Source of the DNA: an uncultured Hormoscilla sp.
Lineage (GTDB): Bacteria > Cyanobacteriota > Cyanobacteriia > Cyanobacteriales > Desertifilaceae
NCBI GenBank assembly: GCA_963921275.4
Contig: OZ001293.3
Location: 6,016,001-6,080,000, forward strand
Reading direction: 5' to 3'
Length of the DNA stretch: 64,000 nt
The stretch's first letter is position 1. Each line of letters starts with the position of its first letter. Made by a program: the position numbers and the translations under genes. Of this stretch, positions 1 to 64,000 are shown piece by piece. Under the pieces are notes generated by a model. That model ran no database searches and was not told the DNA's origin. It saw nothing but the letters and a program-made list of their open reading frames with translations.

Positions 1-1014
1 ATAGCGGTCCAAAACTAAAGCCAGTTCCTTACTAACTATCTCCAGGGAAGCATTCACCACCGCCGAATTCCGCAGACGGCTGAGCACTAACTTCGCCACA
101 TTTTCCCAGTCGATCGACTCACCTAAACTCTGAAGCAGATCCGCACCGCGACTTTGAATATAATTGCGCACCGCATCTCGGATCGTTTTCCGCAGCTGTC
201 GCACCGTCAACACTGGCAAATTTTGCAAAGATAAACTTTGCAACCATTCCGTGACGCTTTCTTTTACTCCCAGAGATACAATTAACTCACCGATCCGTTG
301 ATTAGTTTCTGACTTTTCATCCAAGCAATAGGTGCGCAAACGAGTCAGGGAGTTCCGCAAACCTAATAAATTAGCAACCACCCAATAAGTCCCACTGGAC
401 TTTTCCCGAAACCCTTCATCAATTACCTGGATATTGCGGTCCGTGAGAAAATCAATTATCGCCAGGCGGATCACTTCCGGCGGCACTACCATCTGAAACA
501 GCCAATCAGCAAGCGATCGGGCCTGTTCTTCAGTCATTTTAAATTCCACCAAAACTCGGTCAAAAATTTGATTAAGCTGTGATTGCAGGAAATCTTCCCG
601 TCGTGCTAATACCTTCATTAGCCTCGGTAGCGATTTTCCCAGTAAATCCCGGAGAATCCCTGCTAAGATATGAGTAGTTTTCTGCTCTTTATCAGATTGA
701 ATTTGGTCGAGCGCCAGCTTCAGCAACCAGAGAATCGCCGCCTGAGTTCGTTCCGTTTGCAGCAGGCGTTTTGCCAGATTTTGCAACTCCTCTGGCGTCA
801 GCAGCGACCCCATAATTATATCAGCGACCCGCTTTGCCAAACGTCCCTGGTTGCTAGGAATCAAACCCGGAGTAAAAGGCAACTTGCGCTTGCCGATATT
901 GATAGGTCGATAAGGGCGAAATAACATTTTAATGGCTAAATCATTCGTAAAATAGCCAATCACTCCACCCGCCAGGGGCGGAATCATATAAATCCATAAT
1001 TCTGAGAGATTCAA
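1..1014 (-). CDS. DUF445 family membrane protein (partial, runs off left edge)
   Basis: Manual translation from TTG at 1014: [36 protein letters not shown], the typical DUF445 N-terminus. Confidence 0.8.
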
Positions 1015-1078
1015 GGCAACAATCTTATTCGTCAGGAACGTAGGATGGGCGTCTCGCCTGTCCGTAATGAATAACTAA

Positions 1079-1780
1079 TCAGGCTTTTGTAACTACCAAT
1101 ACTCCCATCATACCGCTAGCTATGGGATAATGTGTAGCGATCGCAAATCCAGCAAGACGAGCCAAAGTCACCTGTCCTCTGCCATTGGGGAAACGCTCCA
1201 AACTAGGAAGAATATAAGCATATTCTTCCCTCAGACCCAGTTGCTGGGCGACTGGCACCACAATATTGTCTAGATACCACTGCTGAAAAGCTCGACCATA
1301 GGGCTGACTGGGACGATGAAAATCTAGGATAGCAGCTAACGCACCCGGTTTGAGCACCCGATGCAACTCCTGGAGACAACCGGGAATATCCATTACGTTC
1401 CGCAGTCCATAGCTCATGGTCGCCGCATCAAAGAAATTATCGATAAAAGGTAAATTCACAACATCAGCTTCTACCCAGCAAATGTCCTGCTTCGGGTACT
1501 GGCGATCGCACCGTTCTTGGGCGATCGCCAGGAGTTGCGGCGCAAAATCCACCCCATAGACTCTACCAGAAGCACCCACCTGACGTCCCAGTAACAAAGC
1601 CATATCCCCACTGCCACAGCACAGGTCCAAGCATACATCTCCAGCCTTTGCCTCACACCACTTGAGAGTCATTTGCTTCCAAACCCGGTGTTGACCCAGA
1701 CTCAACCAGTCATTGAGTCTATCATATACCGGTGCTATCCGGTCAAAGATAGCGCGAACTTGAGAGTCACTGGTCATCAT
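1079..1780 (-). CDS. menG: Demethylmenaquinone/demethylphylloquinol methyltransferase (UbiE/MenG family)
   Basis: FDRIAPVYDRLND, LDLCCGSGD SAM motif, YGLRNV, RVLKPG. Confidence 0.9.
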   Translation of the reverse strand: MMTSDSQVRAIFDRIAPVYDRLNDWLSLGQHRVWKQMTLKWCEAKAGDVCLDLCCGSGDMALLLGRQVGASGRVYGVDFAPQLLAIAQERCDRQYPKQDICWVEADVVNLPFIDNFFDAATMSYGLRNVMDIPGCLQELHRVLKPGALAAILDFHRPSQPYGRAFQQWYLDNIVVPVAQQLGLREEYAYILPSLERFPNGRGQVTLARLAGFAIATHYPIASGMMGVLVVTKA

Positions 1781-2741
1781 GCAGGAGTTTTATAGTCGCG
1801 AGCACATACTAGCATCAGGGCCACCTGTTGAGCACAGAGGTGAATCAGTACCACTTCATCCTCTCGGAGTTTGCTGGGTTGCTGCCATTGCAGGGACAGC
1901 ACTGCTAGCATTTCGCTTTGATAGATAATGGGCACAACCAGATGAGCTTGAATGCCACTGGCTTTGTAATGCTCCAAATTCCCATGAGCTTTATCACCTG
2001 GGATATTCGGCAAAATCTGAAATTCTATAGACCCGATCGCCTCCTTTACCAGAGGATCTTCCGCCAGCCAATTAGACCGTTCACTAGCAGGACTATAACT
2101 ACCTTGAGTTGCTTGTAGCTGCTCGGTTTCCATCAGTTGAAGGATACAGACATCCGCTGCGAAATTCTTGCCAAAAGCCATCGCGATCGGGTCTAGGGAG
2201 TCCGACAAGCTTAATTTTTCCCCGCCACCTGGACGATCGTCTTCAGCAGTGCCATTTGAGCCTCAGCCAGTTGCAACTCCAGAGTCTTTTGCTTCAGGAG
2301 TTCATAGGTCTCTACCGCCCGTTGCACCACCCCCTTCAACTCATTCGGGTCCCAAGGCTTAGTGATGTACTTATAGACCTGTCCGGAATTTATTGCATCC
2401 ACCAGGTCTTCTACATCCGTAAAACCCGTGAGGATAATCCGCATTGTATTCGGGAAATCCGGCACCGTCTTACTCAGGAACTCCGTTCCCTTCATCTCCG
2501 GCATCCACTGGTCAGAGATGATCACAGCCACTTCACCTTCTTTGGCCAGTACATCCAAAGCCTCTATACCACTATCGGCTTTGTACACTTGAAAATCTCG
2601 CCTGAATGTACGGTATAGCAGATCCAGATTATCTGGCTCATCGTCCACCACCATCATCTTCGGCTTCTGCTTCTTTTGTCGTCGCTCCATACTCATCAAC
2701 TTGCCGCTGATATATTCCAGCTCCGGTATAGGATTTTTCAT
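1777..2741 (-). pseudogene. Response regulator (receiver + GAF), split by a frameshift near 2215
   Basis: Receiver motifs VVDDE, ISDQWMP, KPW in 2211..2741; GAF-like part 1777..2208 continues in another frame across a GGGAAAAA run. Could be a sequencing error. Confidence 0.75.
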
Positions 2742-2962
2742 ACAATAGTCTCTCCTTGCTGCAATTTACCGACAAGCAGCCAGTCTATCTGCATCCCTTA
2801 TCCTTGGGTATCATGAGAGTGGACTCACCACTTGTGCAGTCCTAGGCCCTCAAGTAGATCCAACTGTCGGCCCTTTGGCAAGGAATCAACCGATCAAAAG
2901 CGTCAGCCCTCTCACAAGCCCCCGGAGTGTATATTTTTCCCAGCCATCATCTCTTTGGTCTT

Positions 2963-3013
2963 CGATATCCCCCAGAGGGGACGCTTTCGGTGTGTCCCCT
3001 CTGGGGGATATCG
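2963..3013. terminator. Perfect 20-bp-stem hairpin downstream of the 3023..3334 gene
   Basis: CGATATCCCCCAGAGGGGAC ... GTCCCCTCTGGGGGATATCG, ending 10 nt past the stop codon of a minus-strand gene. Confidence 0.55.
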
Positions 3014-3022
3014 CCGATCGAT

Positions 3023-3334
3023 TTACTCTGCCGATCGCATCGGATACCCAACTACCACCCGATTAAGACTGGTCTCTGTCTGACCGGCTATTCTTCCCTT
3101 CCCCTCTTGTGGTATCACCCAGGTTAGAGATTGCTTATACTCACTTGCGTGAATCTGTTGCATGTAGCCAACATAATGTCCCATCAGGAAATAAACTGCT
3201 ACCATAGCGGCAGCCGCTACTGCTACCAGAAAGCCTGCTAACATCAAGGAAAACTCCTGCTGCTCAACCGCTTCTTCCATCAAGCGGAGAGACCAGGCTA
3301 CCAATAATATCACAATTACCAGAATCATAAACAT
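3023..3334 (-). CDS. Small hypothetical membrane protein
   Basis: Two hydrophobic segments flanking LMEEAVEQQEFSLMLAG. Confidence 0.6.
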   Translation of the reverse strand: MFMILVIVILLVAWSLRLMEEAVEQQEFSLMLAGFLVAVAAAAMVAVYFLMGHYVGYMQQIHASEYKQSLTWVIPQEGKGRIAGQTETSLNRVVVGYPMRSAE

Positions 3335-3527
3335 GGTTTTTACCTAACCCGATCTTGACTCAATCGACCTTGACTGAATTTTTATCCCACTTTCCGCACG
3401 ACAATTTGTCTCATACCTCGTAGTAGGTATTTTTTTGTAATATTACTATTAAATACTTTTTGTAATACGTACTATCTGGCAATTTAGCAAACAATACGAT
3501 GCACTCTGCCCGCGCTACTCGCACTGC

Positions 3528-3691
3528 TTAATGTGCTCTGCGCGCTTGATGTCCCCACGATATCTCTTGTGTGCCGTGCGCGCAGCGTGGCGCAGCCATG
3601 TCCCCTGGGACAAGAGCACAACAAGAGATATCTCTTGACGCACGGCGAAAACCCGGGGGACATCATCTGAGCACTACGCAGAGCACATTAA
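3528..3691. repeat. Long nested inverted repeat (MITE-like or structured RNA)
   Basis: TTAATGTGCTCTGCG/CGCAGAGCACATTAA, TGATGTCCCC/GGGGACATCA and GATATCTCTTGT/ACAAGAGATATC pair concentrically. Confidence 0.6.
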
Positions 3692-4116
3692 TCGCACATC
3701 GACGTCTGATTTTTAGCGTAGCGTGTTGCACATTTTGGGGATGATGCCATTGTTTGCACATAACTGAAAGTGGCTTATAGTCTAGGTTTAAGACTTATGC
3801 AATGAGTGACTTTAACATCCGGGCTCTTAAGAAAATCTGTTAGTAGTTTTAGTTGTCCATTGTCAGATCATTTTTACCTCACTTTTCAATCTGTACGTAA
3901 TTTGATTAAAGCATAAAAACTGCTACAAGTCAAGCCCGGCAAAAGTTTCGCTCTTATTCTGTAACAATTTTAGTTCAATGCCAACGAGTGTTTATCTGAT
4001 AGTTTAGCTTCCCAAGTACCGAAGAGCCACAATGTTGATGTATTTGCCGCTCACTTGCGCGAGTCGGGCGCGATGTGTGGGCTTAGATTTTGTCTAAGTC
4101 CCGCTAGGCAACCCAA

Positions 4117-4887
4117 TCACTCAAAGCGGACGGGGACTTGGCGGCCTGCCAGATGCTGTTTAATTTGACTTACTGTTAATTGTCCGCAATGCAGTAGGGA
4201 AGCTAAGAGGGCGGCTTCGGCTTGGCCCGTGGTGAGGGCTTGATAGATGTGGTCGCAGTTGCCAGCACCACCAGAGGCAATCACGGGAATTTCCACTGCT
4301 TCGGCAATGGTGCGGGTAAGTTCCAAGTCATATCCCGCCTGGGTGCCATCGGCGTCCATGCTGGTGACTAGCAATTCACCGGCACCGCGTTGCTCTACTT
4401 CTTGGGCCCAGCTGATGGCGTCAAGACCAGTGTTTTCCCTGCCGCCGCGCACGTAGACATCCCAACCGGGGTTAGCTCGATCTGATCGTCGTCTAGCGTC
4501 AATGGCCACGACAATACATTGATTCCCGAAGCGGGAACTGGCTCGATTAATAAAGTCGGGGTCGCGCACCGCTGCTGAGTTGATACTCACTTTATCGGCC
4601 CCAGCTCTTAACAAATCTTTAATCATTTGCTCCGATCCGATACCGCCACCGACAGTCAAGGGAATAAATACCTGTTCGGCTGTGCGGTAGACGACATCGA
4701 TAATGATATCCCGGTCTTCGTGGGTAGCGGTGATATCCAAAAAAACGAGCTCGTCAGCACCAGCGTCATTGTAGACCTGTGCTAATTCTACAGGATCGCC
4801 AGCATCAATGAGGTTGACAAAATTGACGCCTTTGACTACCCGACCAGCTTTGACATCCAGACAAGGCAAAATTCGCCTGGCTAACAT
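4117..4887 (-). CDS. hisF: Imidazole glycerol phosphate synthase subunit HisF
   Basis: [45 protein letters not shown] at 4887 is the likely start. Confidence 0.97.
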
Positions 4888-5000
4888 GAGTATTTCCTCC
4901 CTCAGTAAACAGGGATATTGTACGAGTTCGGGAGGCAAAACTCTTGATGTGTATCCCTGTTGCTATAAACTGTGGAGTTGGAGAACTAACAGAAAGTGCA

Positions 5001-5204
5001 ATGGAAATCGGTCAGAAGGTAAAAGTGCAGGGCGTGATAGATCGCAGCATGCCCGGCAAGATGGTCAAGCAGCTCCAGCAAAATCCAGTGGGAACCATTG
5101 TGGGGTACAAAATGGTCGATCGCTCGGAAGTGGGTTTTGTGGTCAAGTTTGACGAGGAGTTGTCCACCTGGTTCTTTGAAGAGGAACTCGAACAGGTTAA
5201 CTAG
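5001..5204 (+). CDS. petP: Cytochrome b6f subunit PetP-like SH3 protein
   Basis: MEIGQKVKV...G.IVGYKMVD....FVVKFD....TWFFEEEL. Confidence 0.8.
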   Translation: MEIGQKVKVQGVIDRSMPGKMVKQLQQNPVGTIVGYKMVDRSEVGFVVKFDEELSTWFFEEELEQVN

Positions 5205-5294
5205 ACCTCTGTCCTGTTGGGCTCTGATCGCGCAGCGGAGCGACGCGGAGGCGCTGCGCTAGACTAAAATGAGAGTTGCTGTAGAAAAACAGAG

Positions 5295-6458
5295 ATGGCC
5301 GTGATTTTGACATTTTTGGGCAAGGGCGGCACGGGCAAAACTACCCTGGCGATCGGGGCGGCCAAGCGGTTTGCAAGTCAAGGGAAGCGGGTGCTGCTGG
5401 CACTCACTTCCCCGGCATCGGCCTTGCTGCTGGGCCAGTCCCTCAATGCGGAACCGCAGGAGATCGCCCCGAATTTGCAGGGCGTGCAGCTGTTGAGTAC
5501 CCCTATGCTCGCTAAGGGTTGGCAAGAGGTGAAACAACTGGAAGCTGAATACCTCCAAAAACCGTTTTTTCAGGCGGTATTCGGTGAAGAACTAGGTGTA
5601 TTGCCGGGAATGGACAGTTTCATAAGACTATATGCACTCTGGAAGTATGACGCTAGCGGCAATTATGATGCGATCGTCTACGATGGGGATGGCGATCTGT
5701 CCACCCTGCGGATGCTGGGTACGCCAGAAATTTTCAGCTGGTATATCCGCCGCTTCCGTCAGGTGTTGATCGATTCTGAACTGGGCCAGGCCCTATCGCC
5801 TTTTGTGGGACCGGTCAGTGCGGCGGTGCTGAATGGGGACTGGTCGGCGGATAACTTCGCTCAACCAACCCAGCAGGTGGATCGGATTCTGGATGAGGGA
5901 AAGGCAAAGATCGCTGACCCGCAGCAGGTGACAGCTTATCTGGTGATTACTGATGACCCAGGGGCGATCGCCACGGCCCGTTACCTTTGGGGTAGCGCTC
6001 AACAAGTAGGTTTGACCGTTGGCGGCGTGATTCTGAATAAGTCGGTAGTGGCGGATACGGAGGCAGCAAACTTTGCCGAAAGTCTCAGCTCACTCTTAGA
6101 AACTTTTGATGATGAAGCGACTAACACTTCACAGGTAAAGGAGCAGTTCGCTCCTTTGCCTGTGAGCGTAGTTCCCTTCAGCCCAAGTCAGGAGTGGGAG
6201 GCGATAATGTCAAGCCTGCCAGATTTCTCGTCAGCCACACAGGCTCCTAGACCGCTGACGATTGATGTCAATGTTGGTAGGGTGACTCTATTTTTGCCCG
6301 GTTTTGATAAAAAACAGGTGAAGCTGACCCAATATGGTCCGGAAATTACGATCGAAGCGGGGGACCAGCGGCGCAATATCCTTTTGCCAAAGCAACTGAG
6401 TGGTAAACCTGTTAAGGGCGCTAAGTTTCAGGATGGTTATTTGATCATTTCCTTCTAG
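5295..6458 (+). CDS. ArsA/Get3-family ATPase with C-terminal HSP20-like domain
   Basis: FLGKGGTGKTT P-loop, LPGMDS, C-terminal LFLPGFDKKQVKLTQYGPEITIEAGDQRRNI. Confidence 0.88.
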   Translation: MAVILTFLGKGGTGKTTLAIGAAKRFASQGKRVLLALTSPASALLLGQSLNAEPQEIAPNLQGVQLLSTPMLAKGWQEVKQLEAEYLQKPFFQAVFGEELGVLPGMDSFIRLYALWKYDASGNYDAIVYDGDGDLSTLRMLGTPEIFSWYIRRFRQVLIDSELGQALSPFVGPVSAAVLNGDWSADNFAQPTQQVDRILDEGKAKIADPQQVTAYLVITDDPGAIATARYLWGSAQQVGLTVGGVILNKSVVADTEAANFAESLSSLLETFDDEATNTSQVKEQFAPLPVSVVPFSPSQEWEAIMSSLPDFSSATQAPRPLTIDVNVGRVTLFLPGFDKKQVKLTQYGPEITIEAGDQRRNILLPKQLSGKPVKGAKFQDGYLIISF

Positions 6459-6467
6459 CGATCGCTA

Positions 6468-6516
6468 ATCCCTGTCTCCTGGGAGTGCGGTTGAACACTA
6501 CCCAGGAGACAGGGAT
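6468..6516 (+). terminator. 16-bp-stem hairpin after the ArsA-family gene
   Basis: ATCCCTGTCTCCTGGG ... CCCAGGAGACAGGGAT. Confidence 0.5.
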
Positions 6517-6584
6517 GGCTAATCTGTGGTAATTAGCCATTAGCACCAAAAAAAAAGTATATTTGCATATGGGAAAAGGGAAAA

Positions 6585-7817
6585 ATGACAGAGGATTCTA
6601 CAGGGGAAAACCGCAGATCGAGAAGAAGGCGGATGTCGGCTAGCCAGGAAAGGGGTGCCGATTTTTCCGGAACGGTAGGACCAGAGAAGTCCCTCGAACA
6701 AGGAGATTTAACTAAGGACTCCGGAGAAGTTACAAAGGATTCTACAGAATATTCCCGCAGATCGAGAAGAAGGCGGATGTCGGCCAGCCAGGAGGGGGAT
6801 GCCGAAGGGGGAGATTTAACTAAGGACTCCGAAGAAGTTACAAAGGATTCTACAAGATCTTCCCGCAGAGCCAGAAGCAGGCAGATGCTGGGCATGAAGG
6901 ATGCGGATACGGAAGGGGTAGAAAAGTCGATCTGGAAAATCCGCTTGCAACTGATGAAGCCGATCACCTGGATACCCCTGATCTGGGGTGTGGTCTGCGG
7001 GGCGGCGTCTTCGGGAAATTTTACCTGGACAATAGAGAATGTTTTGGTCGCTGCTGCCTGTATGTTGCTGTCTGGCCCTTTGATGACCGGATATACTCAA
7101 ACTTTGAATGATTTGTATGATGCGGAAATAGACGCGATTAATGAACCTTATCGTCCCATTCCCTCGGGTGCGATTTCTAAGGAGCAGGTGCAGATCCAGA
7201 TTTGGGTGTTGCTATTGGCGGGGTTGGCAGTGGCCTATGTTTTGGATGTCTGGGCGGGTCACGATATGAAGGTGCTTAGCGCGATCGCAGTGGGTGGGGC
7301 TTATTTGTCTTACATTTATTCTGCTCCTCCTTTGAAACTGAAGAAAAATGGCTGGTTGGGAAATTACGCCCTCGGCGCTAGTTACATCTCTCTGCCTTGG
7401 TGGGCGGGTCATAGTTTATTTGGTCAGTTGAACTGGACAATTATCATTCTGACTCTATTCTACAGTTTGGCGGGGTTGGGGATTGCAGTTGTGAATGATT
7501 TCAAAAGTGTGGAAGGAGATAAAGAACAGGGGTTAAATTCTTTGCCAGTTATGTTTGGCGTGACGACGGCAGCTTGGATATCGGTGGTCATGATTGATGT
7601 TTTTCAAGCGGGTATCGGTGCTTATCTGATCGGCATTCACGAAAATTTGTATGGCGCGATCGTGCTACTGCTGATTATTCCCCAAATCACTTTTCAGGAT
7701 ATGTATTTCCTGCGCAATCCTTTGGAAAATGATGTTAAATATCAGGCTAGCGCTCAACCTTTCTTGGTACTGGGAATGCTGATAACAGGTTTGGCCTTGG
7801 GTCATGCAGGTGTTTGA
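6585..7817 (+). CDS. chlG: Chlorophyll synthase with a repeat-expanded N-terminus
   Basis: RQMLGMK, WKIRLQLMKPITWIPLIWGV, DAINEPYRPIPSG, NDFKSVEGD, ENDVKYQASAQPF. Confidence 0.96.
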   Translation: MTEDSTGENRRSRRRRMSASQERGADFSGTVGPEKSLEQGDLTKDSGEVTKDSTEYSRRSRRRRMSASQEGDAEGGDLTKDSEEVTKDSTRSSRRARSRQMLGMKDADTEGVEKSIWKIRLQLMKPITWIPLIWGVVCGAASSGNFTWTIENVLVAAACMLLSGPLMTGYTQTLNDLYDAEIDAINEPYRPIPSGAISKEQVQIQIWVLLLAGLAVAYVLDVWAGHDMKVLSAIAVGGAYLSYIYSAPPLKLKKNGWLGNYALGASYISLPWWAGHSLFGQLNWTIIILTLFYSLAGLGIAVVNDFKSVEGDKEQGLNSLPVMFGVTTAAWISVVMIDVFQAGIGAYLIGIHENLYGAIVLLLIIPQITFQDMYFLRNPLENDVKYQASAQPFLVLGMLITGLALGHAGV

Positions 7818-8572
7818 GCAAAGTCCCAAGTTTGGAGATGCCAACCGCCTCCTGCTACTACTACTGCTGCGATATAGCCAGACCCAGGATTGATTTGCTT
7901 GAGAGACCATCCTGGGTCTGGCTGTTGTTTGTCTGTTCTCGCGTTCCCAGGCGGAGCAGTGGGAACGAGGTGCGGTTCTTTTGTGGTGAGGGAAACTTCG
8001 ATGTTTTCTAATCCTACTAACCCATCTCCGGTGGCTTTCAGATAGGCTTCTTTACAAGTCCAGTAATGAAAAAATACTCGGGGCTGTTCTTGGGGAGCTA
8101 CAGAACTAATAGCGGTATATTCCCGATGGCTAAAGAAGCGCTTGGCTAGTTGTTCTGCTTCTAGATCCCGAATGTATTCTAGATCGATGCCGATTTCTCT
8201 GTCTAGGGCGATCGCATACAAGGCTAGTCCGTGGGAATGGGAAAGGTTAAATTCTAGTTTGCCAAAAGTAACGCTGTTAGCTTCATCAAGGGCGGGTTTG
8301 CCACGGGGACTATAACTGAACTTTACCTGACTTGCTGCTATGCTTAGGTAGTTGCCCAGGATATTTCTGAGGATACCGCGAGCGGCGATGAAATGCAGGC
8401 GATCTCGCTGGAAATAAAATCGCGCCGCCCTTTGCTGTTCATCTTCCGAGAGGGTGGGGAGTAGTTGCAGGATCTGCTGTTCTGGTAAGTTGAGGTTAGC
8501 CCGCCAGACATGGACTACATCTGACGAGGGTTGTAAAGAAGCTGGCGCTAGTTGCCACGGGGTCGGTGTCAT
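7802..8572 (-). CDS. Sfp/HetI-type 4'-phosphopantetheinyl transferase
   Basis: GKP, FNLSHS, IGIDLE and WTCKEAYLKATG motifs. Confidence 0.92.
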   Translation of the reverse strand: MTPTPWQLAPASLQPSSDVVHVWRANLNLPEQQILQLLPTLSEDEQQRAARFYFQRDRLHFIAARGILRNILGNYLSIAASQVKFSYSPRGKPALDEANSVTFGKLEFNLSHSHGLALYAIALDREIGIDLEYIRDLEAEQLAKRFFSHREYTAISSVAPQEQPRVFFHYWTCKEAYLKATGDGLVGLENIEVSLTTKEPHLVPTAPPGNARTDKQQPDPGWSLKQINPGSGYIAAVVVAGGGWHLQTWDFAQTPA

Positions 8573-8654
8573 AAGCTAAGAAGCTAGGAACGGGCGATAA
8601 GTTATCAGTGAGCAGTTACTAGCGCAATAAAGGATAAGATTAACTACAATAATA

Positions 8655-9707
8655 TTGTACTTAGGAACAAGGATTAAACAAGATGATCATCCGAGAAGCC
8701 ATAAAGTATTGTCAGCGCGGGCGTTTCAGACGAGTTTGACACCCCTCTTGGTGAAAACGATTCAGAACATGGGAGTAGAGCACAGATATTCTGTACTGAA
8801 TAATTCTCCAGAAATAATCCTTTGCAAAGAGGAGATGCAACTCTGTACCACCGCCACAGAGTTGGGGGCTACAGCGGTAAGGAAATGCCTCACATTTGCA
8901 GATGTGGCTCCTGATGAGGTAGGCTTGCTGATTACAGCAACGAACACCCAGAGTCGCTTGCTACCCGGTCTCGCTCCAGATATAATGGTTTTATTACATG
9001 GTATTCTCAAGCCAGATATAAGTATCATTAATATGCAGGGTCAAGGTTGTGCAGCTTTGCTCAAAGCTGTGGAGGTAGCCCAGTGGTATCTGCTCGCTAA
9101 CTCTGACAAAAAAGCCCTAGTATTGATGTCTGAGGCTGCCACACCTTACACCATAAAACATCTTGCTGGTAGAGCAATCCAAGCCTTTTTATTTGGTGAT
9201 GGCGCGGTGGCTTTACTCCTAGGATCCCAGAATAATGGATCTGGTGCGAGTTGTGGGTCAATCTGTCACTTAACCAACGAAAAACCAGATGATGCTAACT
9301 TACTTGTGATGTCCGAGGGTGGTACTTCCCATCCGGTCGTACATGGCGTGCCGCGATACTGGATGCGATCGGAAGTCCCCAAGCGCGGGGCTGCTTATGC
9401 AGCAGCAACGGTAAAGGCCCTCCTGGAACATCCCAGATCGCCCATCAACCACCTGGAGGAAGCGAAAGTTGGTCTGATTCACACAGGTAGTCGCAAGATC
9501 CTCGATGGAGTTTGTCATAAACTGGGTTTATCTCCAAGTTCCCCGAAAGTCGCTCTATCCTACGATATTTTACGCAAGTATGGCAATCTGTCTAGCGCCT
9601 CGGTGGGATTTATGTTGGCAGAGGGTGACTTTACTAGCGGAACGGGTTTTATGATTATTTTTGGGATTGGATTTAGTGCCAGTGCGGGAATTATCACGTT
9701 TTCGTAA
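8655..9707 (+). CDS. Type III polyketide synthase (chalcone-synthase-like); start uncertain
   Basis: Catalytic Cys in GQGCAA, LFGDGA, His in HTGSRKIL, Asn in YGNLSSAS, FGIGF. Confidence 0.8.
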   Translation: MYLGTRIKQDDHPRSHKVLSARAFQTSLTPLLVKTIQNMGVEHRYSVLNNSPEIILCKEEMQLCTTATELGATAVRKCLTFADVAPDEVGLLITATNTQSRLLPGLAPDIMVLLHGILKPDISIINMQGQGCAALLKAVEVAQWYLLANSDKKALVLMSEAATPYTIKHLAGRAIQAFLFGDGAVALLLGSQNNGSGASCGSICHLTNEKPDDANLLVMSEGGTSHPVVHGVPRYWMRSEVPKRGAAYAAATVKALLEHPRSPINHLEEAKVGLIHTGSRKILDGVCHKLGLSPSSPKVALSYDILRKYGNLSSASVGFMLAEGDFTSGTGFMIIFGIGFSASAGIITFS

Positions 9708-9782
9708 TCCCAAAGATGGGCGAGCGTACCCATAATTGTGTATTCTAGAGCTAGTTTATTGAATTTTTGAGGTTAACTACTG

Positions 9783-9968
9783 ATGCCTATATTAATGGAA
9801 GCTGGTACGTTCCCGCTCTATTTTACCCTGGTGTATGTCGGAGGCTTTATTGCTGCTGTCACTATTGGCTCGATCGCCTGGTATAATTCCAAGCGTCCTG
9901 CTGGTTGGGAAGATGCCAAGCGTCCGGACATTGTACCTGAAATTAAGCCAAAAGACAAGGATAAATAA
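9783..9968 (+). CDS. psb35: Photosystem II assembly protein Psb35
   Basis: FPLYFTLVYVGGFIAAVTIGSIAWYNSKRPAGWE. Confidence 0.8.
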   Translation: MPILMEAGTFPLYFTLVYVGGFIAAVTIGSIAWYNSKRPAGWEDAKRPDIVPEIKPKDKDK

Positions 9969-10264
9969 ACTATCGGGACTGCTGCTTTAACCGCACCATG
10001 AAAAATCCATCCATTTGATGTCGGTGGGGCCAGACTTTTACCCATCCCATGGCTGCGCCACGCTGCGCGATCGGCGGCGCAGGGGTGGGTCTATTTTCCA
10101 GTGGGGATGCTTCTCTAGAAATGCCTCAATAACTCTTTCGTTCTCTAAGGGATGCAGGGTACAGGAGGCATACTGGTTTATGCCTCCTGCTTTTACCAAT
10201 TATGCTGTATGTTCTAGCAGTTCTATCTGCAATGCTGATAGTTCAGTGCGACTCGTTCAGTGTA

Positions 10265-11098
<834 letters not shown>

Positions 11099-11698
11099 AA
11101 CCACCGGTGATAACCGAAGGGGGACCACTGGCAAGGCTCCATTAGCCTTGATAACTTTTAGATGATGGTGGTGAAAGCCCACCCCTCCAGGTGCAGGAGT
11201 GACAGCACTTACCCCACGGTAGCGATGGCATCAATCCGTGAAGCGGGTACGAAAGGCGCCCTGGCTGGTAGCCTAAACCGGTCATCGCCGATTTTTCGCG
11301 CAGCGTGCAAGTAGTCACGGTGAGCGAAAGCAAAGATTTACAGTGTCGTTACGACAAACCAGCGTAATAAGGCTAAACACGCTGGCCCAAAAGGGAAAGG
11401 ATAATGGTCATTGGCGGTTCCTTTTCCGACCAATAAGCACCGACAATAAACCCGGCATAAGGAATCCACCTAAAACTACGACCAATCATCTAGAGGAACG
11501 AAGTAAACCAGGTACATACTCTCAACCACCGGTCGATAGGTTGAGCAGCCACCAAAGGCGCAACATCTGCTTACATTCGGCAGGTTATATCTGGGAAAGA
11601 TTTCGCGGAGAAGCTAACGCCTTTCTGTAATGGATGGGATATGCTGACGCCCTCACGGTAACGTCAATTGTAAAGTTGTAAGTAGCAATACATACGTC

Positions 11699-13471
11699 AT
11701 GAGCACGATGTCAAAATCGATGAATGAATGGAAGGATATCCCCTGGCCTCGGCTGGAACGGGTAGTCTTTAAGTTGCAAAAACGAATTTACAGAGCGGCA
11801 CAAGAAGGCAATAAGCAAAAAGTTCGCAGGCTCCAAAGGTTACTGGTAAGCTCCCGGGCTGCCAAATGTCTAGCGGTACGACGGGTTACACAAGATAACC
11901 AGGGAAAGAAGACAGCCGGTGTGGATGGTGTGAAATCACTAACCCCAAAGCAACGCCGAGAACTGGTAGGACAGATTGAAATCTCAAACAAGGCTAAGCC
12001 TACACGTCGTGTATGGATTCCTAAGCCAGGGAGAGAAGAAAAACGTCCTTTAGGAATACCCACGATGCACGACCGCGCGAATCAAGGGCTCCTCAAGATT
12101 GCGCTCGAACCCGAATGGGAAGCATATATGGAGGGGAACTCATACGGATTCAGACCGGGTCGGGGATGCCACGATGCAATTGCGGCAATATTCAGCAGCA
12201 TTAAACAGAAACCCAAATGGGTATTAGATGCAGATATTGCGAAATGTTTCGACAGGATAGACCACAAAGCGCTAGTCGAAAAATTAAATACTACGTCACC
12301 AATCCGTAAACAAGTACGGGCATGGTTAAAAGCCGGGGTGATTGACAAGAAGATATGGCACACAACTGAGGCAGGAACGCCACAAGGGGGTGTCATATCC
12401 CCACTGCTAGCCAATATAGCCCTACAGGGGTTAGAGGAAGCAGTAATGGAATTAGCAAAGACACAAAGGGAAAAGCAAAAGCTGACGGTAGTCAGATACG
12501 CAGACGACTTTGTGATCATGCATGAAGACAGGGAGATGATAGACAGAGCGCAAACAGTGGTGGCAGAGTGGCTAAGAAGAATAGGGCTTGAGTTGAAGGC
12601 CGAAAAGACAAAGATAGCCCACAGGCTAAATGGAGAAAACCCGGGATTCGACTTCCTAGGATTCAATATAAGGCAATATAAAGAGGGAAAATACAGAACC
12701 GGCAAATCAACAAACGGAACACCCCTAGGATTCAAAACCCTAATCAAACTCAGTAATAAGTCCATAGGGAAGCATAAAGAACGGTTATCAGAAATGGTAA
12801 CTAGCCATATAACAGCACCACAAGCGGCCCTAATAAGCAGGCTAAACCCGATAATAAGGGGATGGTTAAACTACTTTAGGACAGTGGTAAGCAAGGAAAT
12901 TTACAGCGATATGGACAACTACCTATGGAACATCCTATGGCAATGGGCCAAAAGGAGGCACCCTAACAAGTCAAGTAACTGGATAACCTATAAATACTGG
13001 TCTGTAAACCAGGATGCTAAATGGCGATTCCGAAGCAAGACAAAAGAGGGTGATATGAAGATACGCAAACACTCCGAAACTGAGATAATCAGACACGTAA
13101 AAGTGAAAGGGACCGCAAGCCCATACGACGGGAACCTCACATATTGGAGCACAAGATTAGGCAAAAGCCCCGAACTGAGTAAAAGGGTAGCAACGCTACT
13201 CAAGCAGCAAAAGGGAAAATGCCAACAGTGCGGACTAACGTTTATGGATAGTGACAAATGGGAAGTTGACCATATCATGCCCCTTTCACTAGGAGGTAAG
13301 GACCGGTATGACAACCTACAGTTGCTACACAAACACTGCCACGACAAAAAGACTGCCAGCGATGGCAGTAGCCGTACCCATGACAAGGGTGGCGTGACCG
13401 AGGAGCAGGATGAGGCGAAAGTCTCATATCCGGTTTTGAAGACGAGTCGGTCCGGTGACGGACTGGCTTAG
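11699..13471 (+). CDS. ltrA: Group II intron reverse transcriptase/maturase with HNH endonuclease
   Basis: GKKTAGVDG, RPLGIPT, SYGFRPGR, GTPQGGVISPLLANI, RYADDF, C-terminal CQQC...DHIMP...NLQLLHKHCH; 590 aa, uninterrupted. Confidence 0.96.
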   Translation: MSTMSKSMNEWKDIPWPRLERVVFKLQKRIYRAAQEGNKQKVRRLQRLLVSSRAAKCLAVRRVTQDNQGKKTAGVDGVKSLTPKQRRELVGQIEISNKAKPTRRVWIPKPGREEKRPLGIPTMHDRANQGLLKIALEPEWEAYMEGNSYGFRPGRGCHDAIAAIFSSIKQKPKWVLDADIAKCFDRIDHKALVEKLNTTSPIRKQVRAWLKAGVIDKKIWHTTEAGTPQGGVISPLLANIALQGLEEAVMELAKTQREKQKLTVVRYADDFVIMHEDREMIDRAQTVVAEWLRRIGLELKAEKTKIAHRLNGENPGFDFLGFNIRQYKEGKYRTGKSTNGTPLGFKTLIKLSNKSIGKHKERLSEMVTSHITAPQAALISRLNPIIRGWLNYFRTVVSKEIYSDMDNYLWNILWQWAKRRHPNKSSNWITYKYWSVNQDAKWRFRSKTKEGDMKIRKHSETEIIRHVKVKGTASPYDGNLTYWSTRLGKSPELSKRVATLLKQQKGKCQQCGLTFMDSDKWEVDHIMPLSLGGKDRYDNLQLLHKHCHDKKTASDGSSRTHDKGGVTEEQDEAKVSYPVLKTSRSGDGLA

Positions 13472-13573
13472 TTTAATTGTACTGTCTCGGGGTTTGACGC
13501 CAACGGGCATCTGCATGGCGATGTAAGGTTCCTAAACCAGAACGTCTAGTAATACTCGATCGGCAATGTTGGT

Positions 13574-15315
13574 GGATGGGGTCGAGCCGGGAATCGCTTC
13601 CCGACCCTCCCTTGAGGAACCGGACTTGCGATTTTCACCGCATCCGGCTACTGGGTACTAGGCCCTTTTCATAGGTGGATGGGGTCGAGCCGGGAATCGC
13701 TTCCCGACCCTCCCTTGAGGAACCGGACTTGCGATTTTCACCGCATCCGGCTACTGGGTACTAGGCCCTTTTCATAGGTAGACTTAATAGGAATTACTTC
13801 CGTTAGCCCTTGCCGCCTGTCTTTTCTTCCCTTTCCTGGTTTAGCGAGTGGTTGTTCTAATAACCGTTAGTATCACCATTTTCAAGTCAGTTTTACCAGT
13901 TATCCATACCTTATCCTCCACTTGCGTTTCGGATTAGTTCCGTGGCTTTTTAGGATTACTCATTCCAGCAGCTTCCTAGTATCACCGACCCACGTCAGCG
14001 CTGGCTACCCAGCATCATCTACATTACTGTAGATGTTATCCCAGGAATTACCCCGGGCATTCGCTTCTTGGGCCATCCCTCCCCCCGTGGCTTGCGCTTA
14101 ACATCTAACTTGTCCTGATGGACAGCACACGAGAGGTTACTTCGTTCCCTAACAACATTTCGCGATACCTTTAGGTCCACACTATACCCCGGGAGCTATT
14201 TGAGTACTATATTAGCCAGAGTCTAAAACTAATACTAGCTACCATTTCCTTTTTAGGCCAGCGCATATAGCCTTATTTCGCTGGTTCCTTATAACGAGGC
14301 TTGCACATGTTTGCCTGCTCTAACCTTGGATATCTTTCCTAGCGGCGTCACCGGCTTAGGCTGCCAGTTATCCTACATTTGAGTCCTCGCTTAGCACCAC
14401 GATGATGTCGCTTCGTAGCACCGAGGACCGGTGTCACCCCCGTACCTGGGGGGAGGGGAATTTAACCCCCATGCGGTCAGAGTTCCCGGCTAATGAAACC
14501 GGGCTAGCGTTCCGTGTTTGACCACGTTAGGCTAGAACGAATCGCACAGACTTAATAGGAATTACTTCCGTTAGCCCTTGCCGCCTGTCTTTTCTTCCCT
14601 TTCCTGGTTTAGCGAGTGGTTGTTCTGATAACCGTTAGTATCACCATTTTCAAGTCAGTTTTACCAGTTATCCATACCTTATCCTCCACTTGCGTTTCGG
14701 ATTAGTTCCGTGGCTTTTTAGGATTACTCATTCCAGCAGCTTCCTAGTATCACCGACCCACGTCAGCGCTGGCTACCCAGCATCATCTACATTACTGTAG
14801 ATGTTATCCCAGGAATTACCCCGGGCATTCGCTTCTTGGGCCATCCCTCCCCCCGTGGCTTGCGCTTAACATCTAACTTGTCCTGATGGACAGCACACGA
14901 GAGGTTACTTCGTTCCCTAACAACATTTCGCGATACCTTTAGGTCCACACTATACCCCGGGAGCTATTTGAGTACTATATTAGCCAGAGTCTAAAACTAA
15001 TACTAGCTACCATTTCCTTTTTAGGCCAGCGCATATAGCCTTATTTCGCTGGTTCCTTATAACGAGGCTTGCACATGTTTGCCTGCTCTAACCTTGGATA
15101 TCTTTCCTAGCGGCGTCACCGGCTTAGGCTGCCAGTTATCCTACATTTGAGTCCTCGCTTAGCACCACGATGATGTCGCTTCGTAGCACCGAGGACCGGT
15201 GTCACCCCCGTACCTGGGGGGAGGGGAATTTAACCCCCATGCGGTCAGAGTTCCCGGCTAATGAAACCGGGCTAGCGTTCCGTGTTTGACCACGTTAGGC
15301 TAGAACGAATCGCAC
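13574..15315 (-). mobile_element. ORF-less group II intron, variant B (outer copy of self-nested twintron 2), sense to rsmB
   Basis: 15315-14548 (768 nt) plus 13676-13574 (103 nt) = 871 nt, matching the free copy at 58434-59304; removal gives in-frame AAG TTT|ACC AAC. Confidence 0.93.
13677..14547 (-). mobile_element. ORF-less group II intron, variant B (inner copy of twintron 2)
   Basis: Complete 871-nt copy GTGCGATTCG...GACCCCATCC inserted at TAAGTCT|ACCTATG of the outer copy. Confidence 0.93.
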
Positions 15316-15644
15316 AAACTTTTCTAGGTTACGTATGTCCTCCGCACAGATTTTAATTGACTGCAAGTTCAAGCGATCGCAGTTTTGGGTCAGTTTTTTC
15401 AGGCGGGAGGCGCTGCGATCGCAGGCCCAAACGGTTCCCCGATCTCCCATCAACTCGGCGATATGTGTAGTTTTGCCTCCGGGTGCCGCACAGGCATCGA
15501 TTACTACTTCACCAGGTTGGGGGTCGAGGAGATATGTTACTAATTGAGCGCTACTATCTTGTACCATCCACCACCCTTCCTGAAAACCGGGTAATTCCCT
15601 AATCGATCCTATTCTATCATTTAATCTTAAACCCGCCATCCTCA

Positions 15645-15873
15645 CCCCCACCATAAATGGTGGGGCTACAGGAACAAAGCCCGCCTGCGCGGGCTCAGAT
15701 ATTTCCTCCCCCTCCCCCACCATAAATGGTGGGGCTACATGGACAAAGCCCGCCTGCGCGGGTTGATCTATTATTCCTTCATCGCCCTTTTCCCCCACCA
15801 TAAATGGTGGGGCTACACCGAACAAAGCAATGTCCGGAGCGAGCGCAGCGTGGCAACCTTCCTGCGCGGGCTG
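15645..15873. repeat. Three REP-like palindromic units inserted in frame in rsmB
   Basis: CCCCACCATAAATGGTGGGGCTAC..ACAAAGCCCGCCTGCGCGGG x3; relatives near 38200 and 59680; translate as PAQAGFVxVAPPFMVG repeats. Confidence 0.75.
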
Positions 15874-16611
15874 ATGATATAATGTTTCCGGGACGCGACT
15901 CACTTCTATGCCTGCTGAGTGCATCGCTGCTTCTACTTCTTCTATTGTACTGCGCAGAATATTTACCCGTATGTCAATGGTTGGCGGTTTGTTCAACCAT
16001 TGACATAGTTGTTCTGTTTCTGTTTCCCCTAGCTGTTCTAATCATAGTTCTATTATCCAGTCGAGGTAACTGTGCAAAACTCCCAAACGTTCTACTAGAT
16101 TTTCTGGTAATTTCCATTCCCTATTTTCTTGATGTCGGATATATTGCCGCAGCAAACTGTTGACAAACCCCGCCAGTCTTCCCAGACGATTTTCTTTCGC
16201 TAGTTCCACCGTCCGCTCGACTGCTGCTGCTGGGATCTGACTCAGATACCCCAGTTGATATAAACCTAGATGTAATATTATCCGCAGGTCCGGGTGTTGC
16301 TTGCTGGCTGGCTTTTTGGCCAGCAGATCGATTATATTGTCCAGCGATCGCCTTCTCCGCACTATCCCATACACTAACTCCGTTACCAATGAGCGATCGC
16401 CCCCTGCCAGTTTGGCTTTATGCAGCCAGCGATCGAGGGCCACATCTGCATAGGCCGATTCGGCGATAAATTTCCTGGAGGGCGAGAAATGCTATTTGGC
16501 GGGGGTTGGGTTTCATTGACTATGAAGCTAATGGTTAATTTTCCGATATTTATTATTCTATCATGTTCGCACTACAACTGTCAAGCATACCCGAGGATTC
16601 TTTTGTATATT

Positions 16612-16712
16612 CGTAGGTTGGGTAGAGGCACGAAACCCAACCGATGCATCTGATTTTTGGCAAGCGGATATGACGGTAGTTCGTAGGTTGGGTAGAGGCA
16701 CGAACCCAACCC
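16612..16712. repeat. Two GTAG-type REP-like repeats
   Basis: TCGTAGGTTGGGTAGAGGCACGAA(A)CCCAAC x2; relatives near 19740, 41958 and 42010. Confidence 0.65.
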
Positions 16713-17040
16713 GTGCATCTCATGACGAGCGGATATGATGATGACGAAAATGACGGTGATAGAATGGGAGTCTGGAGAATGCTGTCAAACGGCGATCGGG
16801 ACATCAAAATCTTCCGTTTTAATCATCAGAAGGGATATATCACCATTTTTTTAACTATATGATATACTTGAGGGCAGCACTTTTTCCAAAGAAACGGGAG
16901 CCTCAGAAGAACGTTTCCAGGTAGAACCTGGGAACGAGAATGTGGCAGTTTTTCTCTATCAAAACTTGACGAAATTGTATGTATTATAATGGCAGGAGAA
17001 GATCGGGCAATATGAGATAGGGTACTTTGGAGGTAGATGG

Positions 17041-17283
17041 ATGAAACAGAAGTTTGCAGAAATGTCCAGAAAAGAACTAACAGCTTATATGCTGGAACAT
17101 CGGGAGGATATGGAAGCAATAGAAGCTTTGGTTAGTCGCCGAAGTCCAGATTCGGAAGCAACATGGTATCCGGCACCCTGTACTCCAGAAGGTGTGCCCA
17201 TTGCCGAAAATATCCGCATCATGGAAGAAGCGTTCCGTCAACGAATTGAGGAAATCGATAAAAAGAAGCGATCGCAGTCTTAA
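17041..17283 (+). CDS. Small cyanobacterial protein, DUF6887-like (copy 1)
   Basis: MKQKFAEMSRKELTAYMLEHRED; GGAGG RBS; paralog at 17760. Confidence 0.75.
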   Translation: MKQKFAEMSRKELTAYMLEHREDMEAIEALVSRRSPDSEATWYPAPCTPEGVPIAENIRIMEEAFRQRIEEIDKKKRSQS

Positions 17284-17574
17284 TTTCAACAGGATTATTC
17301 ACATCGCTTTTGACAAAATAAAAAAAATTGCGGTATAGTGGAACATAGGCGGCGGCCTAGAGCATATATAAATGACCGGAATGGGTATCCTGCCGAGATC
17401 CGATCAATGCTTAAATCAAGAAACCAGGTTTTGGGGAAAAACCTGGTTTCTGGGCTACTTGCGGTGAGCGTAGTCGAACCGCTGGCGAATATGGCCGCAG
17501 CAAAAGTGATATGCTCCCAATTAGGCAATGCGGCGAACCGCTATCATGGTATTGTAGAATATGTCATCATTGAG

Positions 17575-17776
17575 GATAGAACCATTAGACCAACGAACGA
17601 CCAAGCGCAATCCTGTCTGCGAGTTTGTCAAATACTGTCCAACGGCTTATCGGGACATCAAACTATTCCGTTTTAGTGAAATAACGGGAAATGTGTACAT
17701 TTTAGCAGGTGATGAACTGCAAATTGTTGTACCCCCTAATGGAATTTGGAGGTTTATCGATGAAACAGAAATTTGA
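17575..17776 (+). pseudogene. DUF6888-like partner gene, frameshifted near 17645
   Basis: PTNDQAQSCLRVCQILSN continues in another frame as AYRDIKLFRFSEITGNVYILAG; overlaps the start of the next DUF6887-like gene. Confidence 0.6.
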
Positions 17777-18002
17777 AGAAATGTCCAGAAAAGAACTTAT
17801 AGCCTACGTGCTGGAACATCGAGAGGATATAGATGCTGTGGAAAATTTGTTTAGTCGCCGAATTCCCGACTCGGAAGCAACATGGTATCCAGCACCATGT
17901 ACACCAGAAGGTGTGCCCATTCCCGAAAATATTCGCATCATGGAAGAAGCGTTCCGTCAAAAAATTGAGGAAATTGATAGAAAAAAGAAATCGCAGGCTT
18001 AA
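17760..18002 (+). CDS. Small cyanobacterial protein, DUF6887-like (copy 2)
   Basis: MKQKFEEMSRKELIAYVLEHRED; GGAGG RBS; highly similar to 17041..17283. Confidence 0.75.
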   Translation: MKQKFEEMSRKELIAYVLEHREDIDAVENLFSRRIPDSEATWYPAPCTPEGVPIPENIRIMEEAFRQKIEEIDRKKKSQA

Positions 18003-18028
18003 CTCGGACATGATTCTTTACATAGCTC

Positions 18029-18058
18029 TTGACGAAATCAAACAAGTTGCAGTATAGT
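18029..18058 (+). promoter_or_regulatory. Sigma70-like promoter, duplicated at 17310-17339
   Basis: TTGACG-18nt-TATAGT here and TTGACA-18nt-TATAGT at 17310. Confidence 0.5.
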
Positions 18059-18178
18059 GGAACATGGGCTGCCTCCTGGGGGCATAAATGGCCCGAATGG
18101 GAAGCATGCCTAGTTCAAAACGCCCAGCAAGTGATATCATAGTTAGGGTCTTGATTCATTCTGTGAAGGATTGAGGAT

Positions 18179-18637
18179 ATGAAATACCAGTTATTCACGC
18201 AAATGCTGACAGGGTTGGCGATCGCCTTAACCCTAGGGACCGCCGCCACAGAACCCAGTGCGGCCCAAAGTAAGAAGTTTTTCTGCGGTAGGAGTGATGG
18301 GGCACCGGCAACAGTGGTGCGGAAAAGCGGGGGAAATGTGCCCATCATTATCTGGGTTGACCGTAGTTTCGAGGCTTCGGGATGGACTCCTCAGCGCCGC
18401 TGTCAGGTAGTCTCTGACAGGTTTCAAGAGTTCGACGATCTGGGTCTGCTGAGATATATCAGAACAGGCACGGTAAATCGCTATCCTGTATTGTGCGTTG
18501 CTAATTACCAAAAGAGGGCTTGCCCGAGCACGCAGGTGCTAATTACACTCGATCGTGGTAGTGATGCGGAGTTCTATTTGCGAGCGCTGCTGAAAACTCG
18601 CAATCACGGTGTGAGGCAACCAGTTTACGAAGAGTGA
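18179..18637 (+). CDS. COP23-domain secreted protein, possibly truncated at the C-terminus
   Basis: Signal-like N-terminus, FFCG, GWTPQRRCQVVSDRFQ, TGTVNRYPVLC. Confidence 0.8.
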   Translation: MKYQLFTQMLTGLAIALTLGTAATEPSAAQSKKFFCGRSDGAPATVVRKSGGNVPIIIWVDRSFEASGWTPQRRCQVVSDRFQEFDDLGLLRYIRTGTVNRYPVLCVANYQKRACPSTQVLITLDRGSDAEFYLRALLKTRNHGVRQPVYEE

Positions 18638-18924
18638 AAAGCATGTCTTCTCTCATGATGATAATGGTGAACTATACGTGGATGTGGAAAAGTGGCTAAA
18701 TGCGCTTCCAGTTGAAGAGGGAAACTATCAACCAGTTGAGGAGGAAAACTCACAAGAATCAGATCGGGTGTGGCGATCGGGTGTATTGAGATGCACGATA
18801 TCCGTGGTCGGATTGTTGTTTGTTATCTAACGGACGCAACAGGTGCATCTGGTCTTCCCCTCAGGCGCAACCTATAGCTGAGGAATATTGCTAAGATATT
18901 TATGGTGAGTTTTAAGGGAGTTAT

Positions 18925-19656
18925 ATGACTGTAACATTACTCAAGACTCCGATCGTTTACCCATACACCGACGGTAAGCCAATGGCCGAGAGTGACTTCG
19001 CACGGGACTACCTTTTCTATGGCGTCGATGTTTTGCAGTACCACTTCCGCAACCAAAAAAATATCTATGTTTCGGGAAATCTGTTCATCTACTATTTACA
19101 AAATGTTCCCGATGCAGTTGTCGCCCCAGATGTTTTCTTAGTCAAGGGAGTTAGCAATAAAAAACGTCTCAGCTACAAAGTTTGGGAAGAAGGTGGTTTG
19201 ACCCCAGATTGGGTTTTAGAGGTGACCTCTGCTAGTACCCGCAATACTGATGAGGAGGAAAAACCCCGAAAATATGCTCAGATGGGAGTGGCTGAGTATT
19301 TTCAATACGATCCCACAGGGGATTACCTGCGACCCCATCAACTTAAAGGCGCTAGTTTGGTTTCGGGCAGATATTCTCCCAAAAAACTAGAAGTCCTAGC
19401 TGATGGGGTATTATCGATTCACTCGGAGGTTTTAGGACTTGATTTGCGCGTCATCTCGGGAGAGTTGCGGTTCTACAACCCTGTCACGGGAAAAATGCTG
19501 CCCTCTTACTCGGAAACACGAGTGCTTGCTGAACAAGCGGAACGGCAACTCCAAGATGCTATTCCTCGATTGCTGGAGATGGGACTGACGACTGCACAAG
19601 TGGCCTCGGCTTTAGGATTGCCTATTGATGCTGTGCCCGATCGCGAAAAGAGTTAG
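18925..19656 (+). CDS. Uma2 (DUF820) family endonuclease
   Basis: YPYTDGKPMAES, VAPDVF, PDWVLEVTS.ST, EYFQYDP. Confidence 0.9.
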   Translation: MTVTLLKTPIVYPYTDGKPMAESDFARDYLFYGVDVLQYHFRNQKNIYVSGNLFIYYLQNVPDAVVAPDVFLVKGVSNKKRLSYKVWEEGGLTPDWVLEVTSASTRNTDEEEKPRKYAQMGVAEYFQYDPTGDYLRPHQLKGASLVSGRYSPKKLEVLADGVLSIHSEVLGLDLRVISGELRFYNPVTGKMLPSYSETRVLAEQAERQLQDAIPRLLEMGLTTAQVASALGLPIDAVPDREKS

Positions 19657-19853
19657 AACTTGCCTGTGGCGGGCAAGTATAATACTTTTTCCTGCGATCG
19701 GACCATCCCATAAGGGAAATCTACGAGGCAAACAATCTCTAGGTTGGGTTTCATGTCTCAACCCAACCTAGGAATTTGATATGACACACTAGACCAATAT
19801 GTCCGGAGCGAGGGGGGAGCATAATTGAGAGATCTTTGTTAAGTAAGAATAAG

Positions 19854-19954
19854 ACCCCCGAAGCAATCTCCCCGACGACCCCTGAGATTGCTTCGGGGGG
19901 GTCCTGGTGGCGAGCGCTAAATTATCGGTTTGGGTTTCCCCCCTCGCAATGACA
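19854..19954. repeat. GTCATTGCGAG/GAGATTGCTTCG-type palindromic repeat; fuller copy at 32782-32935
   Basis: CCCCCGAAGCAATCTC...GAGATTGCTTCGGGGG...CCCCTCGCAATGACA at both loci. Confidence 0.65.
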
Positions 19955-20034
19955 AGTTATTAACCGAGAAGTATTGAGGGAGCCCCCCCTCGTTCCGGAC
20001 AGGTTATTCTCCATATTGATTTACATTGAGAACC

Positions 20035-20395
20035 ATGAAACTATTCTCTAAAATATCGGCAGCGGTCCTTGGTGTGGCAGCTACTATCGCCCTGGTCCAG
20101 TCTCAAATCGCTGTGGGGTTATCTGACAGGGAAGTGGGCGAAGTTGCTCAAGAGATTACAGTGCGGATCGATGGACCAGATAATGGCTCGGGGGCGATCG
20201 TGGGCAAGGAAGGCAATACTTATACTGTAGTTACCAACTGTCATGTGATCGAAAAACCGGGAACCTATACTATCGTGACTCACGGGGGCAGTCGCTATAC
20301 CATTAACTCCAATCAAGGCATATGTCAGCCTGGAGTAGACTTAGCAATGTTGCGATTTACTAGCACCCGACGTTACCGCGTGGCAAATATAGTTC
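20035..20395 (+). pseudogene. Trypsin-like serine protease, N-terminal fragment truncated by repeats
   Basis: ITVRI..GSGAIV, VVTNCHV, DLAMLRF; the catalytic Ser motif is missing and the frame runs into palindromic repeats. Confidence 0.7.
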
Positions 20396-20964
20396 CAGCT
20401 GTGGCCACCTTAGGGAGGCAGGAGCCTCGAAGGTCGTTCCCAGGCTTCGCCTGGGAACGAGGGTCAACTCAGAAGGGGTGCGGTCACAAGTAGTTGATAG
20501 CCGGGTGCATCGGTGATGCATGTAGAACCTGGAAACGAGAGGGTAAAATTTAAGCATTATCCTGTTAGTCAGTTAAAACTCATATCTTGCACCATTCTCA
20601 ACTAGAGGCGGAGCCTCGATAACTCGTTCCCTGGCGGGAGCCAGGGAACGAGGGTAAAACGAAGGTAAAATACCTTTTCCATAAGGCTTTCAGTGGGTTA
20701 AAACCCACTTCAGCTCTTAGCCGTGGGTTTTAACCCTCGGTGTATCGTGGGTAGTGCGAGTACGATGTCCCCGGGGTAGTGCGAATAGCGCGGGGACATC
20801 GAGCGACCACGATACACCGAAGGCGGGCCATGAGGCTAATCGAGAATGGTGCAAGATCTCAGTTAAAACCGACTCCTACCGAGTTATCTGGCTCCCGCCT
20901 GGTAAAGCAGGGGTTTGAACCTCCGGTGGGCCGACAGCGAAGTGAAATAATCCCCCCGATGGCC

Positions 20965-22835
20965 ATGTCTATAACACCCCTTCCCACACCGTCAAATTTA
21001 GAAGAACTGCCTCGGCATCCCATGCCGACAATGTACGATTTACCCAGCGAAAATCCAGAGGATCCCGGTTTGCCAGACGACTTTCATTCCTTACAAGCAA
21101 TACTGCTGCTGTTAACCTTTCAACCCTTCAATTGGGATCCAGAAATGGTCTAGTCGGGGTCGAGCCTATTGTCACCCCCCAACCCTCCCATTCGGAACCG
21201 GACTCTCTTTACCGCATCCGGCTACTGGGAAGCAGGGCATTGTCATTGCTAGGATTACTAAGGATTACTCCCATTGTCCCTCATCTCACGAGATTTCTCT
21301 CCTTTCCTGGTTGGTAAGTGGCGCTGCCAGATAACCTTAAGTATTACCATTTTTCTTTTCTCTGTTTTACCAGTCATCCCACCTTCTAGAGGTTTCGGGG
21401 CTTCTTAGAGATACTTTTTCCCAAGATTTCCTACTTTCACCAACCCGCGTCTGCATGTTGAGGCAGTCCTCAACTTATCCATAGGAATTACCCTAGGCAT
21501 TAGCTTCTCGGGCTATCTCTCCCCTCGTGGCTTGCGCTATGCGCTGCGCGCACGCTACGCGGACGTACATCTAACTGGTTCGGCCCCGTTGAGCCGAACT
21601 GCACACAAGAGGTTACTTCGTTCCCTGGTATCATTTCTCGATGCTTTTAGGCCCCTGCTATACCCCGGGAGCTATTCGAGTGCGATGTTGGCCAGACAAT
21701 ACGACCAACACTAGCTACCATTTCCCTTTTGGGCCAGCGTATAAGCCTTATTCCGCTGGTTCCTATTAACGAGGCTTACACAGGTTCGCTTGTTCTAGCC
21801 ATGAGCATCTTTACTAGTGGCGTCACTGGCTTAGGCTGCCAGCTATCCTACATTTAAGTCCTAGCGGAGCACCACGGCGATGTGACTCCGCAGCACTAAG
21901 GACCGGTAGTACCCTCGACCCCCCACACCTGGGGAGAGGGAATTTAACCCCCATGATAACCAGAGTTATCCGGCAAATGAAACCAGACCAGACTTCACCG
22001 TCGCCAGTTTACGCCTGAACGAATCGCACACAGTCAAATAGATCACAATATCTATTACGAGCTCAATCATCCTTTATGGTATAAACGTCCAGACTGGTTC
22101 GGAGTTGTGGGGGTGCCGCGACTGTATCAAGGGCGAGACATGCGTTTGAGCTATGTCATGTGGCAAAAAGAAGTTAGCCCATTAATAGTGGTAGAGTTAC
22201 TATCTCCAGGTACAGAAGATGAGGACTTAGGTCGCAGGAGGAGCGCACCAGGAAAACCACCCACAAAATGGCAAGTGTACGAACAAATTCTGCAGGTGCC
22301 TTACTATGTTATCTTTAGTCGTTATACCGAAGAACTGCAGGTATTTCGGCTAGTGAGAAACCGTTACCAGATGGTAGCACTGACTCAGGAACCCTTGCAA
22401 ATACCAAAAATCAAGTTGAGTCTAGGTTTATGGCGAGGAAGCTATCTGGGTCGCAACCAACTATGGTTACGGTGGATGACTGAGAGCGGAGATTTGATTG
22501 CCCCTGCCACTGATGAAGCGACAGAAGCTTTGCTTTCCGAGGAAAAAGCTGATTTCCTACGAAGTTTAAGAGCTGCTGAACAAGAAAAAGCTGCTGCTGA
22601 ACAAGAAAAAGCGGAGGCCCAACAGCAGGCCGCTGCTGCTGAACGAGAAAAAGCTGCTGCTGAACGAGAAAAAGCGGAGGCCCAACAGCGGGCCGCTGCT
22701 GCTGAACAAGAAAAAGCGGAGGCCCAACAGCGGGCCGCTGCTGCTGAACGAGAAAAAGCGGAGGTCCAACAGCAACTCGAACAATTGAAAGCCCTACTGC
22801 AAGAAAGGGGTATTGACCCAGATCGGCAGACTTAG
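20965..22835 (+). pseudogene. Uma2 family endonuclease with coiled-coil tail, interrupted by an antisense group II intron
   Basis: 20965-21151 plus 22030-22835 = 993 nt in frame (EMV T|AC SQ), colinear with the paralog at 22981. Confidence 0.88.
21152..22029 (-). mobile_element. ORF-less group II intron, variant C
   Basis: Minus strand GTGCGATTCGTTCAGG...TAGCCGGATGCGGTAAAGAG..CCGGTTCCGAATGG...CTCGACCCCGACT; boundaries fixed by the uninterrupted paralog (ATGGTCT|ACAGTCAA). Confidence 0.9.
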
Positions 22836-22980
22836 AAAAAACCGGGGTAATGAGGCGTCTTGCTTCGTGCCTCGGAACCTGCCGTTGTCAGCTTCCGATA
22901 ATTGCATTATATCGACCCACGGATAAGGTAACATAAGGATTATAACCGAAGATTATCCTGATAATTAACCCCCCAATGCC

Positions 22981-23673
22981 ATGTCTAATATTCCCCTTCC
23001 AACACCGTCAAATTTAGAGGACCTGCCTCAGCATCCCATGCCGACAATGTATGATTTACCCAGCGAAGATCCAGAAGACCCAGGTTCCCCTGACAGCTTT
23101 CATCCCTTACAAGCAACACTGCTGCTGTTAACCTTTCAGCCGCCCAACTGGGATCCAGAAATGGTCTACAGTCAATTTCTTCTTTACATATATTACGATG
23201 TCAATCATCCTTTATGGTATAAACGTCCAGACTGGTTTGGAGTTGTAGGGGTGCCGCGACTGTATCAAGGGCGAGACATGCGTTTGAGCTATGTCATGTG
23301 GCAAGAAAAAATCAGCCCGTTAATAGTGGTGGAGTTATTATCCCCAGGAACGGAAGATGAGGACTTAGGTCTGACAACGATCGCACCAGGGAAACCTACT
23401 GTGTCACTTGACAAGCATGAGAAGATAGTATCTCATACTTGTCAAGTGACACAGCCCACAAAATGGCACGTGTACGAACAAATTATGCGGGTGCCTTACT
23501 ATGTTATCTATAATCGTTATACCGAGGAACTTCAGGTATTCCGGCTAGTGAAAAACCGCTACCAAATGACGGCACTGACTCAGGGACGCTTACTAATACC
23601 AGAAATTCAGTTAAGTCTAGGTTTGTGGCGAGGACGCTATCTGGTTACGACCAACTATGGTTGCGGTGGATGA
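22981..23673 (+). pseudogene. Uma2 family endonuclease paralog, frameshifted and truncated at the 3' end
   Basis: LPSEDPEDPG, KRPDWFGV, VELLSPGT; the frame breaks near 23645 relative to the paralog. Confidence 0.8.
23398..23454. mobile_element. 57-nt hairpin element inserted in frame
   Basis: 17-bp perfect IR CTGTGTCACTTGACAAG/CTTGTCAAGTGACACAG; absent from the paralog (AAACCA|CCCACAAAA). Confidence 0.7.
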
Positions 23674-23711
23674 CTGTAGAAGGAATTTTGATTGCCCCTG
23701 CAACTTTGTAA

Positions 23712-24800
23712 TTAAGCCGGCGCCGGAAGGTTGCCACGCTGCGCTATGACATTCGCCAGACATTTTTCATAAGCTTGGGCAGCTGCTTGTAGTTTACCCT
23801 GCCCGACCAAGTAACGTCCTTTTCTGAGATTGGGAGAGATAAATTTTCCTTGCAGGGCGTCGATTAATTCATCGGCAGTTTGAAAGTGATCGTCCGCCTG
23901 CATGCTCATTCCCGTTAAGATAATTTGCTCTATTTGCGGATGAATTGATGGTACTATTTGTCGTGGTGGGATGAGAGCATCTGACCCTATTCTCGCTATA
24001 TCTGGTGCATCGGGAAGAACTTGACCCGTTAGGGCATGGTACATTGAGGCACAGACAGCATAAAAATCTGTACTCGGGCTGCGTCGCGCTTGATAGGTAT
24101 ATTGTTCTAGGGGCGCGTATCCAGGTGTTAACATCATCGTCATCTGATTAGTCATGCCCTCGATAAACTCTCTCGCTGTCCCAAAATCAATGAAAATGGC
24201 TTTGTCTTGCTCGTTAATGATGATGTTCTTTGGTTTAATTTCTCTGTGGATTAAGTTATTAGCATGCACTACCTTCAGTGCTGCTGTAACTTGCAGGAAA
24301 TATTGCTTGACGCGCTCTTCCGGCAATGGTCCTGCTGATTTTAATATCTCCGTTAGCGGCTTTCCTTGGATAAATGCCATCATATATGCCGTATTATTTT
24401 CAGCAAACCAATCATACACTCTCACGATATGGGGATGGATGCACTTTTGTAAACATTCTGCCTCGGTCTTGAATTTGTTGATTTGCTCCTGTTGCGCTTG
24501 GGGAGTGACTGAGACTGGCCAAATAATGCTATTATCTTGCCTGAGAAATTTATCTGGACAAAGTTCTTTGATGGCCACTTCAGCTGATTTGACTGTATCA
24601 GTGCCCTAGTAAGTTATCCCAAAGCCTCCCTCACCGATGGTTCTGGAAATCCTATATCTACCTCCCTGAAGTAAGGTGCCAGCAGGTAGTTGGTATCCAT
24701 TGCCATTAGACTGCACGGAGGTTAAGGGACAACCACAAGCAGCGCAGGTGATAGCTGTATCGGCATTTTCGGCCAAGCAGACTGGACAATTAATCGGCAT
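23712..24800 (-). pseudogene. Zinc-ribbon Ser/Thr protein kinase with an in-frame TAG at 24606
   Basis: CPVC..CAAC, IGEGGFGITY*GTD..VAIKE, HREIKPKN, IDFG, GYAPLE; the two ORFs share a frame across one stop. Confidence 0.85.
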
Positions 24801-24849
24801 TTTTATAACTTCTCCAGTTTCATTGCGTAGGACTTGTCTCGCCTATCCG

Positions 24850-26619
24850 TCAGCAGTAATTTTTGACATCACATTTTAAGGCGAGAATAGTAGCGTTATC
24901 GTGGGCTCCTCGTGCCAGAACTCGCTCAATAGTTACCTCCACATTAGATTGCAAAGACTGAGGGGTGGTAAAAATCTCGACTAACTCATCTGCTGGTACT
25001 AAGTCCCACACGCCGTCCGAACAAAGTAGCAATATATCGCCATGCTTGAGAGAAATTGAGAAATCTGAATCGAACAGGCTTAAATTTTGGATCCAGTCGG
25101 CATTCAATCTGCGTTTGGAACCCAGGTACTTGGTGAGTACGTTGCGATTGAGATTACCCTGACTCTCTTCGTAAGTAATCTGGCCACTCGCTAGCAGCAT
25201 GGCGGCCAGGGAATGGTCTTCGCTTAACTGACAGATGCGATCGTTTCTTAACAAGAAGATGCGGCTGTCTCCCACATGGGCGATCGCCAACTGCAGCCCG
25301 ATCGCCCATACTATACTCAAGGTAGTGCCCCCGTTTTCCACGCGCTCGGCTACCACTTCGTTGGCCTTCTGCACCAGAGATGCTAGCCATTCAGCACGTT
25401 CCTCTATACTGTTAAAATCGGTAGGAACTGCTGCTGACATGACTGTTTCGACAGCTAACTTACTAGCTACCTCTCCTTGTTCCATGCCTCCCATGCCATC
25501 TGCGACCACTGCTAAAATCTCAGTATAAGACCGATCGCTTGTCTGTTGGCATACTCCCCGTACCCCATAGCTATCTTGATTAGAGAGTCGATGTAGTCCC
25601 GTGGTTGAATGTCCGGTCACATGCCACTGCACTTGCGGGTTACTCAGTAATTGCCTGGTTTCCACCAACAGACTCAATAATTGAGACAGAGGAAATCGCT
25701 GTTCGATCGTAGGAGAAAGGCAATTACTGAGAATTTGGTAGATACGAGGGATAGGTTTAATTTCCGGTTGCACCCCATCCCAGTTGGGCAGCTGGCGGTG
25801 AATCGATTGATACAGCAGGGCACCTACTACATAAGAGCACATCTTCTCGTGCATAGCATAACCATAGCTAATTTCCGGAGGGCCGTAGTCTCCGATGATA
25901 CCATAATCCAGTTGGAACCCGACGGGATAAGCCCCCGTCAAATCAAAAAATTGCACGGGTGTCCCCATCTGAACCAATTGGGGATATATTTGCACCAAAC
26001 ACCATTCTTGCTGATAAACATATCGCAACAGTTGGCAGACCTGGCTAGCTACTAATAAAGACTGTTCTAAGGGATGTTCCTGGGTTAACCATGCGGCTAA
26101 TGTCTGTTCTGCTGCGGGCAGATAACTCAGTAATATAATCTTGACAGCAGAAGCTTCACCCACTATCTCTTTAGGCTCGAAAAATTCTTCCTCTAAATAA
26201 TCAGAAGCTTCTGATTCATCTTCTGATTCTTGGGCTAAAATTTCCTCAAAGCTACCATTTGACTCTGGCTGGGCTAGCTGAGAAGATATAGTTACTAGGT
26301 TTTGGGTGCTGCAAGCTAGGATCTCTGATATGATTTTGTAATCACCCAGAGTCTGCCGCAACTCCATTTCCCGGCTGAGACTGCCCCCGACCGATCCTAC
26401 ACGCAGGAGTCCTAGTTGAGCTGCATCTGGTTCGGCCTCCTCCGGGTGGATGTATACTTGGAAGTAATGCACGTCCGCAGACTGTCCCAGATATGATTCC
26501 ACCTTTACTCGCCAGGTATCTATCCCGAAGCATACCTGCTCTTGAATGATTAAAACCTGCTGGACCTGTAGAACAGTCTCGCCTGTTGTCTCGCCTGTTG
26601 ATGATGTAGTTAATGTCAT
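24850..26619 (-). CDS. Degenerate kinase-like domain fused to a PP2C phosphatase
   Basis: NQD, VADGMGG, GTT, HVGDSR, LCSDGVWD, DNAT. Confidence 0.85.
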   Translation of the reverse strand: MTLTTSSTGETTGETVLQVQQVLIIQEQVCFGIDTWRVKVESYLGQSADVHYFQVYIHPEEAEPDAAQLGLLRVGSVGGSLSREMELRQTLGDYKIISEILACSTQNLVTISSQLAQPESNGSFEEILAQESEDESEASDYLEEEFFEPKEIVGEASAVKIILLSYLPAAEQTLAAWLTQEHPLEQSLLVASQVCQLLRYVYQQEWCLVQIYPQLVQMGTPVQFFDLTGAYPVGFQLDYGIIGDYGPPEISYGYAMHEKMCSYVVGALLYQSIHRQLPNWDGVQPEIKPIPRIYQILSNCLSPTIEQRFPLSQLLSLLVETRQLLSNPQVQWHVTGHSTTGLHRLSNQDSYGVRGVCQQTSDRSYTEILAVVADGMGGMEQGEVASKLAVETVMSAAVPTDFNSIEERAEWLASLVQKANEVVAERVENGGTTLSIVWAIGLQLAIAHVGDSRIFLLRNDRICQLSEDHSLAAMLLASGQITYEESQGNLNRNVLTKYLGSKRRLNADWIQNLSLFDSDFSISLKHGDILLLCSDGVWDLVPADELVEIFTTPQSLQSNVEVTIERVLARGAHDNATILALKCDVKNYC

Positions 26620-26635
26620 GACTTCCTGTTATTTT

Positions 26636-27265
26636 TTACGGGATTTGAAACAATAAGTGCACTTTACCTATGGCAATTTCATCTCCGGGATTTAATGTTG
26701 ACGGCATGGTAATTCTCGGGTCAAAGCGAGTCTGAACAGCAGGTTTAATGAAAATTCCATTGATAGAACCAGTGTCTTTGATCTGCCATTGTCTTCCCTC
26801 TAGGTAAATTTCTCCGTGGTTGCGGGAAACGGTTTCATCTCCATGAAATCCCTCTAAGTCTACCTCCACTGGACCGGTATCTGGATCGAACAGTCCGATA
26901 ATTGCACTGCTGCTATCTAATATAATCTCTGGGACGGGAGAACCCGCTTGTTTGGGAATTAGTCTGGCAGTTGTCCCTGAAGAAATGACAGTCGGGGGAA
27001 CATTATACGATACATTTGTCTGTGCTGGATAGGTGGGTGCTGGACTTAACTGCACAGTTGTCGGTGCTGGATAGACGGGTGGTGGACTTGGCGGATATAT
27101 TTATCGTATTCCCTGCATCGGGTTCTGGTTCGTCAGGGGGAGGATTGTCCGGATATATTATGTTTGCTTGTGAGTTTACTTGTGATAATTCATGGCCACA
27201 AGCTTCGCAAAATTGGGCTCCCTCTGGTTGCGATCGTAGTTACATGCTGGACAGGTAATACTCAT
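26636..27265 (-). pseudogene. Zinc-ribbon + FHA domain protein with frameshifted N-terminus
   Basis: ATG 27265 MSITCPAC..FCEACG across frames; FHA motifs VSRNHG, DTGSINGIF, LNPGDEIAIG. Confidence 0.78.
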
Positions 27266-27393
27266 GTCAATTCATCCTTAGCGACATCTGTTTGTTGTTG
27301 CGCTTTAGCGCCAACCGTTTGTTGTCATAATACTGTAGGTTTGGTTAAGCGGCCGTGTCAAGTAACACGACTGTTGGGTTTCGTTTCTCAACT

Positions 27394-27497
27394 GACAGGC
27401 GATCCGCCCGGACTACGTTTTTCTCGGACAGGCGATCCGCCCGGACTGCATTTTTCTCAGACAGGCGATCCGCCCGGACTGCGTTTTTCCCGGACAG
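27394..27497. repeat. 33-bp tandem repeat x3
   Basis: GACAGGCGATCCGCCCGGACTRCRTTTTTCYC at 27394, 27427 and 27460, no spacers. Confidence 0.85.
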
Positions 27498-27508
27498 AGA
27501 GACAAGTC

Positions 27509-28289
27509 CTACGTTCCTGATGCTTTACGAATTTCCTCTTCCTCCAGTTCATTATTAATATCACTTTCCATTTTAACTGTTTTGCCTTTAGATCCCATTT
27601 TTATCGTTTTGCGCATCTCGGCGGAAATTTTTCGCGTGCGCCGCAACTCGTCTTTTGCTACTGTCAGTGAGGAGGCGATCCCCTCATTGCCTATTTGTTT
27701 AGTTATGCGTTGGGCTGTTTCGAGCAGTTCTGCGGCCCGCTGGGGATTTTGTTCTGCCATGCGGGTAGCATTATTAATCATCTGCACGATATTGCACTGC
27801 TGCATGTAGCCCATCACTTCCCGATCGACTTTGCTAGTCAAGTTTTCTCCTGGCATAAATTGTACCATAAGATTTGACGGTGGCAGTTCGCCCCGTTGAT
27901 TTTCGCCGGGGATATCATAGGTCAAGCCTAACTGAGCTATGCGCCGAGGCGGCACGAGGCGCTATGGTAAACTCCAGGATGAATACTGTATCATCATTAG
28001 CGGCGGCGTTACCGATTGGGAATGGTTCTGTTTCTAATGAAAATTCTGCCTGTTTGGGATAGGCCCGCATCACCCGAGTCAGTCTCACCCCTTTGACGGT
28101 TTTTACTGTTAAGGAGAGGTTGGCGATCGCTTCTTGTTGAGCTTGCAATAATTCTGCTAGAATCTGGTCGGGCAGGATTGCAATAGCAGCACCGCATGCT
28201 TTTCCCGTAACCACATGTAAGGGGCGTCCCCCCGTAGCGTCGCTGAGATCGTTCAGCAGGTCTTCGTTAAAGTCTCCCACTCCTAGCAT
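27509..28289 (-). pseudogene. vWA-domain protein, C-terminal part only, frameshifted near 27940
   Basis: LGVGDFNEDLLNDLSDATGGR, then RIAQLGLTYDIPG...RKTIKMGSKGKTVKM; N-terminal MIDAS region absent. Confidence 0.72.
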
Positions 28290-28291
28290 CC

Positions 28292-29510
<1,219 letters not shown>

Positions 29511-29524
29511 AGATTTACCTCTTG

Positions 29525-29998
29525 TTACTCAATTTCCGTGACTTGTTTCAGGAAGTTTTCCACATCCTGAGTTAAACTGGGACCGAGGAGACGGGCTTTA
29601 TCCAAATTCATTGCCAACTGATCGTAATCTATATTTACTCCATAAGCATGACGAAAGAAATGTCGGAAACCCCGCATGTTATTCAGATTTAGATAACTTG
29701 ACTCTGATAATAACCGGGGGCGAATGCCCGGAATATCTTGAGTCATTCGTTGTAACAAGGCACTGTGCCAGCGGGCGGTATCGGTAATTTGATTTTCAAA
29801 ATGAGCCGCCACTATTTTCAACAAGTCTTCTACAGCATTGTAAAGATTGTGAATTTGATAGGCGACGCTCTCCATTATCGCCGGTTCATCTAGAGTTAGC
29901 CCGATCGCACGTTCCTCTAGTTTAGCAAAGATCTTGTCGATCAGATCCATTTGTCCTTGGATATCAGTCTGGAGAACCGTCAGGGCATTTTTGTCCAT
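29525..29998 (-). CDS. HEPN-domain (HepT-like) toxin
   Basis: HNLYNAVE, WHSALL, RGFRHFFRHAY (RX4H). Confidence 0.85.
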   Translation of the reverse strand: MDKNALTVLQTDIQGQMDLIDKIFAKLEERAIGLTLDEPAIMESVAYQIHNLYNAVEDLLKIVAAHFENQITDTARWHSALLQRMTQDIPGIRPRLLSESSYLNLNNMRGFRHFFRHAYGVNIDYDQLAMNLDKARLLGPSLTQDVENFLKQVTEIE

Positions 29999-30330
29999 AA
30001 TCTTCCTGTTTCGCGGATGCGGTGGGCAAAATGACATTGGTCTAGCTTAATTAAGTCTACCTCTCTGCCTAGGGCTGTTACTAGCAGACTAATCACGGTA
30101 AAAAAATTCTCTGGATCTATCTGTTCGACGGCTATGTCTACATCGGATGTTTCTGTAAAGCGATCGGGTCTGGTGAGGGAGCCAAAGATATAGGCCCGGC
30201 AAATGCCATACTGACTGCCATAGTCATCTAACCACTGTTTGACCTGGGCCAACAATGTTTGCCGTTCCTGTTCTAGTCGATCGCGCCTCGCTGCTCTAAT
30301 TTCATCCAGCAGATAACTGTTAAATGGCAT
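29980..30330 (-). CDS. Minimal nucleotidyltransferase (MNT) antitoxin
   Basis: YIFGS...SDVDIAV...VDL; overlaps the HEPN gene. Confidence 0.87.
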   Translation of the reverse strand: MPFNSYLLDEIRAARRDRLEQERQTLLAQVKQWLDDYGSQYGICRAYIFGSLTRPDRFTETSDVDIAVEQIDPENFFTVISLLVTALGREVDLIKLDQCHFAHRIRETGRLWTKMP

Positions 30331-30440
30331 ATTGATTATTCCCTGACTCTGTTCTGAATGATAGCACGGCGATCATTATCCTGGTAGGGGCGATCGCCCC
30401 ACACTGGACTCCGAGCGGCCATAAACCTGGTTTCTCAGAA

Positions 30441-30872
30441 TTACTGTCTGGTCCAGTCTTCCAAAAGCAGACCGGGCACTCGTTGAAAATCTCGCCAATT
30501 GCGAGTTACTAGTATACCATCTACGGAAAGCGCGATCGCCGCTATCCGTAGGTCTTGCGTGCCAATGCGTATTTTTTGACGGCTCAATTCAGCATAACGA
30601 GCGGAAGCTGCCCGATCGAAGTCAAGCAACTTCCTGGTTCTGTAAAAGTCTACCGTTTTCCGCAGGTTGCCGTAAGTGAATAATATTTGCTCAGACTTGC
30701 CAGACTGGGAAGCTTGTCTGATACTATTGAGTCGTCCGCGCATTTGCTCTTCTACTGTAATCACAGTGATAGCAATTTCTGAGGGATTAATCCTATTTAA
30801 CTGTTCTGTCAACAATGGTTCTTCCCGTTGGAGCAGCGAGACATGATCCGTATCGAGTATCCAGAGACTCAT
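30441..30872 (-). CDS. VapC/PIN-domain toxin
   Basis: WILDTDHVS, ITVEE, GTQDLRIAAIAL, LVTRN.RDF. Confidence 0.9.
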   Translation of the reverse strand: MSLWILDTDHVSLLQREEPLLTEQLNRINPSEIAITVITVEEQMRGRLNSIRQASQSGKSEQILFTYGNLRKTVDFYRTRKLLDFDRAASARYAELSRQKIRIGTQDLRIAAIALSVDGILVTRNWRDFQRVPGLLLEDWTRQ

Positions 30873-31408
30873 ATCGCCTCATTCTCCCCATCTAAACTGT
30901 CGTAATATGCTGCCATTTCTGCATCCAATTCGCGTCTGTATGCTTCTATATATTCCAGCATCTCATCGAATAGCGGATCGTCTTTGAAAATCCCTGCATC
31001 CTGTATCCAGTAGTTATCTGGGTTTTCTTTCTTCATTTTTTCCAATTCCTCCTCACTCAGAGGTTTCACCGGTGCAGTCGGATCTTTTAAGTAATCCTTT
31101 TTTACCTCAACCACTCTTTTGATTAAGTCTAAATCATCCTGCTGAATATCCACAAATTTCAGTGATTTTTCGATCTGTTGTTCGGGGAAATTTTCGTACA
31201 ATTGGGCTATGGCTGTAAACACAACCGACCAAGTCAACCTCTCCAGATTCCGAAATGACAGAATTACCCTTTGACCTTGATTGAAAGCAGCGGCGATCTG
31301 GTCGTAAATCTTTTGACCGTGATGCCATGCTAGCGAATCGTTAGTGGGGACAATCCTCTCACAGAAGATTTCGATCTTCTCACTTGTGTGACTTTTGAGT
31401 TCCAACAT
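30869..31408 (-). CDS. Putative antitoxin with an N-terminal STAS-like (DUF4325-like) domain, copy 1
   Basis: GQKIYDQI...VILSF..L.......AIAQLY; C-terminal AGIFKDDPLFDEML; ATGA overlap with the PIN gene. Confidence 0.7.
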   Translation of the reverse strand: MLELKSHTSEKIEIFCERIVPTNDSLAWHHGQKIYDQIAAAFNQGQRVILSFRNLERLTWSVVFTAIAQLYENFPEQQIEKSLKFVDIQQDDLDLIKRVVEVKKDYLKDPTAPVKPLSEEELEKMKKENPDNYWIQDAGIFKDDPLFDEMLEYIEAYRRELDAEMAAYYDSLDGENEAI

Positions 31409-31570
31409 AGTTAATGCTCCTCTGAAAATGACTACATTAATATTATAGCAAGCCTATTTGATTTGTGCGCTAAAAGATGCCCATCAACCCTATTTCGGCG
31501 TTCCCGCATCTGAATGATAGCACGACGATCGTTCGCCTGGTAGGGGCGAACGATGTCTGCATTCGCCGCA

Positions 31571-31993
31571 TTACTGTCTGGTCCAGTCTTCCAAAAGCAG
31601 ACCGGGGACTCGTTCAAAATCGCGCCAATTGCGAGTTACTAGTATACCATCTACGGAAAGCGCGATCGCCGTAAGTCTCGCGTGCCAAGGCGTATTTTTT
31701 GACAGATTAATTCAGTATAACGAGTGGAAGCTGCCCGCTCGAAGTCAAGCAGCTTCCTGCTTCTGTAAAAGTCTACTGTTTTCCGCAGGTTGGCGTAAGC
31801 GAATATTATTTGCTCAGACTTGCCAGACTGGGAAGCTTGTCTGATATTATTGAGTCGTCCGCGCATTTGCTCTTCTACTGTAATCACAGTGATAGCAATT
31901 TCTGAGGGATTAATCCTATTTAATTGTTCTATCACAAATGGTTCTTTCCGTTGGATTAGCGAGACATAATCTGTGGAGGATCCAAAGCCTCAT
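31571..31993 (-). pseudogene. VapC/PIN toxin, decayed duplicate
   Basis: Near-identical DNA to 30441..30872 with several indels. Confidence 0.85.
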
Positions 31994-32529
31994 ATCGCCT
32001 CATTCTCCTCATCTAAACTATCGTAATATGCTGCCATTTCTGCATCCAATTTGCGATTGTATGCTTCTATATATGCCAGCATATCATCGAATTGCGGATC
32101 GTCTTTGAACATCCCTGCATCCTGTATCCAGGGGTTATCCGGGTTTTCTTTCTTCATTTTTTCTATTTCCTCCTCACTCAGGGTTTTGACCGGTGCTGTC
32201 GGATATTTTAAGTAATCCTTTTTCACCTCAACCACTCTTTTAATTAAGTCTAAATCATCCTGCCGAATATCCACAAATTTCAGTGATTTTTCGATCTGTT
32301 CTTCAGGGAAATTTTCGTACAATTGGGCTATGGCGGTAAACACAACCGACCAAGTCAGCCTCTCCAGATTCGGAAATGACAGAATTACCCTCTGATCTTG
32401 ATTGAAAGCAGCGGCGATCTGGTCGTAAATCTTTTGACCGTCATGACCTGCTAGCGAATCATTAGTGGGGACAATTCTCTCACAGAATATTTCGATCTTC
32501 TCACTTGTGTGACTTTTGAGTTCTAACAT
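31990..32529 (-). CDS. Putative STAS-like antitoxin, copy 2
   Basis: 179 aa, highly similar to 30869..31408. Confidence 0.7.
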   Translation of the reverse strand: MLELKSHTSEKIEIFCERIVPTNDSLAGHDGQKIYDQIAAAFNQDQRVILSFPNLERLTWSVVFTAIAQLYENFPEEQIEKSLKFVDIRQDDLDLIKRVVEVKKDYLKYPTAPVKTLSEEEIEKMKKENPDNPWIQDAGMFKDDPQFDDMLAYIEAYNRKLDAEMAAYYDSLDEENEAI

Positions 32530-33007
32530 AGTTAAGGAGCCTCTGAAAATGACTACGTTAATATTATAGCAATAAATTATCAGATGTCAACTACGCCCCC
32601 TCAGAAACCAGGTTGGTCAGCGATTTTAGCCTCTTTCCGTGGCGGCTCCAGAAAACCCAGGGGTTTGAACCCCTGGCGGGCGATCGGGCGATCGGACTAC
32701 GGGGAGGGTGGGGTGGGGAGGGGAGGGTTTCGCCAGTATACTGCGAATGGTCAGGAACTGCGTTTTTTTGGGCAGTAAAAAATGTCATTGCGAGGGGGGG
32801 TAATTGAGAGATACTTGTGCTTTCACCAGATACTCCCCCCCCGAAGCAATCTCCAGCGCTAGGGAACGGAGATTGCTTCGGGGGACTCGGGCGTGGAGTT
32901 TCGATAATCTCGGTAAATGCCCCCTCGCAATGACACCATTGACACATTCAATCCGGCAAAAAGCGCAAGTCGATCCCTTTGAAAGTATCGCCCAGAAACC
33001 TGGTTTC

Positions 33008-34422
33008 TTAAATTGTTGCAGATTGAGTTCCCGTTTTAACTTTAAGGGTCAAGCCACCGATATTAATTTTTTGGTCATCGCTCAAATTTTGCTGCTGTTG
33101 AGTCATCACGTTATCTAAAATAATCTCCCCTGCTTGCATGTAAATCTTCACAGCTATCGGGGGGAAACCTTGGTCTTTGCGCAGATAAATATGCGCGTCC
33201 AATGAACTACCCAATAATACTAGCTTTTCTCCTAGGGAAATGATAGTCTGTTCTTTGGGAGTCCAATTTACCACTAGCCAAGCAGACCGGGTGAATTTCT
33301 CTATGAGGGCGATCGTCAAACCGATGCAGAAACCCAGAATAGCAGCACTGACGAGTCGTCCGACTACATCGCTGAAAATACTGGCTGCTAAGAGGAACCC
33401 CAGGGCCCCAACTGCGCCGCCGCCGCTGCCAGCTAGTAATGCCCGGCGCTTGTCTAAATTGGGTACGAACCAAGCCATTCCCCGACCTAAGAAGCCTCCC
33501 GAAATTGTCCAGGCGATCGTCCGACTGACTGCGGACCAGCCCCAACCGCTAGTTGCTACTAACCCGAAGAGTAACTGACCTGCCGCTCCTGCTATTATAC
33601 CTGCTATCAGGCTGCCGCTAGCCCCTTTAATTGCTTCGGGAAGGGTGAGTAAGCGTCGGCGCAGGTAGTAGTTCTGACCGATTATCAGGGCTAATGATGT
33701 CCCCAATGCTAAAAATGCTGTCCAACTGCCAATCCGCAGGATAGCATAAATTAAAGGATAATTCCCTGTTGGTCCTGTCTCCAAGATTTGTCTGCCATAG
33801 ATGACTTTCTCCGCGTCTCGGAATGCCCGATCGAATTCACCTGACTGGGCGTAGAATACCAGTTCTGGGTCTCTCCAGTCAGTTGAGTTAGGTAATTAGT
33901 ATCGGCGTCCCCAGTCCCTACGGCTATGATATTTATCCCCTCAGTTTTAGCAGATTGGGCTGCTGCTAGGGTTAAGCCTTTGGAATTAGGTAGTCCGTCC
34001 GTGAATAGCAGGATGTTGCGACTTAGTGATGTCTTTTGCAGTTCGGTCACGGCGGCATTAATTCCCTGGGCCATCTGCGTGCCTCCCCCATCCCCTAAGG
34101 ATGCGATCGCCCTCTGAATGCTATTTCTATCTGATGTCAAGTTGGCCGCCACCCGCACCTTGCTGCCAAACCCGATCGCCGCAAACCTATCCTCCGACAG
34201 TTCTTGACGCCGTACAAACTCTGTAGCTGCTGCTTTTACTTCTGTTAATTTCTGGCCATCCATGCTACCCGAAGCGTCTATTAATAGGACGATCGCCTGG
34301 GGGATGCGATCGATCGTCGGAGGCAGTTCGGTTAATGCCAGTAGCAGTTCTCCGCATAGCCAAGCTGCGAGCAGACATCCCATTGCTCCGTACAATCCAA
34401 ACTGCAGCGGTTTTCCTGCCAC
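33008..34422 (-). pseudogene. vWA-domain multi-pass membrane protein, frameshifted near 33870
   Basis: MIDAS LIDASGSM, GGT, FTDG; Gly-rich TM segments in the overlapping ORF 33008..33784. Confidence 0.75.
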
Positions 34423-34478
34423 TCAATCTTCTCAAAATTATCTTTATCTTATTGTCTCCTCTTTACTAGATTCCATAT

Positions 34479-35120
34479 CTATTTTTTATCTTCCAACTGA
34501 GACGCTAGATCCTGAAGATAGTTTTCTAATCTTATCTTGCTAGCATCCTCGAAGTTGTTAAGTTCTCTGTCTGTTACTCTATTGCCAGTGCAACGCTTTC
34601 CGCCTTTGCTGAAAGGGACGATCGCGATTTTTGTTTCCCCGCCCCGTCTTGCCAAATCTCGATTAAACTCTTCGATCGCCTGCAGCGCCCCGGATAGTTT
34701 GGTCGTACCACTGTTATCCGATCGCTTCATGCTGCCGCTAAAATCTAGGAGAACGATTATCCATGCTGGAGGAGGTTCTGCTTCTTTGGGATTTTTCCAG
34801 TCTAGAATATCCGCGCGATCGAGGGTTTGACAGGCATTGTTATTAGATTCGCCTTGGGATTGACAAATCTTCAAAGTAAAATCCTGCTCTTCCAGACCCA
34901 CCACTGGTCTATTATTAGCATCTTTCACCTTGACCCGCACGGTCACCCGTCCCCGGTCTTTATCCACCCTCGGGGTACCGATAATTTCCGCCGTTTTCAC
35001 CTCCTGATTCCAACTGGGACCAATGAAACTACTCACCAGTAACAGGGATAAACTAAGCCTCCGGATCCAAGAAGCGATTGTAATAGACGAATCTGAACAG
35101 TTTCTTACCATTATAACCAC
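34479..35120 (-). pseudogene. Secreted vWA-domain protein, truncated
   Basis: Signal-like N-terminus, V.VKD..NRPV.GL...DF, LLDFSGSM; ends before the TDG motif. Confidence 0.65.
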
Positions 35121-35480
35121 CTTGGTCCACGTGAAATGCTATAATATCGTTATGCTTTAACTCAATTTTTCTTTTTGTCCATCTACTTATATTAGACCTC
35201 TTGCATTTATGCCAAAATGGATCCAAAATGGGGGCTGAAAGTATTGCTATTGCGTAGCCAACATTTACTTTTGCAAGACGTCTATTATAACATTAGGTAG
35301 CTTAAAGGCTATTATGCCAAAACGACAATATTTCCTGGATGGGAGGCAGAGCCTCAATCTTCCGTTCCCTGCCTGAGTCAGGGAACGAGAGCTGTAACTA
35401 CCGGTTGCGTCTGGTGGGCGGTGCCCTACAAAATCAATTTTCCATTCACAATTTTCCATTAACCATTCACCATTCTCCAT

Positions 35481-36800
35481 TCAATTTGATATCAGATTAG
35501 CGATCGCATCTGCCTGCAAGCTTTTGAAAGTCCTGTCACCACTATCGATTATCCCATTAGCATCAATTCCCTTCCGACTCTGGTATGTTCTAATGGCCTC
35601 AATCAGCCTTTTCATTTCCGTTTGGTCTCCCCGTTCCACAGCAGCGGTATAATCTAGATAGGGAGCTCCAAGAGTTGACTTAATTGCCGTCACAATGTTA
35701 ATGTAGTTTTGTTGTACCCTGGCCTTCCTTAAATATGGGTCATTCTGCAACTCATAGATTATTCTCCCTAGGGCAGGTTTAGTTCTTTTCGCAAATTGAA
35801 ACAATTCCGTTGTCTTAATATCCCGCTTTAAGGACTCAGCCGTTTCCGACCCTGGTTCTATGTAACCAAGAGGCTGGCCGATTTTTCTCCTTTGATATAA
35901 AGATATGGCCTGTACCCATCTTTGTTTAGCCGCCTTCAACCTTTCGGGAACCCCGGCAAACTCGCGTTTTATTGCCCCTCCATACTGGAGGTCAAACTCA
36001 CTTCCCAGCAGGTCTCTGAGTCCCAAAATGATAATTTTTTCACTAAACTTCCGTTCCCCTTCATTTGCCGTCAGCAGTTCCTTCTCACTCAGGTCTGCTA
36101 CGATTTGCTGTAGGGCTTTCCTGGTGGTCTCGAATCTCCCCAATGGTTCTACATTTGAATCACTATTTGCCTGATTTGTCCCTGTCGGACGCGATATACT
36201 AAACAGCGAACTCCTTGATTTTCCTGTTAACCCGAAAGGATTTATGGGCAGGCTGACCAAGAAACCACTCACTGCTGCCAATATTACTGCTATAATGATT
36301 CTCATCGCATTCCGGGCTTCTGGATCGATCAGCCATTCTATTAACCATGATATCAATCCATAGGCGATAATTACTATTATTGGATCGGCATTGCGCAGGA
36401 AAAACAGGAAGCTAACCAACAGCGCTATTCTCGCCAACCAACCGGGCTTTCCGGACATGAAAAAGAGAACTTTTTCACTCCAGGTTGGCTCTCGCTTTAC
36501 CTTCAGACCACAATACATGGCATCCAATTGCTTACCAAAGCTGCGATTAAATACCTTTTGCGGTACTTGACCATAACTCACTTGGTGAAAATATGCTGCT
36601 ATCTCATAGGCATCTAATATTTCTTGTTGTGAGTCTTCCGTCTTTCCCGACCAGGCGGCATCACCCAACCTCGTAAACAAATCTGCTAATGGTTCATAGG
36701 TGGTCTCCTTGCTTAAATTGTCTCTCCAGTAGCTTTGGAGATTTCTCCACATGTATTCTCCACATTCAAAATCGTTTTCGTTCTCGTTTACTTGCACCAT
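35481..36800 (-). CDS. Membrane protein with C-terminal peptidoglycan-binding-like repeats; probably the 3' half of the 36808..38046 gene
   Basis: About three TM segments; AIRTYQSRKGIDANGII; upstream frame LTRDK-MVQ suggests a frameshift join. Confidence 0.55.
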   Translation of the reverse strand: MVQVNENENDFECGEYMWRNLQSYWRDNLSKETTYEPLADLFTRLGDAAWSGKTEDSQQEILDAYEIAAYFHQVSYGQVPQKVFNRSFGKQLDAMYCGLKVKREPTWSEKVLFFMSGKPGWLARIALLVSFLFFLRNADPIIVIIAYGLISWLIEWLIDPEARNAMRIIIAVILAAVSGFLVSLPINPFGLTGKSRSSLFSISRPTGTNQANSDSNVEPLGRFETTRKALQQIVADLSEKELLTANEGERKFSEKIIILGLRDLLGSEFDLQYGGAIKREFAGVPERLKAAKQRWVQAISLYQRRKIGQPLGYIEPGSETAESLKRDIKTTELFQFAKRTKPALGRIIYELQNDPYLRKARVQQNYINIVTAIKSTLGAPYLDYTAAVERGDQTEMKRLIEAIRTYQSRKGIDANGIIDSGDRTFKSLQADAIANLISN

Positions 36801-36807
36801 TTTATCT

Positions 36808-38046
36808 CTAGTTAAATGAACTACTAATTAGGCTTAAGTCACTTCTGACATTTTCATATATATTCTCTCTAAATTTGGCCCAAACTCCTTCTTTTGTTGT
36901 TAATAACCAAAACACATTCTCTACTGGGATCTGCCGATATATCATTTGCTCTAGGGCGATTTTTATCCCCTCCCCTAGTAATGGTTCTAGTCTCCGATAT
37001 TCATGAATTCGCAGTTGAAATTGAAACTTGGCTGATGCTATTTGCTGAGGTGTTTCTTGGTTTTTCTCGTCCTCTGGCTGCAACCACTTCAGAAACTCTG
37101 GTAATGTCTCTGGTAGGGCGATCGCCCTGAGAGTTAGCAGTCTAGCATCGTTAGCATGAGGTATTCCCATGAAAGCCTTTGTCGCACCCAGCCGGTTAAA
37201 TATTTCTGACCATTGGACTTTAGTTACTGCCTGATTTTGTAAGGCAGTAGCTATATTTTCCACTCGATCTTTCCTGACCTGGGCATTATTTACCAATGCC
37301 TCGATCTCTGATTCTATCGCCAGGATTTCCGAGTCTGGTGCTGGTAGTTTGCTGTCATCGCTGACTATATTTTCCCTGATTTCTGCCAGCTGCTGATATG
37401 CGCCTTCATTCGCTGTCTGAATAATGATAAAAGTTTCTGGTCTGCACAGGCCCACTACATTATCTGCCCAGGATACTGGTTGGCGGCGACTGGCCTTCAG
37501 TTCGGCCATTCTGTTAATCATTTGGGGAGTAACGTTTTGGGAAGGTTCTACCAGCAGAGGGGCCGTGGATTCACTCAACCAATTTTGCCAATTACGATCT
37601 AAGTTTACCTTGGGTTTTCTACTCACCATATGCACTTCTTGCTGTCCTGGTCCTTTCGTTTCCCTGGGATTGAAAACCGGTAGTCGCCCTCGGACTTTCT
37701 GATAATGCTCCATCCAATCCAGTATCATCCAGAGGCGATCGGCCCCTTCCGAGAGGAAGTAGCGATAGGCGGGGAATTCCCTACCCCCTTGGTCCCGACC
37801 GCGAGTTACTATAGCGATTACCGACCAATCCGACTCGCCAGGCTTATTGCTCAACACCACGCGCCCGATCGCCGTTGGTTCGTAACTCTGAGCAGCCTCC
37901 GATACCTGGAATAACTGGTCCTGGATTGCTCTTGTCACCGGTTTTGGCAGTTCGCGCAGGGTTGAGTTTCCGTGATCTCCTATCTGGAAACCCTTGGTTT
38001 CACCCTCTATGTGGGTGCTAAATTCGTGTATTTCGATGGTCTCCAT
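36808..38046 (-). CDS. Hypothetical protein with a GAP1-N-like N-terminus (tentative)
   Basis: 412-aa ORF with GGAGG RBS; G.D..GR motif (GRDQGGREFPAYRYF); lies downstream of a GTPase-like gene. Confidence 0.5.
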   Translation of the reverse strand: METIEIHEFSTHIEGETKGFQIGDHGNSTLRELPKPVTRAIQDQLFQVSEAAQSYEPTAIGRVVLSNKPGESDWSVIAIVTRGRDQGGREFPAYRYFLSEGADRLWMILDWMEHYQKVRGRLPVFNPRETKGPGQQEVHMVSRKPKVNLDRNWQNWLSESTAPLLVEPSQNVTPQMINRMAELKASRRQPVSWADNVVGLCRPETFIIIQTANEGAYQQLAEIRENIVSDDSKLPAPDSEILAIESEIEALVNNAQVRKDRVENIATALQNQAVTKVQWSEIFNRLGATKAFMGIPHANDARLLTLRAIALPETLPEFLKWLQPEDEKNQETPQQIASAKFQFQLRIHEYRRLEPLLGEGIKIALEQMIYRQIPVENVFWLLTTKEGVWAKFRENIYENVRSDLSLISSSFN

Positions 38047-38410
38047 CTGCTGATCCTCCCTTTGTCGCCAGCGCTAAGGCCCTACTTCGCCAGTTCTTTG
38101 CCTCGGCTTGTCAGCTTATTATATCATTGACTGGGATTTTTGAGAGGCGATCGCCTATTTGCTCAACCGGCGACCACAAACCCTCACCCCCACAGGCCCT
38201 CACCCTAAAGGGTGGGGCTACAAGAACAAAGCCCGCCTGCGCGGGCTTGATGATATTTTGGGGATGGGACCGCTAAAATGGCCCTGGGAGTTGCTGGAGG
38301 ATGGCGCGATCGGGGGGCTGCCTACACCGGTACACTGTGTGACACTGCCAGTCTGGGCCCTGATTGTTGCGATTATAGGGGCGAGATGGAGGGGTTCAGA
38401 TGTTCTGCGC

Positions 38411-39150
38411 CTATAATCTTTCTGATTTCAGTTTTGCTTTTACAGCACTTTTCAAGTCGTTGTATGTAATTCCGTCCGCATCTATGATGCCATCAGCTTT
38501 CCAATATTCTCTTTGGTATACTTTTGTCTTCTGGTATGCGTTGATAGCATCAATCATTATTTTAATTTGCTTTTTATTTCCATTTTTAACAGCCTGTGTA
38601 TAATCCAACTCCATAATTACAAGACATTCCTTGATTGCCTTTATAATCGTTTTTCGTAGCAGATAACCTTCCCTTAATCATTGTCATTTTGCAACTCCCA
38701 TATCATTCTATCGAGCGCTGGTTTCGTTCTTTCGGCAAAGGTAAATAGCTGTGTTCCCTTTATGTCTTCTTTTAACGCTTTAGCCGTCTCCTCTCCAATA
38801 ACTATGGTTCCATCTCCATTATTAAATTTAAGCTTTTCCTCCTGATACAAAGATATCGCATTCACCCATTTATGTTTAGCCTCCCGCAATTTATTAGGTT
38901 CGCTAGCAAACTCATCTTTAATTGCGCCTCCATACTGAAGGTTAAACTTCTCCTCCCGATCTAGAACTTCTCTAAGTCCTAGAATTACAATTTTTTCACT
39001 AAACTTTCTTCCCGCCGCATTTGAGGTTTGTCGCTGTAGTTCAGCCTGAAGCTCGGCAACAATTGCCTTAAGCGCTCGACTGGTTGTATTGAATCTCTCA
39101 AGTAGTTCAGTCTCCGAGTCGCCTTCTGTAGCAGTCTCCTGTGAATCTGT
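38411..39150 (-). pseudogene. Fragmented paralog of the 35481..36800 C-terminus
   Basis: KFSEKI.ILGLR, LQYGGAIK.EFA, WV.AISLYQ, RTKPAL.R.I.ELQND and DGIID are shared. Confidence 0.75.
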
Positions 39151-39154
39151 CCGA

Positions 39155-40608
39155 CTATTTGATGGATATTTTTCCTTTATTCAAGCATATCACAATATGC
39201 CGAGCTTTAGGACAATCTTCACGAAAAAACTTTACCCATCTGTAAAACCGGTTACACCACTGCTGTTGTGTAGGTATTTTCTGTTCATCTAAATTGACAT
39301 GCTCTCTCAAAATTTCCCGATAAGGGGGAAGGATCAGAAGAATTCCCTCACTTTTGCGGGCCGTCTCCAAGAAGCTATTCCATTCATCAGGGTTATCGTA
39401 CTGCCAGGGCGGAACATTTCCCCCGGAGAATCTATCCAGTCTACAGGAATCTGGCTTTTACCAGTAGGTAGTTTTACTTGAACATTTAGGTGATTCTTTT
39501 CAATTTTCTCAGTTGGTTTAGCTGTACCATCTTTATTCAGGCAGAACTCCCTAAGATACTTGTAACTGTACTCGTAACTATTATTATTTAGCGAAACATT
39601 GACAAATTTGCCATTCGGGTTGGCCAACTCGACCACGAGGTGAGTTTTGCCAACAAAGCGATCGCCTATATAGGTCGGGGTCGAACTGGTACTCACGTAC
39701 CAACCCTCCAAGAGCGAAACCTGAAGAGCGACTGGAACCGCACACGGCTACTGGTTTGATAAGCCCTTGTCATGGGCAGGTAACTTTTGGATTACTCCCA
39801 TTGTCCCTTGTCCTATGAAATTTTGCCCCTTATGGTCAGTCGTGGAGCCGTTAGCTACCTAACTCCGGAAGGTTTGCGGGGGTGAACCAGTAAACCACTA
39901 AATCCGCTCTTTACTTACATGTCCCTTATATTTGGGGCTCTGAATTTTTACCCGGTTAGGATTTAATCCACCATTACTCCCTAGGATTGCTCCTGGTTTA
40001 GTACATTTAAGGGCTACTATCTCCCAGAACTTCTTACCATATCCGTCCTACGTCTGCATATCCTAGGCATTACCCCAGGCTTTGGCTTCTTAGGACATCC
40101 CTCCCACGTGGGCTTGCGCTTGACATCTAACTTGTCCGTCAGTAGGACAGCACCACGGGGGTTACTTCGTTCCCTGGTATCATTTCACGAGGCTTTTAGG
40201 TCTCACCTCTACACTGGCAGTCGTTTCGGGTACGATATCAGTGATTGATTAGCACTGATACGCGGACTACATGCACATTTTGTGCCAAGCGTGTCAGCCT
40301 CTTTTCGCTTGTTCGTGGTGACGATGCTTACAGGGATTTGCTTGTTCTAACCATGAACCTCTTTCCTATCGCGCAGCGTGGCGCAGCCATGCGGCGTCGG
40401 TCCCTGGGCTGAGACCTTATCCTTCATTTAAGTCCTTGCTCCACACCACGGCGATGTGGCTCCGCAGCACTAAGGACCGGTGTCACCCCCGCACCTGGGG
40501 AAGGGGAATTTAACCCCCATGATGACCAGAGTTATCTGGCTAATGGAACCAGACCCGACTTTCACCATTACTGGTTTACGCCGGAACGAATCGCACAACC
40601 ACTCCCAC
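39155..40608 (-). pseudogene. P-loop GTPase-like protein split by a group II intron, frameshifted and truncated
   Basis: GTG 40608: MGVV|YIGDRFVGKTH (G1-like), WIDSPGE (G3-like); second frame SEGILLILPPYRE. Confidence 0.72.
39673..40596 (-). mobile_element. ORF-less group II intron, variant D, with a degenerate domain V
   Basis: GTGCGATTCGTTCCGG...TAGCCGTGTGCGGTTCCAGTCGC...TTCGACCCCGACC; removal restores GTG GTT|TAT ATA GGC. Confidence 0.88.
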
Positions 40609-41520
40609 GTCAAACCCCCCTGTATCTGGTACCAACCGGACATGAGGGTCTAGGCATCTGGCGGACAGTTGCTAGATAGTATAGCATAGCCCAATTATTT
40701 TTCCCAGCCCCAGGATATCAACATTCTACATCATATATTCTATAGCGGCAGATCTATTTTATGCAATCCCCTGGGCCCTACTGGCAAAATCCCCCTCAAC
40801 CAAATCCTGGACCGGTCCCGTCACCCGACTTCCTGCCACTCCCCCACTCTCAAGTGCGATCGCCTCTCTATCTTACCACTCCCAGTTCCTGCCCCGATCC
40901 TACTGCCAGTCCTTGCGCCACTTAAGTAGTCAGCCCTCATCGCCACCATCCAATCATATCTAAATCTGTGGCCATTTCTGGTATTATTCCCCTAACCCCA
41001 GAACTCCTTCTTCTTCTCCCGCCCCAGGGCGATCGTCCTTCATCCCCTCTTCACAAAAGTTTACCATTCAGTATAATAACTATGTTGCAGTGCCACTTTT
41101 TGTGGTCTAATAATGCTTCATCCTCCAAACGGGCAAACGCTTTAGCGTTTACTACAAACGGGCCCGATCGGCTGAGATTGCGATCGTTTTCTAGTCAGGA
41201 ATCAAATCACTCATCGCCAAGATTATCTACCATGATACCATGAAAAAGCAACAGTCATTCTTAAATCTACAATATCTAGATATAATAGGCAAAAAACTCA
41301 GAGCATATATCTATTAAAATACTGTAATTTTGAGACGAATTGTGGGAAAATAATATCCCAGAAAACTATGAGATACATGAGTTGAAGAACCTAGTACAAA
41401 GGAGGTAAATAATATGATGTTGCAGATAGCAGAACGGCTAAGTTATCGGCGCATGGTCGAGGGTATCGTTAAGTCTCTATTGAGGAAAAGGAAAAAAATA
41501 AGCATCTAGGCGAGAAAACC

Positions 41521-41943
41521 ATGAAAAAAATTCAGATGCAAACAGAAACCGATTTGAAAGCATTAGAAATGGTTTTGCAATGGTACGATCAGCTACAGAC
41601 TCTACCAATTCCCAAAGGAGTTTGGATGGAGTGCCAACTGGCCCTAGCGGAAGGTTTTACTAACGCAGTTCGCCATGTGCACAAATATCTGCCATCGTCA
41701 ACTATGATTGAACTGGAAGTCAAGGTGTTCGGCGATCGTTTAAAGATGAAAATTTGGGATTGCGGAAAGTTATTTGACTTCCAGGCCCAATTGCGGAAAT
41801 CTCTGGCAGAAACAGAGGAGTCCCAAGCAGAAAAGGAAGGAGGAAAAGGTGTGTTCTTATTGCAGCGGATAGCAGATAAACTCAGTTATAAACGCACAGA
41901 TGATGGACGCAATTATCTGGAGATCGTCAAGCATTTTTCATGA
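41521..41943 (+). CDS. Anti-sigma regulatory factor (RsbW-like HATPase)
   Basis: LALAEGFTNAVRH, IWDCG..FD, EGGKGV. Confidence 0.85.
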   Translation: MKKIQMQTETDLKALEMVLQWYDQLQTLPIPKGVWMECQLALAEGFTNAVRHVHKYLPSSTMIELEVKVFGDRLKMKIWDCGKLFDFQAQLRKSLAETEESQAEKEGGKGVFLLQRIADKLSYKRTDDGRNYLEIVKHFS

Positions 41944-42106
41944 GTTTGATATTTCTATAGGTTGGGTTTCCCCACGTTACCCAACCCCGAGGATGTTGTA
42001 CATGCTGTCGGTTGGGTTTCGTGCCTCAACCGACGATAAATGCGATCGTAATTCCTTTGGCAACAGATCGACCGTGCTTTTAACAGTAATTTGAGTTGTT
42101 CTGGCG

Positions 42107-42451
42107 TCATAGTGTGATTCCTTCTTTATGGATGTTTCTTAATAAAGAACTGTGGCTATTAAGAACCTGATATTCATCGATAAAAAAGCAGCTAATTACT
42201 TCATTATTTTGCAAATATAAATCTGCTACAAGGTCTAGACTTCTGTCAATCTCTTCACAGGGTTGTACTGGTCCGGAGAGGACAACCAGAACATTAATGT
42301 CAGATCCAAACTCGGCATCACCCCGCGCTTGAGAACCGTAGAGAACCATTTGCATCAGGCGATATGCGTATAGTTCCCGAAAGCGATGCTTTAATTCGGC
42401 GAGAATGGCCATAATTTGGGGATTGATAGTGGGTTGCAGGGCGATCGGCAT
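42107..42451 (-). CDS. Minimal nucleotidyltransferase, orphan
   Basis: LYGSQARGDA..GSDINVLVV (DxD changed to DxN). Confidence 0.75.
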   Translation of the reverse strand: MPIALQPTINPQIMAILAELKHRFRELYAYRLMQMVLYGSQARGDAEFGSDINVLVVLSGPVQPCEEIDRSLDLVADLYLQNNEVISCFFIDEYQVLNSHSSLLRNIHKEGITL

Positions 42452-42582
42452 AGCTCAAACCTAATACTCAATCTCTAGTATAGCTCGTTATTTGATGCTT
42501 GCGATCAGCAAACGCTAAAGCGTTTACTACGAACCTGCTATACTGGAAAGCAATTGATTAACCACAACCACCAGGAGACCAC

Positions 42583-42735
42583 ATGATTGCTCGGACTATC
42601 GAAAAAACCCAAGAAAGCTCAAGCATTGCCAAAGCAGTGATGGCGAAGCTACAGGAGTTACCCTTAGAGCAGCAGCAGGAAGTTTTAAACTTTGTGGAGT
42701 CTTTAGCACAAAAATTAGCTCCGCACGAGATCAAC
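42583..42735 (+). pseudogene. DUF2281-like antitoxin fragment
   Basis: KLQELPLEQQQEVLNFVESL, then runs into the opposing gene. Confidence 0.5.
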
Positions 42736-43099
42736 TTCCCCCCAGGGTCAACATACCTGAGTTCATATCGACTACCAAATTCCGAGTTTTCAGCCACTTA
42801 CGACCTAAAAGACATTCCTTAACTTCTATCCCTGTATAAACAGGAATATCAAATTCTTCTCCATCTATCCGCACTTTGCCAGCATACATGTCAAAGTCTG
42901 CTTCTCCTTGTGCTAGTCTCAGCCTGCGATCGCGCAAATATATCCAACCAAATCCCTCTAAATCCTGAGAATTAATCGCTAGCCAGCCAGAAAAGCCTGT
43001 ATCCAGCATGGCATCTACTGCTAATTCTAAGCCATCAGCATCTATCAACTCAATTTCAAAGAATAATTCATCATCACTCCCAAACTTTCCTTGAATCAT
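42731..43099 (-). CDS. Clan AA aspartyl protease-like protein
   Basis: AMLDTGFSG and LLGR motifs. Confidence 0.8.
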   Translation of the reverse strand: MIQGKFGSDDELFFEIELIDADGLELAVDAMLDTGFSGWLAINSQDLEGFGWIYLRDRRLRLAQGEADFDMYAGKVRIDGEEFDIPVYTGIEVKECLLGRKWLKTRNLVVDMNSGMLTLGGS

Positions 43100-43410
43100 A
43101 TTTTACCAGATACACCTGTTTCATTAATCACGAACATGACAATCTTAGCTGACTGGTGCTTCTGACGCGCCATTTGCGTAGCGATTTCTTCATCCTGATG
43201 AAGAAAATAATCCCCACTCTCAGGCTCGATCGCCATAAACCAATTATAGTGAGTTTCGAGCAACTCGGGCTTGAGGCGATCGAAAACCATCTGGCAGCGC
43301 TGACGACGTGCTGCTCTTTCGGCTTGCCACTGCGCTAATTGAGCTTCTGACCACTGGATTTCTGGGAATATTCTGCCCCGTCGCACTTTGCGAGTCTCAA
43401 TCTGATTCAT
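43096..43410 (-). CDS. Conserved hypothetical protein translationally coupled to the aspartyl protease
   Basis: RRGRIFPE, HYNWFMAIEPESGDYF, INETGVSGKI; ATGA overlap. Confidence 0.7.
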   Translation of the reverse strand: MNQIETRKVRRGRIFPEIQWSEAQLAQWQAERAARRQRCQMVFDRLKPELLETHYNWFMAIEPESGDYFLHQDEEIATQMARQKHQSAKIVMFVINETGVSGKI

Positions 43411-43489
43411 TTTCAGTTCTCCCTTTTGTGAACTATCTGTCTTTTTATCCCATTCGGGTTCTCTCAATTAACAAATGCTCAATTCTCAA

Positions 43490-44278
43490 TTAAGCCCCCA
43501 TTCCGGAATAATGCTTCAACCCTCGCCGCCATAGCCAGCGATTTAAGGCATAGAAGATCATTCCCCAGCCCAGCATCGTCATTAACCCGCGGGGCACATT
43601 CACTGGCAAACCGACCAAAATTGCGGCTGGGAAATGCAAGAAATAGGGGAACTGCGTCCAAAGCGCTATCTCCCGCACCACTGGGGGAAACACCTCCAGG
43701 GGCGCGATATAACCAGAGAGAAACAGATACAACAAAAACCACAGTTGCTCGATCGCACTTGCCCTCTCCGTCCAAAAGGCCAACAGCGCCGCAGTATATT
43801 GGATCGAAAACCGGACTATAAAAGCCAGGACAATTACCAGGACAAACAGCAGCAGATTCCCTAAAGTTGGCAGCCAAAACCCTTGGGGATAAAGGGCAAA
43901 AAATAAACCCAGCACCACCAGCAAAAACGGCGATCGCGCCACCCGTTCTGACAAGTGCTGCGCCAGGTGACGCCAAACCGGGTCAATTGGCTGTAGCAGT
44001 TGGGGAGATAACTTACCCTGCACCACTTGTTCCTCAAACTCCCAGATCACCCAGACGATCGTCAATTGCCGCACGGTAAAAACTGCGATAAAGTAACGGG
44101 CAAAATCAACTGGAGCTAACCCAAAGCGTCCCGAACCAGCCGCTTCCATCCAGATGCCCATCATAATTAACGACATGCTGCCAGATAAAGTCCAGAACAA
44201 TAGTTCCGCCCGATATTCCAGCATCATAGCATAGTAAGTCACTAGCAACACCCTGGCTTTTCTGAGCATCTGGTTCAT
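43490..44278 (-). CDS. ABC-2 type permease
   Basis: EYRAE, G.LSPQLLQP, multiple TM segments, Y.GMGA end. Confidence 0.88.
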   Translation of the reverse strand: MNQMLRKARVLLVTYYAMMLEYRAELLFWTLSGSMSLIMMGIWMEAAGSGRFGLAPVDFARYFIAVFTVRQLTIVWVIWEFEEQVVQGKLSPQLLQPIDPVWRHLAQHLSERVARSPFLLVVLGLFFALYPQGFWLPTLGNLLLFVLVIVLAFIVRFSIQYTAALLAFWTERASAIEQLWFLLYLFLSGYIAPLEVFPPVVREIALWTQFPYFLHFPAAILVGLPVNVPRGLMTMLGWGMIFYALNRWLWRRGLKHYSGMGA

Positions 44279-45258
44279 GAGACAACTCCCGTCTGAAATA
44301 CTTGCCCCACCACCTGTTCGATCGGGGGGTCAGTCACAGTCAAATCCGCTACATCCAACTCCGTCAGCAATCGCGTCACAGTCTTAGTCAGTTGTTCCCT
44401 GCGCACCAGGAAGCGCACCATCTGACCTATCACTGCTTCAATCTCACCATAGTTAGATAACACCTCTTGAGGATACTCCTGGGCGAAATCTACCTTCACC
44501 TCCCGATAGGGAGCAAAGCGCTGCAACAGTCCTTCTAGAGAGCCATCATAGACTAGCTGACCCGTATGCATCAGCAGTACCCGCCGACAGAGGGCCGTGA
44601 TATCTGCCATGTAATGACTTGTTAAGAGTACAGTCGCCTGATAGCGCTGATTGTACTCCCGCAAGAAGTCTCGCACGCTCACCTGAGCATTAACATCCAG
44701 TCCGAGGGTAGGCTCATCCAAAAATAGTACCTGGGGACGGTGCAGCAGCGCCGCCAATAATTCCGCTTTCATCCGTTCCCCCAGAGAAAGTTTCCGCACG
44801 GGTTGGGTTAACTTTCCCTCTAGTGTTAACATTTCTGTCAGTTCCCCGACCCGTAAGCGAAACTCTCTTTCTGGGATATTGTAAACAGCCCCATTAATCC
44901 TCAGAGAATCCATTGCTGGCAAATCCCAGAGTAACTGCTGTTTTTGCCCCATCACCAAAGTAATTTTCCGCAAAAAAGCAGCCTGACGCCGAAAGGGGAC
45001 GTAACTAGCAACTCTCACCTGACCGCCGGAGGGATGAATCAGACCCGCCAGCATTTTCAGCGTCGTGGTCTTACCCGCGCCATTAGCACCCAAAAATCCT
45101 ACTACCTCACCCGCTGTGATCTGGAAGGAGACATTCTGAACAGCTTTCACATCTCGGTAGGTGCGTTGCAGGAAGTGGCGCAATGTCCCCTGCAGTCCTG
45201 GTTCTTTGACCGCTACTGGATAGACTTTGCTCAAATCCTGGACTACAATGCTCTGCAT
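44275..45258 (-). CDS. ABC transporter ATP-binding protein
   Basis: GANGAGKTT, LSLGERMK, LFLDEPT, TSH. Confidence 0.93.
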   Translation of the reverse strand: MQSIVVQDLSKVYPVAVKEPGLQGTLRHFLQRTYRDVKAVQNVSFQITAGEVVGFLGANGAGKTTTLKMLAGLIHPSGGQVRVASYVPFRRQAAFLRKITLVMGQKQQLLWDLPAMDSLRINGAVYNIPEREFRLRVGELTEMLTLEGKLTQPVRKLSLGERMKAELLAALLHRPQVLFLDEPTLGLDVNAQVSVRDFLREYNQRYQATVLLTSHYMADITALCRRVLLMHTGQLVYDGSLEGLLQRFAPYREVKVDFAQEYPQEVLSNYGEIEAVIGQMVRFLVRREQLTKTVTRLLTELDVADLTVTDPPIEQVVGQVFQTGVVS

Positions 45259-45355
45259 CAGCTTTACCTGTTACGATCCTGATGCCATCCTATACCAATC
45301 TGGGATTGTGGTTAGGGGTTTTTGCCATGCATCCCGAACGCATCGAAACAAGGTT

Positions 45356-46195
45356 CTACTTGGAAGCTAGTTTTACCTTACCTGCTAATCCCACTGCTTG
45401 TAGCAGCTGAATTGTCATCCAAGTCAGGTCAATTTCCCACCATTTCAGACCGTGGCGAGCCGAATATTGAAAGGCATGATGGTTGTTATGCCAACCTTCA
45501 CCATAGGTGACCAGGGCCACCCACCAGCAGTTGGTAGAGCGATCGTCCGAGTCATAGGTACGATAGCCAAACATATGGGTAGCACTGTTAACGAACCAGG
45601 TGCAGTGAAACACGACAACTAGGCGGACAAAAATTCCCCAAACGACAAAAGGCCAACCTCCCAGCAAGTATAGCAATACTCCCAAAGCTATTTGGATAGG
45701 GAAAAAGTAGTTTTGCAAAAACTGATAAACCGGGTCATCTACAATATCTTGGGTGTAGCGATAGATTTCCCGATCTTCGGGGATATGATATAGCATCCAT
45801 CCCATGTGGCTCCACCAAAAGCCACGAGATGAGTCATGGGGGTCCCCCAAAGCATCCGAGTACTTATGATGCTGGCGGTGCAGACCGACCCAATCAATCA
45901 CTCCCCCTTCGCAGGTGAGGGAACCGCAGAAAATGAGAAAATACTCCAGCCATTTAGGAGTCTGGAAACTGCGGTGGGTGACCAGGCGATGGAATCCTAG
46001 TGTAATTCCCAATCCACCAGTTATCCAGTGTAAGAGGACTGCCAGACCCACTGCGGTCCAAGTAAAGTTACTGGGCAGCAATGCAAATAATGCCCCAATA
46101 TGGACTGCTATCATAAATACGATCACGGGCCATTTCCGGCGTAGTGGCGTTGCAGGCAACGTCTCGTCGATTTGTTTTGAAGATGTGATTGTCAT
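45356..46195 (-). CDS. desC: Delta-9 acyl-lipid desaturase
   Basis: His boxes HRLVTH, HRQHH, HNNHH. Confidence 0.92.
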   Translation of the reverse strand: MTITSSKQIDETLPATPLRRKWPVIVFMIAVHIGALFALLPSNFTWTAVGLAVLLHWITGGLGITLGFHRLVTHRSFQTPKWLEYFLIFCGSLTCEGGVIDWVGLHRQHHKYSDALGDPHDSSRGFWWSHMGWMLYHIPEDREIYRYTQDIVDDPVYQFLQNYFFPIQIALGVLLYLLGGWPFVVWGIFVRLVVVFHCTWFVNSATHMFGYRTYDSDDRSTNCWWVALVTYGEGWHNNHHAFQYSARHGLKWWEIDLTWMTIQLLQAVGLAGKVKLASK

Positions 46196-46296
46196 GAAAA
46201 TTTATTTTACCTCATATTCAATCTAACGGATAATTAACTCCGCGCACAAGATCTGGCGAAGCTCCTTCCTGCCCACAGGCGACCCATGAGGTTTAA

Positions 46297-47526
46297 ATGA
46301 ACAGCCCGAAAGCGCTACAAGATGCTCAACAAGCACTTTTGCAGATTTTTCAAGCAATTGACGCTCAGGTCAAGGATAATCTCCAACGGGTCCTAGATGC
46401 TTTTCGGCGTCATCGCCTTGGGGCTCATCATTTTGCTGGCGTCACTGGCTATGGTCATGATGATTTGGGGCGTCAGACCTTGGATAAAGTGTTTGCTGAG
46501 GTTATGGGTGCGGCCTCGGCGATCGTCCGGGTGCAGTTTGTCTCTGGAACCCACGCGATCGCCTGTGGGTTGTTTGGGGTGCTGCGGCCTGGAGAGGAAA
46601 TGCTCTCGGTTGTTGGCGATCCCTACGACAGTCTTGAAGAGGTTATCGGTTTGCGGGGACAAGGTCAAGGTTCCTTAATTGATTTTGGTATTAATTACCG
46701 TCAGATGGATCTAACTCCGACTGGTACTGTGGACTGGCAGGCCCTATCGCAAGCTGTGACAGCAAAGACTCGTCTGGTCTTCATCCAGCGTTCCTGCGGC
46801 TATTCCTGGCGTCCCAGTCTCTCGATCGCCGATATCGAACGCATCGTGCAGTTGGTTAAACAACAAAATCCTGACACGATCTGCTTTGTCGATAACTGCT
46901 ATGGCGAGTTTATCGAAGACCGGGAACCACCGGCTGTAGGAGCAGATCTGATTGCGGGTTCTACGATCAAAAATCCTGGGGGGACGATCGCCCCATCTGG
47001 GGGTTACATTGCGGGTCGAGAAGACCTAGTAGAAACAGCTGCCTGTCGCCTGACGGTACCGGGAACTGGCAGTACGGGAGGGGCGACGTTTGACCAAAAT
47101 CGGCTCATGTTTCAAGGCTTATTTTTGGCTCCGCAAATGGTGGGAGAAGCGATGAAGGGCAATCACCTGACTGGCTATCTGTTCGATGGCCTGGGCTATC
47201 GAGTCAATCCTACACCAATGGCGAAGCGCCGGGATATCATTCAGGCTATTCAACTGGGTTCAGCAGCCAAACTGATTGCCTTTTGTCGGGCCATTCAGCA
47301 GCATTCCCCTGTAGGTTCCTATCTCGACCCGGTTCCAGCGGAATTTCCTGGTTATGAAAGTCAGTTGGTGATGGCCGGGGGCACATTTATTGATGGCAGT
47401 ACCTCTGAGTTTTCTGCGGATGGCCCCTTGCGGGAACCATATATTGCCTTTTGTCAGGGGGGGACTCATTGGACTCATGTGGCGATCGCCCTAGAAGCTG
47501 CCATTGCCGCAGTTGGGCCAGCTTAG
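46297..47526 (+). CDS. PLP-dependent methionine gamma-lyase family (YnbB/aluminium-resistance) protein
   Basis: TGYGHDDLGR, FVSGTHAI, VDNCYGEF, GS.IKNPGG, SADGP. Confidence 0.9.
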   Translation: MNSPKALQDAQQALLQIFQAIDAQVKDNLQRVLDAFRRHRLGAHHFAGVTGYGHDDLGRQTLDKVFAEVMGAASAIVRVQFVSGTHAIACGLFGVLRPGEEMLSVVGDPYDSLEEVIGLRGQGQGSLIDFGINYRQMDLTPTGTVDWQALSQAVTAKTRLVFIQRSCGYSWRPSLSIADIERIVQLVKQQNPDTICFVDNCYGEFIEDREPPAVGADLIAGSTIKNPGGTIAPSGGYIAGREDLVETAACRLTVPGTGSTGGATFDQNRLMFQGLFLAPQMVGEAMKGNHLTGYLFDGLGYRVNPTPMAKRRDIIQAIQLGSAAKLIAFCRAIQQHSPVGSYLDPVPAEFPGYESQLVMAGGTFIDGSTSEFSADGPLREPYIAFCQGGTHWTHVAIALEAAIAAVGPA

Positions 47527-47540
47527 TCATCCCGCAGGGG

Positions 47541-48063
47541 GTTTAACTCGTTCCTATTTTTGAGGCTCTGCCTCCTGAGATTGCCTCATTTATCCTCTGG
47601 CAATCACATGCACCAACCATGTCAACGGACATAATATCATCGGGGGCAGTCCCCTCCCACCAAGGGTTCCGAGGCGGAGCCTCGGAACCAGGCCGAAGGA
47701 GTTCGGAGTTTAACTCGTTCCATGACTCCGGCATGGAACGTATTTTTGAGGCTCTGCCTCCTGAGATTGCCTTATTTATCCTCTGGCAATCACATGCACT
47801 AAACATGTCAACGGACATAATATCATCGGGGGCAGTCCCCTCCCACCAAGGGTTCCGAGGCGGAGCCTCGGAACCAGGCCGAAGGAGTTCGGAGTTTAAC
47901 TCGTTCCATGACTCCGGCATGGAACGTATTTTTGAGGCTCTGCCTCCTGAGATTGCCTTATTTATCCTCTGGCAATCACATGCACCAACCATGTCAACGG
48001 ACATAATATCATAAGAGGCAGTTCCCTCCCACCAAGGGTTCCAAGGCTCCGCCTTGGAACCAG
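47541..48063. repeat. Tandem array of a 186-bp palindromic element (about 3 units)
   Basis: Units start at 47541, 47708 and 47894; contain GAGGCTCTGCCTC/GAGGCGGAGCCTC, also seen near 20415, 20605 and 35343. Confidence 0.85.
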
Positions 48064-48092
48064 AAAAGGGGGGCGATCGCCCCCCTTTTCTG
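48061..48092. terminator. Perfect palindrome centred on HIP1
   Basis: CAGAAAAGGGGGGCGATCGCCCCCCTTTTCTG. Confidence 0.55.
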
Positions 48093-48164
48093 TCGTCCTA
48101 CAACCATCAACATTTAATATTGAATGCGATCGGGAGTTTGACCCTTCTGGACATTTTTCTCCTA

Positions 48165-48635
48165 AGCGCTATTGGAAAAACTGAATACCCTACCTATCTT
48201 TCGTAGACAAATACGCGCCTGGCTGAAGGCAGGTGTGATAGATGGGAAGAAAATGTTTGAGACAGAGGAAGGAACTCCCCAGGGTGGGGTTATATCGCCT
48301 TTGTTGGCAAATGTGGCCCTACATAGACTAGAGGAGGAAGTAAAATCCTTGGCAGGAAAAAACACAGTTAAACAGAAAGAAAGGAATGCGAACTAACGTT
48401 CAGAGAAGGAGATAGATGGGAAGTAGACCACATCGAACCGCTATCATTGGGTGGTAAAGACCGGTGGGATAACATCCAGCTATGACACAAACATTGTCAC
48501 CACAGAAAGATAACCAGAGATGGAAGTCGTCGTATTATTGACTTGGATGGCATTATCGAGGAGCTGGATGAGGTGAAAATCTCACGTCCGGTTTTGAATA
48601 CTCCTCGGTCCGGTAACTCCCTGGCTTAGTTTAAA
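48165..48635 (+). pseudogene. Internally deleted group II intron RT remnant with domains V/VI
   Basis: GTPQGGVISPLLANV fragment joined directly to an HNH tail (WEVDHIEPLSLGGKD..NIQL*HKHCH), then GAGCTGGATGAGGTGAAAATCTCACGTCCGGTT...GGCTTAGTTTAA. Confidence 0.88.
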
Positions 48636-49237
48636 GCTATGACGACTGGGATATGTCAAAACCAGAGAAGGTTATGTACAAACATGGCCATTTTTGGTTC
48701 ATAATTGACTAAAATAGGTATATACTTGGCCAAGCTAAGTATATACTAAACTATGTTAAATATATACTAAACTATGTATTAATAAAAATAAGCTAAATAT
48801 TAGCAAAATTAAAATAAATATTAGCAAAATTAAGGCAAATTTTGACAAAAATAAGCCAGGTTTAAGCAAAACTAAATTGAGTGAGTTATACAAATTAAAA
48901 AGGCTGATAGCCTTGCCAGCCTTAGCTTATAGAATCTGGCGAGCCTCGTAATATTCTTAATAAAAAGTTACAGTTGATAATCCCCATCTATTTTCTCAAT
49001 TTAATAACTACGAAGCACTCCCTGCACTGTTCCGGAAAAATCGGAGATCCCGGGTAGGGAGTCCGGAGTTGCCAGATCCGTCGTTAGACTCACTATACCA
49101 TAAACGAGGCGAGGTTATCGCCTTTATTCCTGTCCTCCTAGAACGACAATTAACTATCAACATTTTGTGAATAGCTAATTGTAAATGACTAATTGCCACT
49201 CTCAATTCTTAATTCTCTCCGAACCATTCTCAACTCT

Positions 49238-49712
49238 CTATGAACCATCAGCATATGCTGCCGATGGCATGGGCACTTCCTTCACCGTTGGTAGCTGACT
49301 TAGGGTGAGACGGGTAGTGGTGGTGCCACCTGAGAGTTTATTGAGGAGTTTGGGTTTGGGGTCGTGGATTGAAGATAGGGCAGATCAGGCGATCGCCCGG
49401 TTGCCAAGGTTGTCCAGCCCGTACCACTTGTAGCATGTTTTGCCGTTCTAGCAACAGGGGCACTACCTTGCCCGCATCAATTAATGCTTGCAGATAAGTC
49501 TGTTGAAAGGCAAACCCCGGATCTTGAAGCACCGTTTCCACCAACTTCACTTGGCCGTCATCCAGATACTGGTTCCAATTCTTCAAGGGTAAATCAAAAG
49601 TCAGGGCGGGCTGAACTTTGCTGGATGTAGACTTACGTTGAGGATTTTTAGGAAACACGGCCAAGACTCGGGGCGGATCGAATTCCTCTGCGGCCCGCTG
49701 TGCTAACATCAC
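49238..49712 (-). pseudogene. Cation:proton antiporter, C-terminal fragment
   Basis: LAQRAAEEFDPPRVLAVFP...VVPLLLER...WQPGDRLI resembles the tail of cyanobacterial CPA1 antiporters. Confidence 0.7.
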
Positions 49713-49730
49713 TACTTGTGACCCACTACC

Positions 49731-50499
49731 GAAATATGATTAGTTTTTCCAGTTTCTTTACCTACTGCTTTATGACGCTTTTTGGGAATTACTTGTTATA
49801 TGCTTCCCAAAAATCAGTGTAACAAACCACACATTGTCGATAGACACTCGGTAAAGATTTCCACAATTGTTTTGCTGATTCACGACTGCGCTTGCCCACA
49901 TAAACTCCTACAATTTCTCTTGTTTTTGTATCAAGCGCCAACCAAATCCATTGCTGGTTTTCTTTATTCCCAACAAAAGACCACATTTCATCACATTCAA
50001 TAGTCAATTTACCTTTTTGCTTGTCTGAAACCTTTATCTGACGGGGAGTTTCGGCATATTTTTTATTAACATACTTCTGCAACCATGTTTGTGAAATCTT
50101 TACTCGACGCGCAATACCTGCCAAAGATATTCTTTCAAGTAAGAGCGCATCTATATTCTTTTTCTTTTCAGACGATATCCGCTTTATTATCGGATTTTCA
50201 ATAAATTACCTGCCACATTTTTTACAGAGATATTTTGGCTTTTTATTATGAGTACTACCATTTTTTACTGTTCGCTCACAATTACAATAAGGGCAATTGG
50301 GTCGCGACCCTAAATATGATGATGTGTTCATAAGTCTATACTAGCTTTTGACTAATAACAATCTAGCATTTTCTGATGCGCTCTATATGAGAATATTTTA
50401 TCCCTGCTATAAATTTGGCTAATTTATCAAGAGAAAAAATGTTATATCATTCCTAAGAAAAGTAAGGATTAATAGAGGGATGGAATGTTCTATCACTAC
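49731..50499 (-). mobile_element. IS1-family element, truncated
   Basis: InsA-like CPYC...KNG....K.KYLCKKCGR*; InsB-like IECDEMWSFV..K...WIWLALD, YTDFWEAY, GKETGKTNHI then breaks off. Confidence 0.85.
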
Positions 50500-50514
50500 A
50501 TATTTATCAATACC

Positions 50515-50959
50515 AAAAAATGCTCCCCATTGGCAGATATATCACCAACGAGAGTATAGATAGGCCGGAGGCTCGCCTTGTCGCACGACCGGTAGTAACA
50601 TGTTTTCTGAGGAGGGAAGAGGATCTGGAATCCCCTCGACCTCTAATATTATCTCTGTCGCTACCGGTGATTTATAAGCGCGGACCATGCTGGGGGTTAC
50701 GGGGCTGCACACTGATCATTTGCTTAAATTTTGAAATATTTTGTTGCAAAAGTTTACGTGCTTGGGAGATATTCTGGGTTTTTTTCCGCTAATATGGTTA
50801 GAGAAAGTCCCCCAGAAGGAATAGTTGAGCGAACAGACAGGAAAAAAATACTCCCTATTGGCAGATATACCACCAACGAGAGTATAGATAGGCCGGAGGC
50901 TCGCCTTGTCGCACGACCGGTAGTAACATGTTTTCTGAGGAGGGAAGAGGATCTGGAAT
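50515..50959. repeat. About 115-bp direct repeat x2 (50515-50631 and 50843-50959)
   Basis: ATTGGCAGATA..CACCAACGAGAGTATAGATAGGCCGGAGGCTCGCC...GAGGATCTGGAAT. Confidence 0.9.
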
Positions 50960-51098
50960 ACCCCCCCATCCCTAATTATCCAACAGCTGCCATCGGCCGT
51001 TTCCTTCCGGTCACGGGCGATGCTAGGTCGAAAAGGCGGCAGTACGCCAGATGTTTGCTTTAACTTGAGAAAGATTTCTTTACAATGGAGATAAATTG

Positions 51099-52102
51099 AT
51101 GAAAACTATTCCAGCCGACTATATCTTCTCCGAACAAGAGAATGCGAGAATCACGCAAAGACTCCTATCAGTCAAGACCAATCCTTATAAGGACTATGCT
51201 AGATCCAGAAGGATATTTGGGAAGTAATTGCTGAGGGTAACGTAATTCCACAGGATTTCACAAACTTTTGCCATGCACGTTACTACGCAAATCAGTTTGA
51301 AGAGCCGTATGTCTACCTACGTAACTGTCCGGTTGATCCGGATTTACCTGAGCTAGATTTAGATAACCCAGTAGTGGATAAACGAAACCGTAAATTGACT
51401 TATGTTGCTGAGGGATTTCTTCTGATTTATGCAAGGTTAGCAGGTCAGGAGCCAATTGGTTACATAAACGTCAACGATGGTGATATATTCCAAGACATTC
51501 ACCCAATGAAATCGCTGATGGATACGCAGTCTCAGAAAGCCTCCAAATCGATTTACTTTCATAAAGATCTCGCTAATCACTTTGTGCGACCTGATTGGGT
51601 CAATATCCTGGGCCTTCGGGGCTCAACTGAAAACGAAATCTATACTTCTTTCGTCCGGAACAAAGACCTCATCGAGTATCTCGATCCGCAGGTAGTTAAG
51701 CAGCTCAGGAAACCGGACTTTTACACGCCTTTTGACGATCTAACCCTTGCATCTTCAAATAAAGAACAAGGGCGCGCACCGGAGCACCCAGTGCTTGGTG
51801 GTGCGGAAAGCTACGACATCCGCTTTTTTGAAAACCGTACCATTGGTATCAATAAAAAAGCTCAGGAAGCTATCGCTGAAGTAGTGCGTGCTCTACACAT
51901 ATTGAAAAAACCTCTGTTAATTTTGAAAGGTGACTTCATTGGCTCAGCTAACAACGAGTGCATTCATAACAAGGATGTGGTACATATAGGTAACGAAAAA
52001 GCTGTTTATAATCGCTGGCTTATGAAGACTGTAAATGTTAAATCACTTGATGCTCACAAGACTCATATGCGCAATGGTGAAATTAGAATCGTTGATGGTT
52101 AG
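51099..52102 (+). pseudogene. Fe(II)/2-oxoglutarate dioxygenase (clavaminate synthase/TauD-like) with one frameshift near 51204
   Basis: ATG 51099 with GGAG RBS; the second frame is open through LRNCPVDPDLP, HKD (HxD), CIHNK and RWL. Confidence 0.65.
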
Positions 52103-52245
52103 TGCTACAGCAAGCAGTCATGAATGTGAGGTCTAAATCCCTGTGAACCCATACTATTTGAAAATCATTTCACAATCAGAGCTGTTTGCTGTACGAACCA
52201 GTATGTTTTCGGTTTGGTAGAATTTGAGATGAAATCCTGCGAAAT

Positions 52246-55200
52246 ATGAATGAATTTGTCACACACTTTGATTTGCGAAATTACTTGTTCGCTGGTGCGC
52301 TGCAGAACCCTGCAGTCGAATACGGCAATGACGCGATCGCATACAATAATATTATAGAGCGCATCGAGCAACGTACTAAGGCATTTCTTCCTTTTCTTAA
52401 GACTGGAGACATAGTCGCCATAAATCGGCCGAAATCTCCTGAATATGTCGTTGATTTTCTTTCGGTTCTATTTTGCGGCGGCATTGTAATGCCCATCGAC
52501 GGTGCTCTGCCAGCATATCGGCGCTCTCAAATGGTAAATATTGTCCGGCCGCGTGTCCTAATTGCTGCTGATGGGAATATTACGCAAGACAGAAGCGTTC
52601 AACCATCGGCTGTTTCAATGAACGGGCCGTGTCCGGACAAGGGTACGGCGAATAGCGCGCCCTCCGGACACGGTAGACGAGCAGCTTACGTTTTTTTTAC
52701 TTCTGGAAGCACCGGTCGGCCCAAGGCAATTTTAGGATCTTTGGATGGGCTAGTCGAGTTTATCCGCTGGCAAGGAAAAGAGTTCAAGATTGGTCCAGCC
52801 GATCGCGTGTCATTTCTAACTGGGCTTGGGTTCGACGTGTCTCTACGCGATATCTTACTCCCCCTTATGCATGGTGCAACGCTTGTTATTCCAAGTGAGA
52901 ATGATTTAGCGAGTCCTCAAAGCACTGTTGCCTGGCTTGTGGAACGCGGGATCACAAGGACTCATGCCGTTCCATCCGTCGCTCGAATATGGGCACGCGC
53001 TCAGCAAGATGATAGACTTGCTCTAAAAACGCTGTTTTTAGCTGGGGAAAAGCTCTTAGCTGTCGCTGTCGATGAGCTTCGCCAGGCTTTTCCTAACATC
53101 ACAGAGTTCGTGAATCTGTATGGGCCGACCGAAACTACCCTAGCCAAGTTCTTTTTTCGTGTGAAACCCGAGATCAATTACCCTAACGGAGAAATTCCAG
53201 TAGGTTTACCTATACCTGGAGCTGATTTCAGACTTTCTGGGAATGGTGAGGTAGGAGAAATCGTCATCTCCACGCCACATGCAAGTTTCGGGTATATAAA
53301 TGCTTCTGAAGAGGAGAATAGTCGGTTCACTGTCGCCGATGGACTGACAACATATTACACTGGTGACTTGGGACGCATCACTAATCAGGGTGAGTTGGTC
53401 GTCGTCGGACGGATTGACGATGAATTGAAGGTTAACGGAGTTCGCGTGCATCCAAATGAGGTGGAGTATGCACTCAGTCGTCTTGACATGATCGATGATG
53501 TTGCAGTAGTTGGTGTCAAGCTAACTGAAGACAGCGAGTCTCGACTCGCTGCATTTTGGACCGCGAAAGCAGAAGTTGACACCTGTGCAGCAGATGCACC
53601 ACGCTCAGACGCTCTGACATATCTGCCGCAAGCTATCGTGCCGACTATCTGGCGGCTGTTAGACTTGTTGCCGCAAAACGCGAACGGCAAAATCGACCGC
53701 GCCTCTCTTCGAAAACATCTTTACCAGAGCACTACAACTACTCAAGCGCCAGTCACCGATACTGAGAAATGGGTGCTGGACGCTGTTGCGAACATTTTGT
53801 CAATCCCGACGCCAGGGATCGAAGACAACGTTTTTGCATTGGGTTGCACATCCCTGCATATCGCCTTTCTGATTGGTAGAATCGAAGATGACCTGAAAAA
53901 ATCGCTCGAATTCTCTGATTTGTTCAGAACCTCCGTCCTGAAAGATATCGCTGCGACGATCGACGCTGCGCCTGCAAAAGAAGCTTTCCACATCCCTCCC
54001 ATCGGGGAGAAAAATCGGTATCATATGTCGCCACAGCAGCGCCGCTGGTGGAACATATACATGCCTAAAGGAAACCGCTCTTGGGCAACAATGGTACGAG
54101 TTGTTCGATTTGATAAGCTAGTTGAAGCGAACACAGTGCGTGAGGCACTCTTCAAACTTGTCGTTCAGCAGGACTCGATGGGCCTTTGGTTTGATGAAAG
54201 CGGCCCTGACATAATGCTCGCGAAAGTGGTTTGTCCCTCACTAGCAGATATCGACGTCGCACAACACGATCTTTCATCCCTGTCGCAGCAAGACGCCGAC
54301 AGCGCACTGAATGACATTCGGCTCCGTGTTGCTAATAGTGAGATTGATACTGGCAAGTGGCCACTGTTTCGCGTGCATCTCGTTGCCCTTCCTGACCAAA
54401 AATCCACTGTAATTTTCGCGATTCACCACATGGTCAGCGATGGCTTCTCAATGGGGTTGATTGAAAACGCTCTTCACTGCGCAGTGGCCGGCAACGATCC
54501 GAAAAGGCCACTGCTGGCGTTCAACTACTTGGATTATGCAGCCTGGGCTACCGATCGCGAACTTCATACCTTCGGTGATAGATCGCCAGCAAAAGACTAT
54601 TGGCAGGATGTGTTTAGAGCGCCCTATAAAAAACACATCTTCCCAGAGCTTTGGCAGGGGCCCGATCGCGATCGAGGGCAGGGATACTGCCGTGAAGTTC
54701 CACAAACGTTACGCGCGGCTATTACGAAGCTTTCCCAGCAAGAGCATGTGACGGAATTCAGCATTTATTTGGCCGCTAAGATGCTTGCCTGGCATCATCT
54801 TTTGAAGCAGGACGATCTGGTGATTGGTACCCCAGCTGCCGGACGCGATATTCCAGGCACACAGGAGCTGATCGGGAATTTTATTTCACTGGTATGTATT
54901 CGCAGCCGATTACAAAAAGGTTTGTCTCACATCGAATATGTAAGACAAATTATGCAATCGGTGGCGCTGGGTATGACTCACCAAAATTATCAGTACGACC
55001 GTCTAGTAAAAGATCTCGGCATGGAATTTGAGCAAGCACGGTTTCCACTCACGACGATCTTTATCAGTTATTTGAATTTTGAAGCCATGCGGTCCACCCC
55101 CTTGTCTCACAGGGAACTTGGCTTCTCAGACCTGGGTTTCGCCGTGAAATTTGACTTGATGTCATATGTGCGGGAACACAAGGATGCGACCAGTCTCCAA

Positions 55201-55299
55201 GTTCAGTATCGCAATAATCTCTTTGAAAAGCCCAAGGTTGAAGAATTTGTTGATACCTGGCTGTCTGAATTGGCTCGAGTCACAGCTTCAGAGAGATGA
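52246..55299 (+). CDS. Single-module NRPS with A-T-C architecture and no thioesterase
   Basis: YVFFTSGSTGRPK, FDVS, NLYGPTE, YTGDL, GRIDD..K..G.R, NGKIDR; PCP LGCTSL; C-domain HHMVSDG. Confidence 0.92.
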   Translation: MNEFVTHFDLRNYLFAGALQNPAVEYGNDAIAYNNIIERIEQRTKAFLPFLKTGDIVAINRPKSPEYVVDFLSVLFCGGIVMPIDGALPAYRRSQMVNIVRPRVLIAADGNITQDRSVQPSAVSMNGPCPDKGTANSAPSGHGRRAAYVFFTSGSTGRPKAILGSLDGLVEFIRWQGKEFKIGPADRVSFLTGLGFDVSLRDILLPLMHGATLVIPSENDLASPQSTVAWLVERGITRTHAVPSVARIWARAQQDDRLALKTLFLAGEKLLAVAVDELRQAFPNITEFVNLYGPTETTLAKFFFRVKPEINYPNGEIPVGLPIPGADFRLSGNGEVGEIVISTPHASFGYINASEEENSRFTVADGLTTYYTGDLGRITNQGELVVVGRIDDELKVNGVRVHPNEVEYALSRLDMIDDVAVVGVKLTEDSESRLAAFWTAKAEVDTCAADAPRSDALTYLPQAIVPTIWRLLDLLPQNANGKIDRASLRKHLYQSTTTTQAPVTDTEKWVLDAVANILSIPTPGIEDNVFALGCTSLHIAFLIGRIEDDLKKSLEFSDLFRTSVLKDIAATIDAAPAKEAFHIPPIGEKNRYHMSPQQRRWWNIYMPKGNRSWATMVRVVRFDKLVEANTVREALFKLVVQQDSMGLWFDESGPDIMLAKVVCPSLADIDVAQHDLSSLSQQDADSALNDIRLRVANSEIDTGKWPLFRVHLVALPDQKSTVIFAIHHMVSDGFSMGLIENALHCAVAGNDPKRPLLAFNYLDYAAWATDRELHTFGDRSPAKDYWQDVFRAPYKKHIFPELWQGPDRDRGQGYCREVPQTLRAAITKLSQQEHVTEFSIYLAAKMLAWHHLLKQDDLVIGTPAAGRDIPGTQELIGNFISLVCIRSRLQKGLSHIEYVRQIMQSVALGMTHQNYQYDRLVKDLGMEFEQARFPLTTIFISYLNFEAMRSTPLSHRELGFSDLGFAVKFDLMSYVREHKDATSLQVQYRNNLFEKPKVEEFVDTWLSELARVTASER

Positions 55300-55434
55300 G
55301 GGGATACGAGCAAGATACGTGTAAAATAGTGCCACCTCTCCTGAAAGCCTTTCCCAGACTGACTTTCAGATTACTCAATAACTGATGACACGTCCCCCCT
55401 TTTTCTCCAGAAAACTCGATCTACTAAATCTTTT

Positions 55435-56343
55435 GTGCAACAGGTACAGATTATGTTTCCATATGCTGGCGAAGGCTTTGCGCTTGCGGCAGCCCTTTGT
55501 TGGGCAATTGGCCCCCTTATCGCCTATCGTGGCGTCGAAGCGCTGGGAACTTTTCGTTTCTCGATGTTTCGCTTCGCTCTGTCTGCCACTTCACTCTTTA
55601 TCTTAGCAGCAACTTTAGAGTCGCTTGACTTTTCTAACACGCGTACGGTCCTACTCTTAACTATTTCGGGTATTGTAGGCATCGCATTTGGTGAAGCATG
55701 TCTCTTTCAGGCAGTTTATTTTCTCGGGCCTCGCATCGCCTCTATCATCTTTTCTTTGCACGCACCACTGACTGCGTTCGTCGGCGCGGCAATTTTTAGT
55801 GAAACAATCTCAGCCGTTGCGCTCAGCGGCATATTACTCTCGCTCGGCGGTGTTTACATGGCAATTTTCTTTCGCTCTCAGTCAGAGGTGTCCGGCGGCG
55901 AGTGGTATAAACCTAGTAAGAATACGGGCGGACTTCTACTCGTTGGACTAGCTGTTATCTTTCAGATAATAGGAGCGCTTCTGTCAAAAGAAGTAATGTC
56001 TAATACTTCGCCTTTTTTTGCATCATTTCTTCGTACAGCTAGTGTGACCGTTGCTTTTGCGCCAATCTTCATCACTTTGCGTGAGCGGAAGCGAATAGTG
56101 CAATTCAGTGACTTCAAGTTTGTGGCATTGAGTGCGTTTGTCAGCACTATTGGCGGTATGACGTTTTTATTAGCAGCATTTGCCAATACCGAGATTTTCC
56201 GTGCAGTTATACTTGCCTCTTTATCACCAGTCCAATACATTATAATTATGTCGATATGGCGTAGAGAAAACTTCCCTTTAGGTGCATGGATTGGCACCTT
56301 TGTAACCCTAGTTGGCGTCGTAATGACCATAGGAAGTGCATGA
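55435..56343 (+). CDS. EamA/DMT family exporter
   Basis: ALAAALCWA, about 10 TM segments in two repeats, FSETIS. Confidence 0.85.
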   Translation: MQQVQIMFPYAGEGFALAAALCWAIGPLIAYRGVEALGTFRFSMFRFALSATSLFILAATLESLDFSNTRTVLLLTISGIVGIAFGEACLFQAVYFLGPRIASIIFSLHAPLTAFVGAAIFSETISAVALSGILLSLGGVYMAIFFRSQSEVSGGEWYKPSKNTGGLLLVGLAVIFQIIGALLSKEVMSNTSPFFASFLRTASVTVAFAPIFITLRERKRIVQFSDFKFVALSAFVSTIGGMTFLLAAFANTEIFRAVILASLSPVQYIIIMSIWRRENFPLGAWIGTFVTLVGVVMTIGSA

Positions 56344-56415
56344 GTGACACCTAACATAATCTCTCACCACATCAAATTCATAGAAATTACGATGAAATGC
56401 ATCCCCAAACCCAAA

Positions 56416-57052
56416 CTAGCCGCTCATGAATTCATGGAAAAAGTGCTGCTCATTCTGATGCTGGCATGGACTTATTCTTGGTAAGAATGGACTTATTCTT
56501 GGCGGATCGGCATCGCCGCCATTTAAGACCACATCTAGCACTAAGACAGCCAGAATAGCTCCCACTGGGTCGATCAGCACCCCTTCACTTTCCAGTAAAG
56601 TGGCTACTTGCCGATCGACCTGTACCTGCTTGAGCAGCGGACCAATCACCGTCGGTCCGGTGACCACCACCAAAGAGGCGTAGAGAAAGGCCAGCGGCCA
56701 GGGGAATTCGGCTAAGAAATGAGCAGCAACTCCACCTCCAATGAGAGTGATTATAGGCCCGATCGTGACTAAATTCCGGAGACTGCTAGAAATTTTACTC
56801 AAGTCTCGCACTTTCAGATTTAGTCCCCCTTCAAACAGAATTAAAGCAACTGACAGAGAGACAATCACTTCTAGACCATCTCCCAGCAACTGGGGATGAA
56901 CCAAACTCAAGCCATCTGGTCCCAAGAGGACGCCGAACAATAGTAAGAATACGATGCCGGGGACTTTCAGATATTTACCCAGCACTTGAGCGGCGATGCC
57001 TGCCATGACCGTAATCACCATCAGCACAGTAATATCAAAAGGTGCTTCCATA
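56416..57052 (-). pseudogene. Cation:proton antiporter (CPA1), N-terminal fragment
   Basis: KVPGIVFLL, LFEGGLNL, VTGPTVIGPLL, ESEGVLIDPVGA, then abruptly non-homologous. Confidence 0.85.
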
Positions 57053-57131
57053 ATGCAATGTTTTGTTTGTTGTCGCCCAGTTTGTTGTGGCGCTAAAGCG
57101 CCAGAGATGGGCATTGCCCACCCTACGCTAC

Positions 57132-58337
57132 CTATTCTGGCAACTGATACTGGGATACAATCCGCTGGGCATATTCTGGCACATGTGCTGCTAATTTCTC
57201 TGGGTGATGGCGCTTCACGTACAGATAATTGCGAGTGAAGTGGGAATCTATGGAGAAACGAGCATATTCTAAACCTTTTGGTCCAATTTTTTCAATTACC
57301 ACACCCATGAGTTTGGCGGCCCACATGGGGAGAGTAACGCCTTTGTCATAGGCGGGAATGCTTTGTTGCACTGCTTGATGCCTGTCTCCTTTGGACATCA
57401 CGGGCATAGTTTCCACTAGCTGATCTACTAAGTCTAGCATTTCTTGTCCCCGATCGTTCCGAACTAGAATCCACTGCCAACCAAAGGGTGCGCCCATGTA
57501 GCCTACGACTAAGTCTGCCAGAGAATTGACATAATCAAAGCAACTCATGCAGGAGGGGGCAAAGACATCTTTGAGTTCTTTGGTATTCAGTCCGAAAAAG
57601 GGTACTTTTTCTATGGAACCATCTGCATGTTTGAAATAAACTTGGAAATCCTGCATGAATTCATAATGTACTACGGTATCGGGCGATCGGCTGGTGGTGT
57701 CCAGGAATTTCTGCAACCCGGCGCGAGTAACGTTATCTACGCAGGGAGTGCCTAAAACGTAGAGTTTCTCTAATCCTAGCTGTTTCTCGACGGCCCGTAA
57801 TGCTTCGATCTGGCAACCGACGCCGATGACTAGCAGGCGCTGCATCCCGGATTTTTCCACTTCCTCTAATACGGAAAGGTTAGGAGAGAGGGTGGGTTTG
57901 TTCACCCGGGCGGCGAGAATTTCTTCAGGCGATCGGGCGATAATGGGCATGGGTTGAAAGCGGTCTTCTTTGGTGTTTTGCACGCAAACTACCCCTTCGA
58001 CTTTACCGCTAGTTAGCATTTCAATGGCAATAGCGCTGACAATACCCGTCCATTGTGCCCCTTCTATGGGTTCAGTTTTCCGCGCGGCCATCATGGTTTG
58101 ATGGACGCCGAAGTAGCAATCATCCTCGTTGTCTAGGTCGCGCGATCGCCCGTGGGTTTGGGTTTCCAGTTGGGGGATCTGCTGATTAAGAAAAGCACAG
58201 GCTTCTTTGACATAATGGATGTAGTATGTATCGCACAGCCCGCATTCGCTACAGAGTTCCTTGGCAGGGCGAGGGCTACCGGGTTTGAGGGCTTTGGCCT
58301 TTTTGTGCTTGGGGGTTTGTTGTATGGTTAAGGTCAT
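57132..58337 (-). CDS. bciB: Ferredoxin-dependent 8-vinyl reductase (FrhB family)
   Basis: RPAKELCSECGLCDT, GAQWTGIV, GVGCQ, GTPCVDN, SCMSCFDY. Confidence 0.88.
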   Translation of the reverse strand: MTLTIQQTPKHKKAKALKPGSPRPAKELCSECGLCDTYYIHYVKEACAFLNQQIPQLETQTHGRSRDLDNEDDCYFGVHQTMMAARKTEPIEGAQWTGIVSAIAIEMLTSGKVEGVVCVQNTKEDRFQPMPIIARSPEEILAARVNKPTLSPNLSVLEEVEKSGMQRLLVIGVGCQIEALRAVEKQLGLEKLYVLGTPCVDNVTRAGLQKFLDTTSRSPDTVVHYEFMQDFQVYFKHADGSIEKVPFFGLNTKELKDVFAPSCMSCFDYVNSLADLVVGYMGAPFGWQWILVRNDRGQEMLDLVDQLVETMPVMSKGDRHQAVQQSIPAYDKGVTLPMWAAKLMGVVIEKIGPKGLEYARFSIDSHFTRNYLYVKRHHPEKLAAHVPEYAQRIVSQYQLPE

Positions 58338-58433
58338 TCTTTCTGCTATACTGATATCTGCTTTCTCAACCATACCTTAGAAGCGATCGGGTGCATCTCA
58401 TATTTGCGTCGCCGCCCGAACCCTAAAGGGTCC

Positions 58434-59304
58434 GTGCGATTCGTTCTAGCCTAACGTGGTCAAACACGGAACGCTAGCCCGGTTTCATTAGCCGGGAACT
58501 CTGACCGCATGGGGGTTAAATTCCCCTCCCCCCAGGTACGGGGGTGACACCGGTCCTCGGTGCTACGAAGCGACATCATCGTGGTGCTAAGCGAGGACTC
58601 AAATGTAGGATAACTGGCAGCCTAAGCCGGTGACGCCGCTAGGAAAGATATCCAAGGTTAGAGCAGGCAAACATGTGCAAGCCTCGTTATAAGGAACCAG
58701 CGAAATAAGGCTATATGCGCTGGCCTAAAAAGGAAATGGTAGCTAGTATTAGTTTTAGACTCTGGCTAATATAGTACTCAAATAGCTCCCGGGGTATAGT
58801 GTGGACCTAAAGGTATCGCGAAATGTTGTTAGGGAACGAAGTAACCTCTCGTGTGCTGTCCATCAGGACAAGTTAGATGTTAAGCGCAAGCCACGGGGGG
58901 AGGGATGGCCCAAGAAGCGAATGCCCGGGGTAATTCCTGGGATAACATCTACAGTAATGTAGATGATGCTGGGTAGCCAGCGCTGACGTGGGTCGGTGAT
59001 ACTAGGAAGCTGCTGGAATGAGTAATCCTAAAAAGCCACGGAACTAATCCGAAACGCAAGTGGAGGATAAGGTATGGATAACTGGTAAAACTGACTTGAA
59101 AATGGTGATACTAACGGTTATCAGAACAACCACTCGCTAAACCAGGAAAGGGAAGAAAAGACAGGCGGCAAGGGCTAACGGAAGTAATTCCTATTAAGTC
59201 TACCTATGAAAAGGGCCTAGTACCCAGTAGCCGGATGCGGTGAAAATCGCAAGTCCGGTTCCTCAAGGGAGGGTCGGGAAGCGATTCCCGGCTCGACCCC
59301 ATCC
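58434..59304 (+). mobile_element. ORF-less group II intron, variant B, free-standing copy
   Basis: 871 nt, GTGCGATTCGTTCTAGCC...CTCGACCCCATCC; reverse complement of the twintron 2 copies. Confidence 0.93.
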
Positions 59305-60159
59305 GGCTACAGATTTCATACCCGCCTGCGAGAGATGTCTCCAGAGAGCTTGATATCCCCCGGACGCACTTCGATGCCTACCGTTCCGGAAAAATCGGGA
59401 TGCTACGCTGCGCGATCCCAAGTATTTCTTTTTTGAAAACGATATCTATCCAGCATTTGAGTAATAAAAACTCGACTACGGCGCGATCGCATTTCTCCCA
59501 AGTCTGAATATTCTTGATTTGTTCTGGGGGGACCGCCGATGCAGTCCTCCATAGCACGACAGCGGCAACCCTATGATAATACCGATCTACCCACAATTAT
59601 CATAGAAACAGAAGAGTCGTGCTCAGGCACGGAAGGTGCGCGTCAGAATTGAGATTTGATTGATCGCGAACCCGTGCATGGTCCGGCTACACATTCCATA
59701 CCCGCCGGCGCGGGCTTGATGACGGACACCGAAAGCTCTCCGGAGACATCGAAGCTATGCTCGACGTAAAAAAAGATGACCAAAATTACTCTACTAATTC
59801 AACTACTTTTGAGCCGCACCCATCACTTGACGGGACAAAATGTCGATGTCGTAAGGGCAATACGAGTAGTGCGCCCTTTAGACATCTCAGCCGACTCTGG
59901 GCTTTCTCCCTAAATGGCGTTGGCCTCCAAGGTCGCAGCCTACGCTCACACACCTTAACAATAGAAATATTTTATCCGGGAATAACTTCGGAACTCCAAA
60001 GAGTGACTAAGTCATTCCCTGGAAAAATTATTCATTTCTAGGAGTAACTGTTCATTTCCAGGAGTAACTGAATCATTCCACCAAGTACGAGAGTCATTCC
60101 GTGGCGTCACAACTTTTTGCTTTGACGTGAGACAAGATTACCAAAGGGCAGTTGAGTAA

Positions 60160-60260
60160 CTCCAAGGCCGGAGTAAGCACCTCCAAAGCCGGAGTAAGCA
60201 CCTCCAAGGCCGGAGTAAGCACCTCCAAGGCCAGAGTAAGCACTTCCAAGGCCGGAGTAA
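60160..60260. repeat. 21-bp tandem repeat x5
   Basis: CTCCAAGGCCGGAGTAAGCAC at 60160, 60181, 60202, 60223 and 60244; degenerate relatives at about 59995-60100. Confidence 0.88.
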
Positions 60261-60580
60261 AATCGGGGGGGTGTGGTCTTGCGCCCGTTGGTAAGTAGTT
60301 CGTAGTTCGACCTTGCGGGCTATATTACATGCATCATCGATGCACCCGGCTATCAACTATTTGTGACCGCACCCTTCTGAGGGCCCAAAACGTCACCGGT
60401 TACTACTTATCACCTGTGGCGAGCTTGCTGTTCCCAATGAGGAACCAAAAAATGAAGTATAATTCCCTCCCTAACAAAGCAGGAAATGCTACTACTGTAT
60501 AGGGGAGAGCTAAAAGCTTCCCTCAAGGTCGCCAGTGACCAACCCCGAAATCCAGTTCATCCTCATCATCAGGAGATATT

Positions 60581-63500
60581 ATGGCTGAATTTAACGTCGC
60601 ACCGTCAGCAGAACTATCCCAAGCCATTATCACTTCCAGTAATAACGGTGAGGCAGATACCATTAACATCACGGGAGATATTACCCTGACGGGGTTGCTA
60701 CCCCTTATTGAAGAAGACGTCGAACTCACGATAGATGGGAACAACAACACCATTAATGGCAACAACCAACACCGGCTGTTCTTTGTCAGAAGAGGTGTGG
60801 TCAAGTTCGATGACCTGACCTTTAGCAACGGCCAGGCCCAGGGAGGCAATGGCTGCGGCGGGGCGGCAGGCATGGGCGGTGCCCTGTTTGTCTTTGAGGG
60901 GACGGTCACGGTGACCGATAGCACTTTCCAGAATAATAGCGCCATTGGTGGCAATGGCGGCACGGGAGGTGTGGGTGGTAATGCTAATTTCGTCACTCCT
61001 ATTCCTGGTAATAATGGCAGTGACGGCAGCTTCGGCAGCAACGGCCGCAACGGCGGCTTCGGCAGATTAAGCGGCGGCGGCGGCGGCCCCGGCGGCTTCG
61101 GCGGCGGCGGCAGCCCCCGTGGCTCCGGCCTCCGTGGCTCCGGCGGGTCCGGCGGTTCCGGCGGCTTCGGCGGCGGCGGCGACGGCGGCCTCAGAGGCGG
61201 CTTCGGCGGCTCACCAATAGCAACCGGAACCGCCAGGGCATGCCCAACAGCCTGCCGACCGTGACCCTCACACAGGTAACCTTCTCGGGCAATAGCGCCG
61301 CTAATGGTATGGTAACGCCCACTCCAGCGTCCATCATGTCGGGCACAGTCCTGAACAATAACGATCTGTTCGGCAACCAAATCACCCGCAACTCCCGTCC
61401 TACAAACCTCGAACTCAGCAACAGCAGCATTGATGAAAACCCCGCAGTCAATAGCCTCGTAGGGACTTTCTCCACTACCGACCCCGACGTTTCCGATACC
61501 TTTACCTACCAGTTAGTCACAGGCGACGGTGCCGATGATAACGACGCCTTCACCATAGAAGGGAACTCACTGCTAACTAACAGTTCCTTGGACTTTGAGA
61601 CAAAATCGAGTTACAGCATCCGCGTCCAGACTACCGACTCTGCTGGGGCCAGTTACTCGGAGGCCTTGGCTATTGGCATCAACAATGTTGCCGAACCTCC
61701 TACCGACATCAACCTCAGCAGCAGCAGCATCGATGAAAACTCCACATTGGGTAGCGTTGTAGGGACTTTCTCCATTACCGACGACGATAATGAAGATACC
61801 TTTACCTACCAGTTAGTCACAGGCGACAGTGGCGATGATAACGACGCCTTCACCATAACAGGGAACTCACTGCTAACTAACAGTTCCTTAGACTTTGAGA
61901 CAAAATCGAGTTACAGCATCCGCGTCCAGACTACTGACTCTGCTGGGGCCAGTTACTCGGAGGCCTTGACTATTAACGTCAACAATATTATTGACGAGTC
62001 TCCTACCGACCTAGTTCTCAGCAACCGCAACATTGATGAAAACTCCGCATCGGGTAGTGTCGTAGGGACTTTCTCTACTACCGACCTCGACGTTTCCGAT
62101 AGCTTTACCTACCAGTTAGTCACAGGCCCTGGTCCCAATGATAACGACGCCTTCACGATAACAGGGAACTCACTGCGAATTAACAGTTCCCCTGACTTTG
62201 GACTTTGAGACCCAGTCGATTTACATCATCAAAGTCCAAACTACCGACTCTGCTAATAATGCTTTGGAGGAGGTCTTGATTATTGACGTGAACGATGTTG
62301 CCTCATCTCCGACGGACATCAATCTCAGCAGCAGCAGCATCGATGAAAACTCCCCATTGGGTGCAGTTGTGGGGACTTTCTCCACTAGCGACCCCGAGGA
62401 TGAAGATAGCTTTACCTATATGCTTGTCTCAGGCGTTGGTGATGATGATAATGACGCCTTCACCATAGTAGGGGACTCACTGCGAATTAACAGTTCTTTG
62501 GACTTTGAGACTCAGTCGAGTTACAGCATCCGCGTCCAGACTACCGATGCTACTGGGGCCAGTTATGAGGAGGCCTTGACTATTAGCGTCATTGATGTTG
62601 CCGAACCTCCGACGGACATCGACCTCAACAGCAGCATTGATTCTAACTCCCCATTGGGTGCAGTTGTGGGGACTTTCTCCACTAGCGACCCCGAGGATGG
62701 AGATAGCTTTACCTACATGTTTGTCTCAGGCGTTGGTGACGATGATAATGACGCCTTCACCATAGTAGGGGACTCACTGCGAATTAACAGTTCTTTGGAC
62801 TTTGAGACTCAGTCGAGTTACAGCCTCCGCGTCCAGACTACTGACTCTGCTAATAACGCTTTGGAGGAGGTCTTGACTATTAACGTCAACTCAGTTGCCT
62901 CCTCTCCTACCGACATAGTCCTTAGCAACAGCAGCATTGATTCTAACTCTCCATTGGGTGCAGTTGTGGGGACTTTCTCTACTACCGACCCCGACGTTTC
63001 CGATAGCTTTACCTATATGCTTGTCTCAGGCGTTGGTGATGATGATAATGACGCCTTCACCATAGTAGGGGACTCACTGCGAATTAACAGTTCTTTGAAC
63101 TTTGAGACCCAGTCGAGTTACAGCCTCCGCGTCCAGACTACCGACTCTGCTAATAACACTTTCTCGGAGGTCTTGACTATTAATGTCAACTCAGTTGCAG
63201 AAAACTCCTCTCCTACCGATATAGTTCTTAGCAGCAGCAGCATTGATTCTAACTCTCCATTGGGTGCAGTCGTGGGGACTTTCTCTACTACTGACCCCGA
63301 CGTTTCCGATAGCTTTACCTACATGCTTGTCTCCGGCAACAACGCCTTCACCATAGTAGGGAACCAACTGCTAACTAACAGTTCTTTGGACTTTGAGACT
63401 CAGGAGATTTACAGGATATTCGTCCAAACTACCGACTCTGCTAATAACACTTTCTCGGAGGTCTTGACTATTAATGTCAACTCAGTTGCAGAAAACTCCT

Positions 63501-64000
63501 CTCTTACCGATATAGTTCTTAGCAGCAGCAGCATTGATTCTAACTCTCCATTGGGTGCAGTTGTGGGGACTTTCTCTACTACCGACCCCGACGATGGAGA
63601 TAGCTTTACCTACATGCTTGTCTCCGGCAACAACGCCTTCACTATAGTAGGGGACTCACTGCTAACTAACAGTTCTTTGGACTTTGAGACTCAGTCGAGT
63701 TACAGCATCCGCGTTCAGACTACCGACTCTGCTAATAACACTTTCTCGGAGGTCTTGACTATTAATGTCAACTCAGTTGCAGAAAACTCCTCTCCTACCG
63801 ATATAGTTCTTAACAGCAGCAGCATTGATTCTAACTCTCCATTGGGTGCAGTTGTGGGGACTTTTTCCACTACCGACCCCGACGATGGAGATAGCTTTAC
63901 TTACCAGTTAGTCTCCGGCAACAACGCCTTCACCATAGTAGGGGACCAACTGCTAATTAACAGTTCGGAGGACTTTGAGACTCGATCGAGTTACAGCATC
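60581..64000 (+). pseudogene. Large Gly-rich, cadherin-repeat surface protein with two frameshifts; runs off right edge
   Basis: AGGAG RBS; GGAAGMGGALFV; about 9 units of about 100 aa (PTDI.LS.SSIDEN...VGTFSTTD.D..D.FTY.LV...LDFET...YSIRVQTTD); frame breaks near 61210 and at 62194-62207. Confidence 0.85.

Follow-up and report, generated by a model that had tools for sequence, protein, structure and literature searches.

A self-nested ORF-less group II intron in a Hormoscilla chromosome and the probable origin of its nests

The window, a 64,000-nt stretch of the chromosome of an uncultured Hormoscilla sp., contains a group II intron that is nested in itself. On the minus strand a complete 871-nt ORF-less intron lies within a second copy of the same intron, and sequence comparison gives the geometry A-[AB]-B (Table 1). 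The most probable account, to which we assign a probability of about 0.78, is that a spliced copy of the intron, probably with a borrowed reverse transcriptase (RT), reverse-spliced into an older copy at a site in domain IV that matches its guide sequences. The initial annotation had described the arrangement, and the observation is confirmed: the outer halves 15315-14548 and 13676-13574, when joined, reproduce the free copy at 58434-59304 letter for letter with zero differences, and removal of the inner copy restores the outer intron exactly, as the definition of a twintron asks. The outer intron is split between nt 768 and 769, in domain IV, and the junctions read AAGTCT|GTGCG (14548/14547) and CCATCC|ACCTAT (13677/13676). 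Rfam RF00029 detects domain V/VI above the gathering threshold at 13679-13755, 13576-13652 and 59226-59302.

The inner copy differs from the outer copy solely at intron nt 689 (window 13859 vs 14627), where the change from G to A that had been reported earlier is indeed present. EBS1, EBS2 and domains V and VI of the inner copy are intact and its one change is in domain IV, so that it is not of the degenerate ‘zombie’ type. The same difference had been taken to argue against a collapse of reads, a use for which it is weak: it is found in 1 of 138 copies, namely the inner copy of the window, and a private single-base difference is alone insufficient to exclude a base-calling error. It is the recurrence of the nest and the match to the target, rather than this base, that form the real evidence.

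Table 1. Features of the nest, its target sites and its surroundings (window coordinates).
Feature	Position	Strand	Remarks
Outer intron, 5′ part	14548..15315	-	intron nt 1-768, domains I-III and most of IV; identical to 58434-59201
Inner intron, complete 871 nt	13677..14547	-	one private difference at 13859
Outer intron, 3′ part	13574..13676	-	intron nt 769-871, end of domain IV with V and VI; RF00029 at 13576-13652, 44.4 bits
Free copy, 871 nt	58434..59304	+	inserted in a short repeated element
EBS2 AAGGUU	inner 14322..14327, outer 15090-15095	-	intron nt 221-226; complementary to AACCTT consensus at -15..-10
EBS1 AGACUC	inner 14219..14224, outer 14987-14992	-	intron nt 324-329, loop of d3 hairpin; complementary to GAGTCT consensus of 138 flanks
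Domain V, AGC triad	inner 13721..13752, outer 13618-13649	-	Rfam and fold
Self target of inner copy	14548..14562	-	IBS2-like ATTCCT and IBS1 AAGTCT, domain IV; 12.16 bits
Unoccupied self target in inner copy	13779..13794 (junction 13780|13779)	-	open to further nesting
Broken rsmB (16S rRNA m5C967 methyltransferase)	9970..16519	-	pieces 16519-15876, 15644-15316, 13573-13481, 10244-9970
RT-encoding group II intron	10246..13477	+	antisense in rsmB; 590-aa RT/maturase/HNH ORF 11699-13471
Second ORF-less family intron, 835 nt	10265..11099	+	nested 19 nt inside 5′ end of RT intron, same orientation; 72 full copies in genome

The longest ORF inside a copy has 53 aa, so domain IV holds no intron-encoded protein; similarity to the long introns of the genome reveals a remnant of the 3′ end of an RT ORF, which begins at nt 768. 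Domain IV was placed at nt 536-794, V at nt 796-827 and VI at nt 834-866 from local folds and motifs, the motifs being named by the group II intron convention; a minimum-energy fold of the whole intron did not recover the six-domain structure. Domain V has the AGC triad and a 2-nt bulge and is followed by domain VI, together scoring 44.4 bits with RF00029 against a cut-off of 40. At the 5′ GUGYG boundary a GTGCG start is aligned in all 138 full copies, and variation of the flanks reaches right up to it. The EBS1 hairpin is without variation among the copies read.

Canonical IIB1 introns end in AY and have the branch adenosine at -8, and in subgroup IIB the 3′ exon is recognised by an EBS3-IBS3 pairing rather than by δ. 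The intron described here ends in AUCC, with a predicted unpaired A of domain VI 9 nt from the 3′ end, and it is therefore classed as IIB-like and not as canonical IIB1. Position +1 of the 3′ exon is A in 96/138 and G in 26/138 copies, which is compatible with U at either the EBS3 or the δ position. In the sister ORF-less families, too, 9 nt separate the domain VI adenosine from the 3′ end; the RT introns of the genome have 8. This difference of 9 vs 8 nt beyond the adenosine (e.g. window 13574-13582) may point to a different branch register or splicing route in the ORF-less families.

The insertion flanks of the 138 copies yield the consensus AACCTTA..GAGTCT|A, complementary to EBS2 and EBS1, with G-6 conserved in 118, T-3 in 114, T-1 in 117 and A+1 in 96; the earlier identification of AGACUC as EBS1 is thereby upheld. 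A target matrix was made from 104 non-self target classes (near-identical repeated targets collapsed), leaving out the self sites, the tandem-internal junctions and an A-B-B locus described below. In the self target, IBS1 AAGTCT pairs with EBS1 at 5/6 positions, as had been proposed, ATTCCT forms 3 Watson-Crick pairs and 1 G-U pair of 6 with EBS2, and the preferred A stands at +1. The matrix places this site first of the 1,706 intron positions on both strands, at 12.16 bits vs 7.95 for the next best. The leave-one-out median for the 104 real target classes is 11.1 bits, and the self site beats 66% of real targets; the intron does carry a usable target for itself, as the initial annotation held. 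Elsewhere in the genome, 276 of about 13.5 million positions score as well as the self site.

The nest in the window is one of several. On the 6.88-Mb chromosome (C1) there are 138 full-length copies of at least 95% identity, 61 of them exactly the consensus, with a mean of 1.1 differences per copy, and such near-identity points to a burst in the very recent past. Five A-[AB]-B nests were found, at C1:1325884, 4743593, 5180205, 6031315 (the window nest) and 6411996, in each of which the outer copy is interrupted at nt 768 and shares at least 99.3% identity with the inner one. The reading of the locus as an insertion and not a tandem AB-AB is backed by this structure and by the flanks of the 138 copies. 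Self-insertion of an ORF-less copy had also been called unusual, which does not hold: there are five nests in the genome, and a case of self-invasion of domain IV has been published (PMC7049729). As to the suggestion that the intron could nest recursively, none of the five nests is doubly nested, against about 0.1-0.3 double nests expected.

Other multi-unit loci accompany the nests. An A-B-B element at C1:3454542-3455515 (974 nt) consists of a full intron and then a second domain V/VI unit; its host is a repeated transposase-like sequence, the other copy of which (C1:1029641) carries a plain monomer at the same site. Head-to-tail arrays of two copies (C1:824934-826675) and three copies (C1:5447656-5450268) are precise, have good upstream targets and carry differing alleles. 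In the contigs of run X1, perhaps the source sample, the intron is by a rough figure 114-144x deeper than unique flanks, which fits the copy number in the assembly. One family of RT introns also carries the 871-nt intron, in antisense and at a single position of the ORF, in 9/13 host copies (e.g. 1148426, 3651401, 4454838). There it severs the RT ORF ahead of the endonuclease end, and the alleles point to separate insertions; the intron may be a parasite that disables potential helper RT introns.

According to the most probable account, the spliced 871-nt intron RNA would have acted with a maturase/RT borrowed from an RT-encoding intron of the genome, reverse-splicing into the DNA of another copy at its nt 768, with target-primed reverse transcription to follow. 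The mobilisation in trans would be the work of an endonuclease-bearing CL-type RT. For Thermosynechococcus elongatus, trans-mobilisation of ORF-less introns and divergence of EBS are reported in PMC2882425 as experimentally shown. The precise and recent insertions suggest that the Hormoscilla intron is active. With the insert in domain IV, the inner copy probably does not have to be spliced out first, and the nest may be tolerated because domain IV is dispensable and the host gene, rsmB, was already dead. Each nest would have its own origin. The allele G475A occurs in one inner copy and G61A in one outer copy, both occur in free monomers as well, and no nest has both; two nests lie inside RT introns, and these hosts belong to different sub-lineages. 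The outer copies carry 7 differences vs 2 for the inner copies (p=0.09), a weak sign that the inner copies are younger.

The A-B-B element calls for separate consideration. Because the copies are identical, either domain I-III could in principle work with either V-VI, in four registers. One transcript might then release mobile RNAs of 871, 974, 1,639 and 1,742 nt; the 974-nt element would be the retrohomed product of a mixed register, and self-nesting just ahead of domain V would offer a general pathway to duplicated V/VI units and alternative 3′ splice sites, as in C.te.I1 of Clostridium tetani. As described in PMC3919590 and PMC4424553, C.te.I1 resembles the A-B-B locus in having one domain I-IV followed by repeated V/VI units; its repeats are separated by coding exons and its alternative splicing is proven, whereas the repeat at the A-B-B locus is direct. 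If the mixed-register reading were true, the architecture of C.te.I1 would here be observed in the making, in a bacterium whose intron count lies several-fold above the highest published one found. We regard it as unlikely. The A-B-B locus is more simply accounted for by recombination between the two 768-nt repeats, through which nests would collapse to this form. The nest is a natural substrate for studying how partners are chosen when one RNA holds two identical ribozyme cores, and how duplicated domains V/VI originate.

It is possible that a nest formed once or twice and then retrohomed whole as a 1,742-nt unit, the inner copy being cargo of domain IV. This domain normally houses an ORF of about 1.8 kb and would have room for 871 nt, and the ends of the five outer copies are all precise and lie at normal targets. 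Moreover, PMC7049729 describes the lycophyte self-twintron as splicing in one step, and Mohr et al. (PMC2882425) name retromobility of composites as a possible route. However, the nests have no common haplotype pair, alleles shared with monomers being inner in one nest and outer in another, and independent insertion suffices for the number of nests. Gene conversion could blur these alleles and therefore leaves some room for spread of the nest as one unit, which nevertheless appears distinctly improbable beside independent insertion.

A further question is whether the internal target has been kept as an adaptation by which the intron always has somewhere harmless to land, a proposal made for the nested arrays of Methanosarcina. 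A sense-strand site of equal quality arises in only 2.4% of 3,000 shuffles, the sites in about 143 copies add to just the 276 equally good sites elsewhere, and the corresponding position in domain IV scores about 8-11 bits in several sister families. Against this, 6 of about 143 copies are hit, not above expectation. Like-scoring genomic sites are occupied at 8.3% in-sample and 4.5-6.2% cross-validated, and 3.4-6.3 self nests are expected from ordinary target use vs 6 observed (5 full and 1 A-B-B), by a crude model that counts each existing copy as one more site and omits selection on other sites and nest loss. Self-nesting is apparently not preferred; an ordinary target is hit at an ordinary rate. 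Among 54 family representatives (copies at least 93% like a representative), self nests were seen in the 871-nt family and in no other, the 72-copy ORF-less family showing none, and with dozens of families one coincidence at the 2-5% level is unremarkable.

The closest homolog of the 871-nt intron, in the relative G004, is 92% identical and keeps both AAGTCT|ACC and EBS2, yet its EBS1 is UCUAGA, which does not match its own internal site; its flanks have changed in step with its EBS1, and self-nesting was seen in 0/5 copies examined. Since the homolog keeps the domain IV site and differs in EBS1, the self match is likely to be incidental. The likely history is that EBS1 shifted while the domain IV sequence stayed, so that it came by chance to match an older motif. 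What had been called the intron's ‘own homing target’ is accordingly a usable target, but, given the ordinary occupancy and the EBS1 mismatch in G004, it is probably a target by coincidence, and retention by selection seems very improbable. With about 140 copies and loose targeting, the use of the other insertion sites predicts how often a chance match inside the intron will be hit, and self-invasion needs no special mechanism.

The short reads have to be considered together with the possibility of an artefact. In runs X1, X2 and X3, from this organism or a close one, the nest junction 14548/14547 is unbridged among the contigs listed; these cross nt 768 into the normal 3′ end, and one X1 contig is unbroken there. 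Six of 24 runs were compared in all, among them one raw RNA run (X21), which gave 0 reads and is evidence neither way. Short-read contigs are simplified and rare branches are dropped, and this result neither confirms nor refutes the nests. The junction was found in 0 metagenome contigs and 0 genome contigs of two public collections, in which the organism's own genome is possibly not included, and a 13-nt junction pattern gave only one-mismatch matches, at control level, in G001-G004. A duplication at the DNA level (A-A-B-B, as adjacent tandem duplications of 768 and 103 nt) or a mis-assembly among 140 near-identical repeats would be in keeping with the absence of the junction from the contigs listed, with single-base indels in some copies that suggest long-read error, and with a sister intron in G002 that is duplicated in tandem as DNA (period 836 nt, including 65 nt of flank), but is scarcely credible, as two duplications would have to coincide at nt 768 and stop precisely at the two intron termini on five occasions, nt 768 is the best predicted target of 1,706 positions, and the G002 duplication ignores the intron ends.

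That G002 locus (G002:C4) had been considered as an A-A-B form and was rejected on finding the tandem duplication with its flank. Split copies in G004 were likewise rejected as self-nests, the interrupting sequence being a different ORF-less intron in antisense orientation; at L019, L020 and L021 of G004 such an intron breaks the homologous intron at the EBS1 hairpin. When run X11 was searched with window 14508-15450, the whole intron was recovered in a single contig of 901 nt (871+30), in which its 3′ end runs into its 5′ end, at depth 203 and with no rsmB flank. This contig could be circular intron RNA, or shallow DNA closed by the three genomic head-to-tail junctions.

The nest lies in sense orientation in the only rsmB match of the genome. 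The pieces match NCBIfam NF011493/TIGR00563 below the whole-protein cut-offs, and alignment with the intact 446-aa frame of G001 reveals stops, frameshifts, a repeat insertion and the antisense RT intron. The nest site is empty in G001, G003 and G004, and G002 has no match. A frameshift just downstream of the nest site is found at the same place in G003 and G004, with the site empty, and rsmB was probably dead before the intron arrived. Splicing would therefore not restore the protein and would be under no evident selection. A regulatory role of the nest in rsmB was considered and rejected, the gene being broken and the nearby frameshift being shared with G003 and G004, whose sites are empty. 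The normally conserved rRNA methyltransferase has been lost more widely in the genus: rsmB is frameshifted in 3 of the 4 members where it was found (G000, the present genome, G003 and G004) and intact in G001.

The RT intron next to the nest is a candidate for the type of element that would mobilise the ORF-less family in trans: its ORF matches TIGR04416 with 341 bits, above the cut-off, and its closest solved structure is 6me0_C (E 5e-115). The genome has 42 long RT-like frames, several of them full-length RT/HNH ORFs of about 590 aa. No close RT-intron parent of the 871-nt RNA was found in the genome, the similarity being only 67-88% over short stretches.

A literature search, of mostly open papers and main texts, found no report of a bacterium in which identical ORF-less copies nest in one another; self-invasion as such is a known phenomenon, of which the nest is a clean new example. 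A close parallel is the self-twintron of Lycopodiaceae mitochondria, cox1i1149g2 with the internal cox1i1149g2ii652g2 (Zumkeller, Gerke and Knoop 2020, PMC7049729). As described there, a hypermobile group II intron without a functional maturase frame, with many genomic copies, sits in its own domain IV, but the case is old, single and organellar, with a degenerate, non-splicing inner copy, whereas the present one is bacterial and occurs five times, with at least 99.3% identity and an intact inner copy.

In T. elongatus, as reported by Mohr et al. (2010, PMC2882425), TeI3a-e are inserted in TeI4a-e, and TeI3i in the ORF-less TeI3h. These are likewise trans-mobilised cyanobacterial ORF-less introns, which enter related introns at one fixed position in domain IV, with one case of ORF-less in ORF-less, families set by EBS divergence, and younger inner copies. 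In contrast with the present nests, the guests are described as belonging to other EBS families than their hosts, insertion is at the start of the ORF rather than its end, and 6/7 family members use it, compared with 6 of about 143 here. The nested arrays of Methanosarcina acetivorans, up to five deep by the accounts in PMC4424553 and PMC2882425, show the same repeated homing of group II introns into group II introns, offset by recombinational deletion; they enter the ORFs of related introns, while the present nests are one level deep and within an ORF-less family. Trichodesmium Tery_4732 (Pfreundt and Hess 2015, PMC4649490) is also a cyanobacterial group II twintron in a protein-coding gene, but the two introns described there are unrelated and both bear ORFs; the inner one interrupts domain I, they were shown to splice sequentially, and the host gene is functional.

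More striking than the nest itself is the intron load of the genome. Domain V matches number 463 at E <=0.05 (443 at E <=1e-3) on the chromosome, against 0 at <=0.05 in a reversed control. There are at least 336 full-length group II introns without interruption, which cover 330 kb and of which 312 have the size of ORF-less introns; the maximum given in a 2022 survey, which used a different pipeline, is 101 introns (PMC8919778). This load makes the genome a bacterial model for the invasion by introns that early eukaryotes are proposed to have undergone. The window itself has other group II introns or fragments at 21146-22030, 28535-29370, 40057-40597 and 48387-48634. It also has long direct repeats at 61390-64000, 30432-32572 and 47555-48063, with periods of about 300, 1,130 and 186 nt, which are probably repeat-protein genes.
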